In this document: positions 1-64,000 of the stretch, piece after piece
How the letters are laid out: each line of letters opens with the position of its first letter
Position numbering within the stretch: the stretch's first letter is position 1
Notes under the pieces: generated by a model
Database searches by the model: none
Seen by the model: the letters and a program-made list of their open reading frames with translations, nothing else
What the model was told of the DNA's origin: nothing
Made by a program: the position numbers and the translations under genes
IMG/VR virus record: IMGVR_UViG_3300045988_130116
Direction: 5' to 3' (one strand)
DNA length: 64,000 nt
Origin: a virus

Positions 1-471
1 ATCTAAAACTTGTTGACTACTCATAGAAGTAAATTTATCGGCAGGTACAATTTTCTTACCTCCTACCAATATCTCCTTGTTTATATCAATAGCTAACTTC
101 TCTGAAACTTCTTCTATTAGATTATATTTGATTACTTCATCCAAATGTGAATAGAAATTTTCTACATTGGCTAACTCCTTAATCTTTTTAAACTCTTTTG
201 CTCCTCCATAGTCCTCAAAATCTTGAGTTAATGCTTCTGAAAGTTTAAGGAAATTAATAACAGTAAATTCATTAACTTCCCTATATCTTGTAGATAATTC
301 AGAAACTAATTTAAAATAAAATTTATTCTTAGGAGTAGAAAAATCATCTTCTATTAAAGGTGTTTCACTTATTAAACTTAAATCTTGAAGAAGGCATGAT
401 ATTAACATTTTTTCAGCAATCTCTTTTTGTTCATTCATTACTTCACATTCTACATCTAATGCTCTCGCCAT
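1..471 (-). CDS. replicative DNA helicase (DnaB-like), N-terminal part; CDS continues past window start
   Basis: Own translation from ATG 471..469 with GGAGG upstream: MARALDVECEVMNEQKEIAEKMLISCLLQDLSLISETPLIEDDFSTPKNKFYFKLV..., open to position 1. Resembles the DnaB N-terminal domain pattern. Confidence 0.45.
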   Translation of the reverse strand, partial: MARALDVECEVMNEQKEIAEKMLISCLLQDLSLISETPLIEDDFSTPKNKFYFKLVSELSTRYREVNEFTVINFLKLSEALTQDFEDYGGAKEFKKIKELANVENFYSHLDEVIKYNLIEEVSEKLAIDINKEILVGGKKIVPADKFTSMSSQQVLD

Positions 472-483
472 TTTACTACCTCC

Positions 484-1026
484 TTATAGAATATCCATTA
501 AACCTCTTTTTACTTTCTTCCTTTTAACAACAGGTTTTTTAACTTCTGTTTCCACTTCTATATTAGAACCGATATCTTCATATTCTGTTGTATCTTTAAT
601 TGGCTTACCTGATCTACTAAAATAATCTTTTATCTCTGAACGTATAATTGCAAATATATATAAAATCTTTTGATACTCATTCATATCTCCGTTGACCAAT
701 TTCTTGTCTAAAGACTCTTTTATATATTCTCCTTTATCTAAAAGAAATTTATTTACCTGTCTCCTAGAATATCCTACATCGTATATTTTTGCAAATTCTT
801 TATTTTTTGTATTATTAATACAGGTATATCCTATAATCTTGTCAAAAAGAATTTGATTTTCTCTAAGCAACTCTGTATTCTTTTCATGTTCTCTATATTC
901 TTCTTCTGAACAATAATATTGATTTTTCTTTTTACCATTTTTATCTATCTTAGGGAAATTAAACGCTACATCTGTTGTTAAAGGTTTCCCACATAATTTA
1001 CATTTACATTTATAAATTTTTGTCAT
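484..1026 (-). CDS. hypothetical protein, N-terminal zinc-ribbon-like Cys cluster
   Basis: 180-aa ORF; AAGGAG SD 9 nt upstream of ATG; KCKCKLCGK..YYCSEEEY. Confidence 0.6.
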   Translation of the reverse strand: MTKIYKCKCKLCGKPLTTDVAFNFPKIDKNGKKKNQYYCSEEEYREHEKNTELLRENQILFDKIIGYTCINNTKNKEFAKIYDVGYSRRQVNKFLLDKGEYIKESLDKKLVNGDMNEYQKILYIFAIIRSEIKDYFSRSGKPIKDTTEYEDIGSNIEVETEVKKPVVKRKKVKRGLMDIL

Positions 1027-1055
1027 TAATTATTCTCCTTTCTATATAAATTATA

Positions 1056-2039
1056 TTATATTTTTATATTATTATTTAAAATCTCTTTTATATTTTCATA
1101 ATCATAATACCAAATTTCTAATAGTTTAATATTATTATCTCTTGCATATTTTTCCTTTCTTCTATCGTGTTCTTTTTGTATTATAAAATTTTTTTTATTT
1201 TCTTGAAGATGTTCTACAAACTGTTCATGTTGTATCCCTTGATATTCAATTAATAAATTATATTTAGGTAAATAAAAATCATAAGACAACAAGCCATTCC
1301 CTACTCCTATTAAACGTTTAAACGTTTTTTGTTGCTTAAATTCTATTTTATTGTTTATCAACCATTCTTTTATTCTTTGTTCTCCTTTACTAGAAGTACA
1401 ATTTATGCATTTCATGGAACGATTTTTACTCGTAATATTACTTAAAGCTGTTTCAAATTCCTCTCCACAATCTTCACAATAAAACTTAATTTTCTGTGCA
1501 CTACAAGGAGTAACTTCAAAAGGAGATTTTGTATTAGACTTGCTCCAATATTTAGCCATTTGTGGACATAAATAACCAAATGAATCTTTAGGGTGTAAAT
1601 GTTTACCTTTATGACTACAATAAGGACACCTATTCCCATTATAAAAATTATTACAAGTAAGTTTATAGCTCCCATGATAATCTGTTTTATCACATTTAAT
1701 CCAAACTTTTTTATTACTTGCTCTATATATTAAATAAGGATTATCGGTATTTTTATCCCAATCCCAGTATTTATTTAATGGTTCTTTTAGTTCTTGTTGG
1801 ATGTAATAAGCTAAACTATTTTCATATTTATTACAGCAATTCGAGCAATTTATACCTTTTTTAAAAGAACTTGGTGTAGTATCATATTTTCTACCACAAT
1901 AAGGACATTGTACTCTTATATAAGTATGTGTTTTACTTTTATTTTTATTTTCTATCGTAATCTCGCTACTTTTATAAGTACCTATATATTTATATCCTTT
2001 ATCTTCTACTATTTGTCTATGTATTTTATTATCATACAT
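1056..2039 (-). CDS. homing-endonuclease-like protein: 2 zinc-ribbon repeats (DUF4379-like) plus C-terminal Vsr/DUF559-like nuclease motif
   Basis: 327-aa ORF with repeats YW.W.KN..P......S.KKVW.KC....HG.Y...C..F..G.RC.YC. C-terminus is GEQRI..WL....LSYDFYLP.YNLLIEYQG.QH. Paralog of 6301..7527. Confidence 0.6.
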   Translation of the reverse strand: MYDNKIHRQIVEDKGYKYIGTYKSSEITIENKNKSKTHTYIRVQCPYCGRKYDTTPSSFKKGINCSNCCNKYENSLAYYIQQELKEPLNKYWDWDKNTDNPYLIYRASNKKVWIKCDKTDYHGSYKLTCNNFYNGNRCPYCSHKGKHLHPKDSFGYLCPQMAKYWSKSNTKSPFEVTPCSAQKIKFYCEDCGEEFETALSNITSKNRSMKCINCTSSKGEQRIKEWLINNKIEFKQQKTFKRLIGVGNGLLSYDFYLPKYNLLIEYQGIQHEQFVEHLQENKKNFIIQKEHDRRKEKYARDNNIKLLEIWYYDYENIKEILNNNIKI

Positions 2040-2049
2040 ATAACCCCTC

Positions 2050-2433
2050 CTATTCTAATCCTCTGTATTTTATTTTATCTAAAGTATGTATCTCTCCGTT
2101 ATTAAATCTACATACAGAACATTCCATTTCATCAGCAATATTAGAACATTGAATATCATAACATCGGATTCCATGTTTCTTTATTTCATTTAAAGGCAAT
2201 TCTGATATACCCCAATAATCCCCATATAAATTTACTTCTATTAATCTCTGATTACATTCTATAATATCTAATTTTTCTTCTTTTACTTTATGAAAAATAA
2301 CAGGGCAAATATCACAATCTATGTTATATTTAACACATAAAATATCATCACAGTTTACATAATTTTCTTGTTGTCTATATTTTTTAGGTAATATTGGAAC
2401 GAACATTTCTCCTATTCTAACTTTCTCACTCAT
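2050..2433 (-). CDS. Cys-rich hypothetical protein (tandem paralog 1)
   Basis: 127-aa ORF; cassette promoter 2459..2487 upstream; alignable with 2539..2919 (PI.PKKY....C.DILC....IDC..CP). Confidence 0.6.
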   Translation of the reverse strand: MSEKVRIGEMFVPILPKKYRQQENYVNCDDILCVKYNIDCDICPVIFHKVKEEKLDIIECNQRLIEVNLYGDYWGISELPLNEIKKHGIRCYDIQCSNIADEMECSVCRFNNGEIHTLDKIKYRGLE

Positions 2434-2458
2434 ATTAATCTCTTCTTTCTATATATTA

Positions 2459-2487
2459 ATTATATCATATTTTAATATTGTTGTCAA
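2459..2487 (-). promoter_or_regulatory. cassette promoter TTGACA-17-TATAAT
   Basis: Minus strand ACTTGACAACAATATTAAAATATGATATAAT; drives 2050..2433. Confidence 0.75.
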
Positions 2488-2538
2488 GTATTTTTTTTGA
2501 TTTTTATTATTTACATTTTTTTAGATATTTTAATCCCG

Positions 2539-2919
2539 TTAATCTATTTCTCTCCAAATTATTTTTTCTAAAGAATAAGTTTTATCATCATTAAATTTAC
2601 AACATTCACAATCAATTTCTTCTTTCATACAGAAACATTGTATATCACAACAATCTATTCCATTTTCTACTATATCTTTTAAAGTTTTATTTGTTATGCT
2701 CCAAAATCCCTCACACAATCTTATTTCTACCAATTTTTCATTAGTATTAATAATACACATATCGTTGTCATGGATTTTTCCAAAAGCCATAGGACAGTCT
2801 TCACAGTCTATGCAAAAACCTTCACATAAAATATCCTCGCAGCATATAAATCCTTTTTCAAATTGATATTTTTTTGGTACTATAGGGATTAATTTTTCAT
2901 TTATTTCAATCTTTCTCAT
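2539..2919 (-). CDS. Cys-rich hypothetical protein (tandem paralog 2)
   Basis: 126-aa ORF; AGGAGAA SD; paralog of 2050..2433. Confidence 0.6.
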   Translation of the reverse strand: MRKIEINEKLIPIVPKKYQFEKGFICCEDILCEGFCIDCEDCPMAFGKIHDNDMCIINTNEKLVEIRLCEGFWSITNKTLKDIVENGIDCCDIQCFCMKEEIDCECCKFNDDKTYSLEKIIWREID

Positions 2920-2940
2920 ATTATTTTCTCCTTTCTTTAT

Positions 2941-2968
2941 TAAAAAGGGTAGATATTTCTACCTACCC
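2941..2968 (-). terminator. possible intrinsic terminator after ERF gene
   Basis: Minus strand GGTAGAAATATCTACC followed by CTTTTTAAT. Confidence 0.4.
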
Positions 2969-2977
2969 AATTAATTA

Positions 2978-3562
2978 TTATAAGCTTCTTCTTGATGATT
3001 TTGGTTTAGTAACAGGTTTTGTTTCCTCTTCCTCTACTATTAAATCACTCGCATCGGTATCATCTTCGCTAAATGATAATCCTAATAATGAAGTTATTTG
3101 ATATCTTTTTAAATATGTCATTAATGACCCATAACCCTGTGCTTCTAATTTAGGGGGTATTAAAGATATTGAATTACTCTCTATAAATTGCCCTGTTTCA
3201 ACATGAATTAATCTAGTTTTAATACATATAGAATTTTCTTTTGTTCCACTTATAGGAAATTGCACTAAAATTAATCCTTGGTCATTTAAAATAGGTCTAG
3301 TTACATTTAATATTTGAGATAAACTAGCATAACTAGATTCGTGAAAAGGATTCTCTGCATCTTTTTCTACTGTTGTAAAATGCTTATGAAATCCTGCCAA
3401 AGCCTTATATAACTCTGTGGTATTATCACTAGAATAAAATTGAACATCTGAATTACCTATTTGTTTATTAACATTGAATTTACATTTACACTCCATATTT
3501 GCCTCCTTTAAAGGGTGAGGGATTTCCTCACCTAATATTTTCTCATTAATTACATTTTCCAT
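2978..3562 (-). CDS. erf: ERF-family single-strand annealing recombinase
   Basis: 194 aa with FHESSYASLSQILNVTRPILNDQGLILVQ ... GSLMTYLKRYQITSLLGLSFSEDDTD, which matches the ERF core pattern. Confidence 0.75.
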   Translation of the reverse strand: MENVINEKILGEEIPHPLKEANMECKCKFNVNKQIGNSDVQFYSSDNTTELYKALAGFHKHFTTVEKDAENPFHESSYASLSQILNVTRPILNDQGLILVQFPISGTKENSICIKTRLIHVETGQFIESNSISLIPPKLEAQGYGSLMTYLKRYQITSLLGLSFSEDDTDASDLIVEEEETKPVTKPKSSRRSL

Positions 3563-3582
3563 GTTTATCTACTCCTTTCAAA

Positions 3583-4587
3583 TTAAAATGGCACTTCGTC
3601 TTCGGCTACTTCTACTTCTTCGCCTTCTACTTCTTCGCCTTTTTCTTTTTTAATATCGTCTACTTTTTCTTGAAGTTTTTCAATTCTTTCATCTATTGCT
3701 TGGTGCATCAATTCTATATAATGAGAAGTGAATGGGAAGTCCTCTTGACTAGGAACAGTATAGCAAAATTCTTCTTCTTCTCCTTCTTCAAGGTCGTCAT
3801 ATACTGGTTTTATATATTCATTATTGTCGTCTAAAGTCATAATTGGAGCAGAACAATTAGTTAATTCAAAATAAGTTTCAATTTGAACCCTATTTTTAAC
3901 TGATTTACCTATACCTCTGCTTTTCTTAGCTTTAGCTACAGATTTAATAAAATCAAATTCTATATAAAGTATGTCTCCTACTTTAAGTTCTTCTTTAATA
4001 TATTCGGCATATTCTTCATTGTGAGTTCTTATTTTCATTATAAATCCATTTACTTTATCTTCTTTTTCTTCCTCATTATAATAAGCATAATTATTAACCA
4101 ATACATTTAGTTCTAAAGCATTACCATCAATATCAGTTACATCTTCATAACCTTCAAGCATACAATAAATCATACCTTTAGAGCCTTTAGTAATAGGGAA
4201 TTTACTATCTTCTTGAGTGGTACAGAATACTCCCCCTACTCTAGTTCCTCTGTCAACAAGCTCTCCTTCTTTAGTAACATATTTATTTTCGTCAAATTTA
4301 ACTAAACAGTTAACTATTTCTCCTTCTCCGTCATCTTCAACTGTTCTACACTCTGAATAAAGTTTTTTCATTTTAGCATATGTTTTATTTGTATTTCCAT
4401 TACCAGAGTATTTCCTAATAAAGAAATCAACATCAGTTGACTTCCCTTCTTCTGTTTCAACTTCCATAACAAATCTAATGGCTTCATCTTTTTTACCTTT
4501 ATTAGTTATTGCTCCGTTTTTAATTGCTAAAACTTCACCATTTACATATCCTTCGGAATATCTCACTCTTTTCTCTTTATCTGCCAT
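3583..4587 (-). CDS. single-stranded DNA-binding protein (phage type) with acidic C-terminal tip
   Basis: 334 aa; C-terminus EEVEGEEVEVAEDEVPF resembles the SSB D-D-D-I-P-F tip; immediately upstream of ERF; cassette promoter 4619..4647. Confidence 0.55.
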   Translation of the reverse strand: MADKEKRVRYSEGYVNGEVLAIKNGAITNKGKKDEAIRFVMEVETEEGKSTDVDFFIRKYSGNGNTNKTYAKMKKLYSECRTVEDDGEGEIVNCLVKFDENKYVTKEGELVDRGTRVGGVFCTTQEDSKFPITKGSKGMIYCMLEGYEDVTDIDGNALELNVLVNNYAYYNEEEKEDKVNGFIMKIRTHNEEYAEYIKEELKVGDILYIEFDFIKSVAKAKKSRGIGKSVKNRVQIETYFELTNCSAPIMTLDDNNEYIKPVYDDLEEGEEEEFCYTVPSQEDFPFTSHYIELMHQAIDERIEKLQEKVDDIKKEKGEEVEGEEVEVAEDEVPF

Positions 4588-4618
4588 ATTATCATTCTCC
4601 TTTCATATTTACATTTTA

Positions 4619-4647
4619 ATTATATCATATTTTAATAATGTTGTCAA
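4619..4647 (-). promoter_or_regulatory. cassette promoter TTGACA-17-TATAAT
   Basis: TTGACA 4647..4642, TGn-TATAAT 4624..4619; drives 3583..4587. Confidence 0.75.
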
Positions 4648-4650
4648 GTA

Positions 4651-5061
4651 CTATTCACAAGATTTTTCAATTTCTTTTTCTATTATCTTTTTAGCCATTC
4701 TTAATTTACAAAGTTTATACCCTTTATTAACATCAAAAGTGTCACTAGGGTGGACTTTTGAGGACACTTTACCATAAGTAGGAGACTCCATCACCACCAT
4801 TTCTCTGTTATATCTCCACTTAACAGGGACTTTTTTATTGGCTATATTAATTACATCTGTTCTCCAATCTGTCCAAGCTATTGTGAACAGTTTATCTACC
4901 ATATCTCTATCTACTAACATAAGTTCTATAGAATTCCCCTTTTTTAAGGCTAATTCATACCCACTACAATGATTAAGCGTTTCTACCATTTTGAAATCAT
5001 ATAATACATATGTTTCTTTAGTAATAACATTTACTAATTTATCACCATGTTTAAATTTCAT
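4651..5061 (-). CDS. hypothetical protein
   Basis: 136-aa ORF; own cassette promoter 5095..5123. Confidence 0.6.
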   Translation of the reverse strand: MKFKHGDKLVNVITKETYVLYDFKMVETLNHCSGYELALKKGNSIELMLVDRDMVDKLFTIAWTDWRTDVINIANKKVPVKWRYNREMVVMESPTYGKVSSKVHPSDTFDVNKGYKLCKLRMAKKIIEKEIEKSCE

Positions 5062-5094
5062 ATTATTATCTCCTTTCGCCTTTTCTATATTTAT

Positions 5095-5123
5095 ATTATA
5101 CCATATTTTAATAATGTTGTCAA
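5095..5123 (-). promoter_or_regulatory. cassette promoter TTGACA-17-TATAAT
   Basis: Drives 4651..5061. Confidence 0.75.
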
Positions 5124-5125
5124 CC

Positions 5126-6274
5126 CTATTTAAATAAGTTTTTAAAAATATTTTCTAATACCGGAACGGCAATACTATTACCTATTTGTTTATATAATTG
5201 GGTGTCAGAGGTTGGTACATTTTTGGCTTTATAAAAATCATCATCTTCAAATCCCATTAGTCTCCAACATTCAAGTGGAGTTAATCTTCTGATTTTAAAG
5301 TTAGTAACAACTTCTCCATCTATTACCAAAGGTTGTCTCCACCCTCCTTGCATAGTGTCTAAAGTAGGAGATATAAATTCTTTATCATAAATACTTCCTG
5401 CTTGATGTCTTCTATCACCCTCATCAAATACCCCACCTAATCTAACTGGAGAAACTTCTATAATCTGTTTAGGTTGCTTATAATCTCTCGCAGAAAGAGT
5501 TGAGATACATTTATTGGGATTATATACCCAAGCAGAGGTACAATTGCGATATTTAACATTACCATTTTCATCGCATGGGTGTAGAGCAGTTGTCCCTAAA
5601 ACCTCTAAGCATTCATTATTTAATCTATCTTGAGGGAATTTAAAAAATCTATCTTGCATTTCTTGAGATAAATAATATTTGTCTTCAACTGAATCTTCTA
5701 ATATATCTTTAAGTTTTAATTCTAATGGAAATCCTTGAGGAAATTCAAAAGTATGCTCATCATCTAATATGCTAACAACATAAATACGTTCTCTATTTTG
5801 AGGTAACCCAAAATCTTTTGCATTTAATATCTTATAATAAGAAGTATATCCAACTTCTTTTAAATCTTCTATATATTGATTAAAATTATGTATATGTTTT
5901 TTACTTATTACGTTTTTAACATTTTCCCAAACAACATATTTGGGTTTAACTTTTTTAATTATATCTACACTGTACCACATAAGACTACTTTGTGTTCCAC
6001 TCCCTTTATCTCCTCCTTTACCTTTACCAGCCACAGAGAAGCTAGTGCAAGGTGACCCATGTACGATAATATCAATATTTTAAGGTAATAACTCTACATC
6101 TATTGAACTTACATCACCTAAATTTAAATTCTCACCTACTCCATGTATTGCACAGTAACTTTTAATTGCAAATTTATCTATCTCACTAAATCCAACTAAA
6201 TCATAATCCACATTAGCATTTTTAAGTGCTTTTTCAAATGCACCTATCCCACTAAAAAGACTAAGTAATTTCAT
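5126..6274 (-). pseudogene. DNA (cytosine-5)-methyltransferase interrupted by one in-frame TAA (6080..6082)
   Basis: Motif I LFSGIGAFE lies in the 6080..6304 ORF (likely start ATG 6274, AGGAG SD). Reading the same frame across the TAA gives NIDIIVHGSPCTSFSVAG (motif IV). Downstream motifs are ENVKN, QNRERIY and GNSIAVPV. Confidence 0.8.
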
Positions 6275-6300
6275 AACATCACTCCTTTTTAATAGTGTTG

Positions 6301-7527
6301 TCAAGGGGACAATCCCCTCGACAAGTTATTTAAAATTTCTTCTATATTTTCATAATTATAATACCAAATTTCCAACAATTCGATATTATTATCTTTTGCA
6401 TATTTTTTCTTTCTTCTATCATGCTCTTTTTGTATTTCAAAATCTAACTTTGATTGATGAAACCCTTTTATAAATTTCTCATGTTGTTTCCCTTGATATT
6501 CTATTAATAAATTATATTGAGGCAAATAAAAATCATAAGAAAGATTTCCATTTCCTATTCCTGTTAAATATTTAAAAGTTTTTTGCGATACAAATTCTAT
6601 ATTATTATCTGTTAAATATTTATTAATTTTTTGTTCTCCTTTGCTAGAAGTACAATTTCTACATTTCATAGAACGGTTCTTTGATACTACAGTCTCTAAA
6701 GCTGTTTCAAATTCCTCTCCACAATCTTCGCAATAAAATCTAAATTTTTTCCTACTTTTAGGGGCAACTTCAAAAGGAGATTTTGTATTAGATTTACTCC
6801 AGTATTTAGCTTTTTGAGGATATAAATAACCAAATGAATCTTTTGGGTGAATTTTTGCCTTATGACAATAAGAACATCTTTTACCACTATGAAATTTATC
6901 ACAACTAATTCTATATCCTCCGCTGTCATTATGATATTTTTTATTCTGACATAGTATCCATATCTTCTTCATACTTCTAGGAGCTAACTCCCAAGGGTTT
7001 AAAGTGTTTTTAGGACTCCAATACTTAGTTAAAAAATCTTCTCCAAATGTATTTATGCCCCATTGAGCAAAGGAATCTTTAGGATGTACTTTCATTTTAT
7101 GACAATAAGAACATCTTTTACCACTATGAAAATGATTACAACTAACCTTATAACTCCCATGATAATCTTTTTTATCACATTTAATCCAAACCTTAATATT
7201 TTTACTTTTACTTATTAAATAAGGATTAACAACATTCTTTTCCCAATCCCAATATTTATTTAAAGGTTCTTTTAACTCTTGTTGAATATAGTATGCAAAA
7301 CTATTTTCATATTTATTACAACAATTTGAACAGTTTGCTCCTTTCTTAAAAGTAGCTTTATCTATATCGTATTCTTTTCCACAATATAAACATTTTACTC
7401 TAATATATATAGATTTTTTATTTTTATTTCTATTATCTAATGTTACTTCATTTCGATTATAACTTCCTATATATTTATATTCTTTTCTATTTATTAATTC
7501 TTCTTCGTGTTTTTTATTATAATACAT
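6301..7527 (-). CDS. homing-endonuclease-like protein: 3 zinc-ribbon repeats plus C-terminal Vsr/DUF559-like nuclease motif
   Basis: 408 aa; paralog of 1056..2039 with one extra repeat; C-terminus SYDFYLPQYNLLIEYQGKQH; abuts the C5-MTase gene. Confidence 0.6.
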   Translation of the reverse strand: MYYNKKHEEELINRKEYKYIGSYNRNEVTLDNRNKNKKSIYIRVKCLYCGKEYDIDKATFKKGANCSNCCNKYENSFAYYIQQELKEPLNKYWDWEKNVVNPYLISKSKNIKVWIKCDKKDYHGSYKVSCNHFHSGKRCSYCHKMKVHPKDSFAQWGINTFGEDFLTKYWSPKNTLNPWELAPRSMKKIWILCQNKKYHNDSGGYRISCDKFHSGKRCSYCHKAKIHPKDSFGYLYPQKAKYWSKSNTKSPFEVAPKSRKKFRFYCEDCGEEFETALETVVSKNRSMKCRNCTSSKGEQKINKYLTDNNIEFVSQKTFKYLTGIGNGNLSYDFYLPQYNLLIEYQGKQHEKFIKGFHQSKLDFEIQKEHDRRKKKYAKDNNIELLEIWYYNYENIEEILNNLSRGLSP

Positions 7528-7565
7528 ACAATTTATTTCCCACCTTATTCCCTGCCCTTTATTTA

Positions 7566-8039
7566 TTACTTATAATAAATTACATAGCAAGTTCTTTTCT
7601 TTACTCCCATATTATTAACTCTTCTATAATATCTTTTATTACTTTCGCCTTTAATTCTAGGAACATATATATCTAATTTGAAAGGGGTGTTTAATTTTCT
7701 GCCTCCCCTATCAGCCACTTTTTTCATACCATAGCCTTCGATATATATGTTTCTTCCTAATGCCCAATAATTATTTGCTATTGTCTTACTATTTAGTTTT
7801 CCTAAAGAACCATAACCTGCATAGCCACCATTTTCACTAGCCAAAGAAGTATAATGGTATATTTTACAAGTAATTTTTCTTACCTTTCTAACTTTCTTTC
7901 CTGTTCTTTGAGTCCAATATTTAGTGCTTGTTTTTGAATAAGCATCTATATAACTGTCCGAGGGACAATAACCTATACTTCCAAGCACTACTCCTATCGC
8001 TAATCCTACTGCTAATATTTTCTTTTTAATTCTTCTCAT
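7566..8039 (-). CDS. secreted protein with 3D-domain-like (MltA/RlpA-type DPBB) C-terminus
   Basis: 157 aa; signal-like MRRIKKKILAVGLAIGVVLGSIG; GRNIYIEGYGMKKVADRGGRKLNTPFKLDIYVP resembles the 3D-domain motif. Confidence 0.5.
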   Translation of the reverse strand: MRRIKKKILAVGLAIGVVLGSIGYCPSDSYIDAYSKTSTKYWTQRTGKKVRKVRKITCKIYHYTSLASENGGYAGYGSLGKLNSKTIANNYWALGRNIYIEGYGMKKVADRGGRKLNTPFKLDIYVPRIKGESNKRYYRRVNNMGVKKRTCYVIYYK

Positions 8040-8091
8040 TTAATCACCTCTATAAATTTATTTTCCCACCCACCAATCCCATAATACTTAT

Positions 8092-8649
8092 CTATCTTTT
8101 TACATTTCTTAACTCATTAATTACATCATCAAAGAAGTCATTCATTCCTGTTTCTGACACTCTAATTACGCCAAAAGGAGTTACAAAGCGTTGCATATCT
8201 TTTTTATCAGATTTTTTAGATTCACCAACAAGTCTAACACTATTTTCTGTATGATTACAAATCATTTCTTTCCCATCAGTCATTAATATAACTCCGCTTT
8301 TAGGTTCAAATAATACAAATTTTGCTTTTTTCCATGTATCATTACCTACAGAAAATTCAACATCTGTTCCTAATTCTATTTTACTCCAGTCAGTCTTACT
8401 TTCTTCTTTTTCTCTATCCCATACTAATTTACCAACTTCATTAAATACTTTCATTATATCTTTTTTACTATCAAGTTTATGATTCATTTTTTTATCGTAT
8501 TCATTGTTAAAGGCTTTAAAGTATATATCCTTACCTTCTTTTAAAGGCTCTCTTATTGCCATTATATCTCCATTAAATATAAAGTATTTTTCGTTTGCCT
8601 TTTCTTCTCTTAATACCACTCTAAAATTTCTTCCATAAGTTTCTATCAT
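8092..8649 (-). CDS. hypothetical protein (paralog family with 9488..10126 and 10400..10804)
   Basis: 185 aa; shared DIMK.. and DW.K.E.G.DVE segments; cassette promoter 8683..8711. Confidence 0.6.
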   Translation of the reverse strand: MIETYGRNFRVVLREEKANEKYFIFNGDIMAIREPLKEGKDIYFKAFNNEYDKKMNHKLDSKKDIMKVFNEVGKLVWDREKEESKTDWSKIELGTDVEFSVGNDTWKKAKFVLFEPKSGVILMTDGKEMICNHTENSVRLVGESKKSDKKDMQRFVTPFGVIRVSETGMNDFFDDVINELRNVKR

Positions 8650-8682
8650 ACTATCACCTATCCCTTTCTTTATTATACTTAT

Positions 8683-8711
8683 ATTATATCATAAACTCAT
8701 ATTGTTGTCAA
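8683..8711 (-). promoter_or_regulatory. cassette promoter TTGACA-17-TATAAT
   Basis: Drives 8092..8649. Confidence 0.75.
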
Positions 8712-8734
8712 GTGTTTTTTGAAAATTTTTCCAT

Positions 8735-8890
8735 TTATTTTAAATCATTAATATTAAATGAAAAATCTTTACACTTATCTCTAAGATTGACAATTCTAAT
8801 TAATGGTCTGTTTTTTATGCAATATCCTTTAGTGATTTTATCCCTACTTCTAAATCTTATGAAATAATCACACATCCAACATCTTTGCAT
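8735..8890 (-). CDS. small Cys-containing protein (51 aa, below ORF-track cutoff)
   Basis: Own translation MQRCWMCDYFIRFRSRDKITKGYCIKNRPLIRIVNLRDKCKDFSFNINDLK; GGTGA SD directly upstream. Confidence 0.45.
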   Translation of the reverse strand: MQRCWMCDYFIRFRSRDKITKGYCIKNRPLIRIVNLRDKCKDFSFNINDLK

Positions 8891-8899
8891 ATTATCACC

Positions 8900-9427
8900 T
8901 TAATAACATTCTTCTTCAAAAGAATCAAAATATAGTTGCCCATCTATTATACCTGCCCAGGCATAACAGTTTATATCACAACCAGGAGAATGGAACCCTC
9001 CTATGTATTGGAGTTTCAAATCTACGTTAAATTTTTTATTAACAAGGTCAATAACATCATCTATTGTTTCAACCTCATCTAATATATAATCACAAATTCT
9101 TCCGTCTTCCCTGTCTAAAAATCTTTCTACCCAATTTTTTACTTTTTCAAGTTTATTAGGAACTTTTTCTACAAGCACCCATTTTTTAGTTAAAACAGGT
9201 ATTTGACAAACTTCATTACATTCTATTATATCATCAGAATACTCAAATGGTGCTTCGTTTTGGCTTTCAGAAAGTCCTTCACTATATTCTGCTCTATAAT
9301 ATATTCCTTCATGTTCAAATATCATAGCCTTATGACTACTCCACCTACTTTGCCCTATTTCAAATATGTCTTTGTAATCTCCGTTCCATAACCTTTCTTG
9401 TAAATCAACTTTTTTAAACTCTTTCAT
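8900..9427 (-). CDS. hypothetical protein
   Basis: 175-aa ORF; cassette promoter 9449..9477; GGAGTGGTGA SD. Confidence 0.6.
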   Translation of the reverse strand: MKEFKKVDLQERLWNGDYKDIFEIGQSRWSSHKAMIFEHEGIYYRAEYSEGLSESQNEAPFEYSDDIIECNEVCQIPVLTKKWVLVEKVPNKLEKVKNWVERFLDREDGRICDYILDEVETIDDVIDLVNKKFNVDLKLQYIGGFHSPGCDINCYAWAGIIDGQLYFDSFEEECY

Positions 9428-9448
9428 ATCACCACTCCTTATATTTAT

Positions 9449-9477
9449 ATTATACTACTTTCTAATAGTATTGTCAA
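9449..9477 (-). promoter_or_regulatory. cassette promoter TTGACA-17-TATAAT
   Basis: Drives 8900..9427; no TG extension in this copy. Confidence 0.7.
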
Positions 9478-9487
9478 GTGTTATTTG

Positions 9488-10126
9488 TTAAAATCTACTA
9501 TGTTCTAATGTCCCTTCTGATTGTAGTAGTTCTTGAAGTTTATTTATAACCTTTTCATCTTCTACTCTAAACGATACTATCTCATCTTTACTCCCTTTAA
9601 CGGGGAAAAGTACTGTTGGGCATCTATCTGTCTTTCTAAAAGGCAAAGACTTAGGCTCTTTTTTATCTATAGAAAGCGTTTTGATTTTCTTGTTTTTAAG
9701 TCTTACAGCCTTGCTAGTGCGATTATAAATTATACCCTTTTTAGTAACTATTTTTATGTTATTATTTGCTTTTTCATAAAATACAAATTTTGCATCATTC
9801 CATTTATTATTTTCAAAATACTCAACATCTTCTCCTATTTCTACTTTAGTCCAATCAGTATCTCTTTCAAATAATAAAGTATCATCTATATCATATATCT
9901 TCATAATATCTAGTAAGGGCGTTTCTTTATGATTAAATTCATCTGTATAACCATTTACACTTGCTACAACTCTACTATCATAAGGGTTAAAAAGAGATGC
10001 CTTATTTTTTAGTAGATGTAATCCTACAACCATGTCCCTTACAATATAGTAAACTTCCCTACTATCGTTTCCTTCTTTAACTCTTATTTCTACTTTCATA
10101 CCACTCTTTAAATCACTTAATTTCAT
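9488..10126 (-). CDS. hypothetical protein (paralog family with 8092..8649 and 10400..10804)
   Basis: 212 aa; DLKSGMKVEIR..YYIV..DEFNHKE..DIMKIYD..DWTKVEIGEDVEY. Confidence 0.6.
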   Translation of the reverse strand: MKLSDLKSGMKVEIRVKEGNDSREVYYIVRDMVVGLHLLKNKASLFNPYDSRVVASVNGYTDEFNHKETPLLDIMKIYDIDDTLLFERDTDWTKVEIGEDVEYFENNKWNDAKFVFYEKANNNIKIVTKKGIIYNRTSKAVRLKNKKIKTLSIDKKEPKSLPFRKTDRCPTVLFPVKGSKDEIVSFRVEDEKVINKLQELLQSEGTLEHSRF

Positions 10127-10159
10127 TTTATCACCCCTTGTTTATTTTTATTTTATATT

Positions 10160-10381
10160 TTATTTATTAGTTTCTTTTAGTCCCATCAGAAATTCTAATT
10201 CCATTAAAATTTTTTCATTACATTTATCACAAATAAAATAGGAGTCTTTTATATCAGTATTCAATTTTAAAAAATTTATTTCTTCTTGTGATAATTTATC
10301 ACTAATTTTATTTAAATCAAATATACTAAAATATTCTCCACATATATCACACTTTGTATTTTTATCATAGTAATGACTCAT
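10160..10381 (-). CDS. small zinc-ribbon protein
   Basis: 73 aa; CDICG...CDKC. Confidence 0.55.
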   Translation of the reverse strand: MSHYYDKNTKCDICGEYFSIFDLNKISDKLSQEEINFLKLNTDIKDSYFICDKCNEKILMELEFLMGLKETNK

Positions 10382-10399
10382 TTTATCACTCCTTTTAAA

Positions 10400-10804
10400 T
10401 TATTTATAGACACACTCCGCCCAATACTCAAATCCTGATAAATCTTCTGATAATGTTTTATGTCTGAATGGAGCAGGAACACAACAAACAAATATTCTTT
10501 CAACCCATTCATCCTGTTTTGAATTTCTTACTCTAACTTGTGTTCCTGCGGGAGCAGGATTCCAAATTTCATTTCTTACCCAAATAGGAGTTCCTTCTGA
10601 ATCCTTTATTATCATTATATCTTTTGTTTTAAGTTCTTTATTTGTAAAATCATCATTATAGTGACCAAGAATATTTATAGCACTTCCAACAAATTTAAGA
10701 GTTAAACCTTTTTCTCTTATATAACAAGCTCTTTCAACTATATAATACTTATCACCATTTCTTAATGTAAAACCCATTCCACTTTTTATATCTTGTTTAT
10801 TCAT
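10400..10804 (-). CDS. hypothetical protein (N-terminal module shared with 9488..10126)
   Basis: 134 aa; DIKSGMGFTLRNGDKYYIVE..NDDFTNKELKTKDIMIIKD. Confidence 0.6.
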   Translation of the reverse strand: MNKQDIKSGMGFTLRNGDKYYIVERACYIREKGLTLKFVGSAINILGHYNDDFTNKELKTKDIMIIKDSEGTPIWVRNEIWNPAPAGTQVRVRNSKQDEWVERIFVCCVPAPFRHKTLSEDLSGFEYWAECVYK

Positions 10805-11064
10805 TATTTATCCACCTTTACCTTTCCATTAGAATCATATACAGGAGACATAATCGCTTTATTATCTCTTATCCCTATATAATAATGCACACCTGTTTCT
10901 TTATCTACATACTCCGATATTCTTATTCTTCGTAATCTTCCTTTATCTGCTATCTTTATAAATCCACTATCAGAATTTACGGTTTCTTCTTCCATAGATA
11001 CACAACCTATCATACTCACTCCTAGTATACATAATAAACCTAAACTAATTATTTTCTTTATCAT
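10804..11064 (-). CDS. small lipoprotein
   Basis: 86 aa; signal plus lipobox MIKKIISLGLLCILGVSMIGC. Confidence 0.6.
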   Translation of the reverse strand: MIKKIISLGLLCILGVSMIGCVSMEEETVNSDSGFIKIADKGRLRRIRISEYVDKETGVHYYIGIRDNKAIMSPVYDSNGKVKVDK

Positions 11065-11091
11065 TTTATCGCTCCCTTTTATTTTAATATA

Positions 11092-11448
11092 TTACCACTC
11101 TTCCTTATCTTTTATATATATTATTTCTTTTTTGCTCATTTTTATTTCACTACAAGTTAAATTATCTAATTCTTCTTTAAGAAAGTCTATAAATTCTTCT
11201 TCTGTCATGTTTCTAATCTTATCATTATTTTGAGTGAATACTTTCATTATATCTGAATAACTTGGCACACTAAATGAATACGTTCCGCCAAATTCCATTT
11301 CTAAAATATTCTTTTCTAATATTATTTCCATGTAATTTGTATAATGTCCATTATATCCACAAGTGGGGCAACCACAATTATCACATATCATATCATCACA
11401 TATATCTATTATACCACCGTCTATCATTTCAACTAAATATTTGCTCAT
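11092..11448 (-). CDS. hypothetical protein
   Basis: 118-aa ORF tightly packed with neighbours. Confidence 0.55.
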   Translation of the reverse strand: MSKYLVEMIDGGIIDICDDMICDNCGCPTCGYNGHYTNYMEIILEKNILEMEFGGTYSFSVPSYSDIMKVFTQNNDKIRNMTEEEFIDFLKEELDNLTCSEIKMSKKEIIYIKDKEEW

Positions 11449-11449
11449 A

Positions 11450-11812
11450 TTACCACTCCTTTACATATTCTTCTATAAGAAGATTGATATAGTCTGAAAT
11501 AGAATTTATTCCTCTGAACTCATAATAAGATTTTATACTAAAACTATCTTTATCTTTTTCATTTATCATAAAAAGGCTAAGACTATTTTCGCATAACTCT
11601 ATTTCTAAATAATTATTCCCTTTCTCATATTCTAGTTGGATAGTACTAGCCCCTGTAGGGAAAACCTCGGGTTGTATTGTTAATTCTTTAAGAACTTTCT
11701 TCGTTAAATCTAAAGTTCCTTTAGGAATTGGATTAGCACCATACAAATTCCAATTTTTCTTAAAACTATACATTTCATCAACTTTATTTAAATTGTATTC
11801 TAACTTTGTCAT
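11450..11812 (-). CDS. hypothetical protein
   Basis: 120-aa ORF; cassette promoter 11890..11918; hairpin 11829..11848 in the leader. Confidence 0.6.
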   Translation of the reverse strand: MTKLEYNLNKVDEMYSFKKNWNLYGANPIPKGTLDLTKKVLKELTIQPEVFPTGASTIQLEYEKGNNYLEIELCENSLSLFMINEKDKDSFSIKSYYEFRGINSISDYINLLIEEYVKEW

Positions 11813-11889
11813 AAATTCCCCTCCTTTACCTAGTCCAAAAGGACTAGGTTATATTTAAAATAATATGATAAATTTATGATTATACTTAT

Positions 11890-11918
11890 ATAATATCACA
11901 TTTTAATAATGTTGTCAA
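11890..11918 (-). promoter_or_regulatory. cassette promoter TTGACA-17-TATTAT
   Basis: Drives 11450..11812 and downstream genes. Confidence 0.7.
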
Positions 11919-11947
11919 CTATTTTTTAGGAACACCACAAGACAATT

Positions 11948-12731
11948 TTAATCGTTTATATCTACTGTATAAGAATACATAGCATTATATAAATTTTGAG
12001 GAATAGATTCTTTATAATAATCTGCTACTTCTTTAATATATTCTTCTTTAAATTTTTTATATACTTCAAATGCTTTTTTAGGAGTATCATAATAACCTAA
12101 ATGTACCCTTATTTGTTTATTTTCTTTAAAATCATAAGTGCTACAACTACTTGAGTATTTATTATATTTTTTCAAGTTTAACTCCTATTGGTAGTTTACC
12201 TCTATTTTTATTGCACTTAGTAAAAAGTGTGTTTATTCTTTGTGGTGCAAAAATACAAGTTTTCGGTGAATAAGTTTTATTATTCTTTATTAAAATATCT
12301 TTATCTAAATGCATACACTCATTTTTAATTTCATAATAGTTGTCATAATACCAATTAGCAAAATTTTGAAAATTATGCCATTCTTCACATACTTCACAAC
12401 CTTTGTAATATGTATGTTTTTGTTTAAGCCTTTCATTATAACATCTATTTAACATACTTCTCCAAGTTGTATAGCATCTAGTAAACTTGCCATTTATTTT
12501 ACTCTTATATTTACCTTCGCCTAAATATCCTATATTATATACGGTTGGTTCATAAGGGCATCTAATTTCCCCTTTTGAAAAATATTCATATTTTCTATGC
12601 TTTATCGTGTAATTATATTGAGGAAAATAAACATCTATATCTCGACAACTATTATATTTAACTATTATCATTTTACTTCCGAAGTTATTTAATTTTTCTT
12701 CGCCTGTTCTATTTAATTTATGCATAATCAA
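11948..12731 (-). pseudogene. AP2-domain homing-endonuclease-like gene split by a 1-nt frame change in an A6 run (about 12165..12170)
   Basis: The 12162..12731 ORF ends ..RGKLPIGVKLEKI*. The 11948..12175 ORF continues in the +1 frame as ..NKYSSS..IRVHLGYYDTPKKAFEVYKK (AP2-like). Removing one A from GAAAAAAT fuses the two. Confidence 0.55.
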
Positions 12732-13480
12732 ACCTCTAATTGTGCTGTTCTATTTTTTTTCTTAGGAGATTTGCAAGATAATTTTCCTTCAGGACACACT
12801 CCATTTACACATGGGGCATCAATATTATTAAATAATACAGGTGATACCTCTCTGCATATTTCTAACATTTTCTCTGCTAATTCCCTAATTTCTTCTTGAG
12901 CTCTATGACAACATCTTTTACTAAAGAAATTATATAAACTTCTAACATTCATAGTAACTATTATCTTAGTCTCACAAGCATTAGGTAAAACATATCTAGC
13001 ATTTTCATTTGCCACTTTAGTAGAACTCATACCATAAGTAGGGTAATCTACATCTTCAACATATTGTTTTATACTTCCTTGCCATTTTAAATACATTGAA
13101 TGAATTAAGTGCATATCGTCTTCATATTCTTTAACTGCATCTTCTCCCATACATTTAATTACATTAGGAGTTATAAACTCAAAATTGTCTACATCCTCTT
13201 TTACATATCTTTGAGACTGTTGAGAATAACTAGCAATTCTATGTCTTACTAATTGGTGAGTTAATGCTCTTGACACTCCTTCTACTGCAAATGAAAAACT
13301 ACAATGTTCTAATGGAGATTCATGTCCCATATCTGCTAATTGTTTTATAAATCCTTTTATCTTTTCTTCTGATAAATTTTCTTCTAATTCGTCAATTTCT
13401 ACTGGACTATAACATAACTTACCTGCCATAGCAATTACTTTCTCAAAGTCTTTAGTATACCCTATTAATTTAACCTTCAT
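12728..13480 (-). CDS. thyX: FAD-dependent thymidylate synthase ThyX
   Basis: 250 aa; ThyX signature LVRHRIASYSQQSQRY (RHR..S....S.R); HESPLEH. Confidence 0.9.
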   Translation of the reverse strand: MKVKLIGYTKDFEKVIAMAGKLCYSPVEIDELEENLSEEKIKGFIKQLADMGHESPLEHCSFSFAVEGVSRALTHQLVRHRIASYSQQSQRYVKEDVDNFEFITPNVIKCMGEDAVKEYEDDMHLIHSMYLKWQGSIKQYVEDVDYPTYGMSSTKVANENARYVLPNACETKIIVTMNVRSLYNFFSKRCCHRAQEEIRELAEKMLEICREVSPVLFNNIDAPCVNGVCPEGKLSCKSPKKKNRTAQLEV

Positions 13481-13517
13481 TTAATCAATCCTTTCTATAT
13501 TAAATTATTTTAATCAT

Positions 13518-13994
13518 TTATAATAAATATCGAAAACTAGGCATATCATCGCTAGAAGTCCACATACAAGGTGCACGAAGACCTCTATAAAAATCCTTAC
13601 ATATAGAAGTAAGTCTTTCAGATACCCCTTCTCCAGTCATAAAATCTTTATTTATATCTTCATAACTTACCCTTTTTAAAACAGTGCAATCATTTTCTAA
13701 CCACAATCTTATAGAAGCTATTACATCTTTATACCTTATTACTCTTTTATCATTCTTTTGATTTTGTAATATTTCTAAGTTCTCTTCTATTTCTTCTTTT
13801 ATTTTCTCTATTGGTTTTTCAGTTATAATATATTTTGAATTATCTATACTAGCATAAACAGGATAATCACAACCTGTATATTCTTTGTATATCTTTAAAA
13901 ACTCCTTCGATATATTATACCAATAAGCCTTATAAGGAGACCCATCGCATTCATAACAATTTTCTAATTTCCTCTTTATATTAACTATACGCAA
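13518..13994 (-). CDS. KEY-G-D-P family paralog (unknown function)
   Basis: 158 aa; LKIYKEYTGCDYP ... NDKRVIRY; closest to 14863..15342. Confidence 0.6.
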   Translation of the reverse strand: MRIVNIKRKLENCYECDGSPYKAYWYNISKEFLKIYKEYTGCDYPVYASIDNSKYIITEKPIEKIKEEIEENLEILQNQKNDKRVIRYKDVIASIRLWLENDCTVLKRVSYEDINKDFMTGEGVSERLTSICKDFYRGLRAPCMWTSSDDMPSFRYLL

Positions 13995-13996
13995 CT

Positions 13997-14332
13997 TTAT
14001 TCACCCTCCCTTATAACATCAAATATATAATGATTACAGGATATATCTCCTATAAAATTTCTTAATATACATTTGTGTTCTTTAACTCTCTCATCTTTAG
14101 AATATAATGTTAACTCATTTAAACTTTTAGTTAATCTATTCATTTCTTCAATAAAATCACGCCTTCCTACAACTGTTCTATTTATTATTTTTATTTGAGG
14201 GAAGTCTTCTCCTATATATTCTTTATAAATTTCTTTAAAGGAACTCTCTTCCACAGAAGAACTTCTATCCCATACTTGGCATCTCCAATTAATTCTATTA
14301 TCAGTATCTATTTTATCTATATAGCATATCAT
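13997..14332 (-). CDS. KEY-G-D-P family paralog (unknown function)
   Basis: Track ORF 13997..14380. ATG 14332 preferred: GGAAGGA SD, and it avoids overlap with 14334..14669. Contains FKEIYKEYIGEDFP ... SKDERVKEH. Confidence 0.55.
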   Translation of the reverse strand: MICYIDKIDTDNRINWRCQVWDRSSSVEESSFKEIYKEYIGEDFPQIKIINRTVVGRRDFIEEMNRLTKSLNELTLYSKDERVKEHKCILRNFIGDISCNHYIFDVIREGE

Positions 14333-14333
14333 A

Positions 14334-14669
14334 TTATTCGTCCTTCCATAACATATAAACAATCTTATTTGCAAGTCCATTTTGGATTATATCTATCTCA
14401 TAAGACACCTGATCAACTCTTCTGTCATGAATTTGTTTCTTTAAAGAACCCATTTGTTCTCCAATAACCCCATTTAAAATTATTAAAACTTCTTCTAATT
14501 CCAAATACTCTTCTCTCATTTTAAATGAAGGGTAATCTCTTCCAAAGTATTCTTTATATAATTCAACTATTTTATCACTTTGTGTTCTTGATATATTATC
14601 CCTTATAGCCTCTAAGATAATTTCCCCTTCAATCTCTTTATATTTAATTCCGTATAATTTTTCAACCAC
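14334..14669 (-). CDS. KEY-G-D-P family paralog (unknown function)
   Basis: 111 aa; VELYKEYFGRDYP; cassette promoter 14693..14721. Confidence 0.6.
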   Translation of the reverse strand: MVEKLYGIKYKEIEGEIILEAIRDNISRTQSDKIVELYKEYFGRDYPSFKMREEYLELEEVLIILNGVIGEQMGSLKKQIHDRRVDQVSYEIDIIQNGLANKIVYMLWKDE

Positions 14670-14692
14670 ATTATCAACTCCTTTATATTTAT

Positions 14693-14721
14693 ATTATATC
14701 ATATTTTAATATTGTTGTCAA
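14693..14721 (-). promoter_or_regulatory. cassette promoter TTGACA-17-TATAAT
   Basis: Drives 14334..14669 through thyX. Confidence 0.75.
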
Positions 14722-14847
14722 CTATTTTTTACGTTTAATTATGTAAGTTTGTGGATTAACTTTATTATATTCTCTAATGACTTCTGTCTCTCTTTCATCT
14801 AAGAAACAATATATTGTAGCTAATATTACTATTGAAATAAAATACAC
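14722..14847 (-). CDS. small membrane protein (41 aa)
   Basis: Own translation from GTG: VYFISIVILATIYCFLDERETEVIREYNKVNPQTYIIKRKK; GGAGGTGG SD. Confidence 0.35.
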   Translation of the reverse strand: MYFISIVILATIYCFLDERETEVIREYNKVNPQTYIIKRKK

Positions 14848-14862
14848 TGTACCACCTCCTTC

Positions 14863-15342
14863 CTAACAACAATCATTAAACATCGTCTCATACTCTGTTG
14901 TAATAAATTCATACAAACTATTATTTAAATCTTGAAAAGACATAAATCTAGCTTTAAGTATCTCAATTTTCGTTGTTTTACCACTCATGAAAGTTTTATC
15001 AATTTCATTAAATGAAACCTTATTTAAAATAATATAACCACTTTCTAATGCTAAAAGTATATGCCCTATACAATCTCCCAACATTAAAACTCTTTTATCA
15101 TTGGTATATTGTCTTAATACATTTAAATTTTCTTTTATTTCTTTTTCTACTTCTTTTATGGATTTTTCAGTTATAATTTGTTCTCCCATTTCAACCTTTG
15201 CAAACTTAGGATAATCACAACCAGTATAGTCCTTATATACTTTTAGAAAAATATCCTTTTTACTATCCCAATAAACTTTATCTATTGACCCTCTACACAT
15301 ATAAGAATCATTTAATTTTTTATATACTCCTAATATATACAC
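14863..15342 (-). CDS. KEY-G-D-P family paralog (unknown function)
   Basis: 159 aa, GTG start; LKVYKDYTGCDYP ... NDKRVLML; promoter 15366..15394. Confidence 0.6.
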   Translation of the reverse strand: MYILGVYKKLNDSYMCRGSIDKVYWDSKKDIFLKVYKDYTGCDYPKFAKVEMGEQIITEKSIKEVEKEIKENLNVLRQYTNDKRVLMLGDCIGHILLALESGYIILNKVSFNEIDKTFMSGKTTKIEILKARFMSFQDLNNSLYEFITTEYETMFNDCC

Positions 15343-15365
15343 CTCATCATCACCTCCTTTCTTAT

Positions 15366-15394
15366 ATTATATCATAAATTAATAATATTATCAA
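15366..15394 (-). promoter_or_regulatory. cassette promoter TTGATA-17-TATAAT
   Basis: -35 variant TTGATA; drives 14863..15342. Confidence 0.65.
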
Positions 15395-15591
15395 CTGTTT
15401 TCTGATTTTATTTCTTTAACTTTTGCTTTTGCATAACCGTCCCTTACAGTTTTTATCCCATTAAACTCATACTTAGAGCAAGAGTAATAAAATATATCGA
15501 ATATCTCTCTATTTTTTCCTCTTCTTTTTTTACATATATTGTGTCTTCCTGTTTTTAAATAAGAACAAGTCATACAAATTTTTTCTTCCAT
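15391..15591 (-). CDS. small Cys-rich basic protein
   Basis: 66-aa ORF; CMTCSYLK...ICKKRRGK...YYSCSKY. Confidence 0.5.
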   Translation of the reverse strand: MEEKICMTCSYLKTGRHNICKKRRGKNREIFDIFYYSCSKYEFNGIKTVRDGYAKAKVKEIKSENS

Positions 15592-15592
15592 A

Positions 15593-15946
15593 TTATACCA
15601 ACAACCTTTCTAAATTTTTTTCTTCTACTTTTAGATTAAGCATTTTAGCAACACCTAAAATACCTGTTGTAGTCCATCTTAAACTTATATACCCTCCTCC
15701 AAAGTTGTCTATACCCCCTACAAGTTTTACAAAGTCTCTGTCCATATTTAAATTAGGATACCATTGGTTATTAACTCTGCTTAAAACTTTATATTTTCTT
15801 GCCATTAAAATTTCAAAATCAGTACCAGAAGAAAATCCAAATAGATTTCCCACCTGTCTTGAAGTAAATAATTTATTACTATTTTTAAATTTTTGTAACC
15901 AGTCTAAATTATGTTGTATTTCAATATCAAATTTCTTTTTTATCAT
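15593..15946 (-). CDS. hypothetical protein
   Basis: 117-aa ORF packed between neighbours. Confidence 0.55.
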   Translation of the reverse strand: MIKKKFDIEIQHNLDWLQKFKNSNKLFTSRQVGNLFGFSSGTDFEILMARKYKVLSRVNNQWYPNLNMDRDFVKLVGGIDNFGGGYISLRWTTTGILGVAKMLNLKVEEKNLERLLV

Positions 15947-15956
15947 ATTTTACCTC

Positions 15957-16631
15957 CTAAGCACGTCTTTTCATTTTTTCTAAAGCCCTTCTCATTATTC
16001 TACTAACCTGCATTTGACTTACCCCGATTTGTGATGCTACTTGTTGTTGGGAACGATTATTATAAAAAATTTCCTCTATAACATATCTTTCTCTTTCGCT
16101 TATAACACTAAGTAAATATTCTATATATATATTTGTATCAAAATCCTCTTCATAAGGGGGTATTAAAACATCTGCATATGTACTTCCTTCTTCGCCTTTA
16201 TCTTCAATTCTACAAGGTTTATCAAGTGAAGCAACTCCAAAAGAAATATCCCTGATCTCTTTTACCTCATCAACGCTTAAACCTAATTCCTTGGCTATTT
16301 CTTCTATCGTCATATAGGGAAGCATAGATTCTATTTTATATTTGTTTTGAGTTATCTTTCTCCCATAAAAAATTCCCCTTTTTTTACCTCTAAATTCTCT
16401 TCGTATGCCGCCCAATATATAAGGAACGGCATAAGATGAAAATTCATAACCTTTGCTTTTATCATAAGTATCAACACATTTGATTAAGTTCATAAGCCCT
16501 ATTTGTTTTACATCATCATAAGTATAATCATATGTATTAAATAGTCCCAATCTTTTATTTATTACATAGTCTACTAATTTCATATTTTTAATTATAAAAT
16601 CATCTTTTTCTTTTTTATTTTTAAAATTCAT
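15957..16631 (-). CDS. sigma-70 family RNA polymerase sigma factor (1 of 3 in window)
   Basis: Region 2-like MNLIKCVDTYDKSKGYEFSSYAVPYILGGIRREFR; region 4 HTH SQQQVASQIGVSQMQVSRIMRRALEKMK. ATG 16631 preferred (GGAGTGAGG SD); track start is 16640. Confidence 0.85.
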   Translation of the reverse strand: MNFKNKKEKDDFIIKNMKLVDYVINKRLGLFNTYDYTYDDVKQIGLMNLIKCVDTYDKSKGYEFSSYAVPYILGGIRREFRGKKRGIFYGRKITQNKYKIESMLPYMTIEEIAKELGLSVDEVKEIRDISFGVASLDKPCRIEDKGEEGSTYADVLIPPYEEDFDTNIYIEYLLSVISERERYVIEEIFYNNRSQQQVASQIGVSQMQVSRIMRRALEKMKRRA

Positions 16632-16665
16632 ATACCTCACTCCCCATAAATCTATAATCTTATTT

Positions 16666-17187
16666 TTACAATCTTATTCGTTTTAAATCTTTATCAAATT
16701 TAAAGCCTATAATCTTACTTGTGGTTGCTAAATAATAAAGACTGCTAAAATTGACTCTCGTATTGCTACCTTCGGCTTTAAATAATTCATTCATTTCATC
16801 TATTACAACGTCTACACTCACAGAATTATCTTTATCTGCCAATCCTAAATGTCTTTGATATAATATTATCGTAAACATAATTTGTCTTAAAGATTCATTA
16901 AATTTTTCTTCTTCCTCAAATTCTTTAGTTGGGGTTTTATCTGACACATAATAATAACCTTCCTTACCTACGACTTTAAGCACTTGAGGTATAGTCATAC
17001 CATTAAACCAACCATACTTCAAAGTATTACTATATATGTCTTCATATCCTATATCACCTTTTCTAAGTTCTTCAAAATCATTTCCTTTGACCATAAGCAT
17101 CCACTCATGTGGGACTTTACAATCAAACTCTATAAAGAAATCATCAGTTAAAAATAAATTATCCCTTTTAAATGTACATTTTTTCAT
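16666..17187 (-). CDS. hypothetical protein
   Basis: 173-aa ORF; AGGAGG SD. Confidence 0.6.
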   Translation of the reverse strand: MKKCTFKRDNLFLTDDFFIEFDCKVPHEWMLMVKGNDFEELRKGDIGYEDIYSNTLKYGWFNGMTIPQVLKVVGKEGYYYVSDKTPTKEFEEEEKFNESLRQIMFTIILYQRHLGLADKDNSVSVDVVIDEMNELFKAEGSNTRVNFSSLYYLATTSKIIGFKFDKDLKRIRL

Positions 17188-17204
17188 AAATAAAACCTCC
17201 TTAA

Positions 17205-17618
17205 TTATTTTTTCATTTTACTAATTATTGCAGTTAGTTCATTAAATAAATCTTCTTTAAAAAATAATATACTTCCGTCAGAACCGTCATTGATATTGCA
17301 AAGAACACAAGGAAAACTAATTCTGTTTTCGGCTTTTTCTTTTACCTCTTTTACATTAGAAACTTCAAAGTAATCCAAATAAGCATATAAAAACATGTCT
17401 AATTGCTCTTTGTCATAAAATTTATAAGATTCAATTACATCATCTTTAAAAAATCTTGTATCAACCTTTAGACTATTAACATTATTCTCTAAGATGTAAT
17501 TCATAAAATCATAACTGTTATATAAATAAGCAGATTCTTTTGTTTCAAATTCATGTCCGTCTTGAGTAACATAAGTTACCTTTTTAATCTCTTTTGTTTT
17601 TATATTATAATCTCTCAT
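17205..17618 (-). CDS. hypothetical protein
   Basis: 137-aa ORF; GGGGTGG SD. Confidence 0.6.
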   Translation of the reverse strand: MRDYNIKTKEIKKVTYVTQDGHEFETKESAYLYNSYDFMNYILENNVNSLKVDTRFFKDDVIESYKFYDKEQLDMFLYAYLDYFEVSNVKEVKEKAENRISFPCVLCNINDGSDGSILFFKEDLFNELTAIISKMKK

Positions 17619-17619
17619 T

Positions 17620-17772
17620 TTACCACCCCGACTTATGTATTAATGTTAATAATGTTACAATTAAAAGACAGAATGTATACCCATTCATAAAATCTATTGT
17701 CAAAACACCATTTCTACAACCAATAAGACTTATTATAGTTATTATTATTAACAAAACTATATATCCAATCAT
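17620..17772 (-). CDS. small hydrophobic membrane protein (50 aa)
   Basis: Own translation MIGYIVLLIIITIISLIGCRNGVLTIDFMNGYTFCLLIVTLLTLIHKSGW; AAGGAGAAA SD; cassette promoter 17799..17827. Confidence 0.5.
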   Translation of the reverse strand: MIGYIVLLIIITIISLIGCRNGVLTIDFMNGYTFCLLIVTLLTLIHKSGW

Positions 17773-17798
17773 TTTCGATTTCTCCTTTCTATATTTAT

Positions 17799-17827
17799 AT
17801 TATATCATATTATCAAATTGTTGTCAA
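17799..17827 (-). promoter_or_regulatory. cassette promoter TTGACA-17-TATAAT
   Basis: Drives 17620..17772. Confidence 0.75.
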
Positions 17828-18301
17828 GTGTTTTTCATCTTTTAAAATTTTATCTCTTATTTTCATAAGCACTATACCAAGTCTATTTTCTCCAATCCAC
17901 ATACCATATTTTCGACTATAGGTCATTCCCCAAACTCTATCTGCATGGCAGTTCCCTTCCACTAACTCCCTTCCATTTGTACTTAATAATTTTGTTTTAA
18001 GAGTTTCATCTTGTATAAATTTTTGATAACATATATCAAACATAACATTGTCTTTTACCTCTTCCCAATCCTCTCTTAAAAGTAATTGTCTGCCTAGTCT
18101 TTTTGATTGAGCAGGTCTTTCCATTTCAAATTCTTTAACTCTACTCCAACATTTTTCTGCATGGTAAGGGGCTTCTGAATTTGTAAATTTATATCCTTTG
18201 TATTCAAAAGTTTTCCCTTCATAGAAATTACTTAAAAAGAGATACTCTCCTCTAAATTCCATAATAGCTGTAGCTTCGTTTTTAATTACATATTGTTTCA
18301 T
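17813..18301 (-). CDS. NADAR (YbiA/DUF1768) family protein
   Basis: 162 aa; FRGEYLFLSNFY..F.NSEAPYHAEK ... DW..VK..VM....QKF.QD..LK.KLL.T....LVEGN..D..WG; own cassette promoter. Confidence 0.8.
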   Translation of the reverse strand: MKQYVIKNEATAIMEFRGEYLFLSNFYEGKTFEYKGYKFTNSEAPYHAEKCWSRVKEFEMERPAQSKRLGRQLLLREDWEEVKDNVMFDICYQKFIQDETLKTKLLSTNGRELVEGNCHADRVWGMTYSRKYGMWIGENRLGIVLMKIRDKILKDEKHLTTI

Positions 18302-18325
18302 ATTATTACTCCTTTCTATATTTAT

Positions 18326-18354
18326 ATTATATCACATTATCAAAGTGTTGTCAA
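18326..18354 (-). promoter_or_regulatory. cassette promoter TTGACA-17-TATAAT
   Basis: Drives NADAR gene 17813..18301; overlaps the last codons of the sigma gene (..NTLIM*). Confidence 0.75.
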
Positions 18355-19045
18355 GTGTTTTTTTCATTTTTTTTAAAATTTTTCCAATATGTCTACTTAT
18401 ATATACTTGATTACAACCATACATTTCTCCTATTTCTTTTTGAGTTTTATTCTCATAAAAATATAAAGTTATTAAATCTCTTTCGTTCTTAGGCAATATA
18501 TTTAATAATTGTTTTACAATCATTTTGTTATGTAATTTTTCTATAGAATCTTCTGAATCTGCTATCATATCTCCAACAGTTGTATCTTCTTCATCACTAT
18601 TAACGGATTGATTTAAAGATGTTAACCCACCTATTAAAGAATATACCCTATTTAAATCCTGTAGTCTTACATCTAATATTTTACAGATTTCTTCGTTAGT
18701 TATATAGACATTTTTTCTTTTTAATCTATTAATTTCTCTTAATAAATTCATGTCAACTTCACTTAATCTATTCATTCTATTCCTAACAATAACTTTTTTA
18801 GAAACTTTATCTAAAGAAGTTATACCGTAAGTATAAAAACTCAAACCTCTTTCAGTATCAAATCTCTTAATACATCTTAATAAAGCTAAATTAAGTTCTT
18901 GTTCCATATCCTCTAAGTCAAAAGCTTGTATTCCTGTTTTCCTTACTCTTCTCATTTCATGTTCTACAATTACTTTATATTCATTAAATAATTCATTTAA
19001 AGCCTCATTATCGCCATGTTGTGCTTTTAAAAATAATTCCTTCAT
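18332..19045 (-). CDS. sigma-70 family RNA polymerase sigma factor (2 of 3)
   Basis: 237 aa; LALLRCIKRFDTERGLSFYTYGITSL; region 4 KTQKEIGEMYGCNQVYISRHIGKILKKMKK. Confidence 0.8.
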   Translation of the reverse strand: MKELFLKAQHGDNEALNELFNEYKVIVEHEMRRVRKTGIQAFDLEDMEQELNLALLRCIKRFDTERGLSFYTYGITSLDKVSKKVIVRNRMNRLSEVDMNLLREINRLKRKNVYITNEEICKILDVRLQDLNRVYSLIGGLTSLNQSVNSDEEDTTVGDMIADSEDSIEKLHNKMIVKQLLNILPKNERDLITLYFYENKTQKEIGEMYGCNQVYISRHIGKILKKMKKTLDNTLIM

Positions 19046-19073
19046 TCTACTTCTCCCTTCATCTTATATATTA

Positions 19074-19102
19074 ATTATATCATATTTTAATATTGTTGTC
19101 AA
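19074..19102 (-). promoter_or_regulatory. cassette promoter TTGACA-17-TATAAT
   Basis: Drives sigma gene 18332..19045. Confidence 0.75.
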
Positions 19103-19563
19103 GTATTATTTTGAATTTTATCCATGTATTCATTACACAACTTATCTGCCTGTATATTCCCATAATTATCTGAATGTCCTTTTACCTTAACAAATTTTAT
19201 ATCTTTGAATTGAGATTTTAATTTAATTAATTCAATCCATAATTCTTTATTTACTACTGGATTTTTAGAAGCATTTTTCCAATCTCTTTTAATCCACCCT
19301 TCATACCATTCCGTTATCCCCTTTTTAACATAGTTACTATCCAAGTATACTATTATAGGTATGTTCTTATTCTTAATAGCTTTTAAACCTTCTATACAAC
19401 CTGTTAATTCCATTTCATTATTAGTTGTATTCTTCTTACCTCCACATATGCTCTTTGAATGATTTTTATAAACCATATAGCAACCCCAAGCACCTATGTT
19501 TGAGTTTTTACCATTACCTCTACACCCACCATCAGTCCAAAGTTCAATAACTTGTTTAAACAT
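19099..19563 (-). CDS. rnhA: ribonuclease HI
   Basis: 154 aa; LWTDGGCRGN..NNEMEL..YLDSNYV..W...W.....K.V.N.ELW......VKGHS...GN..AD.L. Confidence 0.9.
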   Translation of the reverse strand: MFKQVIELWTDGGCRGNGKNSNIGAWGCYMVYKNHSKSICGGKKNTTNNEMELTGCIEGLKAIKNKNIPIIVYLDSNYVKKGITEWYEGWIKRDWKNASKNPVVNKELWIELIKLKSQFKDIKFVKVKGHSDNYGNIQADKLCNEYMDKIQNNT

Positions 19564-19583
19564 TTATTTACCTCCTATCTTAA

Positions 19584-19612
19584 TAAAAAAAGGAAGAATA
19601 ATTATTCTTCCT
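19584..19612 (-). terminator. intrinsic terminator after 19616..19885
   Basis: Minus strand AAGGAAGAATAATTATTCTTCCTT followed by TTTTTTTT. Confidence 0.7.
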
Positions 19613-19615
19613 TGT

Positions 19616-19885
19616 CTAGTTCAGTTTATCTCTCTTATCAAAATAAGCCTTCTGCATATCAAGAGAAAACTGAATTTCTTCTTCCGTCATATCTTTTACT
19701 TTATTATTAATAAAAATTCGTTGGTATAAATGCCCTCTAATATTTATCTCTCTGTCTAACATTACTTCTGCTTTGTCTCCAAATCTTCTAATAACAGTAC
19801 CACATATTCCTTCTTCTTCATCGTAATACACATTACAGAATAATTTAATTTCTAAAGGACTTACATAAACTCTTTCTTTTGTCAT
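19616..19885 (-). CDS. hypothetical protein
   Basis: 89-aa ORF; cassette promoter 19959..19987; terminator follows. Confidence 0.6.
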   Translation of the reverse strand: MTKERVYVSPLEIKLFCNVYYDEEEGICGTVIRRFGDKAEVMLDREINIRGHLYQRIFINNKVKDMTEEEIQFSLDMQKAYFDKRDKLN

Positions 19886-19958
19886 CTTCTCACTCCAAAT
19901 GATGGCTTATATAGGAGTCTAAAGCCATCTAATTATAGTTATATTAACTCCTATATAT

Positions 19959-19987
19959 ATTATACTGAATTTTAAAAATATTGTCAA
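19959..19987 (-). promoter_or_regulatory. cassette promoter TTGACA-17-TATAAT
   Basis: Drives 19616..19885; leader carries alternative hairpins 19901..19954. Confidence 0.75.
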
Positions 19988-19990
19988 TAA

Positions 19991-20461
19991 TTATTTAAAA
20001 AAATTTATTATTTCATTATATATTTTTTCAACCATACTATCTACATTTACACTAGAGGTTTTTCTTTTCTTTATAACATCTTTTATATCACATGATGTTA
20101 CCCCTAATATGGAAGCATTTCCAACTTCTATAGTAAAGAAACTTGTCGCAGAAGCAGGCTCTATTCCTCTATTAGGTCTTAATTTTATATTGCCTAAATT
20201 TTTCTTGCTTCCTATACCTGAATCTATAGCTACTATTTTTTTATCTTCGTTTTCAAACATAACTTTTAAACATTCTTCTATATAATTTTTCCCATCAATA
20301 GGCTTTTCTACTGTCCCATAAACAGTAAATCCTGCTTCTTTTAATTTACTCCCTAATCTTGGGGCAAAGCTATCTAAAGGATATTTAGGGCAACCTATAC
20401 ATAAAAATACTAAGTCTTCTTTATTACATAACACCTTTTTTATATTCCCTATTATCTTCAT
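19991..20461 (-). CDS. YyaC-like (DUF1256) putative spore-protease-family protein
   Basis: LVFLCIGCPKYPLDSFAPRLGSKL...VYGTVEKPIDGKN...IVAIDSGIGS resembles B. subtilis YyaC (vCIGTDRSTGDSLGPLVG). ATG 20461 with AGAGGTGA SD preferred over track start 20536. Confidence 0.65.
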   Translation of the reverse strand: MKIIGNIKKVLCNKEDLVFLCIGCPKYPLDSFAPRLGSKLKEAGFTVYGTVEKPIDGKNYIEECLKVMFENEDKKIVAIDSGIGSKKNLGNIKLRPNRGIEPASATSFFTIEVGNASILGVTSCDIKDVIKKRKTSSVNVDSMVEKIYNEIINFFK

Positions 20462-20472
20462 ATTATCACCTC

Positions 20473-20799
20473 TTAAATATATTGATATATTAACATATGG
20501 AAACCTTTTCCAGTTCTTATAAAATTTTGACACCAAGTTTCCATGTTAATATTTAATTCATTTTCTTCTAACTGTGCTATTTTCATTATGGCATCAGAGG
20601 GAATTTCTTCATAGAATATTCTCTCAAAGCCTTCCTTAGCTTTTTCATATTCTTTATTAAGTATTTGTTCCTTGACTTCGTTAAAAAATCTCTCTGTTTC
20701 TTCTACAGCCTTTTGTCTTGCCTTTATATTCTCTGTATATTTTAATAATTTTTCTAAACCCTCACCTTCAACAAACTTTAACTTTTTAGTGACCCTCAT
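20473..20799 (-). CDS. hypothetical protein
   Basis: 108-aa ORF; GGAGGGG SD. Confidence 0.55.
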   Translation of the reverse strand: MRVTKKLKFVEGEGLEKLLKYTENIKARQKAVEETERFFNEVKEQILNKEYEKAKEGFERIFYEEIPSDAIMKIAQLEENELNINMETWCQNFIRTGKGFHMLIYQYI

Positions 20800-20815
20800 A
20801 TTCCCCTCCTGTTAA

Positions 20816-21736
20816 TTAATTATATTTATTCTTATATAATAATAGTGTATCCATAGAAAATGCACTAATATTATGTTTTCGCTTAAAATCTCTAATAGTA
20901 GAGTTATTCCATATTGTATTATTAGCTATTGTTTCTTCGTGCATCTTGTATATAACTCCCCCTATATATAACTTTTGTGGCTTTAATAATACGTCATATT
21001 CTGCTAATGAATCATTTAAATTAGCAATTCTAGTTCTTAACCCATTAAATGTCATTCTATTTAAACCCATACCATTATTTCTTTGAGGTTTACTTCTTAC
21101 AATATAAGGACTGTTTACATTTAATTTATAAGTTTCATTTGAAGTTCCTTCTATATCCCCTAATTTATAGTAAGAAATTTCTTCGATAGCAGATTGACAA
21201 TATTCTCTTAATATTTCATCCATTTCTATTATCTTATTTCCAACAATTATTTCATTCTTAGAGAAATCAACATCAGTTACTTTGATATTTGTTATATCAT
21301 CAAACCTTTTATCTTTTAACCCATACCAAATTCCATAAACTAGGAATTTATCTTGTGAATTAATAAATTGTTCGCATATAGCAATTATTTCATCTTTAGT
21401 ATAAATACCTTCATTATCTTTTATTATTTTATTAGGTGGTACATTTGAAAACTTTGTAGGTATATTAAGTACATCATTAAATATTTTAGTGAAGTCATTT
21501 ACTCTTATAGTTATACTTTGATAAGAATCTATTCTACCACAATGAATTATCAAAAAGTCGTTTATCTCTTCTAATGTTGCCCTAGTTATATTTTCCCCCT
21601 CGTTTACTACAAGTTTACCTTGTTCTGATAAGTAACTTATTAATCTTCTGTAATTAGCCCTAACACCTATTTTTGATGCTTCGTTCCAATTCTCTGTTGC
21701 CTTCTCTATTGTCTCATAATTTTTTAAGTTTAACAT
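20816..21736 (-). CDS. hypothetical protein (weak resemblance to tyrosine-recombinase N-terminal/core-binding region; catalytic residues not recognised)
   Basis: 306-aa ORF; cassette promoter 21790..21818; SD separated from ATG by hairpin 21745..21765. Confidence 0.55.
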   Translation of the reverse strand: MLNLKNYETIEKATENWNEASKIGVRANYRRLISYLSEQGKLVVNEGENITRATLEEINDFLIIHCGRIDSYQSITIRVNDFTKIFNDVLNIPTKFSNVPPNKIIKDNEGIYTKDEIIAICEQFINSQDKFLVYGIWYGLKDKRFDDITNIKVTDVDFSKNEIIVGNKIIEMDEILREYCQSAIEEISYYKLGDIEGTSNETYKLNVNSPYIVRSKPQRNNGMGLNRMTFNGLRTRIANLNDSLAEYDVLLKPQKLYIGGVIYKMHEETIANNTIWNNSTIRDFKRKHNISAFSMDTLLLYKNKYN

Positions 21737-21789
21737 ATTCTTTTGAGGTGGAATGTTACCACCTCACCTCCTTTCTTTATTATACTTAT

Positions 21790-21818
21790 ATTATATCATA
21801 AACTCATATTGTTGTCAA
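21790..21818 (-). promoter_or_regulatory. cassette promoter TTGACA-17-TATAAT
   Basis: Drives 20816..21736. Confidence 0.75.
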
Positions 21819-21854
21819 GTGTTTTCTTGAAAATTTTTATGCTATTTTACTTAA

Positions 21855-22853
21855 TCATCTTTGCAAAACTTTTTTATTTATTGACATAACTAATTCAGAT
21901 ATTTTTTTCTCATTTATTTTTTTAGGCAATACACTATTTTCTTTAGCATACTTAAATTTTTCTTCTAAATTATTTGCTATTTCAAATATTTCTTCGTAAG
22001 TATATTTCCCATTTCTTATATCTAACAATAATTCTTTTTCATCTTCTCTGTATGTTCTAACGCCTTTACCACTTAATATGTCTGTTCCCATTAAATATAA
22101 ACGAACTAAATGCATTGAATGTTTCAATAGATGCAATTCGTCTTTCTTTTTGTTACGATGGTTTAATTTCCCATACTGCTTAACAACCTCTCCCATTTCA
22201 TTCAACATACATTTTAAATCTCTTAACGGATAATGATTTAAATTTATGTCTATCATTATCTCTTTATCATAGTCTTCTTTTAAAGAACTATCTATATATA
22301 ATTTCAAATCCTTATCCATATGTTGGTAAGATATCTCAAATGTGTTCATTCTTTTTTGAATAGATTCTAATAAATGTTTCTCTTTTTCAGATTGAGTATA
22401 GCTATCTCTAGCCATAGCGTTTTTCAACCTTCTTAATTGATTTTGTGAATACCCTAAAAATGCACCATAAACTGCATCACTACTTAAAAATATCTCTACA
22501 TTATCTTTTAACATTTTCCCCTCTTCTGTCATTATAAAAGTGTCTTCTTCTCTTGTCCCTAATATTTCTATTACATTAGGATTAGAATTACATAATAAAT
22601 TTATCATTTGTTTCAACGGATATATTACTGTATCTGAATCTGAAGGAGTATATGGCTTATTTTTACATTTCATACTTAATATTTCATCCTTAGAATTTAA
22701 ATATATACCTCTTAAATCAATGTCAGAGCCTTCTACATTCGTTCCATAGGCATATGAGCCACCATAAGTTAGTAAACATATAGGATTTTCTTTTGTAAAC
22801 CTATCGGTTCTTATAAAGTCATACTCTTTGTTCTTTAATAATAAATTATTCAT
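21855..22853 (-). CDS. nucleotidyltransferase (Pol-beta superfamily, RlaP/PF10127-like)
   Basis: LLTYGGSYAYGTNVEGSDIDLRGIYL motif; ATG 22853 after AGGAGAGGG SD (track start 22862 is GTG). Confidence 0.65.
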   Translation of the reverse strand: MNNLLLKNKEYDFIRTDRFTKENPICLLTYGGSYAYGTNVEGSDIDLRGIYLNSKDEILSMKCKNKPYTPSDSDTVIYPLKQMINLLCNSNPNVIEILGTREEDTFIMTEEGKMLKDNVEIFLSSDAVYGAFLGYSQNQLRRLKNAMARDSYTQSEKEKHLLESIQKRMNTFEISYQHMDKDLKLYIDSSLKEDYDKEIMIDINLNHYPLRDLKCMLNEMGEVVKQYGKLNHRNKKKDELHLLKHSMHLVRLYLMGTDILSGKGVRTYREDEKELLLDIRNGKYTYEEIFEIANNLEEKFKYAKENSVLPKKINEKKISELVMSINKKVLQR

Positions 22854-22868
22854 AATTAACACCCTCTC

Positions 22869-23474
22869 CTAAAGAATATATTTTTTATCGAAAGTATTTC
22901 CGTATCTTTTTAATATCTCCATCTCTAAATCTTTAGATATAAAGTTATTATTTCTTATATTCATTTTTCTAGCACCTTTATTAACACATTCATTCTTTTT
23001 TTGCATATAACTTTTCTTAGCTATATAGCGTTCTAAGATATAAGGATTAGAACTTTTCTTTTTATTACAGTCTTCACAGATTAATCTTAAATTATTAAAG
23101 TTCCAACATTGTTCCCACAATTCTTCTACAAGTCTTAAATCATCAACTCCGTATTTCTCTTTAGCCAATTTCTTAAAGAAAGCTTTAGGTATTTTATGGT
23201 CTACTGTTATTTCATTTCTTCTTATTTTTTTACCACATTTAGGGCAAATATAGTATTTACCTTTAAATCTATTTTTTACAGTTCTAGTAGTTACCAACTC
23301 TTTTTTAACTATATTAGCATAATTCTTGTCATCAAAGACACAGTCTTTTCTTTTAACGATTGTGTCTTCTCCTTCTAATATCACATAACTGTCTTCTGTT
23401 TCCCCTATTATAGTAGCTTTTCTTACCTCATATCTTCTGTTACTCTTATTAAAAAATACATACCACTTTTTCAT
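22869..23474 (-). CDS. HNH endonuclease
   Basis: 201 aa; CPKCGKKI..ITVDHKIPKAFF ... NLRLICEDCNKKKS. Confidence 0.8.
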   Translation of the reverse strand: MKKWYVFFNKSNRRYEVRKATIIGETEDSYVILEGEDTIVKRKDCVFDDKNYANIVKKELVTTRTVKNRFKGKYYICPKCGKKIRRNEITVDHKIPKAFFKKLAKEKYGVDDLRLVEELWEQCWNFNNLRLICEDCNKKKSSNPYILERYIAKKSYMQKKNECVNKGARKMNIRNNNFISKDLEMEILKRYGNTFDKKYIL

Positions 23475-23498
23475 TCGGTTTCCCCCTTTAAATTTATC

Positions 23499-23948
23499 TT
23501 AATATTTTTCCATTATTAATTGTTTTAATTTATAAGCATTTACTAAATTAATACTATCTTCATTCATTTGATTTATTAAAGAATCACATTCATTAATTAA
23601 TAAATCTTTATTTATATTGTTTATTATCATTTCTGTCATGATACCTAATCCGTAAGTAACTTGACATTCTTCTAATCCATAAGCTGAATTATCATAATAA
23701 TTATTTAGGATATCTCCTGTTATATCGTTATATTCTTCTGTAAATTCACCTCTACTTTGTTTCGCTATTTCAATAGCTTGTTCCCTGTCTGTATAACAGG
23801 TAGCACGATTAGAACCAAAATGCATACCTGTTAAAAACAATGTTAGACAAAGTAGCGTACAACCTATAAGTTTTAACCCTTTCTTCTCTTCTTTTATAAG
23901 TTGTTTCATAAAATTATTTTTACTCTTTTTATTTGTATTCTTATTCAT
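23499..23948 (-). CDS. membrane-anchored hypothetical protein
   Basis: 149 aa; basic N-terminus then LKLIGCTLLCLTLFLTGMHFG TM segment; cassette promoter 23979..24007. Confidence 0.6.
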   Translation of the reverse strand: MNKNTNKKSKNNFMKQLIKEEKKGLKLIGCTLLCLTLFLTGMHFGSNRATCYTDREQAIEIAKQSRGEFTEEYNDITGDILNNYYDNSAYGLEECQVTYGLGIMTEMIINNINKDLLINECDSLINQMNEDSINLVNAYKLKQLIMEKY

Positions 23949-23978
23949 ATTACCCTCTCCTTTTCTTATTATACTTAT

Positions 23979-24007
23979 ATTATATCACATTATCAAAGTG
24001 TTGTCAA
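23979..24007 (-). promoter_or_regulatory. cassette promoter TTGACA-17-TATAAT
   Basis: Drives 23499..23948. Confidence 0.75.
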
Positions 24008-24427
24008 GTGTTTAATATAATTTTTTCTTATTATTTCGTATTTTTTTAAACTTGGAAACGCTACTACAATTTCTCCAAATCTATCTATTATATCGTCTTC
24101 ATTTATAAAAGACACTATCTCTCCAACTGCATCTTTAGGAACTCCTAGCACCTTTTCACACGCCTCTCTAAGAACAACTTTATCTCCTTTATTCATTCCA
24201 TCTTTACTATCTATTGTCTTTATAGGATTAAAATGTTTAGCCCAGACTTCAAATTTTTTGTGTTTATAAGATATTAATGGAGCTACTATTATATCTCCAT
24301 CATCTATATCTATGTTAAACATATTTTCATCTTCTCTAGTCATAGTGACAATACAAAGATTGTCACTATTAGTTATTCTATAAACGTTGCGACCACGCCC
24401 TATTATTACATCACCTATATTAAACAT
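23993..24427 (-). CDS. hypothetical protein
   Basis: 144-aa ORF; its last codons (HLTTL*) lie inside the next cassette's -35 element. Confidence 0.6.
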   Translation of the reverse strand: MFNIGDVIIGRGRNVYRITNSDNLCIVTMTREDENMFNIDIDDGDIIVAPLISYKHKKFEVWAKHFNPIKTIDSKDGMNKGDKVVLREACEKVLGVPKDAVGEIVSFINEDDIIDRFGEIVVAFPSLKKYEIIRKNYIKHLTTL

Positions 24428-24441
24428 ATATTATTACCTCC

Positions 24442-25368
24442 TTACTCTCCCACCATTATTAAATAACGATTAACTAAATGTTGTATAAATTTAACATTAG
24501 AATTCATTGACGGACAGTTTGACTCATATATAAGGTCAGATTTTCCGTTAAGAAATATTCTTTTAACCTCTTCATAGATATTGCTAGGAACATTTACTCC
24601 GTATTTATCAAAAGCTTTATCAAATTTGTCTCCGTCAAATCCATCTCTTCTTTCAAGAACATACACTAAACTTATTAAAGCGCTTGTTACTCTATTTTTA
24701 TCTGTCATTGATTCACCTATACTATAAAGATTTCTAGCACAATTTAGAAAGAACTCTTTTACATCAGTCGAATCTGCTTTAGGATTCATATGACTAAATA
24801 TGTTAAAATCATTCAATGAACTGGCTATATTATAGCTTTTTAATTCTAAGGCTAGTTTAACTCCATACATTTTATCTTCGTTTGACATATTTGTCACAAG
24901 GTCAAGTACTGATGGAGTATTTGAAATACCAAATCCTTCATATCTCAAGTAACAATATTCATACATAGTTTTTTTGTCATTATTTGACTCCACAAAAGAA
25001 GCCTCTCTATTATTAATATCTCTACCATAAACTGTTTTATATATAGAATCAGAGAATATAAATCCTTTTCCATCTAAGGCAATTCTATTTAAACTAAAAG
25101 CTTGTTTCTTTAAGTATGCACTTAGGACTCCTTTTCTTAGTCTTAATTTCCCTAATTCTGTTTCTAAGTAATACCCTCTATTATCTCTTTTAATCATATC
25201 TCTAATAGGAGTAAAATCTTCTACTAAAAGTTTGAAGTGACTTAAACTTATATCTTTATAGAAAAGGAATCTTCTCACTCCTTTGTCTACTGCATAAGTC
25301 TTTGTATAAGGATTTAATTTTTTTATTCCTTTTGATACTACACTCATAATTTTTTGTTCTTTGTTCAT
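24442..25368 (-). CDS. hypothetical protein
   Basis: 308-aa ORF; cassette promoter 25400..25428. Confidence 0.6.
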   Translation of the reverse strand: MNKEQKIMSVVSKGIKKLNPYTKTYAVDKGVRRFLFYKDISLSHFKLLVEDFTPIRDMIKRDNRGYYLETELGKLRLRKGVLSAYLKKQAFSLNRIALDGKGFIFSDSIYKTVYGRDINNREASFVESNNDKKTMYEYCYLRYEGFGISNTPSVLDLVTNMSNEDKMYGVKLALELKSYNIASSLNDFNIFSHMNPKADSTDVKEFFLNCARNLYSIGESMTDKNRVTSALISLVYVLERRDGFDGDKFDKAFDKYGVNVPSNIYEEVKRIFLNGKSDLIYESNCPSMNSNVKFIQHLVNRYLIMVGE

Positions 25369-25399
25369 ATTACCCTCTCCTTCTTCTTTATTATATTTA

Positions 25400-25428
25400 T
25401 ATTATATCATATTTTAATAGTGTTGTCA
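25400..25428 (-). promoter_or_regulatory. cassette promoter TTGACA-17-TATAAT
   Basis: Drives 24442..25368. Confidence 0.75.
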
Positions 25429-25477
25429 AGTACTATTTAGAAATATCTTTAATTTTTTTACATTTAAGAAAGACTTC

Positions 25478-25576
25478 CTAAAAGTTATCTTTCTCAATTA
25501 TGATTTTCTTATTTTTTAATTTAGGTTTTAATTTATTAATCGGTATAAACTTTATGTTCTTATTCAATTTTAACAT
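25478..25576 (-). CDS. possible small basic peptide (32 aa)
   Basis: Own translation MLKLNKNIKFIPINKLKPKLKNKKIIIEKDNF; AAAGGAGAAG SD. Confidence 0.3.
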   Translation of the reverse strand: MLKLNKNIKFIPINKLKPKLKNKKIIIEKDNF

Positions 25577-25747
25577 ACTCTTCTCCTTTCTTTATTCTTA
25601 TATAGATAGATATATAGTTTAGATAGGTCATAAATTTTTTACTTTTATAGGGTAACAATGTAGCATTTTCAACGGTTTGAGGTGCTTTCCAATACTCATA
25701 AATTTTTTATTTTTATAAAATGAAATGGCTAAATTTCAACGTTTCTT

Positions 25748-25784
25748 AAAAATAATATAAAATTAGCACCCATAAGAGTGCTAA
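25748..25784 (-). terminator. intrinsic terminator after primase gene
   Basis: TTAGCAC-TCTTATGG-GTGCTAA then TTTTATATTATTTTT; the stem includes the stop codon. Confidence 0.6.
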
Positions 25785-27307
25785 TAAAATAATTGATAAG
25801 TATTGCATAAACCTTTGTTGCCTTTTATTTTGTCAACTATTATAAGTTTAGCGTCAATTAAGTTTGATAAAATTTTAGGTATATTATTTGTTTTTATTCC
25901 TGTTAGATAAGATATATCTTCAAGAGTAACGGTTGGATTATTTGCCATTAAATATCTTAAAGCGATAGCAACCTTCAAGTCATTATCTTTTATTAACTTT
26001 TGCATTTTAAACACGAATAAATTTGTATTTAAATGCACTATTTCTTTATTGTACTTTTCAAAATCAAAATTATAAGTATAAAGTTCTGTCGGTTTTTTAG
26101 AACCGTCTATTTGTTGTTTTGTACTATATACTATATTTTTTTCTTTTAGATTTTTTAAAACTTTAGATATAGTCGGTTTGCTTATTTTTAAGTATTCAGA
26201 TATATCTTCTTTAGTAAAAAATTTTGTATTACAAACCTTTAATAACGCCATCACAGTTAATTCTGTTCCAGTTAATATTTCTAACATAAGTTTTTTCTCC
26301 TTACCTTTTACTGTTTGATAATTTATTATATGTTTTTTTGTCAATCCCATTACTTTATTATCTAAAGATATATCTGGTAACACAAATATATCATCAGAAG
26401 TAATATTTTTATATTTACATTTTAAGCTACATAATTTTTGTCCTGTCTTTATACAACAAGGTTTTATAAAAGAAGGATTCTCATATATACTTTTAACAAC
26501 TTTTTTAATTTCATTCTTAGACAATCCTTCTTCGCAGTTACTATTAAACTCGTAAGCATACTGTAAAGCCTTGTGTTCGCTTAGGTTAGCGTATTTACAA
26601 ACACTAGATATAAACATCAATGATTCATTTCTAAACCCCTTAGAAGCTCCATGACGGACTATTTGATTAAAACAGAATAAGTCTTCTACATTATCAACCG
26701 TCATATCAGTATTATTCTTTTTAAGTTCTATTACCCTATGATTTTTTAAGGTTTTTAAATCATATCCTCTTATCGGATTTCCATTTGTAACAATGGAAGC
26801 ATATTTATTTACTTTAAAGTTTTTAGTAAAAGGAACTCTTATTATCTGAGTACTGCTACAAGCCTTTATATCGGCTTCAAATAGGCTTGTAATATGCCTA
26901 TTGACTTCTACTATATCCTTAATAGGGTAAGAACCTTCTAGCTTAAAATATAAGTGCCAACCTCTACCACTATTGACAACCATATGTGTGAATAATCCTA
27001 TCCTTTTACACATATAATATATTTCTGATATAGGTAAATCTTCTTCATCTATATCTACTACTATAACATTCCTATTTAATAAAAGCTCTGTTTTATAAGC
27101 CTCTGTAACAGTTGTTGCTAGTCCTATATAGCAACTATTGTGTTTATACTTTTCTATTAAAGCTAGTCCTTCCTCATATGTATTAAAAAATACTTGTTTA
27201 TTAAAATTGGTATTAGGATTATTAATCCAAAGATATCCTTTTTCAATATTATTATTTTCTAATGTTGGAAGAACAAATTTTAAATAAGTTAATATTTTCT
27301 TTTCCAT
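25781..27307 (-). CDS. AEP-type primase / replication initiator with C-terminal winged-helix domains
   Basis: 508 aa; VIVVDIDEED (DxD), NSGRGWHLYF, IIRVPFTKN; C-terminal MarR-like FTKEDISEYLKISKPTISKVLKNLKEKNIV. Confidence 0.7.
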   Translation of the reverse strand: MEKKILTYLKFVLPTLENNNIEKGYLWINNPNTNFNKQVFFNTYEEGLALIEKYKHNSCYIGLATTVTEAYKTELLLNRNVIVVDIDEEDLPISEIYYMCKRIGLFTHMVVNSGRGWHLYFKLEGSYPIKDIVEVNRHITSLFEADIKACSSTQIIRVPFTKNFKVNKYASIVTNGNPIRGYDLKTLKNHRVIELKKNNTDMTVDNVEDLFCFNQIVRHGASKGFRNESLMFISSVCKYANLSEHKALQYAYEFNSNCEEGLSKNEIKKVVKSIYENPSFIKPCCIKTGQKLCSLKCKYKNITSDDIFVLPDISLDNKVMGLTKKHIINYQTVKGKEKKLMLEILTGTELTVMALLKVCNTKFFTKEDISEYLKISKPTISKVLKNLKEKNIVYSTKQQIDGSKKPTELYTYNFDFEKYNKEIVHLNTNLFVFKMQKLIKDNDLKVAIALRYLMANNPTVTLEDISYLTGIKTNNIPKILSNLIDAKLIIVDKIKGNKGLCNTYQLFY

Positions 27308-27339
27308 TGCCTCTTCTCCCAGTTCGATATTCTAATTCT

Positions 27340-27368
27340 ATTATACCAAAAATTACTAATGTTGTCAA
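27340..27368 (-). promoter_or_regulatory. cassette promoter TTGACA-17-TATAAT
   Basis: Drives primase gene 25781..27307. Confidence 0.75.
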
Positions 27369-27373
27369 GTGGT

Positions 27374-27757
27374 TTATTCTTTTTCATTTAAATAAATCTT
27401 TTTAAATAATTGTAACATAGGCAATGAATCAACTAAAGCCCCTTCAGTTATTCGCTTATCTTTTTTATATGCTATCAAAATTTTAAAATGTTTTAATAAT
27501 AAATCTCTCAACTCTTTGTGGGTATATGGAACTTTTATAATATATTCATATCTCCCCATATCGTTTTTAGGATTAATTTCTACAATTTTAGCAGTAGGAT
27601 ATTCTTCTCCTATGTATTCTTTATATATTTTTTCAAACGCTAAAAAACCTTCTACCTTCTCTACTCTATAATTCCTAATACTGTTGGGGCTTTTATATAA
27701 ATATTCTCCATCTTCTGCTTTACCTAAAAAAATCCAGTTAGGATAGAATGTTATCAT
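27374..27757 (-). CDS. KEY-G-D-P family paralog (unknown function)
   Basis: 127 aa; FEKIYKEYIGEEYP ... YKKDKRITEG; own cassette promoter. Confidence 0.6.
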   Translation of the reverse strand: MITFYPNWIFLGKAEDGEYLYKSPNSIRNYRVEKVEGFLAFEKIYKEYIGEEYPTAKIVEINPKNDMGRYEYIIKVPYTHKELRDLLLKHFKILIAYKKDKRITEGALVDSLPMLQLFKKIYLNEKE

Positions 27758-27791
27758 ATTACCAACTCCTTTTCTTATTATATATATATAT

Positions 27792-27820
27792 ATTATATCA
27801 TATTATCATAATGTTGTCAA
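27792..27820 (-). promoter_or_regulatory. cassette promoter TTGACA-17-TATAAT
   Basis: Drives 27374..27757. Confidence 0.75.
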
Positions 27821-27828
27821 GTATTAAA

Positions 27829-27857
27829 ATAAAAAAAATCATGCATTAGGCATGATT
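27829..27857 (-). terminator. intrinsic terminator after amidoligase pair
   Basis: AATCATGC-CTAAT-GCATGATT then TTTTTTTATTTT. Confidence 0.7.
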
Positions 27858-28907
27858 AAGTAGATCAGGAATAACTAAATCTTTAAAGGTTGTATTTTCA
27901 TTTATATCTGTTTCTAATAAGGCTAAGATAAATTCTATATACTTATATATCCTATTAGCATCTAACGTCCCCTTGAACCCTCTAAATTCTATTGTATCTT
28001 TATTGGTTAGGTTTATCATTCTTCTTCTTCCGAATGATTCTGAACTAAAAATTATTTCATTGGCTATTCGTGTATCAATTTTCTTATCTTTATAAGTGTA
28101 AAATTCTGCATATGGAGTTTCCCTTCCACAGAAATCTATAACATCTTTTTTATTGTTCTCTAAGAACATTATTATTTGTGGAAGTTTCTTTACAACTTCA
28201 TCAGTTTTAGTAACATGAATGTGTAACCCACATCTATCTGATGTATACATTATCTTTTTTAATTCTGATGTTATTTGTTCTATAATTCCATTATTTTTTA
28301 TAAATTCATAGCTTAAAGGATTAGTTATTGTTTCAAACCCATCCTCTAAAGAACCGTCTCTTTCAAAGCAACATAATGTTCTTGTACTTTCAGAAAACAT
28401 TTTCTCTATACTTGGTCTTTCATCTTGGAAGGAGACTTCTTCATCTTCATTTAAAGATGAATCTAAAGAGTATTCAGATTCTATTTCTAATCCAAAGAAT
28501 ATCCCATTCAAAGGATTACCATAGAGTTTTTTAGGAAAATCATGTTGGTTATGATATCCTCCGATATTTGTGTTTTCAACATCTTTTTCCTTCATACAAT
28601 CTCTGCATAGTTCACTACAAATATCATCTTCGTAAGCTAATTCTCCACATTCACGACATATCATAAATTGGTATGATACACAATCACAAATAAGTCCTCT
28701 AGTGTTTTTTATTTTTGCCATATGGGTAAGTTTCCCTTCTTCGTACAGTTCATATCTTTTATGATATATGCACCAATATACTTTATTATCTTTTATAAGT
28801 TGTTCTAAATAATCTATACACACAGGAGAAGATGAATCCTCTCCTGCTATATAAACCTCTGTAAATACTTCTTTCCCACACTTACATTTTTTTACCATAT
28901 TAATCAC
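27846..28907 (-). CDS. amidoligase (Amidoligase_2 / GS-like COOH-NH2 ligase) with N-terminal Cys-cluster zinc ribbons
   Basis: 353 aa; GIFFGLEIESE..DGSLEDGFETITNP..YEF...RCGLHIHVTK...INLTNKDTIEFRGFKGTL; paralog of 28912..29964 and 40626..41852. Confidence 0.75.
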   Translation of the reverse strand: MINMVKKCKCGKEVFTEVYIAGEDSSSPVCIDYLEQLIKDNKVYWCIYHKRYELYEEGKLTHMAKIKNTRGLICDCVSYQFMICRECGELAYEDDICSELCRDCMKEKDVENTNIGGYHNQHDFPKKLYGNPLNGIFFGLEIESEYSLDSSLNEDEEVSFQDERPSIEKMFSESTRTLCCFERDGSLEDGFETITNPLSYEFIKNNGIIEQITSELKKIMYTSDRCGLHIHVTKTDEVVKKLPQIIMFLENNKKDVIDFCGRETPYAEFYTYKDKKIDTRIANEIIFSSESFGRRRMINLTNKDTIEFRGFKGTLDANRIYKYIEFILALLETDINENTTFKDLVIPDLLNHA

Positions 28908-28911
28908 CCCA

Positions 28912-29964
28912 CTAAAATACTAAGTTTTCTTTAAATAAATCAAACCCACTAACTTTTTCTAAGTCTTTAAATGTAGGTCTCTCTGTTATACTGAATAGAT
29001 GTTCTATATTTTCAACTAAAGCTAGGATAAATTCAATATAACCATAAACTCTTTTAGCATCTAATGTTCCTGCAAAACATCTAAATTCTATTGTGTGTTC
29101 ATTAGTAAAGTTTATACACATATGTCTTCTTCCTTGAGGTCTTAAACATATTCTCTCGGCTTCATAGGCAGTTAATAAGTTTTCTTCTGTATAGAAGTCA
29201 CACCATTCGGTAAATGAATCATAAGTTCTTCTTGAAAAATCAACTATATCATTTTTATTGCTTTCTAGGAAAGATAAGATTAACGGCATAGCTTTTACAA
29301 CTTCATCAGTTTTAGTAACATGAATGTGTAACCCACATCTATCTGATGCATACATTTCATTACCTCTAAGAGTCTCTAATATATCTTCTACTACGAAGTT
29401 ATTTCTCATAAATTCGTAACTCATAGGATAAGTTATTGTTTCAAAACCGTCATCTAAAGAACCGTCTTCTTCAAAATAAACTTTGTCTGAACCTACTTTA
29501 TCTTGTACTGATAAGGCTATAAGATTTCTATCTAAATCACAATCATAATCTCTTTCAGATTCTATTTCTAATCCAAAGAATATACCATTTGAAGGAGTTC
29601 CATGAAAATGTAATTCTTGACCATGGTGATAGTGATAATATTTAATTACTTTTCTTTCTTCGTAACAATGACTACAAAGAACATCATCTCCCATAACATA
29701 TTCGTCTCCTTTTCTCATAGGTCTACCACATTCGTCACAAGTTATATAGTTTTCATCGAATGCTTCTTGACACATTACTCTACAATTATCGTAAACATCA
29801 GTTATTTCAACTCTATTTTCTATTGGTTCGTAATCTCTATGTTCTTCACAATAGAAGTATCTTTCATCTAAACAATCTACACAGAACCATTCTCCGTTTA
29901 ATTTAACCATTTCATATCTATTTTCTTCTTTCCCACAAACTGAACACATCATTTTATTTTCCAT
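28912..29964 (-). CDS. amidoligase (Amidoligase_2-like) with N-terminal Cys-cluster zinc ribbons
   Basis: 350 aa; GIFFGLEIESE..DGSLDDGFETITYP...RCGLHIHVTK...INFTNEHTIEFRCFAGTL; cassette promoter 29996..30024. Confidence 0.75.
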   Translation of the reverse strand: MENKMMCSVCGKEENRYEMVKLNGEWFCVDCLDERYFYCEEHRDYEPIENRVEITDVYDNCRVMCQEAFDENYITCDECGRPMRKGDEYVMGDDVLCSHCYEERKVIKYYHYHHGQELHFHGTPSNGIFFGLEIESERDYDCDLDRNLIALSVQDKVGSDKVYFEEDGSLDDGFETITYPMSYEFMRNNFVVEDILETLRGNEMYASDRCGLHIHVTKTDEVVKAMPLILSFLESNKNDIVDFSRRTYDSFTEWCDFYTEENLLTAYEAERICLRPQGRRHMCINFTNEHTIEFRCFAGTLDAKRVYGYIEFILALVENIEHLFSITERPTFKDLEKVSGFDLFKENLVF

Positions 29965-29995
29965 TCTATCCTCTCCTTTTCTTTATTATACTTAT

Positions 29996-30024
29996 ATTAT
30001 ATCACATTATCAAAGTGTTGTCAA
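29996..30024 (-). promoter_or_regulatory. cassette promoter TTGACA-17-TATAAT
   Basis: Drives amidoligase pair 28912..29964 and 27846..28907. Confidence 0.75.
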
Positions 30025-30049
30025 GTGTTTTTCTTGTTTTTCTTCTTTC

Positions 30050-30421
30050 CTACAAACTTAACATATCTATATCAACAGGTAAAAGTATTTTATCCATATC
30101 AAAATCATATTTAAAGAACCAACTTACATCACCTCTTGTTTTTGTTATCCTTTTATCGTTTTTATATTTTTTTATTTCTGTTGCTCTTTCTTTGAATTTA
30201 TCAGAATATGCTTGTAAATCATTTATTGTCATATTTTCAATTACATATGTATTATAGATTATTTGCTTCATTTTTATTAATTTTAAATCTTCTCCTATGT
30301 ATTCTTTAAATAATTCTTCAAAGGTATTCATTGCTTCACCTCGTATCCCGTAATTATAATCCCACTCTTTTATGAAAACATTGTTCCCTTGTTGTGTTGC
30401 ATTGTATAAAACGATTATCAT
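30050..30421 (-). CDS. KEY-G-D-P family paralog (unknown function)
   Basis: 123 aa; FEELFKEYIGEDLK ... YKNDKRITKT; own cassette promoter. Confidence 0.6.
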   Translation of the reverse strand: MIIVLYNATQQGNNVFIKEWDYNYGIRGEAMNTFEELFKEYIGEDLKLIKMKQIIYNTYVIENMTINDLQAYSDKFKERATEIKKYKNDKRITKTRGDVSWFFKYDFDMDKILLPVDIDMLSL

Positions 30422-30442
30422 TCAATCACCTCCTTTTATATA

Positions 30443-30471
30443 TATTATATCATATTATCAAAGCGTTGTCA
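30443..30471 (-). promoter_or_regulatory. cassette promoter TTGACA-17-TATAAT
   Basis: Drives 30050..30421. Confidence 0.75.
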
Positions 30472-30485
30472 AGTGTTTTTAGATT

Positions 30486-30860
30486 TTATTCTTTTATTAT
30501 TACAGGTATTATTATTGGTTTTTCTCGTGCAAAATAATCTATGAAATAACCAACATTCCCCATAAATCTTTTATCTTTTTTATATTTTTTTATATTTTGT
30601 AAGTCTTCACAGAATGCTTTAGAAAGCGTTTCTATATCTTTTATTTCTTTATTTTTTATTGTATAAAAATCAGGATTTTCTTCTATTATTTCCATTTCTA
30701 AATACTCTAAATTCTTATCTCCATATTCTTTATAAAGTTTTTCTAATCTTTCTTCGTCTTTCCAATTTAAAATATGTCCGTACGCCCATTTGCTAATTAT
30801 TATTCCATCAGTAGGTAATCCTATTTTTTGAATCGTGTAATCAAAAATTTTAATTATCAT
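30486..30860 (-). CDS. KEY-G-D-P family paralog (unknown function)
   Basis: 124 aa; LEKLYKEYGDKNLE ... YKKDKRFMG; own cassette promoter. Confidence 0.6.
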   Translation of the reverse strand: MIIKIFDYTIQKIGLPTDGIIISKWAYGHILNWKDEERLEKLYKEYGDKNLEYLEMEIIEENPDFYTIKNKEIKDIETLSKAFCEDLQNIKKYKKDKRFMGNVGYFIDYFAREKPIIIPVIIKE

Positions 30861-30893
30861 ATCATCAACTCCTTTATTTCTTATTATACCTAT

Positions 30894-30922
30894 ATTGTAT
30901 CATATTATTATACTGTTGTCAA
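30894..30922 (-). promoter_or_regulatory. cassette promoter TTGACA-17-TACAAT
   Basis: Drives 30486..30860. Confidence 0.7.
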
Positions 30923-30941
30923 GTGTTTTTCTAAAAAAAAA

Positions 30942-31400
30942 TTATTTTTTTTCACATTCACATTTAAGATTATTCTTTAGAACATTATTAAATCTTGTTA
31001 TTTTCCTTTGTTCTCCACAAATATGCTCCAATATACAAGGCTTCATATACCCATTAAAAGACACTATCTTCCATTCATCATGGTATTTATCGGATAGTTT
31101 TTTACGAGCTTTCTCAAGCCTTATATCGTGTTTATATTGTTCTTCTTTGAGTGTTATTTTTTCTTTTAATTTAACAACTCTATCTTTTTCATCCTTGCAT
31201 ATATGGTTAACAAAGGGCAAAGTAGATATATATTTAATATTTCTCTTAAATACATACTCTTTACATTTAGGACATTTAAACCAAGCATAATAATCTTGAT
31301 TATACTTTACTTCACTAGGTTTTAAATCATTTAATTCATTATCCCACCAAGTAGTCATTGAGGGATAAACTCCCTCAAAACTATTTGAATATTCTATCAT
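30942..31400 (-). CDS. zinc-ribbon protein (single DUF4379-like unit)
   Basis: WWDNELNDLKPSEVKYNQDYYAWFKCPKCKEY. ATG 31400 after AGGTGA preferred, because the cassette -10 at 31419..31424 leaves a very short leader. Track start is 31409. Confidence 0.55.
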   Translation of the reverse strand: MIEYSNSFEGVYPSMTTWWDNELNDLKPSEVKYNQDYYAWFKCPKCKEYVFKRNIKYISTLPFVNHICKDEKDRVVKLKEKITLKEEQYKHDIRLEKARKKLSDKYHDEWKIVSFNGYMKPCILEHICGEQRKITRFNNVLKNNLKCECEKK

Positions 31401-31418
31401 TATTATCACCTCACAATT

Positions 31419-31447
31419 ATTATATCATATAATTACATTGTTGTCAA
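31419..31447 (-). promoter_or_regulatory. cassette promoter TTGACA-17-TATAAT
   Basis: Drives 30942..31400 with an unusually short leader. Confidence 0.7.
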
Positions 31448-31448
31448 G

Positions 31449-32387
31449 CTAAATTACATCAAATAAAGGATTAGAATTTGATAATTCTTTAAGTTTATCC
31501 TTATCACTATTGAAGTAATGATTAAGAGTAGTTGTACTGCTAGAGTGTCCCAGTTCTTTTCTAACAACGTCTAAGTTCTCACTTGAACCATTTATCATTA
31601 CTGATGAATGACAGGCTCTTAGGGCGTGAGTATTAATTTTATCAAGCCCTGCATTAGTGGATACCTTGTTAATAATTCTAAGAATATCTCTTGAAGATAT
31701 TTTTCTACCTGTTTTAGATAAAAATAATATATCTCCATCTTTTGAAGTAGGTCTATAATTATCTATATAGTAATTTAAGTCTTCTAGTATCTTATTATTA
31801 AGATAAACTATTCTAGTCTTAGAAAACTTAACTCCACCTTCTTCTGCCCATCTAGTCAATATTGTTTCTCCTGTCTCTAGGTTAACATCTTGTATTCTTA
31901 GATATTCTAACTCTGCACATCTTAATCCATTAGATAATAATATAGCTACCATTAAATGATTTCTAAAAGATAATTTACTATCATTTTTATGACTATTTGT
32001 GTACTTTAAAAGAGTGATGGCTTCACCCTGATCTACTACTCTTTTATCTTTGACATTTCCGTTACTTCTAGGTATCGTCCTAGCAGTATTAGTAGTGCAA
32101 TACAATTCTCCTATCATATAAGTATACAATCTACTTAATACGGCTATTCTCTTGTTTATAGTAGCCGATTTAAGTCCTTGTTTTTCTAGTTTAGATAACC
32201 ATTTTATGGAGTATTCACTACTTCTTATTTTGGCTATATTCTCAAATGTAGCCTTTTCTGTATCTCCTTCAAACATATAATCTATCATTTCTTCTAGTAT
32301 TGCTTTATAAGAAGATACAGTTAATTTCTGATTAGCACCTTGAATTTCTGTAAGATATTCTAAGAATAAATTTAAATCTTTATTCAT
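31449..32387 (-). CDS. tyrosine recombinase / integrase (XerC/D-like)
   Basis: LRCAELEYLRIQDV..., THALRACHSSV, LGHSSSTTTLNHYF (R..H..R..Y catalytic pattern). ATG 32387 after AGGAGGGG preferred; track start is 32408. Confidence 0.9.
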   Translation of the reverse strand: MNKDLNLFLEYLTEIQGANQKLTVSSYKAILEEMIDYMFEGDTEKATFENIAKIRSSEYSIKWLSKLEKQGLKSATINKRIAVLSRLYTYMIGELYCTTNTARTIPRSNGNVKDKRVVDQGEAITLLKYTNSHKNDSKLSFRNHLMVAILLSNGLRCAELEYLRIQDVNLETGETILTRWAEEGGVKFSKTRIVYLNNKILEDLNYYIDNYRPTSKDGDILFLSKTGRKISSRDILRIINKVSTNAGLDKINTHALRACHSSVMINGSSENLDVVRKELGHSSSTTTLNHYFNSDKDKLKELSNSNPLFDVI

Positions 32388-32388
32388 A

Positions 32389-32739
32389 TTAACCCCTCCT
32401 AATATCATTAATAAACATTACTGTTTTTCCGTCTCTTAAACATCTATTAAAGAGACTTCTATATCTTTTTAATTTTTTGTCATTCTTGTAACGATTTAAC
32501 TCTAGTAAAGTTTTATTAACACTTTTTACATGGTTGTCAAACTCTTCTTCTGATTCTTCTATATAAAGTCTATCCTTTTCACTTCTAAGATTCAACATCT
32601 TAATCTCTCCAATATATTCTTTGCATAATTGTTCTAATGCCTTTTCTGATTCTAAACTTGTAAGTCTATTTACTCCCCATGCAGATAAATATAATTCATG
32701 TTTATCTGATATAAACACATTGTCTGTAATAAAAATCAT
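32389..32739 (-). CDS. KEY-G-D-P family paralog (unknown function)
   Basis: 116 aa; LEQLCKEYIGEIKM ... YKNDKKLKRY. Confidence 0.55.
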   Translation of the reverse strand: MIFITDNVFISDKHELYLSAWGVNRLTSLESEKALEQLCKEYIGEIKMLNLRSEKDRLYIEESEEEFDNHVKSVNKTLLELNRYKNDKKLKRYRSLFNRCLRDGKTVMFINDIRRG

Positions 32740-33035
32740 ATTAACCCCTCCTTTATTTCTATTCTTTGAAGTTTTACAATGTGTATTTTGCTATAAGTTT
32801 CCAGTGTTTGCTTTAATTGAAAATTGTTCCTAGTATTAATAAGTATTTCTGATATCTTATTAGGAGAGTCTGAATCTTCTTGAGACACTCTTCTTATCTC
32901 TTCTTTAAATATTTCTTTTGCTTTTTTATAAGTATCACTAGGCTCTAACGTAACCACCTCTATAGAGGATACTTTGTAATCGTTATACCAGTCAAATTTT
33001 ATTAAAGTATCTACAGTCACTTTATATATTTTCAT
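32736..33035 (-). CDS. hypothetical protein
   Basis: 99-aa ORF; cassette promoter 33069..33097. Confidence 0.55.
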   Translation of the reverse strand: MKIYKVTVDTLIKFDWYNDYKVSSIEVVTLEPSDTYKKAKEIFKEEIRRVSQEDSDSPNKISEILINTRNNFQLKQTLETYSKIHIVKLQRIEIKEGLI

Positions 33036-33068
33036 ATTATCAACTCCTTCATTTCTTATTATATTTAT

Positions 33069-33097
33069 ATTGTATCATATTATCAGACTGTTGTCAA
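33069..33097 (-). promoter_or_regulatory. cassette promoter TTGACA-17-TACAAT
   Basis: Drives 32736..33035, 32389..32739 and the integrase. Confidence 0.7.
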
Positions 33098-33103
33098 GTG
33101 TTT

Positions 33104-33149
33104 TAATAAAAAAATAAAAAAAATCTAGCATATTAAATACACTAGATTT
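33104..33149 (-). terminator. intrinsic terminator after 33158..33523
   Basis: AAATCTAG-(13 nt)-CTAGATTT then TTTTTTATTTTTTT. Confidence 0.6.
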
Positions 33150-33157
33150 CTTGTAGA

Positions 33158-33523
33158 TTATCCTCTTAATACAACATCAAACAAATCTGTTAAAGGCTTA
33201 TCGTTTAAACCTAACTTAGTCACTTCTTTGAATAGAGGTATAAATTGTTCTAATATAGACTCTTTACTATCTTTATCTTCAATAGAGTATTCTATATTAG
33301 ATAATCCGTCTACTAATACAACTGTATTCTTACCCTCAACCTCTGCATATTCATCATAACAGTTGTCTATTGCCTCTCTAAAACTATTCTCAAAAGCTTT
33401 AGATTGAAGTTCTTGTGTTACTAGTGTCCTTTTAGTTTCTTCTGTCTCATGAACTGCTACAGCTCCGAAAAGACATATTAAACATATTGTTATCCCCATT
33501 ACTGCAAAATATTTATTAATCAT
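33158..33523 (-). CDS. membrane-anchored/secreted hypothetical protein
   Basis: 121 aa; N-terminal hydrophobic segment YFAVMGITICLICLFGAVAV; terminator follows. Confidence 0.55.
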   Translation of the reverse strand: MINKYFAVMGITICLICLFGAVAVHETEETKRTLVTQELQSKAFENSFREAIDNCYDEYAEVEGKNTVVLVDGLSNIEYSIEDKDSKESILEQFIPLFKEVTKLGLNDKPLTDLFDVVLRG

Positions 33524-33536
33524 ATTCCCATCTCCT

Positions 33537-33881
33537 TTAGTCTTCTAACATAAAATTTATTTCTGATATTGCCCACTCATAGCCAAACCATGCTATTTTA
33601 TTTGTATCTAATTCTAACAATCTTGATTCTTCTTGTATGGATTCATTTAATACATTGAATATTTCATCCATATGTTCTATAAAGAATTTCTTTGTGTCAG
33701 TGTAGTATATAAGGCTTGTCACGATACCACTGGAGCACCCATACGTTAAAACATCTCGAATATATAATTTAGTCTCTTCTTCCCCTTCGTCTTTTATTTT
33801 ATCAAGAAGTTCTCTAACAACCTCTTTTAGTAAAACACTATCAGTCTCTTTTAATATTTTATTTAATTTTTCTTTTAACAT
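33537..33881 (-). CDS. hypothetical protein
   Basis: 114-aa ORF. Confidence 0.55.
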   Translation of the reverse strand: MLKEKLNKILKETDSVLLKEVVRELLDKIKDEGEEETKLYIRDVLTYGCSSGIVTSLIYYTDTKKFFIEHMDEIFNVLNESIQEESRLLELDTNKIAWFGYEWAISEINFMLED

Positions 33882-33919
33882 ATGTCAAAACCCCTTTCTT
33901 AAAACAATATCTTAACATC

Positions 33920-34249
33920 CTAATATTCTATATAATTAGGATTTATTACTTTTTGCAATTCTTCTATCATGTTTGTTAAAGTTGTTCTATTTATTCTCTT
34001 AGTACTTTCTAAATAGAACAATATTTTATTAGCACATTTAGTTCCATTTAGACAAGCTTCTTCTAAATTTCTTATTCCGTCCCAAGCTATATCTCTTTCA
34101 TATTCAACTGTTTCTACGCATTTTTCTGCTTTTCTTATAGGCTCTTCGACTGCTTTTCTTACATCATTGCCTAGATTATCTTCCACATAATCTAAAATAT
34201 CCTCTTCACCTCTAAGTACCACCAATTCATTATTAACAAATATATTCAT
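33920..34249 (-). CDS. hypothetical protein
   Basis: 109-aa ORF; cassette promoter 34284..34312. Confidence 0.55.
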   Translation of the reverse strand: MNIFVNNELVVLRGEEDILDYVEDNLGNDVRKAVEEPIRKAEKCVETVEYERDIAWDGIRNLEEACLNGTKCANKILFYLESTKRINRTTLTNMIEELQKVINPNYIEY

Positions 34250-34283
34250 ATTACCGACCTCCCTTTATTTCTTATTATACTTA

Positions 34284-34312
34284 TATTATATCATAAAATA
34301 ATAGTGTTGTCA
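34284..34312 (-). promoter_or_regulatory. cassette promoter TTGACA-17-TATAAT
   Basis: Drives 33920..34249 and downstream. Confidence 0.75.
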
Positions 34313-34317
34313 AGTGT

Positions 34318-34350
34318 TTTTAGAAAATAGCTAAGAGATTTTCTTAGCTA
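34318..34350 (-). terminator. possible intrinsic terminator after 34348..34668
   Basis: 10-bp stem ATAGCTAAGA/TCTTAGCTAT then TTTTCTAAAAA. Confidence 0.5.
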
Positions 34351-34668
34351 TCTAACTCCTATACCGTTACAGAACGGACAGTCTTCGTCTTGGTATATTC
34401 CAGTACCTTTACAAGCCTCACAACGTCTCTTAACCCCTAATCCTGTTTCATTTAGGTAATAAGTAACTCTCTTACCTATTTCTGCATTACAGTTGTAATA
34501 ACTGTATTCATTAGTCCATTTTTCTAATTCTGCTTCACTAGATATAGTTAACCATGTAGGTGACATCCAAACCCCTTTAGGGTTCATTTTAGAAGGTAGC
34601 AAACCTACCCTTACACTACCTTCTTTTTTTATTAATCTTTTTATATCTGTTTTAGTTATTTTCTTCAT
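34348..34668 (-). CDS. hypothetical protein with C-terminal DnaJ-type CxxCxGxG zinc finger
   Basis: 106 aa; CEACKGTGIYQDEDCPFCNGIG. Confidence 0.6.
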   Translation of the reverse strand: MKKITKTDIKRLIKKEGSVRVGLLPSKMNPKGVWMSPTWLTISSEAELEKWTNEYSYYNCNAEIGKRVTYYLNETGLGVKRRCEACKGTGIYQDEDCPFCNGIGVR

Positions 34669-34701
34669 ATTACCAACTCCCTTATTTCTTATTATATATA
34701 T

Positions 34702-34730
34702 ATTGTATCACACTTTAACAATGTTGTCAA
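34702..34730 (-). promoter_or_regulatory. cassette promoter TTGACA-17-TACAAT
   Basis: Drives 34348..34668. Confidence 0.7.
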
Positions 34731-34737
34731 GGATTTT

Positions 34738-35064
34738 TTAGTATTCTTCGCTATAAATATCGTACCAAGTGTTATACGGATAATATCTTTCAAATATATG
34801 ATACTTCCAATTATACTTATAGTCCTTGCCTTTAACGTTGTCTTCTGTTATGACCATTAACTCCTGTTCTTCGTTAGAAGTAGTTATACCCATGATTCTT
34901 ATAGCTTCGCTATATCCCTTCCAGTGTCTGTCGTCTTTTATCTTAATTAACTCTATCTTCGTTACCTTGCTACATAAGCAGCCGTATTCAAACCCTAATG
35001 GTTTAGTTTTATATCTTGTTAACCTCTTGCTTAAAGCCTCGTATTCTTTTCTTATATCTAACAT
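34738..35064 (-). CDS. hypothetical protein
   Basis: 108-aa ORF; cassette promoter 35128..35156 with leader hairpin 35089..35110. Confidence 0.55.
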   Translation of the reverse strand: MLDIRKEYEALSKRLTRYKTKPLGFEYGCLCSKVTKIELIKIKDDRHWKGYSEAIRIMGITTSNEEQELMVITEDNVKGKDYKYNWKYHIFERYYPYNTWYDIYSEEY

Positions 35065-35127
35065 ATTATCACCCTCCTATATTTTTATTAAGGGAAGTTG
35101 CCTTCCCTTATCTCTTACTATACTTAT

Positions 35128-35156
35128 ATTATATCATATTATAAGACTATTGTCAA
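35128..35156 (-). promoter_or_regulatory. cassette promoter TTGACA-17-TATAAT
   Basis: Drives 34738..35064. Confidence 0.75.
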
Positions 35157-35975
35157 CTATTTTTGAAAAAAATCTAATATTTTTTGTGAAGTTTTATTTA
35201 TAATATCTAAAGAATCTTTTAACTCTTTAAGTTCTTTGCCTCTGCTCCAACTTGCAACATAACCAAAGCTATAATCGTCTGTATTAAGTCCTAACCCTCT
35301 GCAAACTATATAAGCTATACTTTCTGCTTGAACTTCTTTAGTTCTTCTATCAATCCCATCATCAAGGTTACAATGTAATATACTATGTGCTAATTCATGG
35401 ATAATTGTTTTTAGTTTGTGAATATCGTCTAAAGATTCTTTTATATGAATATCGTTCATAAGAACATCGTAATATCCATTAGTAGAACCTTCATTTAGGC
35501 TTTTATCTATTGTTATAGCAACCTCTGTATTATTTAAAGCATAATTGATTAGGGATTTAATCTCATCACTATTCTCTTTTAATTCTGTTGCTAAAGAAGG
35601 TTTATCTCCTTCAACTTGAGTGATATCAAATACATTTCCTAATTTAAAGTATAAATGATTTTTTACCACTTCTTCTCCGTCTTCTTCTACTATTGTATTA
35701 TATTTAACTGGGCAAAGTATCTTTAAGGCTTTAGCACCCTTCTTAATCTTAAACCCTAGTCTATTCCAAGTTGTAAAACTAGCAACTTGACCTGCATTAG
35801 GATTTTGTAGCATTATTAAAATTATATTTCCATAACTGTAATTATGGAATTTGCTACAGAAGTCTAGGTATTCTTGATATTTACCACTTTCAAATACCTC
35901 TTTAACTCCACTTTCTAAATCTTGCATGAATTTATTAACCTCTTGTTTCTTTTGTCCTGTTTTTTTATATCTCAT
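35157..35975 (-). CDS. ArdC-like protein (ssDNA-binding N-domain plus HExxH zincin)
   Basis: 272 aa; YSYGNIILIMLQNPNAGQVASFTTWNRLGFKIKKGAKALKI; IIHELAHSILH. Confidence 0.65.
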   Translation of the reverse strand: MRYKKTGQKKQEVNKFMQDLESGVKEVFESGKYQEYLDFCSKFHNYSYGNIILIMLQNPNAGQVASFTTWNRLGFKIKKGAKALKILCPVKYNTIVEEDGEEVVKNHLYFKLGNVFDITQVEGDKPSLATELKENSDEIKSLINYALNNTEVAITIDKSLNEGSTNGYYDVLMNDIHIKESLDDIHKLKTIIHELAHSILHCNLDDGIDRRTKEVQAESIAYIVCRGLGLNTDDYSFGYVASWSRGKELKELKDSLDIINKTSQKILDFFQK

Positions 35976-36008
35976 ATTATCAACTCCCTTATTCTTTATT
36001 ATATTTAT

Positions 36009-36037
36009 ATTATATCATATTATAAGGTTGTTGTCAA
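36009..36037 (-). promoter_or_regulatory. cassette promoter TTGACA-17-TATAAT
   Basis: Drives ArdC-like gene 35157..35975. Confidence 0.75.
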
Positions 36038-36046
36038 GTGATTTTA

Positions 36047-36086
36047 GAAAAAAAATAAAAAAATATAGTGGAATAAATCCACTATA
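36047..36086 (-). terminator. intrinsic terminator after 36082..36345
   Basis: TATAGTGG-ATTTATT-CCACTATA then TTTTTTTATTTTTTTT. Confidence 0.7.
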
Positions 36087-36345
36087 CACTTAACTCTTTT
36101 ATTTTATTCTCTATTATCTGTTCTATAGGAAGACTATTATTTTTACTTATAATTGTTAATTCTATTCCTTCATTTACTACAGGTTTATTATCTATATAAG
36201 GTATAACGTATGCTTCATCATCTAAACATAAAACATATTTTATATCCTCTGACCCAAACTCTAGCCCTGTATAAAATATATCATACATGGTTATAATTTC
36301 TTCTCTTATCACTTCGTCTTTTAGCAGTTTTATATATTTATCCAT
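36082..36345 (-). CDS. hypothetical protein
   Basis: 87-aa ORF; terminator overlaps its stop codon. Confidence 0.5.
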   Translation of the reverse strand: MDKYIKLLKDEVIREEIITMYDIFYTGLEFGSEDIKYVLCLDDEAYVIPYIDNKPVVNEGIELTIISKNNSLPIEQIIENKIKELSV

Positions 36346-36601
36346 TCTTATTCACCCCTCTTACCGTTTTTAAAGCAATACTCTCTTCATTGTCTATATC
36401 TATACCTTCTGATTTTAGAACGTCTTTAACAAGGTTCGTGCCGTTTCTAAACTTATAATCCTCAAATAAGACTTCTGCATCAACTCCTGTTATTATTCCC
36501 AGATCATTTATCATATCGTATATTAGGTTATGTAGGAACATAAGATGTTCTTGCATAGATAATTCATTCGGGAATATTATTTCCTCTTTGCACCTTATCA
36601 T
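36338..36601 (-). CDS. hypothetical protein
   Basis: 87-aa ORF; AAAGGAGGT SD lies inside upstream mini-ORF 36603..36668. Confidence 0.5.
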   Translation of the reverse strand: MIRCKEEIIFPNELSMQEHLMFLHNLIYDMINDLGIITGVDAEVLFEDYKFRNGTNLVKDVLKSEGIDIDNEESIALKTVRGVNKNG

Positions 36602-36602
36602 G

Positions 36603-36668
36603 CTATTTACCTCCTTTAATAAGGTTAATTTTCTTTCTTAGATTTATTCTTTTTCTCAATTTTATCAT
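36603..36668 (-). CDS. possible 21-aa basic leader peptide
   Basis: Own translation MIKLRKRINLRKKINLIKGGK; GAAGGAGGT SD. Its last codons encode the SD of 36338..36601. Confidence 0.3.
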   Translation of the reverse strand: MIKLRKRINLRKKINLIKGGK

Positions 36669-36684
36669 ACCATTACCTCCTTCT

Positions 36685-36713
36685 ATTTTATCACACTTTA
36701 AGGTTGTTGTCAA
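36685..36713 (-). promoter_or_regulatory. cassette-type promoter TTGACA-17-TAAAAT
   Basis: TG extension present (TGTGATAAAAT); drives mini-ORF 36603..36668 and 36338..36601. Confidence 0.6.
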
Positions 36714-36715
36714 CC

Positions 36716-37303
36716 CTAAAGTGTTATTATTCTTCCAGTTGCTACTTCTTTAGCAACTAAGTTAGCAGTTCTATGACAAGTAGGACGATATCTTAAAAGT
36801 AAACTCTTGTTTAGTCTATTTCTCTTAGCTACCACCTTACCACATTCGCTACATATTATATGGTATTTATAAACTGGAGCAACAGGTACATTAACTACGC
36901 TATTATTAATAGCAACGACTGGATTAGCTTCTCTGTATTTCTTCATATAGTCTGTAGTTTTAGTTCTGTTATCTCTTACTCCATACATTCTACAAAATCT
37001 CTTCCAAGTATCATTGTGTCCTACTGGTTTTCCGCAGTATATATTTGCTAATACATGAATTACTTCATGATGAATAGTATCTATAACATCGCTTTTTTCT
37101 CCGTATTCAAGATACTTTTTATTGAACGTAAACTTTACAGGCTTCCCGTTAGCATTTAGATAACTAACTTGCCCCAAAGTTCTAGTCATTCTGGAAGATA
37201 TATTTATAGGAGTATTTTTTATATACTCTAAAATCAAGTCTCTATGTTCTTCTTTCATGCTATTTACAAAATCCACCATTTCTTTTCTTATCATTTCTAC
37301 CAT
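36716..37303 (-). CDS. SprT-like zinc metalloprotease with C-terminal zinc ribbon
   Basis: VIDTIHHEVIHVLANIY...GHNDTWKRFC; CSECGK...CH. ATG 37303 after GAGGGGG preferred; track start is 37321. Confidence 0.65.
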   Translation of the reverse strand: MVEMIRKEMVDFVNSMKEEHRDLILEYIKNTPINISSRMTRTLGQVSYLNANGKPVKFTFNKKYLEYGEKSDVIDTIHHEVIHVLANIYCGKPVGHNDTWKRFCRMYGVRDNRTKTTDYMKKYREANPVVAINNSVVNVPVAPVYKYHIICSECGKVVAKRNRLNKSLLLRYRPTCHRTANLVAKEVATGRIITL

Positions 37304-37337
37304 ATTATCAATCCCCCTCATTCTTTATTATACTTAT

Positions 37338-37366
37338 ATTATATCACATTATCAAAATGTTGTCAA
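37338..37366 (-). promoter_or_regulatory. cassette promoter TTGACA-17-TATAAT
   Basis: Drives SprT-like gene. Confidence 0.75.
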
Positions 37367-37419
37367 GTATTTTTTTTAATTTTTTTTGAGAATTTTTAAG
37401 ATAACCTTCGAGTCTTTTG

Positions 37420-37611
37420 TTAAAATTCTAATTTATCATTTAACCACAATTTGTAGTTTTTTACTGTAGCTAGTTTATAAGCCTCTTCCATCATTCCATC
37501 TACATCATCACCTTCTTCATCTTCATGTCTTATAAAAACTTCTTGAATTAAAAAGTCCATAAATTCCTCAAAGTCTGGTTGGCTTTGTAAGTTTTTCTTT
37601 GTTATTTTCAT
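37420..37611 (-). CDS. small acidic hypothetical protein
   Basis: 63-aa ORF; cassette promoter 37644..37672. Confidence 0.5.
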   Translation of the reverse strand: MKITKKNLQSQPDFEEFMDFLIQEVFIRHEDEEGDDVDGMMEEAYKLATVKNYKLWLNDKLEF

Positions 37612-37643
37612 TTTTAATCCCCCTTATTTTTTATTATATTTAT

Positions 37644-37672
37644 ATTATATCATATATTAATAACATTGTCAA
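37644..37672 (-). promoter_or_regulatory. cassette promoter TTGACA-17-TATAAT
   Basis: Drives 37420..37611. Confidence 0.75.
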
Positions 37673-37682
37673 GTATTATTTT

Positions 37683-37822
37683 TAAAGATACTAAAATTTT
37701 TATCATTCATTTTATAAAGATACTAAAATGATTATCATTTAATAAAGTTACTAAAATAGTCATCATCTCAAACATTATTTAACTATACTTAATATATCAT
37801 CATTCTAAGTCTATTATCATTC
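37683..37822. repeat. iteron-like direct repeats AAAG(A/T)TACTAAAAT-N3-5-ATCAT (3 copies) plus ATCATTCT half-sites
   Basis: Copies start at 37683, 37715 and 37743. ATCATCATTCT and TTATCATTCT lie at about 37796..37822. Confidence 0.7.
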
Positions 37823-37944
37823 TGTAATTTGATGTATTGTTGATATATATAGATATAATATTATTTAAGTATTTCAATATACCTAAAATACCCCCGTATT
37901 TAGATTTTAAGCATATTGTAACACTTAAACAAGTAATTACATTA

Positions 37945-37972
37945 ATACCAAAGGCTATGCTTTTACATAGCC
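37945..37972 (-). terminator. possible terminator after GATase-like gene
   Basis: GGCTATG-TAAAAG-CATAGCC then TTTGGTATT (weak T tract). Confidence 0.35.
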
Positions 37973-38025
37973 CTCGATACCTGTAATTTACCGTCTCCGT
38001 TCTCTCTTGTAGTTATACTTATAAT

Positions 38026-39036
38026 CTACCATATTTTATACACCTTTTCACCAGTCATAGTAAGTCTTCTTTCATCATAGTTAACTCTGTATAACCAACA
38101 ATCGTTATCAATAACGTATTTATCTTGATAAGTGTAAAGATACATACCGCTTACTAATTCGACAAACTCATCAGTTAATGGAGTTTTATCTGCTAAAGCC
38201 TCTATGAAGTCTAATTTATCCATACGTTTATTTTCTACAAAGAAAGCTTGGAAATAGTCTTCAAAGTTATCAAAATAAAGTGCAGGGTCATCAACTATAT
38301 CGTCATAAGAAGGTGATAAATCTTTTTTTACTTTTTCAGCAGATTTATAATTAAATTTTACATATTTTTTTGTGTTTGTGTCCCAATAATATCCGTAGTC
38401 ATCATCCCATTCATGGTCATAACTATAAGGATTAGAAAAACTTTTATTATAGTAATATTTATCCCAACTTCTAGGTTCATAAGAATCGTTAGAGAATATC
38501 CAACCTTCTTCTTTTTCTATGAAGTCTCCATATAATTCTATTTCTCCATTAGATTTAAGAATACAGAATTTACCGTTGCCCTTCATTTCTTTAGCTAAAA
38601 CATCTTTATTATTAAGTCTCCATAAGCTAAATACATCATCTAATATAAATCTTTGTGTGTCACTCATTTTTTCTTCCCAAGCATATTTACCTATAATACC
38701 ATTGTGAACGATACCTGATCCACAATTTATTTCAGTTTTTCTTAATTTTTTCAATTTGTTAGTTATTGGGAATGGATGGCAAGTTTCCTTACTTATTCCA
38801 CCACTTGTTGAAATTCTAAAGTGCATTACTAAATTCTTTTCTTCAAGATGTTTATTATCCCAAAGTTCTTCTAGTCTTTCAATATATTTGTCTACATCAA
38901 AGAACCCTTTTTCTATGTGAACCTTATTATTGTCCACAAACATGAATCCTGCTCCGTCAGAATTATGAAGGAAACAGTTTTTTACATACTCTTCATTTAA
39001 TTTATACCCTTTTTCTTTTACAGCTATTATACACAT
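38026..39036 (-). CDS. class II (Ntn) glutamine amidotransferase-like protein
   Basis: 336 aa starting MCIIAV (Cys2 nucleophile); NSDGAGFMF, HFRISTSGG..CHPF, IVHNGII; cassette promoter 39080..39108. Confidence 0.7.
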   Translation of the reverse strand: MCIIAVKEKGYKLNEEYVKNCFLHNSDGAGFMFVDNNKVHIEKGFFDVDKYIERLEELWDNKHLEEKNLVMHFRISTSGGISKETCHPFPITNKLKKLRKTEINCGSGIVHNGIIGKYAWEEKMSDTQRFILDDVFSLWRLNNKDVLAKEMKGNGKFCILKSNGEIELYGDFIEKEEGWIFSNDSYEPRSWDKYYYNKSFSNPYSYDHEWDDDYGYYWDTNTKKYVKFNYKSAEKVKKDLSPSYDDIVDDPALYFDNFEDYFQAFFVENKRMDKLDFIEALADKTPLTDEFVELVSGMYLYTYQDKYVIDNDCWLYRVNYDERRLTMTGEKVYKIW

Positions 39037-39079
39037 TCCACATCACTCCTTTTAATATCTCATTTCTTACTATACTTAT

Positions 39080-39108
39080 ATTATATCATAAATTAATACT
39101 GTTGTCAA
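39080..39108 (-). promoter_or_regulatory. cassette promoter TTGACA-17-TATAAT
   Basis: Drives GATase-like gene 38026..39036. Confidence 0.75.
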
Positions 39109-39149
39109 GTGTTTTTTGATTTTTTTTAAAACTTTTTTATTTTTTTTTA

Positions 39150-39177
39150 TTGACTTATAAATATAATATAGTATAAT
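39150..39177 (+). promoter_or_regulatory. plus-strand promoter TTGACT-16-TATAAT preceded by T-tracts
   Basis: TTGACT 39150..39155, TATAAT 39172..39177. Divergent from 39080..39108 and convergent with 39411..39439. Confidence 0.5.
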
Positions 39178-39183
39178 AATATA

Positions 39184-39308
39184 TGTAGTAAATAACAAGT
39201 GTGCTTAATGTTTCACTTAAAGATAAAATTAATATTCCTTAAATTATATATTAAATTAATGTTACACTTGTTATTTATTTATTCTATTTATTATTGTTTA
39301 TTTTTTTT
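39184..39308 (+). ncRNA. candidate small RNA (promoter, long hairpin, T-run)
   Basis: 14-bp stem 39189..39202 / 39264..39277 (TAAATAACAAGTGT / ACACTTGTTATTTA), followed by a T-rich tail ending in T8 at 39301..39308. No ORF. Confidence 0.3.
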
Positions 39309-39321
39309 GCATTATTTTTAC

Positions 39322-39397
39322 ATAAAGTCGAAGGATTTTTTGAGTCCTCCCCTCTTTGTGCAAAATAAAGTCGAAGGATTTTTAGGGTCTTACCCCC
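39322..39397. repeat. tandem direct repeat (2 units of about 33 nt)
   Basis: ATAAAGTCGAAGGATTTTTTGAGTCCTCCCCTC at 39322..39353 and ATAAAGTCGAAGGATTTTTAGGGTCTTACCCCC at 39365..39397. Confidence 0.8.
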
Positions 39398-39410
39398 TAT
39401 TCATACTTAT

Positions 39411-39439
39411 ATTGTATCATAAATTAATAGTGTTGTCAA
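39411..39439 (-). promoter_or_regulatory. orphan cassette promoter TTGACA-17-TACAAT (no ORF downstream)
   Basis: Full cassette, but the leader runs into the tandem repeats at 39322..39397 and I found no SD/ORF. Confidence 0.6.
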
Positions 39440-39721
39440 GTGTTTTTTTATATATTCCTATGATTTTTTTATTTTCTATGGAATTGAAAAAATTTTTCTA
39501 TATGATTTTTTTATTCTTATATAGGAAAATATTTTTCTTTTTAATTGAACACTTGAACATATGTTCATATATTCAATTTTCCATATGAATATATATTCAT
39601 ATATTGTCAACCTTAATAAATAAAGTAAATTTTAAAAATACTTAATTTTATTAAAGTTCTGTATTCCATTGTAAAGAGTTATAAAAAAGAATTGATATAA
39701 TATATCATTAAGATGTTAACG

Positions 39722-39760
39722 CCTCTTAAATTGGCGTATAGAAGGTATTTTAGTTATATT
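39722..39760. repeat. 39-nt dispersed repeat, copy 1 (CCTCTTAAATTGGCGTATAGAAGGT...)
   Basis: 38/39 identical to 40025..40063; the core GGCGTATAGAAGGT is also at 40220..40233. Confidence 0.8.
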
Positions 39761-40024
39761 CTATATTATTAAATTAAAACATTGAATTGACTTTATTTTT
39801 TAAATTGACTAGAATTATTTGAATTGTTTATACAAACGTGAATTTTCTGACAATTCAAAATACTCTTATTTCTTCTATATATATTATAACATTTTTGACC
39901 TAAAAAGTCAAGGAAAAGTTTTTGACACTATTCGACAATATTATACAAAAAAACAACCGTTCTATTTTAGCGTGTAAAAGGCTTTAAAAAGTTTTTAATA
40001 CTAATATATAGCTAATAGCTAAAA

Positions 40025-40063
40025 CCTCTTAAATTGGCGTATAGAAGGTGTTTTAGTTATATT
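40025..40063. repeat. 39-nt dispersed repeat, copy 2
   Basis: CCTCTTAAATTGGCGTATAGAAGGTGTTTTAGTTATATT. Confidence 0.8.
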
Positions 40064-40210
40064 GGATAATTTAATATATTGTAAAATACGATATTTTATA
40101 TATGTATATTGTATACAAATATAGGTATATGCTAAAATATCCTTATATTTCAATTTTAAAGAGTTAGTATATATTAATCATATATTTATATTAAGATGTA
40201 TTTATAAGTG

Positions 40211-40233
40211 TCTTAAAAAGGCGTATAGAAGGT
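40211..40233. repeat. dispersed repeat, copy 3 (diverged)
   Basis: TCTTAAAAAGGCGTATAGAAGGT; shares upstream ATTAAGATGT with copy 1. Confidence 0.7.
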
Positions 40234-40297
40234 TATTATTTTAAGATTTTTAAAAATATTACTGTAATTTATTCAAATTATAAAAAGTGACCTAAAA

Positions 40298-40559
40298 TGA
40301 TAATCATTATCATTTATAATATTGTATAAAAACTTGTTTAATGTATACAAGTTGTTTCTTTATAAGAGTATTTAAAATTTAAATTATTTCCGAGTAGGCC
40401 GCTTTTTTCTAATTAATAATCATTCTCAATTAATAATTATTTTCATCAGGAAGGACCGCAGTCTAATTGAAAATTATTTTCAGTTGATAATTATTATCAT
40501 AAATTCTGATCATCTGAGGGTCCGCAGTGAGAATTGATATTAATTGAGAATGATTATCA
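40298..40559. repeat. Fur-box-like 7-1-7 palindrome cluster A
   Basis: TGATAATCATTATCA 40298..40312 (perfect), TAATAATCATTCTCA 40414..40428, TGAAAATTATTTTCA 40468..40482, TGATAATTATTATCA 40485..40499 (perfect), TGAGAATGATTATCA 40545..40559. Interleaved GC cores GGACCGCAGT 40453..40462 and GGTCCGCAGT 40519..40528. Confidence 0.8.
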
Positions 40560-40575
40560 CCTCTGGTTACTTCTG

Positions 40576-40607
40576 AAAAAAAAATACCTTTGGAAAAATC
40601 CAAAGGT
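40576..40607 (-). terminator. intrinsic terminator after 40626..41852
   Basis: ACCTTTGG-ATTTTT-CCAAAGGT then ATTTTTTTTT. Confidence 0.7.
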
Positions 40608-40625
40608 TTAAAGTAAGTTATTTAA

Positions 40626-41852
40626 TTAAAAAGTGTCATTTAAATAGTGAGATAGATATATATCTAAATTTTGATATTCTTCAAGGTTATTATCAATTAT
40701 TTCTCTAATCTTATATTTATTGTTAGTTTTATTAATATCATTAAATAATAGTAATTTAATTAACTCTATATTTGCAAATATATTTCTAAAAGATAAAGTC
40801 CCCTTAAAAAGTCTAAATTCTATTGTAGAGTAGTTATTAAAATTAATTATATGATATCTATCTCCCCACTTGTTTTCTAATGCTATATTTTCCAAGTTAC
40901 CTAAACTAGTGTCATAAAATGGAGACCATCTATTAAAACGACCTATATCCCTTTGACTATAGTCAAATATAAAGTCCTTGTTTAATTCCATAAATTGAAG
41001 AATATCTATCATTCTACTTTTTACAAAATTATTTTTAGTTATATGAATATGACCTCCACAAGAAGAATCTATATCAAAGTTAGCGCATTTTAAAAATCTA
41101 GTCATTTTTGGAATTACATCGTATGCAACATTAAAGCCTAACGGTTGACTTATAAACTCTATACCATTATTTAACGACCCATCCTCTTCTATATGGAAAT
41201 ATTTTTGCCAATTAAAATTATTATTGTCACAAATTTGTATAAAATCATTTATACATTCATTTATATTTGAGCGTGTTATTACCTCTAATTCAAGTCCTAA
41301 AAATACGCCTTCTTTACTCTCTCCAATAGGACTATATTCTCCATCCCATTCATGATAACTGTATACAAAGTCGTTGCAAGTCTCACAGTAGCAATCAATA
41401 CAATAAAACTCTCCATCCCCTTCATTATAATATAAGTCTTCTATATCGATAGCCTCTTCACAGTTGTAGCAATAATTCCACGCCTCACTCCTAGAAGAAT
41501 AACAATAAGTATTGCATTCAACCTCAACAAATTCATCGGTAGAGGCTTCTAATTCGTGATGGAAATCGCAATAATCAATATAATATCTTAAAGAAAAATC
41601 GTTAATACAGTCTCTACATCCGTCGAATATATTTATATAGATATTGTCTTCTAATACATGGATTTCTTCTATATCGTCTATTATTTCAACGTCGTTGATA
41701 TCGTCTTTATTATCTAATTCATTGATAGAGTCCATTATATTCTCCATATAAGGACAAGTATTACAAGAACAACTACCTTTTAAATTTTTCATAAATTCAA
41801 CGCTAAAATTATTATTTTCTAATACCTCAACTAATAAACTATTATTTAACAT
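40626..41852 (-). CDS. amidoligase (Amidoligase_2-like), third paralog, long Cys-rich N-terminus
   Basis: 408 aa; GVFLGLELEV...DGSLNNGIEFISQP...CGGHIHITK...INFNNYSTIEFRLFKGTL. Confidence 0.7.
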   Translation of the reverse strand: MLNNSLLVEVLENNNFSVEFMKNLKGSCSCNTCPYMENIMDSINELDNKDDINDVEIIDDIEEIHVLEDNIYINIFDGCRDCINDFSLRYYIDYCDFHHELEASTDEFVEVECNTYCYSSRSEAWNYCYNCEEAIDIEDLYYNEGDGEFYCIDCYCETCNDFVYSYHEWDGEYSPIGESKEGVFLGLELEVITRSNINECINDFIQICDNNNFNWQKYFHIEEDGSLNNGIEFISQPLGFNVAYDVIPKMTRFLKCANFDIDSSCGGHIHITKNNFVKSRMIDILQFMELNKDFIFDYSQRDIGRFNRWSPFYDTSLGNLENIALENKWGDRYHIINFNNYSTIEFRLFKGTLSFRNIFANIELIKLLLFNDINKTNNKYKIREIIDNNLEEYQNLDIYLSHYLNDTF

Positions 41853-41917
41853 ATAATTTTACCTCCTAATTATTTATTATAGTTAGGGAATTTTTAAAGG
41901 TATTCCCTAAAAACCTT
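41850..41917 (-). promoter_or_regulatory. duplicated 5' region with hairpin, copy 1 (upstream of 40626..41852)
   Basis: Minus strand AGGTTTTTAGGGAATACCTTTAAAAATTCCCTAACTATAATAAATAATTAGGAGGTAAAATTATATG; 8-9 bp stem at 41883..41910. Confidence 0.6.
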
Positions 41918-41925
41918 TTATAAAA

Positions 41926-42564
41926 TTATTGATTATTGTTTAAATAATCATTATATAATTTTTTCCAATAATTCCATATACAACAACAACAATTTGAAAA
42001 ATCATTATTTTTACATTCGCAATATTTTTTTGGAATTTCTATACCTTCTTTTTGGTATGCTCTAATTAAACAAGTCGATTCTTTCTCAAAGGCTTGATTA
42101 ACATAACTAGAAAAGAATCGGTCATTCCTTAAATATAGAGGGTCACAAATACAGTTTAGGTCATTTTTAAAAGTAGATATTTTTTCAATTTCTTTACTTA
42201 CAAATATTGAAAAATTCATTTTTTCACCATAACCACAAATGCAAGTATTTTCATTTATCCACAAAAATTTGTGAGGTAATACTTCATAACGATTATGTTT
42301 ATTACAATATTCCATAAAATACCATCCATTATATTCCATACAGTTTTTACATTCCATAAAAACATTTACTTGTTTTATATTTTCTTTATCGTCATACATA
42401 TAGCAATTTACTATTTTATTATTAGTGCTTTTATTTTCTAATAAATTGTTTAAAATATTACAGTTATTACACTTGCAAAAAGCCTCACTTTCAAGTTGTT
42501 TAAAGACTTGTATATCTAAATTTAAGCCTTCTAATAAACTTACTAATTCTTTATTGTTTAACAT
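41926..42564 (-). CDS. Cys-rich protein homologous to the N-terminal region of 40626..41852 (no amidoligase domain)
   Basis: 212 aa; MLNNKELVSLLEGLN..C.C..C versus MLNNSLLVEVLENNN..C.C..C; duplicated about 65-nt upstream region. Confidence 0.6.
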   Translation of the reverse strand: MLNNKELVSLLEGLNLDIQVFKQLESEAFCKCNNCNILNNLLENKSTNNKIVNCYMYDDKENIKQVNVFMECKNCMEYNGWYFMEYCNKHNRYEVLPHKFLWINENTCICGYGEKMNFSIFVSKEIEKISTFKNDLNCICDPLYLRNDRFFSSYVNQAFEKESTCLIRAYQKEGIEIPKKYCECKNNDFSNCCCCIWNYWKKLYNDYLNNNQ

Positions 42565-42627
42565 ATAATTTTACCTCCTAATTGTTTTATAGTTAGGGAA
42601 TTTATAAAGGTATTCCCTAAAAACCTA
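42562..42627 (-). promoter_or_regulatory. duplicated 5' region with hairpin, copy 2 (upstream of 41926..42564)
   Basis: About 90 percent identical to copy 1 by eye; stem at 42593..42620. Confidence 0.6.
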
Positions 42628-42647
42628 ATTTTAAAAATATTGTCAAC

Positions 42648-42824
42648 TTATAAATAATAAATTTCATTTAAAGTGTCTATTATATAAGATACATTTAATC
42701 CACTTTGAACGCCTACAAAGTCCGTAATATCCATTAATTTTAAACTAATAGGATTTTTAAAAGTTACTATTAAAGCTACTATTATGCAAATTGTTTTTAC
42801 TATTCTATTTATTTTTTTATTCAT
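42648..42824 (-). CDS. small membrane/secreted protein (58 aa)
   Basis: Own translation MNKKINRIVKTICIIVALIVTFKNPISLKLMDITDFVGVQSGLNVSYIIDTLNEIYYL; GGGAGGG SD. Confidence 0.5.
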   Translation of the reverse strand: MNKKINRIVKTICIIVALIVTFKNPISLKLMDITDFVGVQSGLNVSYIIDTLNEIYYL

Positions 42825-42840
42825 ATAAAGCCCTCCCTTT

Positions 42841-43197
42841 TTATTTTACTTTGCAAAAATCGTAAATTTTTTCTTGTCTTGTTCTATAATAGCAAGTTAA
42901 AATATTGCCACCAGTTAAACTTAAAACTACCATCAAAGTGGCTTGTTTACCTTCTATTATATCGTCTTTACGGTTACCGATGGTTAATACCTCCTCCATC
43001 GTACCCTTCTTTTTTTTGTTTTCCCTTATTTCATATAATAGGATTTTTCCATTTTGGGCTACGCTTCTAATGTATTCTTTATCTATAAAAACTGTATTTC
43101 TTTTTAATGCATGATAGGAAACATAAAAGCTTTTTTTTCTAGCGTTATCAAGTTTTATTTTATCTTTTTTATTTAAGTCTTTATATCTATACTTCAT
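42841..43197 (-). CDS. hypothetical protein
   Basis: 118-aa ORF; GGAGGGG SD. Confidence 0.55.
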   Translation of the reverse strand: MKYRYKDLNKKDKIKLDNARKKSFYVSYHALKRNTVFIDKEYIRSVAQNGKILLYEIRENKKKKGTMEEVLTIGNRKDDIIEGKQATLMVVLSLTGGNILTCYYRTRQEKIYDFCKVK

Positions 43198-43208
43198 TTT
43201 ATCCCCTC

Positions 43209-43574
43209 CTATTTAACAAATATACATCTTTTATAGACTGTACTTGGTCGCCAATTTCTACCATCCGATGTACAGTAAACAACTTTATGACTTCTTGAAA
43301 ATTCATATAAACTTTTTAAGGTAAACTCTTCATTAGTATTTTTAATTCTAACTCTAGCACCTATTGTAATTCTTGGGTCATGGTCAATAGTTAAACATTC
43401 ATATTCTTTTTTATCCATGAATTGATTTTCTACTTTAAATATTAATTCTATTTTGTTTTCTTCATTTATTAAGTTACTTATACACTTTCCAAAGTACATC
43501 CCTTTTTCTTCTAATTCATGAATTTGTTTTCTTATTTCTTTTTTATTTAATCCTATTAATTTTATATATTTCAT
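43209..43574 (-). CDS. hypothetical protein
   Basis: 121-aa ORF; AAGGAGGAAA SD. Confidence 0.55.
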   Translation of the reverse strand: MKYIKLIGLNKKEIRKQIHELEEKGMYFGKCISNLINEENKIELIFKVENQFMDKKEYECLTIDHDPRITIGARVRIKNTNEEFTLKSLYEFSRSHKVVYCTSDGRNWRPSTVYKRCIFVK

Positions 43575-44623
43575 TTTATTTCCTCCTTATTATTTATTTT
43601 ACTTATTCACTTTTATAAAATTATTGGTCACTAGAATTGTAACCGATATAATTAAGATTTTTAAAGAATGGATTTTTTAATATTATTGTCAACTCTTATT
43701 ATGTTATCTTATTATGTATTATTTAATTGTTAATATAATAGTAACACAAAAAAGTATAAAATACAACTTACAATTGATACAACTTTTTAAAAATGTTATT
43801 TACATATGATATTAAAATAAGATGGAAATTAATATTTGTATATGAAAAATATCCAAAAACTAGCACGTTTTTTTGTTAGGCAATTTATAAAAAAATTATT
43901 TACAAGTGATAAATAAAAATCAAATAAATTTTATCAAATAGTAAGTATTTTTTTATAATGCTTTACAAAAATTTACCATGATTTCTGAAAAATTTATATT
44001 TTTAAAATATATTGTTTATCAAAAATCACTTGTTAGTTTACAAGTGTTTAGATTTTTTACTCTATTTTTATATTTGTAAATTAAAAATAATAAAAATTTT
44101 TACATTATAATTATTATAGTTATTTTTAGAAAAATATAAAAAAAAATTATTTTATTTGTAAGTGTTTTATAGTATAATATTGAATAATTGTAAATTATAC
44201 CTATCTTTATATATATAAATAAAAAGATGTTAGAATAAAGATAGTTAAAAAGGTCATGATTTTATTAATTATCGTATTTCATTAGCTCAAATGTATAACG
44301 TTATAAGGCTTTTGGTGTGCTATCGTTCTGAATAACACGAACTATTATTTGTTATAATTCGGAAATGTATGTATCAAGGTAATTTACGACTTTATTCAAC
44401 ACTAATCGACGCTTCTGTACGCCCTTGTGAGGCGTTCTAAAAAGTTGCCTTTATATTCTATCGTACGATTTTAAAAGTACATTTAACCTTATGAACGCCT
44501 ATATAAGAATAGGCAAGAATAAATTAACAAGTAACAACAAGAATATGTTGCAAGTTGTTAATTATAACTTGCAATTATTATACAATTTATTTCATAGTTA
44601 GATAGTAGGAAATCAGGAAGAAT

Positions 44624-44930
44624 GTAAATGATAATGGCTCTCAACTGCGGTCCATGAATAGTTGAGAATGATTATCGCCACAGACTGCGGTCCATGAATA
44701 AGCGTAAATGAAATCCATTATCAACTGATATTGTATTCTCAATTGAGAATGATTATCGAATGATTCAAAGTACCAACTTACAATTGTATACCACTATACA
44801 AGTTTTTGGAATTACTATAATTCCTATTAAAATAGTATGATATTATCATAATGATAATGATTAATGTATACAATGTAAATGATAATCGTTATCGACTGCG
44901 GTCCATGAGTAGGTGAGAATGGTTATCGAA
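44624..44930. repeat. composite repeat cluster B: [TGATAAT-type box][ACTGCGGTCCATGArTA][TGAGAATGrTTATCG]
   Basis: Boxes at 44629..44643, 44663..44677, 44709..44723, 44744..44758, 44852..44866, 44880..44894 and 44914..44928. ACTGCGGTCCATGA cores at 44644..44660, 44684..44700 and 44895..44911. Confidence 0.8.
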
Positions 44931-45180
44931 TGGTAAAAAGTAACAACTTGTATACAAAATACAATATGTTTATATTTGTTTTTGTATACACTACAATTCA
45001 TAGTGGAATAGCAGAGAATAGAATAAGTATTAATTGATAATGTTTCTTAAATAAGTTAATGTTTTAATTAATAATAATAATAGAATAATAATAATATTAT
45101 TTTGATAATCAAAATATTTGATAATCATAACATTATCAATATGATAACTAAATTATACAATATACATAATTGCCAACTTG

Positions 45181-45460
45181 TTTTATTAATACAATATGTT
45201 TATATATACTATTGTATACATTAATATTATAGTATGTTATATTGTCTTATATATATTATAACGTACTGTACTATTGTATTGTATAGTATAGTATACGATA
45301 TATTATGTATATATGTTATACTATTATGTATTATATTTGTATATGTATTATTATATACGTATTGCATATGTATATATAGTATGTATTGATGTATTATATA
45401 TGATGTATTATTGTATTGCATTGTTATATATAGTATGTATTATATAGGTATATATGTTAT
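45181..45460. repeat. GTATA/TATAC-rich low-complexity tract
   Basis: About 280 nt built almost only of T, A and GTAT/ATAC words. The ORF called here is a compositional artefact. Confidence 0.7.
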
Positions 45461-45496
45461 ACCAATGCATTGGTCACTTGATAGGTATAGCAAAGG

Positions 45497-45906
45497 TGAG
45501 AACGATTATCGATTGATAGCCTTGCATTTTTTGGTTAACCATTTTTGTATTTTGGGTTAACGTATTTTTTTATTGGAATGTATGAATAATTGAATATGTT
45601 TTTATATGAATATGTATTCATGTATTTGGGGATTTTTGGGTTGAATAAGTTCCTTCATTTTTACACGACAAAAAAATTTTTTCCTTCATTGACTAATCAT
45701 TCGATAATCATTCTCACCCTCATTTAATTAAGCTTCTTATATGAATTTGATAATCATAATCAACTACAATTTTTTTCTTTATATATCAAATATTTTTCCA
45801 TTCAAATATTTTGATTATCAAAGTATTTAATGTCGGATAATAGTATTGTTATAGGTCATTAATAGGGGGGATGTTTCATAATACTTGATAATGATAATCA
45901 TTCTGC
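45497..45906. repeat. Fur-box-like cluster C
   Basis: TGAGAACGATTATCG 45497..45511; CGATAATCATTCTCA 45702..45716 (inverted orientation); TGATAATCATAATCA 45748..45762; GATAATGATAATCATTCTG 45887..45905 (17/19 to the classical Fur box), followed by CTGCGGCCCC. Confidence 0.75.
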
Positions 45907-45947
45907 GGCCCCTAGCTACTACACTCAAGCACCATTTTTTCTCAAAG

Positions 45948-46056
45948 CACCATTTTTCACACCATTTTCCCATTATCTCCAATCAATCCTTCCACCTCCA
46001 CAACACCCCAAATATCCCTTTTTCAACCCTTCATATCTCATTAAAAACAATTAATT
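45948..46056 (+). other. 109-nt G-free, C-rich tract with 3x CACCATTTT
   Basis: Counted by eye: no G between 45948 and 46056. Contains GCACCATTTTTT, GCACCATTTTT, ACACCATTTT and CCACCTCCAC. Confidence 0.7.
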
Positions 46057-46344
46057 GTATTAAACGAAAGAATAACAACAGTAATTATATATAGTTCCCA
46101 AATATAGGTAAATACAATAAAACAACCTTTTACATATACATAACATTGTATACAATAAAAGATTAAAGTCTCAATAAACACAACAAAAATGATATTAAAG
46201 GTAGGGGAGGGGTGGTTTGCATACTTTTTCTAAAGTTGAATAATAATGACCTTCTGTGTGCCATTTTAAGAAGATAAAATCAATAAGTTAAGTATTTGTA
46301 TTAAGAGTATTTTTTAGGTATATTAGAGAGGAAATATAAAAGGG

Positions 46345-46380
46345 CAAAAAAAAAGAGGAAAACATTTTCAGTTCTCCTCT
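46345..46380 (-). terminator. intrinsic terminator ending the 51.9->46.4 kb leftward block
   Basis: AGAGGAGAA-CTGAAAATG-TTTTCCTCT then TTTTTTTTGCCC. Confidence 0.65.
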
Positions 46381-46387
46381 GGAATAT

Positions 46388-46612
46388 TTACCAATTATCT
46401 TGACCACATCTAATATAACAGTAATGTGAATTATCACACATATATATTCTTTCTTTTTTATTACGAGACTTATATCTCCAAGGTTTCCCACATTGAGGGC
46501 ACATACCATGATTCCATCTTCTTTTCTCAAGTTTACTAAGTATGAGATATAATACTATAAGAAGGATTATCCATACTATAATTACTTGAGGTAGTATATT
46601 TGCTAATGTCAT
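46388..46612 (-). CDS. membrane-anchored Cys/His-rich small protein (tandem paralog)
   Basis: 74 aa; TM then RRWNHGMCPQCGKPWRY...C.N.HYC. Confidence 0.55.
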   Translation of the reverse strand: MTLANILPQVIIVWIILLIVLYLILSKLEKRRWNHGMCPQCGKPWRYKSRNKKERIYMCDNSHYCYIRCGQDNW

Positions 46613-46848
46613 TATTTTCTCCCATCTACATTATAATAAATTTCACACCAATGACCATGATTACAGGTATAAACTCTTTCTCCTCTTTTATTTTCATATA
46701 CATATCTCCAAGGTTCATTATGATAACTACACATACCATTGTTCCATATTTTCTTATCCTCATATCTTCTTATTAAAGAGTCTATTATGTTTACAATTAT
46801 AACTCCAATTAAAGTTCCACCCATTGTACATAATACTGTTTCTATCAT
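46612..46848 (-). CDS. membrane-anchored Cys/His-rich small protein (tandem paralog)
   Basis: 78 aa; TM then KIWNNGMCSYHNEPWRY...CNHGHWC. Confidence 0.55.
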   Translation of the reverse strand: MIETVLCTMGGTLIGVIIVNIIDSLIRRYEDKKIWNNGMCSYHNEPWRYVYENKRGERVYTCNHGHWCEIYYNVDGRK

Positions 46849-46859
46849 TTACATCACTC

Positions 46860-47399
46860 CTAATCTAAATATTTTTCTAAATTTAAATAATTTGCAACAT
46901 CTTCTAGCGATTTAAAATATTTACCACCATTTCTTTCTACCATAACACCAACTTTGTCTAAAGATTTCATTTGTGCTTCATTAAATGTTAGCTTTGGAAG
47001 AGGTAATTCTGTAAAATCACAAATTGGATTCCTATCTTCGGTTAACACGCAAAATACGGTTTTATTGGGTCTTTTATTTGAATCATCTACGACTTCTGCG
47101 ATACTATAAACTCCTGTCATTCTAGGTGTTATTACATATAAACAATAATCACACGTCTCTCTTTGTTTTAATTCTTCTTGATAACATTCTTCTGTCCAAT
47201 CATCTACTACTGGGTTAAAATAATCTATATTAAGCATTGGTATTAATTTGTCTCTCCAAGTAGACTCATTACAAGTTCCACCTAGAAATACTTTCTTATA
47301 ATTTTTACCTGTATATCCTTTGCCCCCACAGAAACAACAAGTCTCTCTTTGAAATCCCAGTTTCCCAGTTCCTTCACAATGTTTACATATTTCTTTCAT
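46860..47399 (-). CDS. nucleoside 2-deoxyribosyltransferase-like protein with N-terminal DnaJ-type zinc finger
   Basis: CKHCEGTGK..CCFCGGKG, then KKVFLGGTCNESTWRD...NPVVDDW...YSIAEVVD (Nuc_deoxyri_tr2-like pattern). Confidence 0.45.
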   Translation of the reverse strand: MKEICKHCEGTGKLGFQRETCCFCGGKGYTGKNYKKVFLGGTCNESTWRDKLIPMLNIDYFNPVVDDWTEECYQEELKQRETCDYCLYVITPRMTGVYSIAEVVDDSNKRPNKTVFCVLTEDRNPICDFTELPLPKLTFNEAQMKSLDKVGVMVERNGGKYFKSLEDVANYLNLEKYLD

Positions 47400-47442
47400 T
47401 GCATATACCTCCTAAAAATACTTTTTTCATATTCATCTCTCC

Positions 47443-47757
47443 TTAATCTAAATCTATACCTAATTCTTTACATTTCGCTCTAACGTATTCTATTGATACA
47501 TACTCGTCTTTGCCTTTTGTATAAAAAACTTCATTTCCTTCAAAGGCACATCTCCAATTAAATCCTTCTCCATTTGAATATTTTATTAAATTATCATAAT
47601 AATCCTCAAAACACCAACTATAGAAACGAGGACAACAAGGTTCTGCAACACTATAGATACCTTCATTTTGTAAAGATATTCTATATGATTCTTGTTGTTC
47701 TTTATGTGATTTACATTCTATTATAAAATCTGAATAAGCTTTTTCTTTACTAATCAT
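47443..47757 (-). CDS. hypothetical protein
   Basis: 104-aa ORF. Confidence 0.55.
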   Translation of the reverse strand: MISKEKAYSDFIIECKSHKEQQESYRISLQNEGIYSVAEPCCPRFYSWCFEDYYDNLIKYSNGEGFNWRCAFEGNEVFYTKGKDEYVSIEYVRAKCKELGIDLD

Positions 47758-48199
47758 TATTTATCTCCTTTAGCCATTTACTGGCATCTAGTTTATTATT
47801 ATATCTCTCTTTATTTTCTAATAGGTGAACAAATGCTTTAAGATAGGTCTCAAATGTCTCCTTCACAGGAAAGTTAATTATCGTCAAATTATCGCCATTA
47901 TACTCAAAATTTAAAGTTATAACTACAGAATTATTCCATTTACCATCAAAAGATTCGCAATTAAAATGTTCATAATTACAATGTTTTAAAGAGCTAATAT
48001 CAATATTCTTTTCTATTCCCTGTTCTCTTTTAATTTTATTTCTTTTCCTAATTTGTTCTGACCTACATTCTCTACAATAAGATTGAGGTACTATCTTACC
48101 ATTAGGTTTGAATCTAAACCCGAATAACTCCATTATCTTGTCTTCTCCCAAAGCTGACTTTCCGCAACAAGGACACTCTGCATATTTCCCATGTGGCAT
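47750..48199 (-). CDS. zinc-ribbon hypothetical protein
   Basis: CPCCGK...CRECR; ATG 48199 after GAGGAGGAG preferred (track start 48217). Confidence 0.55.
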   Translation of the reverse strand: MPHGKYAECPCCGKSALGEDKIMELFGFRFKPNGKIVPQSYCRECRSEQIRKRNKIKREQGIEKNIDISSLKHCNYEHFNCESFDGKWNNSVVITLNFEYNGDNLTIINFPVKETFETYLKAFVHLLENKERYNNKLDASKWLKEINND

Positions 48200-48200
48200 A

Positions 48201-48635
48201 TTATATCTCCTCCTCATATTCTGTAAATATATCTACTATATAAAATCCACATAAGCTAACATATGTAAATTCATATATTTTATCAGAATTCTTTTCATCT
48301 ATTAATGCTGAATCTTTAGGGGTAATAAACATACTTCCGTTTTCAGATTCATACCAAAGAGGAATTCTCTTTTTAGCACATTTTTTAATAGTCTCAATAT
48401 CGCAATCTACAACAAGACTAAATTCATTAAAAGAACATTTCAAACTATCATCATTATAGAACCTTCTCATAAAAATATATTTTCTTGTACTGTCTTTAGG
48501 GGTTGGAGATTCCTTTTTATCATTTTTAATTAAGGCATTAGATAATGTATTTATTATATTATTATTAAATTCAAAATCATTTAATGCCTTACCCGCAAAA
48601 TTCATATCATCTAATTTTTTACCTAAATAACTCAT
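48201..48635 (-). CDS. hypothetical protein
   Basis: ATG 48635 after GAGGAG preferred (track start 48650). Confidence 0.55.
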   Translation of the reverse strand: MSYLGKKLDDMNFAGKALNDFEFNNNIINTLSNALIKNDKKESPTPKDSTRKYIFMRRFYNDDSLKCSFNEFSLVVDCDIETIKKCAKKRIPLWYESENGSMFITPKDSALIDEKNSDKIYEFTYVSLCGFYIVDIFTEYEEEI

Positions 48636-48646
48636 ATTATCGCTCC

Positions 48647-49228
48647 TCAAACTATTGAATATTTTATACTCTTAGTGCAATTCCCATTTTTAATATACTC
48701 TTTTCTTATTAAATTATTGGTTTCTAAGAAGTTGGTTATTTTCGTTATCTTATTCAAATTCGTACTACTTCCAGAAGCCAACCCTATATTATCACATATG
48801 TAATTTCTAGTAACTATCTTACTTCCATTCTTACATATCATTTTTAACAACATATAAGTCTTTATAGTTGCAGAATCTCTATTTCTTAAAAGTATTTTAA
48901 TAATGTTGTCATCTATTAATATATATCCTTTACTGTTTTTATTGCTATAAGAAATAGTATATGTATTTTCTTTTTTTATTTTTTTTACCTTAATTAATTT
49001 TTTGTGTTTGGTTGACATTTTCATTAAAGATTTATATGTGGTTGCCCATGATTTGTGGCTTATCTTCTCTATATCTTCTTTTTCATTTCTTATAGTTCTG
49101 CTATCTATTGATATATTCTTTTTCTTTAAGTTATTTGTTCCAAAACAAGATGCTACCATTAGAGCATGGTAATCACAGTTTTTATCTTTAAGAAATTCTT
49201 TTTCAATTATTACTGGTATTTTTTTCAT
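48647..49228 (-). CDS. hypothetical protein
   Basis: 193-aa ORF. Confidence 0.55.
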   Translation of the reverse strand: MKKIPVIIEKEFLKDKNCDYHALMVASCFGTNNLKKKNISIDSRTIRNEKEDIEKISHKSWATTYKSLMKMSTKHKKLIKVKKIKKENTYTISYSNKNSKGYILIDDNIIKILLRNRDSATIKTYMLLKMICKNGSKIVTRNYICDNIGLASGSSTNLNKITKITNFLETNNLIRKEYIKNGNCTKSIKYSIV

Positions 49229-49253
49229 GATATAATCCCTTTCTTTGTATTTA

Positions 49254-49616
49254 TTATCCCCTTATACTAACTATTTCAAATTTAAGCATAAGATTTGAAA
49301 CTTCACCATTCAATATCTTTATAATTTCTCCGTCAGGTATTCTACAAGTATATGTTAATACTTTATTAGTTTTGCTTCCATCATCTGATATAAGAGCGTG
49401 TATAAGTCTTATATAAAAAAGATTATCTCTAAAATAATAATGTTTACGGATTATTTTTAAAAGACATTCATATTGTTCTTTTGTTAAGACTTCATTATTT
49501 ATTTCAAGATAAAGTTTATCTTCTTTTTTAACAATCTTGTACCAATTTATATTATTAAATTCTACTCCGTTAATCATAGCTTCACAATTTTTACAAGTAT
49601 AATATTTATCGTTCAA
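49254..49616 (-). CDS. hypothetical protein
   Basis: 120-aa ORF. Confidence 0.55.
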   Translation of the reverse strand: MNDKYYTCKNCEAMINGVEFNNINWYKIVKKEDKLYLEINNEVLTKEQYECLLKIIRKHYYFRDNLFYIRLIHALISDDGSKTNKVLTYTCRIPDGEIIKILNGEVSNLMLKFEIVSIRG

Positions 49617-49631
49617 TATATCATCTCCAAT

Positions 49632-49874
49632 CTAATTACCATCTATAAATTCAATTCCATTACCATTTAGAACATGAATATTATCATCAAATTCATCTTC
49701 CTCTACATCAATTTCTTCAAGTCTCAATTTTATGTATTTATCTCCGTCATAAAAAGAATACACCGGAGATTTATTATCAATCATTATTTTTATATTTGTC
49801 TTTAATTCTTCATTTGTCTGCAATTCTTTGATTAAATTATCATAACCTTGAACATAAAGCAGCTTATTCTTCAT
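49632..49874 (-). CDS. hypothetical protein
   Basis: 80-aa ORF. Confidence 0.5.
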   Translation of the reverse strand: MKNKLLYVQGYDNLIKELQTNEELKTNIKIMIDNKSPVYSFYDGDKYIKLRLEEIDVEEDEFDDNIHVLNGNGIEFIDGN

Positions 49875-50151
49875 CTTCTATCACCACTTCTGTCTCTTCT
49901 TCAAATTGAGGAACTAACATTACTTTATGTTCCTTACCATTCCATTTTACTGTCTCTAATTTTTCATACCAAGCATCTGTTATATTTGCTTTTCTTAGTT
50001 CTCCACTGCCGTCATCAAATTTAAGGTTTTCTAAAAGATAATCCATAAATTCACCTGCTGTTTCATCTGCTTCTGCCTTAAAGAAATCTGCATATTTTGT
50101 TTTATCTTGTTCGCTTGTTACTATAACATAATGATATAAATATTTTTCCAT
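49864..50151 (-). CDS. hypothetical acidic protein
   Basis: 95-aa ORF. Confidence 0.5.
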   Translation of the reverse strand: MEKYLYHYVIVTSEQDKTKYADFFKAEADETAGEFMDYLLENLKFDDGSGELRKANITDAWYEKLETVKWNGKEHKVMLVPQFEEETEVVIEDEE

Positions 50152-50418
50152 TTAATCCTCCCAATTAACTTTTATTTTAAACTCATTTGGTTGCAAATCT
50201 TCATCTACTTTTACAGGTATACCTTCAAAAGTCTTTATATAACCGTTTACAACTTTATTATAATCTTCAATATCATCTAAATTTAAATCGTCTGCAAAGA
50301 AGTTTTTATTATCTTCTTTACTTATAAATATTTCTATAGAAGTCCCAAGACCGCTGTGTGTTTTTAAAATATCCTCAGCGTCTACTAAGGCTCTAAAAAT
50401 ATTAACCATTTTATTCAT
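50152..50418 (-). CDS. hypothetical protein
   Basis: 88-aa ORF. Confidence 0.5.
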   Translation of the reverse strand: MNKMVNIFRALVDAEDILKTHSGLGTSIEIFISKEDNKNFFADDLNLDDIEDYNKVVNGYIKTFEGIPVKVDEDLQPNEFKIKVNWED

Positions 50419-50641
50419 TCTCTTCTACTCCTTTTGGTATTACATGATATTTATTAAATAAGAAATCGACTAAACAACCTATATATGTCTCTAAAGGACA
50501 TATTCTGTCACATTCTTTATTATTCTCACAATAATCATTAAATCTTTTATTAAATACTTCTTCAGTTGTAAAATTCTTAATCTCTTTAATGTTTATTTTA
50601 TCGCCATCTTGTTCAAATGTACATAAAACTTTTTCATTCAT
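50411..50641 (-). CDS. hypothetical protein
   Basis: 76-aa ORF. Confidence 0.5.
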   Translation of the reverse strand: MNEKVLCTFEQDGDKINIKEIKNFTTEEVFNKRFNDYCENNKECDRICPLETYIGCLVDFLFNKYHVIPKGVEENE

Positions 50642-50650
50642 TTACATCAC

Positions 50651-50977
50651 CTATCTTAAATAATTATTCATAGATTCGCATGAATCGCAAGTCACTGTAG
50701 CCGCATATATCTCTTTATCAAAAAGTCTTTTTAATACACACTCTAAATCGTCTATAAGTAATTTATCAAAATTACTTAATCCTCTAAGCTTTTCTTTAGA
50801 ATTAATTGAACTAAATGAAATTGGATCAGGAATATCTAATCCCATTTCATTAGCCGTATCTTTAATCATTCTTCTTTGTGTTTCACTACAACAAATTATA
50901 GGATATTTAAATTCAGCAGATTTTTTAATAAGATATGTTGTTTTTCCTCTACCTCTATTCATTTGTATTATTTCCAT
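50651..50977 (-). CDS. small P-loop-containing protein
   Basis: 108 aa; Walker-A-like NRGRGKTTY. Confidence 0.5.
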   Translation of the reverse strand: MEIIQMNRGRGKTTYLIKKSAEFKYPIICCSETQRRMIKDTANEMGLDIPDPISFSSINSKEKLRGLSNFDKLLIDDLECVLKRLFDKEIYAATVTCDSCESMNNYLR

Positions 50978-51206
50978 TGCATCTACCCCTTTTTATAAAT
51001 TCTACATCATAAACTTCCCAACCCCATAACACATCAAGAAAATACATTAACAGGGATTGACCTGGCTCTACATAATGATTAAATCTATAAGTAACTTTAG
51101 TCTTCTCTAACCATATAAGTTTACCATTTACTACTCTAGGTAAAATATTATTACGAGTACGAATTTTCATATCCCCTCTATGAGGGGTGTTCATTTTAAA
51201 TCTCAT
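50955..51206 (-). CDS. hypothetical protein
   Basis: 83-aa ORF. Confidence 0.45.
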   Translation of the reverse strand: MRFKMNTPHRGDMKIRTRNNILPRVVNGKLIWLEKTKVTYRFNHYVEPGQSLLMYFLDVLWGWEVYDVEFIKRGRCNGNNTNE

Positions 51207-51882
51207 GTATTAACTCCTTTCTTAAATCTTTCATTATTCTACGTTCTTTCATAGCCAATGTGCTTCTCTTTATTCCTAAAGAATCTGCCAACTGTTGTTG
51301 TGTACATTTTTCGTATCCATTTAACCCATATCTTCTTTCTATAAGAAGTTTATTGTCTTCTGATAGCATATTTAATATTTTATTAACCAATTCTTTAGTT
51401 TCGCTTATTCTTATATTTTTATCAAAATCAACTTCTTCTTTAAGAAAACCTTCAAAAGAATTGTCGTTTTCTTCGTTCTTTGAAATTTCTGCATTAAAAG
51501 AAACCGTTTTTATATTTCTTTTTTCTCTATTAAAAGCATTAATTAATTCATTTTCTATACTTCTGTAGAAATAAGAGATTGGTTTTTTATCTTTAGAAAT
51601 CGGAATCTTATTTATCCCTTCCATAAGCCCTAACATTCCTGTCGCCATTAAATCCTCTTTAGAATAATTGTTTATATAAAAATTACTAGATATACTTGCC
51701 ACTAGGGGAGTGAAATTGGCAACTATAGTCTCATAATCTTTATTCATTAAACAATTATCTATTTCTTTTTTGGATAAATATTTTCTCAACGAACCACCTC
51801 TCTTTAAAGTTCTTATACTATAATTATAACCATTTTTAGATTTTTTATTCATTTTTTTGTAATATTTGGCTAATAATGTCAA
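51196..51882 (-). CDS. sigma-70 family RNA polymerase sigma factor (3 of 3)
   Basis: GMLGLMEGINK...SYFYRSIENELINAF; region 4 TQQQLADSLGIKRSTLAMKERRIMKDLRKEL. Start is uncertain (TTG 51882 or ATG 51852); I saw no clear SD for either. Confidence 0.7.
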   Translation of the reverse strand: MTLLAKYYKKMNKKSKNGYNYSIRTLKRGGSLRKYLSKKEIDNCLMNKDYETIVANFTPLVASISSNFYINNYSKEDLMATGMLGLMEGINKIPISKDKKPISYFYRSIENELINAFNREKRNIKTVSFNAEISKNEENDNSFEGFLKEEVDFDKNIRISETKELVNKILNMLSEDNKLLIERRYGLNGYEKCTQQQLADSLGIKRSTLAMKERRIMKDLRKELIHEI

Positions 51883-51926
51883 AATTTTTTTAATTCCATT
51901 AAACGCTATTTATTCAAGCACAAAGT

Positions 51927-52036
51927 CAAATAAAGACCCTTACTGCCACCAAATAAAGACCTCTATTTTTTGGCTTTTCAAAATTCCAAATAAAGACCTC
52001 TTACAAGAGAAAATAAAGACCTCTACAAGAGAAAAT
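51927..52036. repeat. four direct repeats AAATAAAGACCYCT in the divergent control region
   Basis: Cores start at 51928, 51951, 51988 and 52011 (spacing 23, 37, 23). The last two are followed by (T)ACAAGAGA. Confidence 0.8.
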
Positions 52037-52519
52037 ACTGGTTCAGTAATGTATGTATATTATATATTTAATATTAAATAATAATATATAAATATATTAT
52101 TATTTTTGCGAAGCTATCGCTCCGGTACATCTTTTTCTTGGTATTTTTTTCTTTTAATTTAATCCTTATAGTTTAAACGAGATTAATTCTTAACTTGTCG
52201 CATAGCATACGCAAACACTATTTTTAAAATTTTTATTTTTTTTCTTTTTTTTTGAATAAAGAGTAAAATTCATGGTATATTAAGAGTATAAGAACAACTG
52301 AAAGAATCAATTATTTAATATCTTATGGTGTCTTCTTATAGAGCAAACAGTGTCAATTATTTTTCCGTTATATTTGGTACATAGACGAAAATAAAAAAAT
52401 ATTTTTAAAAAAAATGAATATATTTCTTAAAACTGGATATAATATTATTAGGGAGTTAAAAAACTTAATATCTGAGTTGACAACATTCTGATAATTACAA
52501 TCAGAAAGTAGGAAAGATA

Positions 52520-53722
52520 TTGTTAGCAAATTACACGTTTAAAGGGAAGATAGATGGCAAGTCTATTAAAGACTATCAAAACAAAATAGATTTAAGTGTT
52601 AAAACAAGCCAAGAGATAATCGACCAAGTGAATAAAATTTTAAATATAGAAGAGATTAATGGGGTTCAGTTTAATGGTGATTTATTTTGGCAAGTTATTT
52701 GGGACGAAGGAGTTTGTAAAGCAGATATAAATACAAACGAATTATGTTGGAGCAATACAGAAGTATGCAAAACACTAGAGATATTAGCATCGTACATACT
52801 TATGAAAGACGATAAAGAAAAAAGAAAAGAATGTAAAATGTATGATGATTACAAATTAACAAAAAGAGCAGAAAAAGATAGGGAAAAGGTTTGTCAGATT
52901 GGAGTTAACGAAGATGATGAGGTTGTAGTTCTTAAAGATGTAAAAAATTATAAAAAATACAAGAAAACTACTGTTAATAAATCTGACATTAAAGAATATT
53001 CCGAACTTAAATGTTATGATGACTACAAGGAATATATGAAAACCTTATTCCATGGTGAAAATGCCAAAGAGAATAGACTTGAGCTGATAGAAAGACTAAA
53101 GAATAAGGGTTATGACATTTCTAATGGTAAACTTTATAAATTTGTTAAAACCACACTTCCAAGTATATCAGAAGATATGTTAAGTGTTAAATTAAGTAAA
53201 ACACAACCAATTAAATGGAAACAACCACTTAGAGACAGTCATCAATCATTTAATTTTGAAATGTTGGATATGTTTGACCCTCAACAAGTTAAATATGCTT
53301 TAGTAACTGATAAAAATTTAGAATTTTCTACTAGAAATGAGTTTTGTATAACTCTTGACGAAATTATTAAAAAAACACACCTTACTAAAAATCAAAAGAT
53401 AATATTAAACAAGTGGAGAAAAGATTGGCAAGTAGTTAAAATAGCAGAATATATGCAAGTAGATGTTGCTTATGTATCTAGGGAAATTGACACAATAGCT
53501 AAAAAAATAAGTAATGCCTACATAGACGAATATGAAGAACAATATTATTATATGAATTTAGTTAAGGGAACTTATAAGAAATGCTCTTGCTGTGGAGAGA
53601 ATAAGTTGGTAAAGCATTTTAATAAACATTCTGTAAAGAATGGAGAAATAATATATATGAGTATTTGCTCGGATTGTAGAAAAAAACACCGAGAAAAAAA
53701 AGAAAGGAAGAGGAAAAGATGA
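52520..53722 (+). CDS. hypothetical protein with sigma-region-4-like HTH and C-terminal zinc ribbon (possible late regulator)
   Basis: 400 aa, TTG start; LTKNQKIILNKWRKDWQVVKIAEYMQVDVAYVSREIDTIAKKI; CSCCGE...CSDCRKK. Confidence 0.55.
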   Translation: MLANYTFKGKIDGKSIKDYQNKIDLSVKTSQEIIDQVNKILNIEEINGVQFNGDLFWQVIWDEGVCKADINTNELCWSNTEVCKTLEILASYILMKDDKEKRKECKMYDDYKLTKRAEKDREKVCQIGVNEDDEVVVLKDVKNYKKYKKTTVNKSDIKEYSELKCYDDYKEYMKTLFHGENAKENRLELIERLKNKGYDISNGKLYKFVKTTLPSISEDMLSVKLSKTQPIKWKQPLRDSHQSFNFEMLDMFDPQQVKYALVTDKNLEFSTRNEFCITLDEIIKKTHLTKNQKIILNKWRKDWQVVKIAEYMQVDVAYVSREIDTIAKKISNAYIDEYEEQYYYMNLVKGTYKKCSCCGENKLVKHFNKHSVKNGEIIYMSICSDCRKKHREKKERKRKR

Positions 53723-54006
53723 AAAAGAAAGATTTAATAAAAAGAGTAGCAGATAAATGTGATTATTCTCAAAGACAAGTAGAAGAAATGTATGACGTTC
53801 TTAAAGATGTTGTAGAGGACGCTATAGCAGATGGTGAAGAATTTAAATTATTAGGCTTTATAAAAATAGGAACTAAAAAATTAAGTCCTAGAAAAGGTAA
53901 AATGACTAATAGATTTGGTGAAGTTGTAGAATGGGAAAGAACAGAAGAAATTACTGTTCCAACTGTAGGATTAACTAAATATATAACTAAACGTTTTAAA
54001 GAGTAA
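53719..54006 (+). CDS. HU/IHF-family DNA-binding protein
   Basis: 95 aa; MKKKDLIKRVADK...QVEEMYDVLKDVVEDAIADGEEFKLLGFIKIGTKK..PRKGK. Confidence 0.75.
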   Translation: MKKKDLIKRVADKCDYSQRQVEEMYDVLKDVVEDAIADGEEFKLLGFIKIGTKKLSPRKGKMTNRFGEVVEWERTEEITVPTVGLTKYITKRFKE

Positions 54007-54224
54007 TATAGAACTTTAAAAAATGGATAATATGAGCTTATAGACACACACAGCTAATTTTACATATAACAAGCTACTTTTGGTAAGAGTTAAGTTACTT
54101 GTGTCTAGTAATTTTTCATATTATCCTCCAATTTTATTATACTTAGGCGATTACCGCAATTATTTTATAAAGGAAATTAAAAACAAATTTTTATAACTAG
54201 ATTAATACATCGCCTAGCGAATAT

Positions 54225-54291
54225 GGATATATAGTTTAACAGGCAAAATACTTACCGGAAAAGAGTTATAGGTTCGAGTCCTATTATATCC
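54225..54291 (+). ncRNA. tRNA-like element 1 (non-canonical; anticodon arm cannot be folded canonically)
   Basis: Hand fold: 7-bp acceptor GGATATA/TATATCC, T arm ATAGG-TTCGAGT-CCTAT, D arm GTTT-AACAGGCA-AAAT. Only 67 nt, and the central 34 nt is too short for a standard anticodon arm plus variable loop. Confidence 0.5.
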
Positions 54292-54489
54292 TCATGATAT
54301 AACCCCCTTTCAATTATATTATTATACTTAAAGACACATACAGCAATTTTTAAATACTTTATTTTATAAAAAACAATTTATATTAACTTAAATAGAATTT
54401 CATAAATACCTCCTTTGATTTAATGATATGTAAGAATGTGTCTTGTAATACCTCCTATAGGACTACTGAACGGGAAGTAGTCCTAATAT

Positions 54490-54558
54490 GACAAGGTGGA
54501 GTAATGGAAACTCGTTAGATTAATTCTAAAGATGTAGGTTCAAATCCTTCCCTTGTGA
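54490..54558 (+). ncRNA. tRNA-like element 2 (non-canonical; 15-nt anticodon arm)
   Basis: Hand fold: acceptor (G)ACAAGG/CCTTGT(G) with a 1:72 G-G mismatch, D arm GAGT-AATGGAA-ACTC, T arm GTAGG-TTCAAAT-CCTTC. The anticodon arm TTAG(A)-TTAAT-(T)CTAA is 2 nt short, and the loop contains UUAA. Confidence 0.5.
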
Positions 54559-54606
54559 ATATTTAACATTTTACCTTCTTTCTACCCCTCTTTTGAGGGG
54601 GCTTAT

Positions 54607-54681
54607 GCTGGTGTGGCTCAATGGCAGAGCAGCTGACTTGTAATCAGCAGGTTGTAGGTTCGACTCCTATCGCCAGCTCCA
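54607..54681 (+). tRNA. tRNA-Thr (anticodon UGU), CCA encoded
   Basis: Hand fold: acceptor GCTGGTG/CGCCAGC, D arm GCTC-AATGGCA-GAGC, anticodon arm GCTGA-CTTGTAA-TCAGC, T arm GTAGG-TTCGACT-CCTAT, then T-CCA. Confidence 0.9.
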
Positions 54682-54739
54682 AACAATTTATAAAAGATAT
54701 TAACAGCATAATTAAAATAGTATCTTGAGAGGTGATAAT

Positions 54740-56200
54740 ATGAATAAAACGTTACTTAAAGAATTAAAAAAGGCAACTAATTATACATATACAGAAAATG
54801 GTGGCTTAACACATAAAAGTACTTTAAATAAATGTTATGATTTATTTGCTTTTGGTGGAGCATCAAGAGGGAAAGGCGAAGAAGATATATTAGATATGTT
54901 TTATGATACTTTAAGAGAAGACAAACTGTTAGCGATGAAATTATTGTTTTACATTAGAGATGTAAGAGGTGGGTTAGGAGAGAGAAGAACTTTTAGAATT
55001 ATTCTTAAATCTTTAGCGAATTCTCATCCTTATTTAATTGAAAAAAATATAGATTTAATCCCCTTTTATGGTAGATATGATGATTTATTAGTATTATTCG
55101 ACACTAAATGTGAAGATAAGATGATTAACTTAATAGCTAAAACATTAATAGATGATTGCAGAACTAATCAGCCAACATTGTTAGCTAAATGGTTACCTAG
55201 TGAAAATGCCAGTTCTAGTGATTCTAGGAGACTTGCTAGAAAGTTAGCTAAAAAGCTTTCTCTTACTAATAGAGAGTATCGAAAGACATTATCTAGTATA
55301 AGAAATAAAATAAAAATTGTTGAAAATTTATTAAGCGAAAAAAAATATAATGAAATAGAATTTGATAAATTACCTAGTAAAGCAGGATTAAAATATAGAG
55401 ATGCTTTTTTAAGACATGAGGAATTATGTACTAGATATGTAGAGTTTATTGATAATAAAAATAGTAAAATAAATGCTAAAACTTTATATCCATATGACAT
55501 AATAAGAAATGTTTGGAATTGTGAGACTCATGAAAGAAAGGTGCTTGATAAATACTGGAAAAATTTGCCTGATTATTTTGATGGTAAACCTTGTAGTATA
55601 TTGCCAGTAATAGATAATTCGGGGTCAATGACTTGGAATTTAAATGGTGGCGTAATTCCAATAGATGTAGCAGTTTCTTTAGGAATATATTGTGCAGAGA
55701 GAAATCTTGGAGATTTCCATAATCACTATATTAGCTTTAGTAGAACTCCTAAATTAGTGGAAATAAAAGGCAACAATATAGTTGAGAAAACTTTAAGTGC
55801 AGTAAAAAATGTTCTTTATGAGAATACTAATATAGAAGCAGTGTTTGATTTAATATTAAAAACTTTAAAGAAAAGTGATTTATCAGAAGAATGCTTGCCT
55901 AAACACATTGTTATAATTTCTGATATGGAATTTGATGAAGGAACTAGATGTAACGATAGTGTAACATTAATGGAACGTATTAGAAAAGAATGGGCAAAAG
56001 AAGGATATACAATGCCAAACTTAGTTTATTGGAATGTGTGTTCTAGGAGAAACAATATATCAGATTTAGGAGCAGATAATATTACTTATGTAAGTGGTTG
56101 TACTCCAATGATATTTAAGAGCATTATGAGTGGTAAAAATGGTATGGATTTAATGTTAGATACATTAAATAGTGATAGATATTCAAGTATAAGAGTATAG
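54740..56200 (+). CDS. DUF2828-like helical domain plus vWA (MIDAS) protein; Ro60/TROVE-like architecture
   Basis: YTENGGLTHKSTLNKCYDLFAFGGA...LLFYIRDVRGGLGERRTFR (DUF2828 pattern); vWA MIDAS VIDNSGSM ... ISDMEFD; ATG 54740 after GAGAGGTGA. Confidence 0.65.
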   Translation: MNKTLLKELKKATNYTYTENGGLTHKSTLNKCYDLFAFGGASRGKGEEDILDMFYDTLREDKLLAMKLLFYIRDVRGGLGERRTFRIILKSLANSHPYLIEKNIDLIPFYGRYDDLLVLFDTKCEDKMINLIAKTLIDDCRTNQPTLLAKWLPSENASSSDSRRLARKLAKKLSLTNREYRKTLSSIRNKIKIVENLLSEKKYNEIEFDKLPSKAGLKYRDAFLRHEELCTRYVEFIDNKNSKINAKTLYPYDIIRNVWNCETHERKVLDKYWKNLPDYFDGKPCSILPVIDNSGSMTWNLNGGVIPIDVAVSLGIYCAERNLGDFHNHYISFSRTPKLVEIKGNNIVEKTLSAVKNVLYENTNIEAVFDLILKTLKKSDLSEECLPKHIVIISDMEFDEGTRCNDSVTLMERIRKEWAKEGYTMPNLVYWNVCSRRNNISDLGADNITYVSGCTPMIFKSIMSGKNGMDLMLDTLNSDRYSSIRV

Positions 56201-56214
56201 AGAGGAGATATAAT

Positions 56215-56490
56215 ATGAAAAAAGTGTTACAATTAGATTTTAAAAATGCAAGTATAGAGGAAGGTTCAAATGGAAAACAGGTTGTCGAATACGATAAAGA
56301 ATTGTTACCTTTGTATACAAGAAGTTTAGATAAAGTGTTGGAAGATATAGAAGAAGAACAAGAGTTGCAACTTAAATTAAATATAAAACTTCCTCTTTCT
56401 CAATTTAGATTGCTCACTGATTTCCTAGTAGATTGTTCAGATTTAAACTTATTCGATTTGCAAATAAAATCAGTAGAACAAGATGACTAA
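56215..56490 (+). CDS. hypothetical acidic protein
   Basis: 91-aa ORF; GAGAGGAG SD. Confidence 0.55.
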   Translation: MKKVLQLDFKNASIEEGSNGKQVVEYDKELLPLYTRSLDKVLEDIEEEQELQLKLNIKLPLSQFRLLTDFLVDCSDLNLFDLQIKSVEQDD

Positions 56491-57646
56491 TATGGAAAAG
56501 TATAATACGAAACAAAAAGAACAGATGATTAAATTGTCCCTACAAAAATTAAGTGGGGACGATGAAGTAGATTGGGAAGATATAATAGATAGTCTAGGAA
56601 TAAGTTTACATAAAGATACTTTAAGACGATGGGCAAGAGGAATGCAGATTTATGATGAATATCTTAAAGAAACAAAACGCAAGTCTGTAAGAGACGATTC
56701 AGAAAAAACAATAAAAAAAATATTAGAATTAAAACAACAAAGAATTTTATTATCTGATGAAAAGAGATATGTAAATGAGAGACTTAGAGAACTAACAAGA
56801 GTAGAAGATTTCTATAAGAAGCTAGAAGATAAAATATCAAGTAGCGACCCTGTTCAACTAAGAGAGATTGAGTTTAGTGATAAAACGAATGAAGCAGTAT
56901 TAATGTTATCTGATTGGCATTATGGAATAGAAGTTGACAACAAAGTTAATAAATTCAATTCAGAGATAGCAAATAGTAGAGTTTCTGAATTAGCGGGTAA
57001 AGTTATAAAACATTGTAAAATAAATGACGTGAGTAAATTAAATATATTTTGTTTAGGAGATTTAATATCTTCTGAAATTCACACTATTATTAAAATGGAA
57101 AATAGAGAAGATTTATCTACTCAAATATATGAAGTAAGTGAACTTCTTTCAAAATTTATAGAGACAGTATCGAAAGTTGTTCCGATAGAAGTTACATTTA
57201 CTTTTGGAAATCATGAGAGAACGGGATTAAAAGACTTATCTAAAGATAGCGATAATTTTACAATTCTTATAGAAAAATATGTTATGCTTCTTTTAAGGGA
57301 TAATGAGAATGTTATTATCAATAGTAGTGAAACAAATTCAGATATTATATATAAAAACATTATGGGAAATGACTTTGTTGGAGTTCATGGACATCAAGAA
57401 AAAAGAAAAGGTGTTGCTCCTGATTTAAGTGCAATCCTGAGTGGTAGAAATGTCGATTATGTATGCATGGGGCATTTACATTCTCAATGTAATTATATTG
57501 ATAATACATCAGAAGTTTTTATAAATGGAAGTTTATGTGGCACAGATGCCTATGCTTATGGGAAGAGATTGTTTTCTCCCCCTAGTCAAAAGTTATTGAT
57601 AGTTAATGACGAAGGTGTTGAATGTATCTACAATATTAAAGTTTAG
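56483..57646 (+). CDS. calcineurin-like metallophosphoesterase (Mre11/SbcD-type motifs)
   Basis: 387 aa; LSDWHYG, CLGDLIS, FGNHER, VHGHQ, CMGHLH. Confidence 0.75.
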   Translation: MTNMEKYNTKQKEQMIKLSLQKLSGDDEVDWEDIIDSLGISLHKDTLRRWARGMQIYDEYLKETKRKSVRDDSEKTIKKILELKQQRILLSDEKRYVNERLRELTRVEDFYKKLEDKISSSDPVQLREIEFSDKTNEAVLMLSDWHYGIEVDNKVNKFNSEIANSRVSELAGKVIKHCKINDVSKLNIFCLGDLISSEIHTIIKMENREDLSTQIYEVSELLSKFIETVSKVVPIEVTFTFGNHERTGLKDLSKDSDNFTILIEKYVMLLLRDNENVIINSSETNSDIIYKNIMGNDFVGVHGHQEKRKGVAPDLSAILSGRNVDYVCMGHLHSQCNYIDNTSEVFINGSLCGTDAYAYGKRLFSPPSQKLLIVNDEGVECIYNIKV

Positions 57647-57659
57647 TGAGGATTACGAT

Positions 57660-58322
57660 ATGGCAAATAAGAATGAAGAATTAAGTAGAGAAATATATAT
57701 AAGCGGTGAAATAAATAACGAAATGGCAGCAGAGATAATTGCTCATTTAAAAAAGATAAATGATGAAGATTTAGATGTTTATGAGAAAAATCAAACTTTA
57801 AATGAAAAAAATCAATTACCTTATAAGCCTATAAGTCTTACAATAAATTCTCCGGGAGGAAGTGTAATGGACGGGTGTGCGATAATGAACACTTTAGAAT
57901 CTTGTATTGCTCCTGTTCATACTCATGGTATAGGAGAAGTGTCTAGTATGGCAGTTCATATTTATGCTTGTGGAGAAGTTAGGACAGCAGGAGATTTAGT
58001 TACATTTGGGCTACATGGAACTGGTGGCGGTACTTGTGGTTATACTAAAGAAATGATAAGTTCATTGACTCATTGGAAGAAATTAGAGAAAAAGTTAAAT
58101 GATAGACTTTTAGAAGACACAAAATTAACACAAAAAGACTTAGATGCTTGTGAAACTTGTTTAACGTTTTATGATTATGACGAAGCCTTGGAAAAAGGTT
58201 TGATAAATACAGATTTGTATGATGATGAATTTCTTAAAGAAATAATAGACGGATTAAATGTGTCTGACAAAAAAGAAGAAACAAAAGTGATAAAAACAGA
58301 AACAGAGGTAAAAGAAGATTAA
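57660..58322 (+). CDS. ClpP-family serine protease (candidate prohead maturation protease)
   Basis: YISGEINNEMA...LTINSPGGSVMDGCAIMNTL...GEVSSMAVHIYACG; ATG 57660 after GAGGA (track start 57606). Confidence 0.8.
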   Translation: MANKNEELSREIYISGEINNEMAAEIIAHLKKINDEDLDVYEKNQTLNEKNQLPYKPISLTINSPGGSVMDGCAIMNTLESCIAPVHTHGIGEVSSMAVHIYACGEVRTAGDLVTFGLHGTGGGTCGYTKEMISSLTHWKKLEKKLNDRLLEDTKLTQKDLDACETCLTFYDYDEALEKGLINTDLYDDEFLKEIIDGLNVSDKKEETKVIKTETEVKED

Positions 58323-58540
58323 TTCTTTTTACATAAAATGCGAGTTCATATCATTTCATTTTGATTAGAATAAAGGTTAATAGAATCCATGTTTATTGGC
58401 GAAACATGGGTTCTCTTTAGTCTTTATTTAGACTAACATATATCTCCCTTGTTAGTGGTATGGTTGCTATTCCTCGTAGCCATACCCATTAATAAGGAAA
58501 TAAAATCATATATTGATAATCTATTATTATCAAACCATTT

Positions 58541-58571
58541 AATAACTACCCTTCGGGGTAGTTATTTTTTT
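58541..58571 (+). terminator. strong intrinsic terminator (11-bp stem, TTCG loop, T-run)
   Basis: AATAACTACCC-TTCG-GGGTAGTTATT then TTTTTT. Confidence 0.85.
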
Positions 58572-58591
58572 ATAACAAGAGAGGTGATAAA

Positions 58592-59536
58592 GTGAAAAAG
58601 GAAAAATCGCAAAAATTAGCTAAGAGAGTATGCCCTTATTGTGGAGAAGAAAAATTTGTATCTAGGGATTTCTATGGTTCAGAAAGCCTTATGTATTCTA
58701 ATGAAAAAAGACACCTTATTTGTAAAAACTGTATGAATATTAGATACAATTTCTTTTTAGCTAAATGTGACGGAGACGAATTATTAGCTTTAAGAAGAAC
58801 TTGTGATAACTTAGACATTGTATTTGATGAAGGAATAGTTAATAGAGTTGAAGGTCAAGACGGCTCTTTGTTCTTGAATTATATGAAAACAATAAATACT
58901 AATTCTATCCTTAGAAGTTTAAGTTCATTAGATAGCCCTATGTTTAATGAAATGCATTCAAAGCCTAATATAGAGGATTTGGTTGTTAATAATGATATAG
59001 TTATGAAATGGGGAGATGGATTTACTAAAAGAGAATACCAACAGTTAGAATATATTTATTCTGAATATATGGAAGAGTATAAACCTAAAGACTTATCAAC
59101 TAAAAAGATACTTAAAGATTTAAGTATGACAGAGCTTCTTAGGGAAAGAGCTAGATTAAAAGGTGACGACAAGACATACGATATGTATACAAAGCTACTT
59201 TCTAAAAGTAGAGCAGACGCAAATATACAACCTAATCAAAATAAAGACGAAGATGATGAAAAATATATATTTGGTATGATGATGAAGATATATGAATTAA
59301 AGAAACCAGTAGTTAAGAGACTTAAAGAATATCAAGATGTTGATTGGATTGAAAGATATATAATGAGGTTTTTATTTAAACCATTAGCAGTAGCTTTAGG
59401 ATTTGGTTCAGCTAATTACTCTTTAGAAGAAGGAGATGCGGGAATACAATTAGATGAAAAAATTGAGAGAGCTATACAAGCCGTTAAGGAGGAAGAAGAA
59501 GAGGAAAAGGCGAAGAGGAAGAATGGTGACAGCTAA
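58592..59536 (+). CDS. candidate terminase small subunit (by position; N-terminal zinc ribbon)
   Basis: 314 aa, GTG start after GAGAGGTGA; CPYCGE...CKNC; directly upstream of and overlapping TerL. Confidence 0.4.
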   Translation: MKKEKSQKLAKRVCPYCGEEKFVSRDFYGSESLMYSNEKRHLICKNCMNIRYNFFLAKCDGDELLALRRTCDNLDIVFDEGIVNRVEGQDGSLFLNYMKTINTNSILRSLSSLDSPMFNEMHSKPNIEDLVVNNDIVMKWGDGFTKREYQQLEYIYSEYMEEYKPKDLSTKKILKDLSMTELLRERARLKGDDKTYDMYTKLLSKSRADANIQPNQNKDEDDEKYIFGMMMKIYELKKPVVKRLKEYQDVDWIERYIMRFLFKPLAVALGFGSANYSLEEGDAGIQLDEKIERAIQAVKEEEEEEKAKRKNGDS

Positions 59537-61308
59537 TGGAAGAAAGGAAATATATGGAAACCGAGTATGAGGATAGAGGTAATTTAACAGGAGATTCCAA
59601 AGAAGATTTACTTATAGGAATAGGTGAATATTGGGGTTGTTTTTATTTAGCTAATCCTCATAGATTTGCTATGGATTATTTGAAGTATAAATTACATATA
59701 TTTCAACAGATATTACTGTATTTTATGATGAAAAGTGACCAGTTCGTATTTATTGCGAGTAGGGGTCTGGGCAAATCATTTCTTACGGCAGTATTCTGTA
59801 CAGTTATATGTATATTAAAACCCGGAACAAAAGTTATAGTCTGTGCTAAACAAAAGAAACAAGCAGAGAAAGTACTGACCGAGAAGATACTTGGTATATT
59901 ATATCCTCAATCATATGCTTTAAGGAAAGAAATAGATTATAGAGGAATTAAGTGCAACTCTAATCAGGTATTAATACCATTTAAAAATGGTTCTTCTATA
60001 GAAGTACTTGCCAGTTCAGAGAACTCAAGAGGTGCAAGATGTAATGTTTTAGTAATGGACGAGTTCCGTATGATAAATGAAACAATAGTTAGAAGTGTTT
60101 TATCTCCATTTGGTGCAGTTCCAAGACAAGCCGGATATTTAACTAATCCTAGATATTCTTTTTATCGTGAAGAGAATAAAGAATTGTTCCTAAGTTCAGC
60201 ATGGTATAGCGACCATTGGAGTTACTCTAAGTGGAAAACAACAGTTAAAGATATGCTAACTAAATTTGATTCCTTTGCTTGTAATATTCCTTTTACCTGT
60301 TCTTTAGAACATGGATTAAATACTAAGAAGAAAATGGAAAGAGAAATGGATGCAGAAGGTATGAACTATGCATCTTTTTTAATGGAATACTGTGCAGTAT
60401 TCTTTAATGAAGCTGATGATGCCTTCTTTAAATCTTCTATTATTAATCCTTGTAGAGATACACTTGATGTATTTTACCCTCCTACTTCTGAAGAATGGAT
60501 ATCAGAGAAGAAGAAAAAGAAATCCGAACAATCATGGTATATGCCTAGAGTTAACGGTGAGATAAGAATTATGGCTTGTGATATCGCCTTAGCTAAAGGT
60601 GTAGCAAACGATAACTCCAGTTTCTTATTAATGAGAATGATACCTGATAGAGGTAAGTTTAAACGCCATGTTGTATATATGGAAGCACACAATGGTATGG
60701 CGGCTAAACAACAGGCTATAAGAATAAAACAATTATTCTATGATTTCGGGGCAGATAAACTTATTATAGATACAACTGGTGTCGGAGAAGCAGTTTGGGA
60801 ATTCGTCAGAGAAAGTAACTATGATGAAGAGAGGGGAGTCAGATATGATGGATTTACTTGCTTTAATGATGATAATAGAGTAGATGATTTATCTAAAAGA
60901 ACTGGCTTACCTTTTGTTTATTCAATGCAGCCTAATAGTGAAGTCAACAGTAGAATAGCAGTAAGTGTAAGAAAATTATTAGCAGATAAAGATTTAATAC
61001 TTCCTATGAATGATAGAGAAGCAAAAATATTAGTAACTGAAAAAGTGTCTAGTTTAGATTTAGATTTAGAAGAGGCGGCTTACAGAGAAGCTAGATTACT
61101 AGCTCCGTTTGTTCAAACAACTATTATGGTTAATGAAATGATAAGTTTGAACCATGAAAGCAAAGAAGGGAAAATAAAACTTTTTGAAAGAGGGGCAAAT
61201 AGAAAAGATAGATATTCTTCATTAGGATATGCCGTATTCTTGAGTAATTTAATTGCACAAGAAGAAGGTTTCGGTGATGACGATGACGATATCTTATTCT
61301 TAGTTTGA
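59536..61308 (+). CDS. terL: terminase large subunit
   Basis: 590 aa; Walker A IASRGLGKSF, Walker B NVLVMDEF, C-terminal nuclease-like MACDIAL...IIDTTGVGE. Confidence 0.8.
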   Translation: MEERKYMETEYEDRGNLTGDSKEDLLIGIGEYWGCFYLANPHRFAMDYLKYKLHIFQQILLYFMMKSDQFVFIASRGLGKSFLTAVFCTVICILKPGTKVIVCAKQKKQAEKVLTEKILGILYPQSYALRKEIDYRGIKCNSNQVLIPFKNGSSIEVLASSENSRGARCNVLVMDEFRMINETIVRSVLSPFGAVPRQAGYLTNPRYSFYREENKELFLSSAWYSDHWSYSKWKTTVKDMLTKFDSFACNIPFTCSLEHGLNTKKKMEREMDAEGMNYASFLMEYCAVFFNEADDAFFKSSIINPCRDTLDVFYPPTSEEWISEKKKKKSEQSWYMPRVNGEIRIMACDIALAKGVANDNSSFLLMRMIPDRGKFKRHVVYMEAHNGMAAKQQAIRIKQLFYDFGADKLIIDTTGVGEAVWEFVRESNYDEERGVRYDGFTCFNDDNRVDDLSKRTGLPFVYSMQPNSEVNSRIAVSVRKLLADKDLILPMNDREAKILVTEKVSSLDLDLEEAAYREARLLAPFVQTTIMVNEMISLNHESKEGKIKLFERGANRKDRYSSLGYAVFLSNLIAQEEGFGDDDDDILFLV

Positions 61309-61323
61309 TATAAGGGTGATGGT

Positions 61324-62121
61324 ATGGAATTAAATAAAGTTTATTGTATGGATAATTTAGAATTGTTAGAGCAGCTACCTACTGGCTCTATCGACCTTAT
61401 ATATTGTGATATTCTTTATAACACAGGTAAAATTTTTAAAGATTATAATGATAATCTAGGAACGGTAACACAGGCTATGAAATGGTATCGACCAAGATTA
61501 TTTCAGATGAAAAGAGTTCTTAAAAGTACAGGATTAATTTATCTTCAATGCGATTATAGATTAGTTCATTATTTAAAAGTAGATATGGATTGCATTTTTG
61601 GAATTGATAATTTCAGAAATGATATTATTTGGAATTACGGAGGACAATCTAGGAGTAAAGATATAAGCTGTAAACATGATAATATATTAAGATATTCTAA
61701 TGGAGACAAGTATGTTTATAATACACAATATCAACCTTACACTGAAAGGACACTAAAAGAATTTAGACATAGAAACGAAAAAGGAGAGTTATGTGTTCGT
61801 ACTTGCAGAAGAGACAAAGATGGTAACAAAGTTTATTATTATACTCCTAAGAAAGAAGGAGCTAATATAACCGATGTGTGGGACATTAAACCTTTATCTC
61901 CTTCAAGCAAAGAGAGATCAGGATATGATACTCAAAAACCTAAAGAGTTATTAGAGAGAATAATTAAATCATCTTCTAACGAAGGAGATGTGGTTGCTGA
62001 TTTTTTCTGTGGCAGTGGTACAAGTTTAGTTGTAGCTAAAGAATTAGGCAGAAATTATATAGGATGCGACTTAAACCCTAAAGCAGTAGAAATAACAAAT
62101 AAAAGATTAGAATTAATATAA
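61324..62121 (+). CDS. N6A/N4C-type DNA methyltransferase-like protein with atypical motif IV (DILY instead of DPPY)
   Basis: 265 aa; DLIYCDILYNTG; TQKPKELLERII...VVADFFCGSGTSLVVAKELGRNYIGCD. Confidence 0.7.
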   Translation: MELNKVYCMDNLELLEQLPTGSIDLIYCDILYNTGKIFKDYNDNLGTVTQAMKWYRPRLFQMKRVLKSTGLIYLQCDYRLVHYLKVDMDCIFGIDNFRNDIIWNYGGQSRSKDISCKHDNILRYSNGDKYVYNTQYQPYTERTLKEFRHRNEKGELCVRTCRRDKDGNKVYYYTPKKEGANITDVWDIKPLSPSSKERSGYDTQKPKELLERIIKSSSNEGDVVADFFCGSGTSLVVAKELGRNYIGCDLNPKAVEITNKRLELI

Positions 62122-62196
62122 AGAGTGAATATGCAAAAATAATATGGCATATGAAGAACGAAATAAAATAGAAGAAAGGATTGGTGATTATTTGAT

Positions 62197-63001
62197 ATGA
62201 TAAATTTAAAGAATTTAACTAAAGGAGGTGATTTCAACTCATATGGATGCTCTGATTATGTTTTATTTCAAGGTGATTGTTTAGAAGTAATGGACTATTT
62301 AATAGAACGTGAAATTAAAGTAGATATGATATTAACAGACCCTCCATATGGTTGAAATTGGAACTATAGCTTGTAAATGGGATAATATAATTCCCTTTAA
62401 TGAAATGTGGGAAAGAATAAATAATTTAATAAAAGATAATGGAGCTATCTGTTTGTTTGGGAATGAACCATTCACCAGTTGTTTAATAACAAGTAATTTA
62501 AAAGGATTTAAATATAGATGGGATTGGGATAAAAAAATACCAAGCGGCATGGGATATGCTAAATATAGACCAATGCAACAAACAGAGGATATTTGTGTTT
62601 TTACTAAAAACGGAGAAAAAACAATTTATAATCCTCAAATGATTAAGAGGGATAAGCCTATAAAAAGTGGAGGAAATACAAAACAAGCAAGTGCTTATAG
62701 TGGGTTTAAATGCATGGGTGATGGGAAGGAATATAAAAAAACTTACGAATATAAAAATCCTATAACTTTAATAGAATTTAATAAAATTAGAAGGGGAAAT
62801 GTTCATCCCACACAAAAGCCAGTTGATTTACTAGAATATCTAATAAAAACCTATACAAATGAAAATGATTTAGTATTAGACTTCACAATGGGCTCAGGAA
62901 GCACTGGAGTAGCTTGTCTAAACACTAATCGCAAGTTTATAGGCATTGAATTAGATGAAGAATATTTTAATATAGCTAAAGAGAGATTAAATTCAATATA
63001 A
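62197..63001 (+). pseudogene. N6A/N4C-type DNA methyltransferase split by a +1 frame change right after DPPYG (TGA 62353..62355)
   Basis: Own translation 62197..62355: MINLKNLTKGGDFNSYGCSDYVLFQGDCLEVMDYLIEREIKVDMILTDPPYG*. The +1 frame ORF 62348..63001 continues as EIGTIACKWDN...HPTQKPVDLLEYLI...LDFTMGSGSTGVAC. Confidence 0.75.
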
Positions 63002-63014
63002 GGAGTTGATATAT

Positions 63015-64000
63015 TTGAGTGAAGATGTAAAAAAAGAAAATATTGATTCTTATGATGCTTATGATTTTTCCGAAGACCTGTTGTACAGTTTAAAAACTTA
63101 TAATTCCCAAATTTCAACAATAAGAGACAATAGTGTAAGAGTTAAAAATAATATAAGAAAAATGTTAAGTAATCAAACAAATAATCAATATACGGAAACA
63201 GAACTTCAAAAAATAGGAGATATGCTTACTAAAAAGAACGGTCAGCTAAAGGAATTAATTACCTATAAATCTAATTTACTTACTTATGACCACTATATAA
63301 TGCCATTAGATGCTAGTAAGTATAAAACAGAAGAAAGTATAAAAGAAGCTAGAAGAAAAGCTTCGAAACAAGTAGAAAAATACAATCTAAAATATAACTG
63401 TAAATGGATTGCACAGGATATTATAGAATATGGAGAAATTTATTTATCTTTGGTTAAAGGTAAAAATAATTATTTATTTTTTAAATTCCCTAGAGAGATG
63501 TGTATGATAACTCAAAAGACTGGTAATATGGTCTCTAAATTTGCTATAAATTTAGGATATTTAAATTCTACTAATTATTATACATTCCCACAAGACATAC
63601 AAAATTTATATTGGGATTATCAAGAAGGTAGACTGGATAAAAGAAGAATTATAAAAAATTCATGGTATCAAATGACAGAGGTCACTTATATGGCTTTTAC
63701 ATTAGATGAATGGCAAGAAAAAGGTACTCCATATTATTCTTATTTATTTGATAGTTTAGCGTCACTAGAAGAATTATCAGATTTAGTTAATTTAAATGCC
63801 TATATAGATAGTTTTAGATTATTACATCAGAAACCTGAGCTTGACGATAGAGGTCAATTAAAAATGGAAAGAAAGAAAATATTAAACTACCATAATTCAT
63901 TAAAAAGTTTAGTTCCTTATGGTTATTGTACTTTAACTTCTCCTTTAGATTTAAAATTAATATCTAGTGATGGAAATAGTTCTAGTATACTTGATGCTAA
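63015..64000 (+). CDS. candidate portal protein (by position), CDS runs off window end
   Basis: Own translation from TTG 63015 (AAGGAG 8 nt upstream) stays open to 64000. It follows the TerL/MTase cluster. No portal motif recognised. Confidence 0.45.
   Translation, partial: MSEDVKKENIDSYDAYDFSEDLLYSLKTYNSQISTIRDNSVRVKNNIRKMLSNQTNNQYTETELQKIGDMLTKKNGQLKELITYKSNLLTYDHYIMPLDASKYKTEESIKEARRKASKQVEKYNLKYNCKWIAQDIIEYGEIYLSLVKGKNNYLFFKFPREMCMITQKTGNMVSKFAINLGYLNSTNYYTFPQDIQNLYWDYQEGRLDKRRIIKNSWYQMTEVTYMAFTLDEWQEKGTPYYSYLFDSLASLEELSDLVNLNAYIDSFRLLHQKPELDDRGQLKMERKKILNYHNSLKSLVPYGYCTLTSPLDLKLISSDGNSSSILDA

Follow-up and report, generated by a model that had tools for sequence, protein, structure and literature searches.

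A TAAT core is common to the Fur, PerR and Zur boxes of Firmicutes, reportedly as set out by Fuangthong and Helmann in 2003. Long Fur operators are also known, such as that of aerobactin, and stx1 is a Fur-regulated gene carried as phage cargo. The canonical Fur operators, namely the classical 19-bp box (GATAATGATAATCATTATC), the 7-1-7 site of Bacillus subtilis (TGATAATNATTATCA) and the published C. difficile consensus (TGATAATVAWHWTCA; PMC6311696), occur as one to three sites per promoter, and clusters of Fur sites have been described in E. coli (PMC2189734). Fur-regulated cargo on phages includes sitABCD of lambdoid coliphages (PMC6969025), and a C. difficile prophage operon likewise has a Fur site (PMC6311696). 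In such cases a single box lies upstream of an iron or virulence cargo gene, and phage Fur boxes have so far been known only as single operators of this kind. Other phages carry sites for other host regulators: phi29 has Spo0A boxes and parS sites, while GIL01 and CTXphi have LexA boxes. Cloned Fur boxes are known to derepress the Fur regulon in the FURTA assay, and the datA locus titrates DnaA. Short repeats can also serve in maintenance, as the omega-protein heptad arrays of pSM19035 form a centromere and the iterons of lambda O are palindromic.

The window analysed here, a stretch of 64,000 nucleotides, belongs to an SPbeta/phiCD211-like phage of about 145 kb that turns up very commonly in metagenomes of the human gut. 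Its TerL is 53% identical to that of C. difficile phiCD211 and it encodes a YyaC-like DUF1256 protein, and on these grounds, together with the phage type, a spore-forming Firmicute of low GC content is its probable host; one related contig was binned with a Melainabacteria MAG, which counts against reading the sites as Fur operators. Like the canonical operators, the gene-free DNA has two perfect 7-1-7 sites and 12 within two mismatches, as well as one classical overlapping double site with a 6-bp offset (45886/45892). Unlike in those operators, about 17 sites are scattered across 5.6 kb of phage DNA devoid of genes, mostly 17 bp from centre to centre, and no iron gene is under their control. 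As in Fur-regulated phage cargo, a phage-borne sequence is predicted to be wired into the host Fur regulon, here through arrays in non-coding DNA. With a probability of roughly 50%, the three clusters described below are arrays of operators for a host metalloregulator of the Fur family, with Fur itself as the likeliest candidate. Some 17 near-perfect putative Fur sites in conserved gene-free DNA suggest that the phage reads, or soaks up, the iron regulator of its host.

Site clusters and gene-free blocks

The features are as follows.

39037..40625, minus strand: gene-free block 1, with cluster A, three copies of ACCTTCTATACGCC and ORF-less promoters
40298..40559, no strand: cluster A, six 15-bp 7-1-7 sites at 40298-40312 (perfect), 40414-40428, 40431-40445, 40468-40482, 40485-40499 (perfect) and 40545-40559
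40453-40461 and 40519-40527, minus strand: CTGCGG(T/A)CC boxes of cluster A, a co-motif
40626..43574, minus strand: four-gene accessory cassette between clusters A and B, enclosed by the arrays
43575..46353, minus strand: gene-free block 2, with clusters C and B and other tracts
44629..45049, no strand: cluster B, 7-1-7 sites among CTGCGGTCCATGA boxes, at 44629-44643, 44663-44677, 44709-44723, 44744-44758, 44880-44894, 44914-44928 and 45035-45049
44645-44653, 44685-44693, 44896-44904 and 45903-45911, plus strand: further CTGCGG(T/A)CC boxes
44851..44879, minus strand: promoter-like element (TTTACA, 17 nt, TATCAT), a consensus match only
45497..45906, no strand: cluster C, sites at 45497-45511, 45702-45716 and 45748-45762 and an overlapping double site
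45886-45900 / 45892-45906: the double site of cluster C, 6-bp offset, agreeing with the classical 19-bp box in 17 of its 19 positions

The 4.4 kb of gene-free DNA hold 18 copies of the loose palindrome TGAnAAnnnTTnTCA at up to one mismatch, where Markov models of orders 1-3 give an expectation of 0.85, while the remaining 59.6 kb of the window holds 13 such sites, which is the background rate. When TGANAANNNTTNTCA was sought with up to one mismatch, 17 sites were found in 40298-45906 and one more, probably a chance match, at 39485; the exact form TGANAATNATTNTCA is present four times against 0.01 expected. The original prediction of at least 16 sites therefore stands if mismatches are allowed and fails for the exact form, and AT-richness does not explain the motif, a point on which the prediction is supported. 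The two perfect copies of TGATAATNATTATCA were confirmed at 40298-40312 and 40485-40499. The classical-box core ATGATAATCATTATC, placed by the prediction at 40296..40312, is indeed present but lies at 40297-40311, one base from the start then given, and GATAATGATAATCATTCTG at 45887-45905 does match the classical 19-mer at 17/19 positions. A 13-mer (GAGAATGATTATC) thought to recur about eight times was counted nine times at up to one mismatch (0.32 expected), each time inside the three clusters.

As to the type of site, 12 of the 13 matches to the strict Fur consensus in the window, at up to two mismatches, fall in 40298-45906. Gene-free DNA contains two perfect Fur matches, five at up to one mismatch (0.03 expected) and 12 at up to two (0.3 expected), whereas at the latter threshold PerR gives five against 1.8 expected and Zur none against 0.02. 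The C. difficile consensus TGATAATVAWHWTCA gives 20 against 2.8 expected at up to two mismatches in the same DNA. These consensus counts support the predicted Fur-type motif, with TGA...TCA as the discriminating positions, rather than PerR or Zur. The invariant positions (TGA, AA, TT and TCA) are presumably those whose bases are contacted in Fur-DNA structures, and the dyad symmetry of the sites implies a dimeric binder. At position 4 of the half-site, G or A often takes the place of T, above all in a diverged relative (L240), which is a departure from the TAAT core of the Firmicute boxes, and the predominant centre-to-centre spacing of 17 bp differs from the classical Fur overlap of 6 bp. In weighing the Fur reading, the want of a nearby iron gene, the array-free phiCD211, the 17-bp spacing and the G or A at position 4 were counted against it.

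The DNA had been called gene-free, which holds for 39037-40625 and 43575-46353 but not for the minus-strand cassette of 40626-43574, which separates clusters A and B. The proteins listed for this stretch are a 121-aa protein, a 118-aa protein, a 58-aa membrane protein, a 212-aa Cys-rich protein and a 408-aa amidoligase, and its gene content differs among relatives. The neighbours of the arrays are the amidoligase, small uncharacterised proteins and ArdC/SprT-type genes; in agreement with the prediction, no iron-related families are among the Pfam families found in the 64-kb window, which also encodes no Fur homologue. Cluster A, which has two tandem pairs with starts 17 bp apart and 17-bp periods, lies directly downstream of the amidoligase terminator on the minus strand. 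Cluster B is inverted in orientation relative to cluster A and shows a 40-bp period with the repeat families D1, D10, I4 and I7. On the minus strand from 46353 to 43575, block 2 has, in this order, a tract rich in G and free of C (46040-45925), cluster C, low-complexity TA-rich DNA (45460-45200), cluster B and about 350 nt of conserved sequence (44600-44240), and its upper edge adjoins the terminator hairpin (46380-46354) of the upstream small genes. The arrays are positioned after terminators, and the near-consensus boxes, often as tandem pairs 17 bp apart, edge two conserved gene-free control regions around the cassette.

Strong sigma-70-type promoters without ORFs were predicted in block 1 at 39911-39883 and 39439-39411, and these may drive small RNAs. 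In cluster B the -35 hexamer of the promoter-like element directly adjoins site 44880-44894, and TTTAC stands next to sites 44629 and 44709 on the minus strand; at one of these three, a -10-like hexamer follows 17 nt downstream (44879-44851, minus). Since a -35-like hexamer adjoins only 3 of the 18 sites, most sites do not appear to be classical promoter operators, although the promoters of the three sigma factors of the phage are not recognisable in this way. The arrays hold further motifs. CTGCGG(T/A)CC has seven matches against 0.66 expected, six of them inside the arrays, and is poorly retained in L240, while CTGCGGTCC, TTGTATACAA and CCTACTCGG are conserved boxes, interleaved with the arrays, for which Fur offers no explanation.

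Conservation and recurrence in phages and cells

The arrays are found at the same places in dozens of gut contigs of about 145 kb that are 94-97% identical. The perfect site at 40298-40312 is invariant across 17 distinct genomes, and a 122-bp module of cluster A with two more sites is present in some genomes and absent from others. Variable columns make up 14/180 (7.8%) of the specified motif positions, 19/90 (21%) of the degenerate ones and 462/4144 (11%) of other non-coding positions, and the motif-defining positions are under selective constraint. The original prediction proposed a search for the same array in related phages, and this was successful in two of them: L240, whose amidoligase has 53% amino acid identity, has 15 sites against 0.8 expected, and L243 has 16 against 0.7, both in the same blocks and with an identical order of block 2 elements. 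The flanks of their sites no longer align with the window, and the block of cluster C is alignable with L240, where its first site is retained. At position 4 the window favours T, which is no longer favoured in L240, where A, G and T are about equal. In phiCD211, the nearest cultured relative, the array was looked for and is absent.

A tandem pair, TGANAANNNTTNTCA-NN-TGANAANNNTTNTCA, with two sites 17 bp apart, was also queried in IMG/VR. It was found in 34 stretches from 12 unrelated viral sequence clusters with a GC content of 26-41%, that is, in 11 clusters besides that of the window, including phi29-like and T7-like phages, whereas two composition-matched control palindromes gave one stretch and one cluster each, being about 12-fold rarer by cluster and 34-fold by stretch. 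Except for an RNase H, no protein is common to the window and the other phage pair loci. In cells, for which 30 flanking proteins were looked at, about nine 17-bp tandem boxes precede a FUR-family gene followed by a katG-like gene (L328), and pairs lie between a metal P-type ATPase gene and feoB (L357) and upstream of a ferritin gene (L335). The 17-bp unit of L328, TGATAATGATTCTCAAA, is that of the window; given its fur-katG-OsmC neighbourhood, the regulator at that locus may sense peroxide rather than iron. Like the clustered operators of E. coli, aerobactin and L328, the adjacent boxes of the window would allow several dimers to bind, yet theirs lie in one divergent promoter region with iron or oxidative-stress genes, and here three arrays occupy a control region of a phage, where genes of that kind are absent. 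The recurrence of the pair in 11 unrelated viral clusters, against one for each control, points to a widely conserved host factor more than to a phage protein confined to one lineage.

If host Fur is the binder, its dimers would fill the arrays in a metal-replete cell. Array-bound Fur might repress promoters adjoining the boxes, of which at least one candidate (TTTACA-17-TATCAT) is present, and could act as a roadblock to transcription coming out of the upstream terminators, so that the non-coding transcripts and the expression of the cassette would follow iron status. Once phage DNA replicates, its many sites could pull Fur off the host regulon. Fur binding and each of these consequences are inferred, from a motif whose enrichment, conservation at its defining positions and recurrence in the same architecture at cellular fur, feoB and ferritin genes and in the other viral clusters are shown. 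The phages would then tie their programme to the supply of iron, which is a key variable in the gut, much as a host transcription factor reports physiology to phi29, GIL01 and CTXphi, with Fur as the putative regulator and far more sites. The host iron regulon might also be manipulated through titration: as with FURTA, which is a laboratory tool, and datA, a replicating element with many high-affinity sites can leave less of the regulator free, and no description of a natural phage Fur sink was found in the literature searched. In the non-coding DNA of an abundant phage of the human gut, and of at least 11 other unrelated viral clusters, Fur-type sites form multi-site arrays to which no iron gene is attached. 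That such arrays are a recurrent, previously unrecognised device by which unrelated phages (SPbeta-like, phi29-like, T7-like and others) gate their programme on host iron, and, during genome replication, a natural sink for Fur through which the iron-uptake regulon of the host is derepressed to their advantage, is an improbable extension of these findings. The search for a tandem pattern, with its matched control palindromes and cellular contexts, may be reusable and could sort host-factor from phage-factor repeat arrays.

Other candidate roles of the arrays

The sites might instead be operators or recognition sites of a dimeric DNA-binding protein encoded by the phage, for example one that controls early or accessory transcription as a master regulator, in which case their resemblance to Fur boxes would be coincidence or mimicry in an AT-rich genome. 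Among phiCD211-like phages the arrays are specific to this lineage, the drift of position 4 between lineages is what a co-evolving phage protein could cause, and the window, with its mostly small uncharacterised neighbours of the arrays, other lineage-specific boxes interleaved with the sites, and most sites away from recognisable sigma-70 promoters, encodes several HTH or wHTH proteins as candidates. We nevertheless think this rather unlikely, as the motif and its 17-bp tandem geometry recur in the other viral clusters and beside fur, feoB and ferritin genes in cells, matched palindromes are far rarer, the RNase H is the sole protein that those phage loci share with the window and no Fur homologue was found in the window; moreover, sites so near the consensus would attract canonical host Fur anyway.

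Like phiCD211, phiCDIF1296T is kept as a plasmid-like prophage, and these closest cultured relatives have a gene annotated "partition protein". The arrays could be maintenance elements, either centromere repeats for a partition adaptor or origin iterons, with cluster C, an AT-rich unwinding stretch and cluster B in succession, which we hold to be quite improbable. As in pSM19035 and lambda O, short repeats, tandem and inverted, lie in several clusters beside an AT-rich stretch, here three clusters of tandem 17-bp units with 260 bp of TA-rich low-complexity DNA between clusters B and C; the window also encodes a PriCT_1 and winged-helix protein with weak Phage_rep_O and DnaD_N matches, and four DnaA boxes lie beside the same sites in the T7-like contig L279. 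Unlike in those systems, neither ParA/ParB nor an initiator gene adjoins the arrays, whose motif also occurs in Fur-regulon promoters of cells. The candidate initiator gene lies 13-18 kb off, and ParA and ParB families were found neither in the flanking genes nor in the rest of the 64-kb window of this genome of about 145 kb. The window shows no enrichment of DnaA boxes, of which the gene-free blocks have none, phiCD211 does without the arrays, and phi29-like and T7-like phages carry pairs yet need neither iterons nor centromeres. A better origin candidate lies at 51928-52105, where four copies of AAATAAAGACCTCT and a TA-rich stretch coincide with the flip point of gene orientation and GC skew.

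That the arrays mark the edges of a terminal repeat or a packaging recognition region, as the breaks of several fragmented assemblies at about 38346, 40034, 40443, 40749, 45437 and 46352 and the placing of pairs beside the gp16 packaging ATPase gene (about 250 nt from a phi29-like contig end) and the T7-type terminase gene of L279 might suggest, is highly improbable, since blocks under 5 kb make up 57% for a gene inside the putative repeat and 59% outside it with the same size distributions, complete contigs of about 145 kb are permuted with this region internal, the terminase genes are about 14 kb off and any repeat array is expected to give contig breaks. In the phi29-like gut contigs the Fur-like pair is flanked by LexA-like boxes, and these small phages with the same motif would be a more tractable system.

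Fur-box-like sites in the gene-free DNA

The original prediction held that at least 16 Fur-box-like palindromes lie in gene-free phage DNA. TGANAATNATTNTCA occurs in four exact copies (0.01 expected), and 18 sites in gene-free DNA match TGANAANNNTTNTCA with at most one mismatch (0.85 expected under Markov orders 1-3); therefore the figure is true only when mismatches are allowed and fails for the exact form. The gene-free DNA counted amounts to 4.4 kb (39037-40625 and 43575-46388), and the remaining 59.6 kb has 13 TGANAANNNTTNTCA sites at the same threshold, which is the background rate. The description as gene-free was accurate for these two blocks, but not between clusters A and B, where a four-gene minus-strand cassette is found.

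Features of the gene-free blocks and the cassette between them
40298-40559: cluster A of Fur-box-like 7-1-7 sites
40626-43574, minus strand: accessory gene cassette, including a 408-aa amidoligase and a 212-aa protein
44240-44600, minus strand: conserved ~350-nt non-coding block (counterpart at 8651-8960 in the diverged relative L240)
44629-45049: cluster B of Fur-box-like 7-1-7 sites
45497-45906: cluster C of Fur-box-like 7-1-7 sites

The two perfect copies of TGATAATNATTATCA that had been reported were confirmed at 40298-40312 and 40485-40499, and five window sites fall within one mismatch of it, compared with 0.19 expected. At up to two mismatches to the strict consensus, 12 of the 13 sites in the window lie in 40298-45906. 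The recurrent 13-mer was also recovered, as GAGAATGATTATC was found nine times (0.32 expected), and 45887-45905 does match the classical Fur box at 17/19 positions. Dinucleotide shuffles and Markov controls excluded chance or AT-richness as the source of the sites, in line with the earlier claim that AT-richness was insufficient. Across the sites TGA, AA, TT and TCA are invariant, and symmetrising them gives the profile aatTGA[T>G>A]AA[T>c]n[A>g]TT[A>C>T]TCAatt. Sites are frequently paired in tandem, with 17 bp from start to start (a 15-bp site and 2 bp of spacer), and a single classical overlapping double site has an offset of 6 bp (45886/45892).

The proposed comparison of Fur, PerR and Zur was carried out as consensus counts in gene-free DNA at up to two mismatches, based on the site positions that discriminate among the three Fur paralogues of B. 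subtilis, and the C. difficile Fur consensus TGATAATVAWHWTCA (PMC6311696) was counted as well.

Consensus matches in gene-free DNA
Fur, B. subtilis type: 12 observed, 0.3 expected
PerR, B. subtilis type: 5 observed, 1.8 expected
Zur, B. subtilis type: 0 observed, 0.02 expected
Fur, C. difficile: 20 observed, 2.8 expected

Other enriched boxes interleave with the Fur-like sites. Six of the seven window copies of CTGCGGTCC lie inside the arrays (0.66 expected), TTGTATACAA palindromes are likewise enriched among the sites, and CCTACTCGG also occurs there. ARG-box enrichment was not significant at up to two mismatches (25 against 22.8 expected). A perfect 18-bp palindrome at 39584-39601, TATGAATATATATTCATA, fits the ARG-box consensus TNTGAATWWWWATTCANW, and L240 has palindromes like it.

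The phage, its probable host and conservation of the arrays

Over 20,366 nt the window matches a human-gut contig (ERZ28572898 scaffold_39, 145,488 bp) with 100% identity, and in many cohorts the phage is found, at 94-97% identity, as ~145-kb contigs that are permuted; the index of assemblies has a 336-aa neighbour protein in 554 blocks. No megablast or blastn match was found in the INPHARED phage collection. The large terminase has 53% identity to its counterparts in phiCD211 and phiCDIF1296T, two phages of C. difficile, and about 35% to those of SPbeta-like phages, and phiCD211 and the window have in common the gene order sigma-like gene, HU, tRNAs and terminase. The window encodes three sigma-70-type factors, a YyaC-like DUF1256 protein, ThyX, RNase H, ERF, a tyrosine recombinase and a PriCT_1 and winged-helix protein. 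Because of the terminase identity, the gene order and this gene set, the evidence points to a low-GC, probably spore-forming Firmicute as host. A Fur homologue was looked for in the window and none was found, and the 212-aa cassette protein has no relatives in IMG/VR. The deoxyribosyltransferase neighbour gene was rejected as an anchor, being widespread and lacking arrays at its other loci.

A 25.7-kb contig of a related phage (L245, CALEJY010000329.1), whose 336-aa protein is 80% identical, lies in a 'Candidatus Melainabacteria' MAG bin and ends within the counterpart of cluster A. This binning is weak evidence and may be a lead to the host or the result of misbinning. A match to the cyanobacterial FurA consensus AAATAAATTCTCAATAAAT (that of Anabaena contains ATTCTCAAT; PMC4005646) was considered together with a Melainabacteria host, an idea that we rejected as its support is one binned contig and the phage affinities are Firmicute. 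Two adjacent paralogous small genes (46388-46848, minus strand; 74 and 78 aa) directly upstream of the large gene-free block have a common W-N-x-G-M-C...PWRY motif with Cys/His pairs. A third tRNA was called by Rfam at 54225-54292 (49 bits), where ARAGORN reports none.

Judged by sequence, the Fur-type array signal is strong, conserved and recurrent. The sites were at the same places in all 10 of the ~145-kb relatives first retrieved. With 17 distinct sequences of one gene-free block and 9 of the other compared, variable columns made up 7.8% of specified motif positions (14/180), compared with 21% of degenerate positions (19/90) and 11% of other non-coding DNA (462/4144). Changes within sites are mostly toggles at positions 4/12 (T/G and A/C) and 7 (T/C), and no variation was seen in the perfect site at 40298-40312, in contrast to its flanks. 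In cluster A, a 122-bp module (at 40382/40383) carrying CCTACTCGG, a AACAACTTGTATACA hairpin and two extra Fur-like sites is present or absent among otherwise 95-97% identical genomes (L001, L230-L255). Other module deletions were seen in L246 and L249, and many assemblies break within the arrays.

Two diverged lineages, L243 (about 85% nucleotide identity) and L240/L241 (143-kb contigs, amidoligase 53% identical in amino acids), retain both gene-free blocks with the order of elements unchanged. The array DNA is no longer alignable, and L243 and L240 hold 16 and 15 sites against 0.7-0.8 expected; the half-site preferred in L240, TGA(A/G)AA(C/T), is less like the Firmicute consensus. The search for the array in related phages was thus positive for the ~145-kb relatives, L243 and L240, but not for phiCD211, the nearest cultured relative, which was set aside as a model since its complete genome (131.7 kb) has only dispersed sites at background level.

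The motif in other phages and in cells, and the candidate binder

Searches of IMG/VR with the single 15-mer and the GC-box (TGAGAATGATTATCG, GACTGCGGTCCATGA) gave scattered single matches only and were uninformative. The tandem pair TGANAANNNTTNTCA-NN-TGANAANNNTTNTCA was found in 34 stretches, forming 12 clusters unrelated at the nucleotide level (GC 26-41%), whereas each of two control palindromes matched in composition and geometry was found in one stretch; in unrelated phages the pair is therefore much more frequent than such controls. In a phi29-like podophage family (16-17.7 kb) it adjoins the gp16 packaging ATPase, about 250 nt from the contig end. Of 21 sites on one 34-kb contig, 11 form a 17-18-bp array; large low-GC contigs of one family (54-164 kb, several ~104-164 kb) have 3-5 tandem 17-bp units, with exact copies in the viral contig L281. 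On a contig with a T7-type terminase (L279, 1-700), six Fur-like sites lie beside four DnaA boxes (TGTGGATAA). Apart from one RNase H, the proteins at these loci have no relatives in the window. The same stretch of L279 has three 33-nt direct repeats rich in ACATATATAC, the whole site region lying downstream of the terminase gene. In the gut phi29-like podophage contig L272, which has 16 related 16-17.7-kb IMG/VR contigs, the pair lies at 1-300 between two LexA (Cheo)-like boxes, CAGAACACCTGTTCG and CGAACATTCGTTCTG.

Metagenome contigs gave at least 120 matches to the tandem-pair pattern, and cellular contexts were read from 30 flanking proteins among the matches listed. A 228-kb cellular contig (L328) has about nine tandem 17-bp units, TGATAATGATTCTCAAA, at 12060-12225 upstream of a FUR-family gene; the array separates this gene, behind which comes a katG-like peroxidase, from a divergent OsmC gene, and is an unusually long natural Fur-family operator. 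On two other cellular contigs the pair separates feoB from a heavy-metal P-type ATPase (L357) or lies upstream of a ferritin (L335). On these sequence grounds, the motif in its 17-bp tandem geometry is genuine Fur-family operator architecture in cells. This architecture, together with recurrence in unrelated phages above controls, favours a conserved host protein as the binder, and for the same reasons canonical host Fur is predicted to bind the window sites, whatever else does.

The lineage specificity of the arrays, the drift at position 4 of the half-site and the interleaved co-motifs would also fit binding by a phage-encoded protein, but the motif recurs across lineages and in cells, and we regard such a binder as rather unlikely. 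It is still less probable that the arrays are centromere or origin repeats. Plasmid-prophage relatives, the AT-rich stretch that separates clusters B and C, and a wHTH initiator-like gene in the window speak for such a role; however, no partition or initiator gene adjoins the arrays, DnaA boxes were tested and are not significantly enriched, and a better origin-like locus exists at 51928-52105. In that divergent intergenic region a fourfold direct repeat, AAATAAAGACCTCT, is followed by a TA-rich stretch, and both gene orientation and GC skew flip; as a candidate origin of replication this locus is more conventional than the Fur-like arrays. A role in packaging or as a terminal repeat, suggested by contig breaks, is very improbable and was rejected, as contig-size distributions were equal for a gene inside or outside the region (57% and 59% of blocks under 5 kb).

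In the searchable literature, Fur boxes on phages are shown only as single operators before cargo genes, namely sitABCD (PMC6969025) and a C. difficile prophage operon (PMC6311696); no description of multi-site Fur arrays in non-coding phage DNA, nor of a natural phage Fur sink, was found there.

Transcription signals and a proposed role for Fur

All genes from 1 to 51.9 kb are on the minus strand. On this strand a terminator (46380-46354) precedes cluster C by about 450 nt, with a C-rich box and a G-rich tract in between, and cluster A directly follows another (40607-40586). TTTAC directly follows three cluster-B sites, in one case with a suitably spaced -10-like hexamer (44879-44851), and the gene-free blocks contain strong sigma-70-type promoters without ORFs as well as the ~350-nt block. 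The terminator positions, the abutting TTTAC and the ORF-less promoters lead us to propose that, when metal is replete, occupancy by host Fur would repress or roadblock transcription in and through the array regions, and that roughly 17 sites per genome copy would add Fur titration during replication.

The ORF-less promoters and the ~350-nt block could represent non-coding RNAs. Rfam gave no match in gene-free DNA, even at E-values up to 1, and RNAalifold on four sequences of the block detected almost no covariation and was uninformative. Within the block are a perfect hairpin (TTGCAAGTT / AACTTGCAA), a phased direct repeat in three copies, GTCGA(A/T)TAG, which in L240 are perfect (GGTCGAATAG, three times), and another hairpin. 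L240 and the window have different stem sequences in the latter, the sequences being too few for a covariation test. Strong TG-extended sigma-70-type promoters (11/12 match) with no ORF downstream lie at 39411-39439 and 39883-39911 (minus strand) and may drive phage small RNAs; a GGGGGT...ACCC hairpin follows the former, with an altered form in L240 (GGGGGGTACACCCC). Also conserved in L240 are the C-rich box CCACCCCTCCCCTACC (46200-46230, minus strand) and the G-rich, C-free tract of about 115 nt that it precedes (45925-46040, minus strand), which has three (G)AAAAATGGTG(T/C)-type repeats.

A family of intergenic repeats of ~70-100 nt is found between most minus-strand genes in 2000-39200.

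Examples of intergenic repeats
39117-39062
37373-37301
36045-35973
34321-34267
30044-29979
25443-25364
21839-21768
8720-8659

These repeats, which we take to resemble the SPbeta repeated elements, bear near-perfect sigma-70 promoters (TTGACA, 17 nt, TG-extended TATAAT), as at 39108-39080.

What the first reader, a model, noticed from the sequence alone, without database searches (positions are those of the whole stretch)
54040..56200. Two non-canonical tRNA-like elements immediately upstream of a Ro60-like (helical domain plus vWA) gene: candidate phage Y-RNA/Ro-type RNP
The 720-nt spacer after the HU gene holds one textbook tRNA-Thr(UGU) and two elements at 54225..54291 and 54490..54558.

The two elements have good acceptor stems, D arms and T arms with TTCGA/TTCAA loops. 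They are only 67 and 69 nt long, and their anticodon regions cannot form a standard 5-bp stem with a 7-nt loop. Each is preceded by a stable hairpin:
- an 8-bp stem, 54143..54150 / 54209..54216
- a 10-bp stem, 54457..54486

Longer inverted repeats carrying AGACACA(C/T)ACAGC lie further upstream.

The next gene encodes a DUF2828-type helical domain plus a vWA domain with a DNSGS MIDAS motif. That is the same domain logic as Ro60/Rsr (TROVE plus vWA). Bacterial and some phage Ro orthologs are encoded next to Y RNAs whose effector module mimics a tRNA (Wolin-lab work on YrlA).

The arrangement here fits that paradigm. If true, it would extend the paradigm to a DUF2828-type protein in a clostridial-type phage.
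Basis: inference. Interest (0 to 1): 0.75.

Follow-up and report, generated by a model that had tools for sequence, protein, structure and literature searches.

The report
Phage Ro60-like gene and companion RNAs
A phage gene for a ring-shaped Ro60-like RNA-binding protein sits behind a short array of tRNA look-alikes and conserved RNA hairpins, and the same hairpin signature lies beside this gene family in very different phages, which points to a previously unrecognised set of partner (Y-type) RNAs.

Summary
The 733-nt spacer contains one canonical tRNA-Thr(UGU) and two tRNA-like elements with shortened anticodon arms. e1 is 54225-54292 (3 bp stem, 7-nt loop). e2 is 54490-54558 (5 bp stem, 5-nt loop).

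The gene at 54740-56200 (Pfam DUF2828+DUF7788) is predicted to fold as Ro60; the 13 best PDB matches are all Ro60 chains.

e1 is a conserved tRNA mimic. It heads the array in every relative down to 61% protein identity. Its acceptor, D and T stems covary, while its anticodon arm shrinks or disappears. e2 looks like a recently degraded tRNA(CAU) copy.

Each is a 7-9 bp stem followed by ACAGCAA, with a G after the 3' arm. These "clamp" modules lie on the gene strand beside DUF2828 genes in phages of Bacillus, Staphylococcus, Listeria, Enterococcus, Mycobacterium, Citrobacter and Campylobacter. Long versions enclose a permuted tRNA-like domain and give sub-threshold Rfam YrlA hits.

The Ro-like/Y-RNA idea for this family has already been proposed in the literature. 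The clamp motif was not found in Rfam or in the papers I read. Binding is untested.

The parts
53719..54006 (+). HU-type DNA-binding protein gene, the upstream boundary of the spacer
   Evidence: Pfam Bac_DNA_binding, E 1.5e-12. The same HU -> spacer -> DUF2828 order is seen in L101, L104 and L105.
54025..54126 (+). Clamp module M1 with an outer extension. Inner stem TAGACACA 54041-54048 / TGTGTCTA 54100-54107. Core ACAGCTA 54050-54056. G at 54108. Outer 11-bp stem 54025-54035 / 54116-54126.
   Evidence: I7; MFE -26.5 kcal/mol, z -4.7. Conserved in relatives.
54117..54129 (+). Invariant CATATTATCCTCC. It is antisense to the gene's own ribosome-binding site and start codon (GATAATATGA 54734-54743). 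Inside M1 it pairs with a copy of that sequence at 54025-54035.
   Evidence: I2, I7, D9. Invariant in L101, L102, L104 and L105. Its function is inferred only.
54143..54217 (+). Clamp module M2. Stem TTAGGCGAT / ATCGCCTAG, core ACCGCAA, AT-rich loop. It ends 8 nt before e1.
   Evidence: z -3.4. The junction CGCCTAG-N2-3-AAYRTG-acceptor is conserved in L101, L102 and L104.
54225..54292 (+). e1: a 68-nt tRNA-like element with acceptor, D and T arms and a 3-bp/7-nt anticodon arm. No encoded CCA.
   Evidence: Rfam tRNA 49.0 bits. Not called by ARAGORN. Covariation on A6: 97.6% of cells paired, 9 pairs with changes on both sides, 0 of 500 shuffles as good.
54331..54445 (+). Clamp module M3. Stem AAGACACAT / ATGTGTCTT, core ACAGCAA 54340-54346, G at 54445. 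The 96-nt AT-rich loop holds two AATACCTCCT copies counting the one just 3' of the stem.
   Evidence: (I13, D10).
54458..54485 (+). 10-bp leader hairpin, 4 nt upstream of e2
   Evidence: (I11). L007 keeps the hairpin through compensatory changes, TAGAGCTAC/GTAGCTCTA.
54490..54558 (+). e2: a 69-nt tRNA-like element with a 5-bp/5-nt anticodon arm. It is derived from a tRNA(CAU)-type gene.
   Evidence: Rfam tRNA 49.1 bits. ARAGORN calls Leu(UAA) at 54489-54559. It aligns to tRNA-Met(CAT) of L007 at the same position.
54585..54600 (+). CCCCTC-TTTT-GAGGGG hairpin between e2 and tRNA-Thr
   Evidence: Read from the sequence. Invariant in the spacer alignment. Not terminator-like by the scan.
54607..54681 (+). 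Canonical tRNA-Thr(UGU) with encoded CCA
   Evidence: ARAGORN. Rfam 70.6 bits. In L002, L003 and L006 this slot holds tRNA-Ser(GCU) instead.
54740..56200 (+). Ro60-fold protein, 486 aa: DUF2828 helical ring plus DUF7788 vWA domain with a DxSxS MIDAS motif. PHROG 850, 'RNA-binding protein'.

Best explanation
The spacer and the gene together encode a phage Ro60-type ribonucleoprotein system.

The protein (54740-56200) is a Ro60-fold ring with a vWA/MIDAS domain.

Its likely RNA partners are the three clamp modules M1-M3. Each has a 7-9 bp closing stem, the single-stranded motif ACAGCAA (ACAGCTA or ACCGCAA in two copies) 0-3 nt after the 5' arm, and a G after the 3' arm. This stem plus asymmetric conserved loop plays the role of the Ro-binding helix of Y RNAs. 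The variable loop is the effector part. In many relatives that loop is a permuted tRNA-like domain (T arm, then a closed acceptor-like hairpin, then a D arm), as in bacterial YrlA.

In this phage lineage the loops are plain, and a free-standing tRNA mimic, e1, sits 8 nt after M2. It keeps the acceptor, D and T arms (the tRNA elbow) but has a decoding-incompetent anticodon arm. e2 is a recently degraded tRNA(CAU) copy in the same array. The real tRNA-Thr is an exchangeable cassette.

Shown here: the predicted fold, the structures, their conservation and covariation, and their co-location and co-orientation with the gene family. Inferred only: that the protein binds the clamps, that e1 acts as the tRNA-like effector, and that the RNP acts on tRNA/RNA surveillance or counter-defence.
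For: Fold:
- AF2 model, pLDDT 89.6, pTM 0.89.
- The Foldseek PDB top 13 hits are all Ro60 chains (1yvr, 2i91, 9kop, 9l5y, 9nen, 2nvo and others), full length, E 6e-9 to 1e-6, TM 0.41-0.63. The next hits are vWA domains only.

Clamp motif:
- 58 of 73 non-redundant regex instances have a perfect 7-nt complement downstream, against 1 of 73 in an upstream control.
- Among 144 non-redundant modules, four stem positions covary, and the G after the 3' arm is 99% conserved although it was not used in the search.

Link to the gene:
- In 72 IMG/VR DUF2828 loci there are 101 modules on the gene strand against 5 on the opposite strand. 100 of the 101 lie upstream of the gene.
- Modules lie beside the gene in 7 of the 8 GenBank phages fetched (none in KVP40): 6ec x3 just after the gene, LP-064 x3 just before it, Finnry x3 just after, F372 x2 just before, VRE9_2, Michonne and Izhevsk.
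- In the complete Finnry genome the three convincing modules follow the Ro-like gene at 42.5 kb. The main tRNA array at 63-66 kb has none.
- A blind IMG/VR scan used the 5' motif alone. Of 31 hits with a stem, 25 have a same-strand tRNA within 3 kb and 11 have a same-strand DUF2828 gene, often 100-200 nt away. Of 51 hits without a stem, the numbers are 7 and 2.

YrlA likeness:
- Long modules hold a T arm, a closed acceptor-like hairpin and a D arm.
- RNAalifold finds 15 of 18 pairs with compensatory changes.
- Rfam YrlA hits coincide with modules: L031 at 39.1 bits, E 6.5e-7; L037 and L069 at about 35 bits, E 8e-4.

e1:
- It is the first array element in the relatives checked: L007-L009, L101, L102, L104 and L105.
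- The anticodon arm is 3 bp + 7 nt, 5 bp + 4 nt, or absent (57 nt in L105).
- Covariation is significant, 0 of 500 shuffles.
- A similar armless element lies 115 nt upstream of the gene in Enterococcus phage VRE9_2, next to a clamp.

Literature:
- The Listeria homologue gives HHpred Rsr as top hit, is found in virions and lies 620 bp after the tRNAs (PMC12282133).
- Bas63 gp130 is Ro60-like and counters the Ppl defence system (bioRxiv 10.1101/2024.10.10.617714).
- A TROVE-type phage Ro60 binds upstream Yrl RNAs (PMC12135203).
Against: - No binding or expression data exist for this phage.
- The window's own clamps carry no tRNA-like domain and give no YrlA hit.
- The YrlA hits in relatives are far below Rfam's gathering score (35-39 bits against 69).
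- In most loci the clamps sit inside tRNA arrays, often 8-15 nt before a tRNA. A tRNA-transcript processing or stability role is therefore not excluded.
- KVP40 has the gene but no module within 5 kb. Only 46 of 72 IMG/VR loci score with the strict rule.
- Some clamp-bearing tRNA arrays show no DUF2828 gene in up to 12 kb of held sequence.
- e1 alone is thermodynamically unremarkable (z -0.04).
- There is no sequence-level TROVE signal.
- The module sets were gathered with rules derived from this window. The controls are strand and flank comparisons, not an independent motif finder.
Confidence: 0.55

Rival explanations
1. This is an ordinary phage tRNA array with decay products. e1 and e2 are tRNA pseudogenes. 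The clamp hairpins are leader, processing or stability elements of tRNA precursors, for example protection of 5' ends or guidance of RNase P or other nucleases. The Ro-like gene is merely a frequent neighbour within the phage's RNA/translation module.
For: - e2 differs from a relative's canonical tRNA-Met(CAU) by a 2-nt loop deletion and carries stem mismatches.
- tRNA content changes between near-identical phages.
- The clamp 3' arms usually end 8-15 nt before a tRNA 5' end.
- 59 of 77 IMG/VR loci have same-strand tRNAs upstream of the gene.
- Some clamp-bearing arrays show no DUF2828 gene in the held flank.
Against: - e1 is kept, with compensatory changes, down to 61% protein identity while the neighbouring tRNAs turn over.
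- In Finnry and 6ec the clamps adjoin the Ro-like gene, not the tRNAs. Finnry's main tRNA array has none.
- The invariant ACAGCAA and the enclosed permuted tRNA-like domains are not expected of simple leaders.
Confidence: 0.25
2. The clamps are DNA-level cassette boundaries, comparable to integron attC sites or the PeSL elements of T4-type phages. They would promote exchange of tRNA gene cassettes, and their stems would be selected as single-stranded DNA hairpins.
For: - Lengths (about 60-140 nt), conserved ends with a free interior, fixed orientation and covarying stems resemble attC sites (own knowledge).
- Thr and Ser tRNAs replace one another at one slot in phages with 92-99% identical proteins.
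Against: - No integrase or recombinase is consistently nearby.
- The interiors of long modules are themselves conserved RNA-type structures (T arm, closed acceptor, D arm) that match YrlA.
- Tandem clamps without intervening genes follow the Ro-like gene in 6ec and Finnry.
Confidence: 0.08
3. e1 and e2 are working decoders: e2 as tRNA-Leu(UAA), as ARAGORN reports, and e1 as an unusual tRNA(CGG) or a frameshift/suppressor tRNA.
For: - ARAGORN calls e2 Leu(UAA), or Leu(UAG) in L004.
- CGG is kept in e1's loop in the window clade and in L102.
Against: - The anticodon arms are 13 and 15 nt instead of 17.
- e2 lacks the long variable arm of bacterial tRNA-Leu and has G1.G72 and U.U mismatches.
- The e1 loop changes to TTTAGAA in L101, to a 4-nt loop in L104, and the whole arm is absent in L105.
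Confidence: 0.04

Closest known systems
Bacterial Rsr (Ro60) with YrlA Y RNAs (Salmonella, Mycobacterium smegmatis; Rfam RF02553; PMC4201824)
   Same: - A Ro60-fold protein is encoded within a few hundred bases, on the same strand, as structured RNAs.
- A terminal stem with a short conserved motif near the 5' side encloses, in relatives, a permuted tRNA-like domain (T arm, closed acceptor-like hairpin, D arm).
- The YrlA model aligns end to end with whole modules.
   Different: - The protein is DUF2828+DUF7788 with no TROVE sequence signal.
- The conserved motif is ACAGCAA, not GNCGAAN0-1G.
- Scores are half the gathering threshold.
- There are several modules per locus, mostly interleaved with real tRNAs.
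- In this window the modules have no tRNA-like domain, and the tRNA mimic e1 is free-standing, in normal order, with an open acceptor stem.
Thermus phage phiLo phiRo60 with Yrl1/Yrl2 (PDB 9KOP, 9L5Y; PMC12135203)
   Same: - A phage-encoded Ro60 with two candidate Y RNAs directly upstream of the gene.
- It is among the best structural matches of the model.
   Different: - phiLo Ro60 was identified as a Ro60 homolog by a UniProt search, and its Yrls carry the CGAA motif.
- Sequence identity to the window protein is about 14%.
- Binding has been shown for phiLo, not here.
DUF2828-type homologues already discussed: Listeria phage CKA15_055 (PMC12282133), Escherichia phage Bas63 gp130 (bioRxiv 10.1101/2024.10.10.617714), mycobacteriophage 'Ro-like RNA binding protein' such as LeBron gp53 (PMC13148394)
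   Same: - Same protein family: tblastn 32-38% identity over 95-99% of the length.
- Same position next to tRNA genes.
- The authors already suggest that neighbouring RNAs may be Y RNAs.
   Different: - Those papers point to annotated tRNAs or to unnamed abundant transcripts. None describes the ACAGCAA clamp or armless tRNA mimics.
- Assigning Bas63 gp130 to this family is my inference, from its described position and from the Felixounavirus homologues.
Canonical phage tRNA arrays
   Same: - Same strand and tandem layout.
- Cassette-like turnover between relatives.
- One true tRNA (Thr-UGU).
   Different: e1 and e2 fail the anticodon-arm geometry. e1 is conserved while the true tRNAs are not.

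Membership tests
Ro60 / TROVE proteins | Ring of HEAT-like helical repeats followed by a vWA domain with a MIDAS motif | tested here: met
   AF2 model. Foldseek top 13 hits are all Ro60 chains, full length. D292, S294, S296, T363 and D395 are invariant in 45 homologues.
Ro60 / TROVE proteins | Significant match to Pfam TROVE (PF05731) or to Ro60 sequences | tested here: not met
   Pfam gives only DUF2828, DUF7788 and a weak VWA_2, even at E<=10. phmmer and hmmsearch against PDB sequences give no Ro60 hit. Others report an HHpred hit for the Listeria homologue (PMC12282133). Profile-profile comparison was not run here.
Ro60 / TROVE proteins | Binds Y RNA or misfolded RNA | not testable with these tools
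YrlA (Rfam RF02553) | Score at or above the gathering threshold (69 bits) | tested here: not met
   Window: no hit at E<=10. Relatives: 35-39 bits.
YrlA (Rfam RF02553) | Terminal stem enclosing a permuted tRNA-like domain (T arm, closed acceptor-like hairpin, D arm) | tested here: not met
   Window modules M1-M3 have AT-rich loops without such arms, and e1/e2 have normal arm order. The feature is met in relatives' long modules.
YrlA (Rfam RF02553) | GNCGAAN0-1G motif near the 5' end | tested here: not met
   CGAA before e1 is not conserved in L101, L102 or L104. The conserved motif is ACAGCAA.
YrlA (Rfam RF02553) | Encoded within 4 kb of the Ro60 gene, on the same strand | tested here: met
   Everything lies within 720 nt upstream on the + strand.
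Decoding tRNA | Cloverleaf recognised by the tRNA covariance model | tested here: met
   49.0 and 49.1 bits against a gathering score of 29.
Decoding tRNA | 5-bp anticodon stem with a 7-nt loop | tested here: not met
   e1 has 3 bp + 7 nt. e2 has 5 bp + 5 nt. The arm is variable or absent in e1 homologues.
ACAGCAA clamp modules (defined here) | A stem of at least 7 bp, ACAGCAA-type core 0-3 nt after the 5' arm, G after the 3' arm, on the strand of a DUF2828 gene nearby | tested here: met
   M1, M2 and M3. The cores of M1 and M2 are one-base variants (ACAGCTA, ACCGCAA).

The most novel reading that the evidence does not exclude
The ACAGCAA clamp RNAs are a previously undescribed, phage-wide class of Y RNAs. 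They would be the cognate ligands of DUF2828-type Ro60 homologues in phages of Firmicutes, Actinobacteria, Enterobacteria and Campylobacter. Their loops would present tRNA parts: permuted tRNA-like domains, or anticodon-stem-loop look-alikes such as CUUUUAA (Lys), CUGUUAA (Asn) and CUGUAAA (Tyr). The RNP could then decoy, sense or help repair damage from host tRNA-targeting defences. e1-type armless tRNA mimics would be the lineage-specific effector domain.
Probability: 0.35. Interest if true: 0.82.

Novelty: new variant of a known kind. Interest (0 to 1): 0.65.

Why it matters
Ro60-like genes of the DUF2828 type occur in hundreds of sequenced phages: 711 GenBank records and more than 7000 protein clusters. 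One member counters a bacterial defence system, one is packaged in virions, and one is toxic when overexpressed. What RNA they bind is unknown, and authors currently guess that "some tRNAs" are the partners.

A short, easily searchable RNA signature that follows the gene across phyla gives concrete candidates. These can be tested for binding, structure and genetics in cultured phages such as Izhevsk, 6ec, P100-type phages, LeBron/Finnry, Felixounaviruses and the Fletchervirus F372.

The signature also flags probable mis-annotated ORFs and "pseudo-tRNAs" in phage genomes. It further shows tRNA mimics that keep the elbow and acceptor while shedding the anticodon arm.

Tried and rejected
- Sequence searches of the protein and its profile against PDB sequences gave no Ro60 hit. 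The relationship is visible only by fold.
- megablast of 24 kb of the window against GenBank phages found nothing. The phage has no close cultured relative.
- The search for related loci with P0025 found nothing. The e1-junction pattern returned only the nine IMG/VR loci already held.
- The supplement of Chen et al. 2014 listing the 22 phages is not held. I could not check whether any DUF2828 phage was in that set.
- I considered whether the AGACAC motif is a sigma-70 -35 box. The spacing to any -10-like hexamer is inconsistent between copies, and the promoter scan is at background (6 found against 6.9 expected). Rejected as the main explanation.
- I considered a minus-strand mini-ORF behind the perfect GGAGGATAATATG. 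Its length and sequence are not conserved: 4, 7, 7, 19 and 25 codons, read by eye from the sequences. Rejected as a coding gene.
- I tried to equate the Listeria clamps with the most abundant CKA15 RNA. The published coordinates 26,236-26,727 map, in cka17, to a different 490-nt non-coding stretch between tRNA-Pro and tRNA-Met. That link is not established.
- MAFFT could not align the D arms of the long modules. No covariance model of the clamp was built.
Full report
**What is in the window**

The + strand reads, in order:
- a phage sigma factor gene (52520-53722, phrog_5767);
- an HU gene (53719-54006);
- a 733-nt non-coding spacer;
- a 486-aa gene (ATG at 54740, through 56200);
- a 91-aa ORF;
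- an exonuclease-type metallophosphatase;
- a ClpP-like protease;
- the large terminase;
- two DNA methylases.

Rfam's tRNA model matches three places in the spacer:
- 54225-54292 (e1), 49.0 bits;
- 54490-54558 (e2), 49.1 bits;
- 54607-54678 (tRNA-Thr UGU), 70.6 bits.

ARAGORN finds tRNA-Thr. It calls e2 Leu(UAA) and misses e1. The covariance-model alignments show the following:
- e1 has a normal acceptor stem, D arm and T arm, but its anticodon arm is only CTT/AAG around ACCGGAA.
- e2 has a 5-bp stem around a 5-nt loop.
- e2 also has a G1.G72 mismatch and a U.U pair in its T stem.

No Y_RNA or YrlA match appears in the spacer, even at E<=10.

**The protein**

Pfam assigns DUF2828 plus DUF7788. 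TROVE does not appear even at E<=10. PHROGs places the protein in phrog_850, 'RNA-binding protein'. Sequence and profile searches against PDB sequences find no Ro60.

I built an AlphaFold2 model from 45 homologues (pLDDT 89.6, pTM 0.89) and searched it against the PDB with Foldseek. The 13 best hits are all Ro60 chains, aligned over the full length:
- Xenopus 1yvr, 2i91 and 1yvp;
- human Ro60 9nen, 9nep, 9nf8 and 9nfa;
- Deinococcus Rsr 2nvo;
- Thermus phage phiLo 9kop and 9l5y.

Their E-values run from 6e-9 to 1e-6 and TM-scores from 0.41 to 0.63. Every later hit covers only the vWA domain. The MIDAS residues are invariant in the family. The Ro60 fold is therefore supported, but a TROVE relationship at the sequence level is not.

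The family is large: 711 GenBank phage records and more than 7000 protein clusters. Mycobacteriophage records already name it 'Ro-like RNA binding protein'.

**tRNA neighbourhood of the family**

All 8 diverse GenBank phages examined have same-strand tRNA genes within 3.5 kb of the gene, and mostly within a few hundred bases. They are Bacillus Izhevsk, Staphylococcus 6ec, Listeria LP-064, Mycobacterium Finnry, Citrobacter Michonne, Vibrio KVP40, Campylobacter F372 and Enterococcus VRE9_2.

Among 77 IMG/VR loci, 59 have same-strand tRNAs upstream within 5 kb. Only one tRNA in the whole set lies on the other strand.

Izhevsk shares the window's wider gene order: tRNAs, DUF2828, a small ORF, a metallophosphatase, then the terminase.

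**e1 is a conserved tRNA mimic**

Relatives that keep the HU -> spacer -> DUF2828 order span 61-99% protein identity. Their canonical tRNAs differ widely:
- Thr;
- Ser;
- Met/Trp/Tyr;
- Ile;
- Gln/Trp/Thr;
- thirteen tRNAs in one case.

In each relative checked (L007-L009, L101, L102, L104, L105), the first array element is an e1 homologue. Rfam detects it, but ARAGORN either misses it or calls it an oddity.

In the alignment, the acceptor, D and T stems change by compensation. 97.6% of cells are paired, 9 pairs show changes on both sides, and 0 of 500 shuffles reach this level; shifted controls reach 44-60% paired. The anticodon arm, in contrast, takes several forms:
- 3 bp + 7 nt, with differing loop sequences;
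- 5 bp + 4 nt;
- missing altogether (57 nt in L105).

A covariance model built from e1 finds similar short elements elsewhere. One is a 57-nt armless element 115 nt upstream of the DUF2828 gene of Enterococcus phage VRE9_2. Others are 65-nt elements in two more IMG/VR loci.

Selection therefore acts on the tRNA elbow and acceptor, not on decoding.

**e2 is probably a degraded tRNA**

At the same position, L007-L009 carry a canonical tRNA-Met(CAU) that aligns base for base with e2. The exception is two extra loop nucleotides in the tRNA-Met. e2 is known only from the subclade with at least 92% protein identity. There it shows one compensatory pair but also two stem mismatches. It lacks the long variable arm needed for a Leu identity.

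**The clamp modules**

- a 7-9 bp stem;
- the motif ACAGCAA 0-3 nt after the 5' arm;
- a loop of about 40-60 nt or about 100-110 nt;
- the complementary arm;
- then a G.

The window has three such modules: 54041-54107, 54143-54217 and 54331-54444. A rule-based scan of both strands of the whole 64 kb returns only these three, plus one AT-rich hit without the G.

In the related loci a strict regular expression matches 96 times, 95 of them on the gene strand. Of 73 non-redundant cases, 58 have a perfect 7-nt complement downstream, against 1 of 73 in an upstream control. Across 144 non-redundant modules the stem covaries at four positions, for example AGAC/GTCT against AGGC/GCCT. The G after the 3' arm is 99% conserved although it was not part of the search.

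**Link between clamps and the gene**

Modules lie beside the gene in seven GenBank phages:
- three in tandem right after the gene in Staphylococcus 6ec;
- three right before it in Listeria LP-064;
- three right after it in Mycobacterium Finnry;
- two right before it in Campylobacter F372;
- four each in Michonne, VRE9_2 and Izhevsk.

None was found in KVP40. Stem sequences differ freely between hosts. ACAGCAA and the trailing G persist.

In the complete Finnry genome, the three convincing modules sit at 42,571-42,857, directly after the Ro-like gene. The main tRNA array at 63-66 kb has none. Two further hits, in GC-rich coding sequence with loops of 135-147 nt, look like chance.

In 72 IMG/VR loci there are 101 modules on the gene strand against 5 on the opposite strand, and 100 of the 101 lie upstream of the gene.

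A blind scan of IMG/VR used AAGACACNNACAGCAA alone:

| Hits | Number | Same-strand tRNA within 3 kb | Same-strand DUF2828 gene |
|---|---|---|---|
| With complementary arm | 31 | 25 | 11, often 100-200 nt away |
| Without complementary arm | 51 | 7 | 2 |

**Long modules resemble YrlA**

Many long loops contain a small hairpin, a T arm, a closed acceptor-like hairpin, a D arm and sometimes an anticodon-like stem-loop. Others contain D, anticodon and T arms without an acceptor.

RNAalifold on 19 permuted modules recovers the clamp, the T arm and the closed hairpin. 15 of its 18 pairs show compensatory changes.

Rfam's YrlA model was the only non-tRNA-clan RNA family matched below E 1e-3 that falls on the modules:
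- L031 1749-1840, 39.1 bits, E 6.5e-7;
- L037 47-163, about 35 bits, E 8e-4;
- L069 3733-3849, about 35 bits, E 8e-4.

The L037 and L069 matches span whole modules end to end. These scores are well below the gathering score of 69. The modules are therefore YrlA-like in architecture but are not members by Rfam's criterion. The Finnry module at 42,632-42,760 is a clear example in a cultured phage.

**Interpretation**

The most economical reading is that DUF2828-type Ro60 homologues have their own Y-RNA class. The clamp would be the protein-binding module and the loop the effector. The window would then encode three minimal clamps, a free-standing tRNA mimic (e1) fused 8 nt behind clamp M2, a decaying tRNA (e2) and one exchangeable true tRNA.

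The steps that are shown are the predicted fold, the RNA structures, their conservation, and their co-location with the gene. The steps that are inferred are binding, the role of e1, and the biological purpose.

Published work bears on purpose:
- Bas63 gp130 counters the Ppl defence (bioRxiv 10.1101/2024.10.10.617714).
- The Listeria homologue is virion-associated (PMC12282133).
- LeBron gp53 is toxic on overexpression (PMC13148394).
- Phage phiLo Ro60 binds upstream Yrl RNAs and host PNPase (PMC12135203).

The main rival is that the clamps serve tRNA-precursor processing and that e1/e2 are pseudogenes. That reading fits the frequent position of clamps just before tRNAs. It does not explain Finnry and 6ec, the invariant ACAGCAA, or the long-term conservation of e1.

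**Novelty**

Calling this family Ro-like, and suspecting nearby RNAs as Y RNAs, is already in annotations and in two recent papers. The clamp motif, the YrlA-like modules beside DUF2828 genes and the armless tRNA mimics were not in Rfam 15. They were also absent from the papers I could read. I cannot exclude a description elsewhere.

Noticed in passing
window 54025-54035, 54116-54129 and 54731-54747: CATATTATCCTCC, invariant across the clade, is antisense to the Ro-like gene's own ribosome-binding site and start codon. Inside M1 it pairs with an upstream copy of that start region (GGATAATATGA). This may be a long-range translational switch that tRNA processing would relieve. On the minus strand the same bases form a perfect RBS+ATG, followed by a non-conserved 4-25 codon ORF.
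   Followed up: partly
window 54607-54681 compared with L002 2522-2610, L003 1097-1185 and L006 2855-2943: In phages whose Ro-like proteins are 92-99% identical, the slot just before the gene holds either tRNA-Thr(UGU) or tRNA-Ser(GCU), with identical flanks. L007-L009 hold Met/Trp/Tyr. tRNA genes behave as exchangeable cassettes.
   Followed up: partly
L038 3051-3120, L064 4169-4238, L025 369-438, L088 397-466, L030 3910-3979: A second class of odd 70-nt, low-GC tRNA. It has a conserved 9-nt anticodon loop, CTTGATACA, closed by covarying stems, and lies in tRNA arrays upstream of DUF2828 genes.
   Followed up: no
L037 2003-2100: A stretch inside a phage tRNA array matches bacterial 23S rRNA positions 1084-1153 (the L11/GTPase-associated centre) at 37.5 bits, E 9e-8. 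It may be an rRNA-fragment mimic.
   Followed up: no
L016 6535-6750 (Finnry gene 55) and LeBron gp54: The annotated hypothetical CDS right after the Ro-like gene of Finnry is almost wholly covered by clamp modules 2 and 3, including a YrlA-like one, so it is probably not a protein gene. The neighbour of LeBron's Ro-like gp53 (gp54) was reported as severely toxic on overexpression (PMC13148394). If it is the equivalent stretch, which I infer but did not check, the toxic agent could be the RNA.
   Followed up: no
L234 1980-2471 (Listeria phage cka17 26,236-26,727): The coordinates given for the most highly transcribed non-coding region of phage CKA15 map, in cka17, to a 490-nt stretch between tRNA-Pro and tRNA-Met. 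It has no clamp and no tRNA, so it is a separate, unexplained abundant RNA.
   Followed up: partly
L024 4754-4834, L072 3038-3115, L097 4738-4830, L035 94-174, L031 1007-1133: Clamp loops often carry 4-5 bp hairpins with 7-nt loops identical to anticodon loops: CTTTTAA (Lys-UUU), CTGTTAA (Asn-GUU) and CTGTAAA (Tyr-GUA). These are the tRNA species attacked by known anticodon nucleases.
   Followed up: no
window 52520-53722 and L101 1-374: A 400-aa phage sigma factor (phrog_5767) lies directly upstream of HU. It has no Pfam hit at E<=0.01. In L101 a further sigma-70-like gene lies divergently upstream.
   Followed up: no
L015 8846-12558 and Finnry 52,563-57,677: RNA-repair genes occur in phages that carry the Ro-like gene. 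In Listeria phage LP-064, RtcB-type ligase, RNA ligase and tRNA amidotransferase genes lie within 6 kb downstream of it. In Finnry, polynucleotide kinase and RNA ligase genes lie 10-15 kb downstream. None was seen next to the gene in this window.
   Followed up: no
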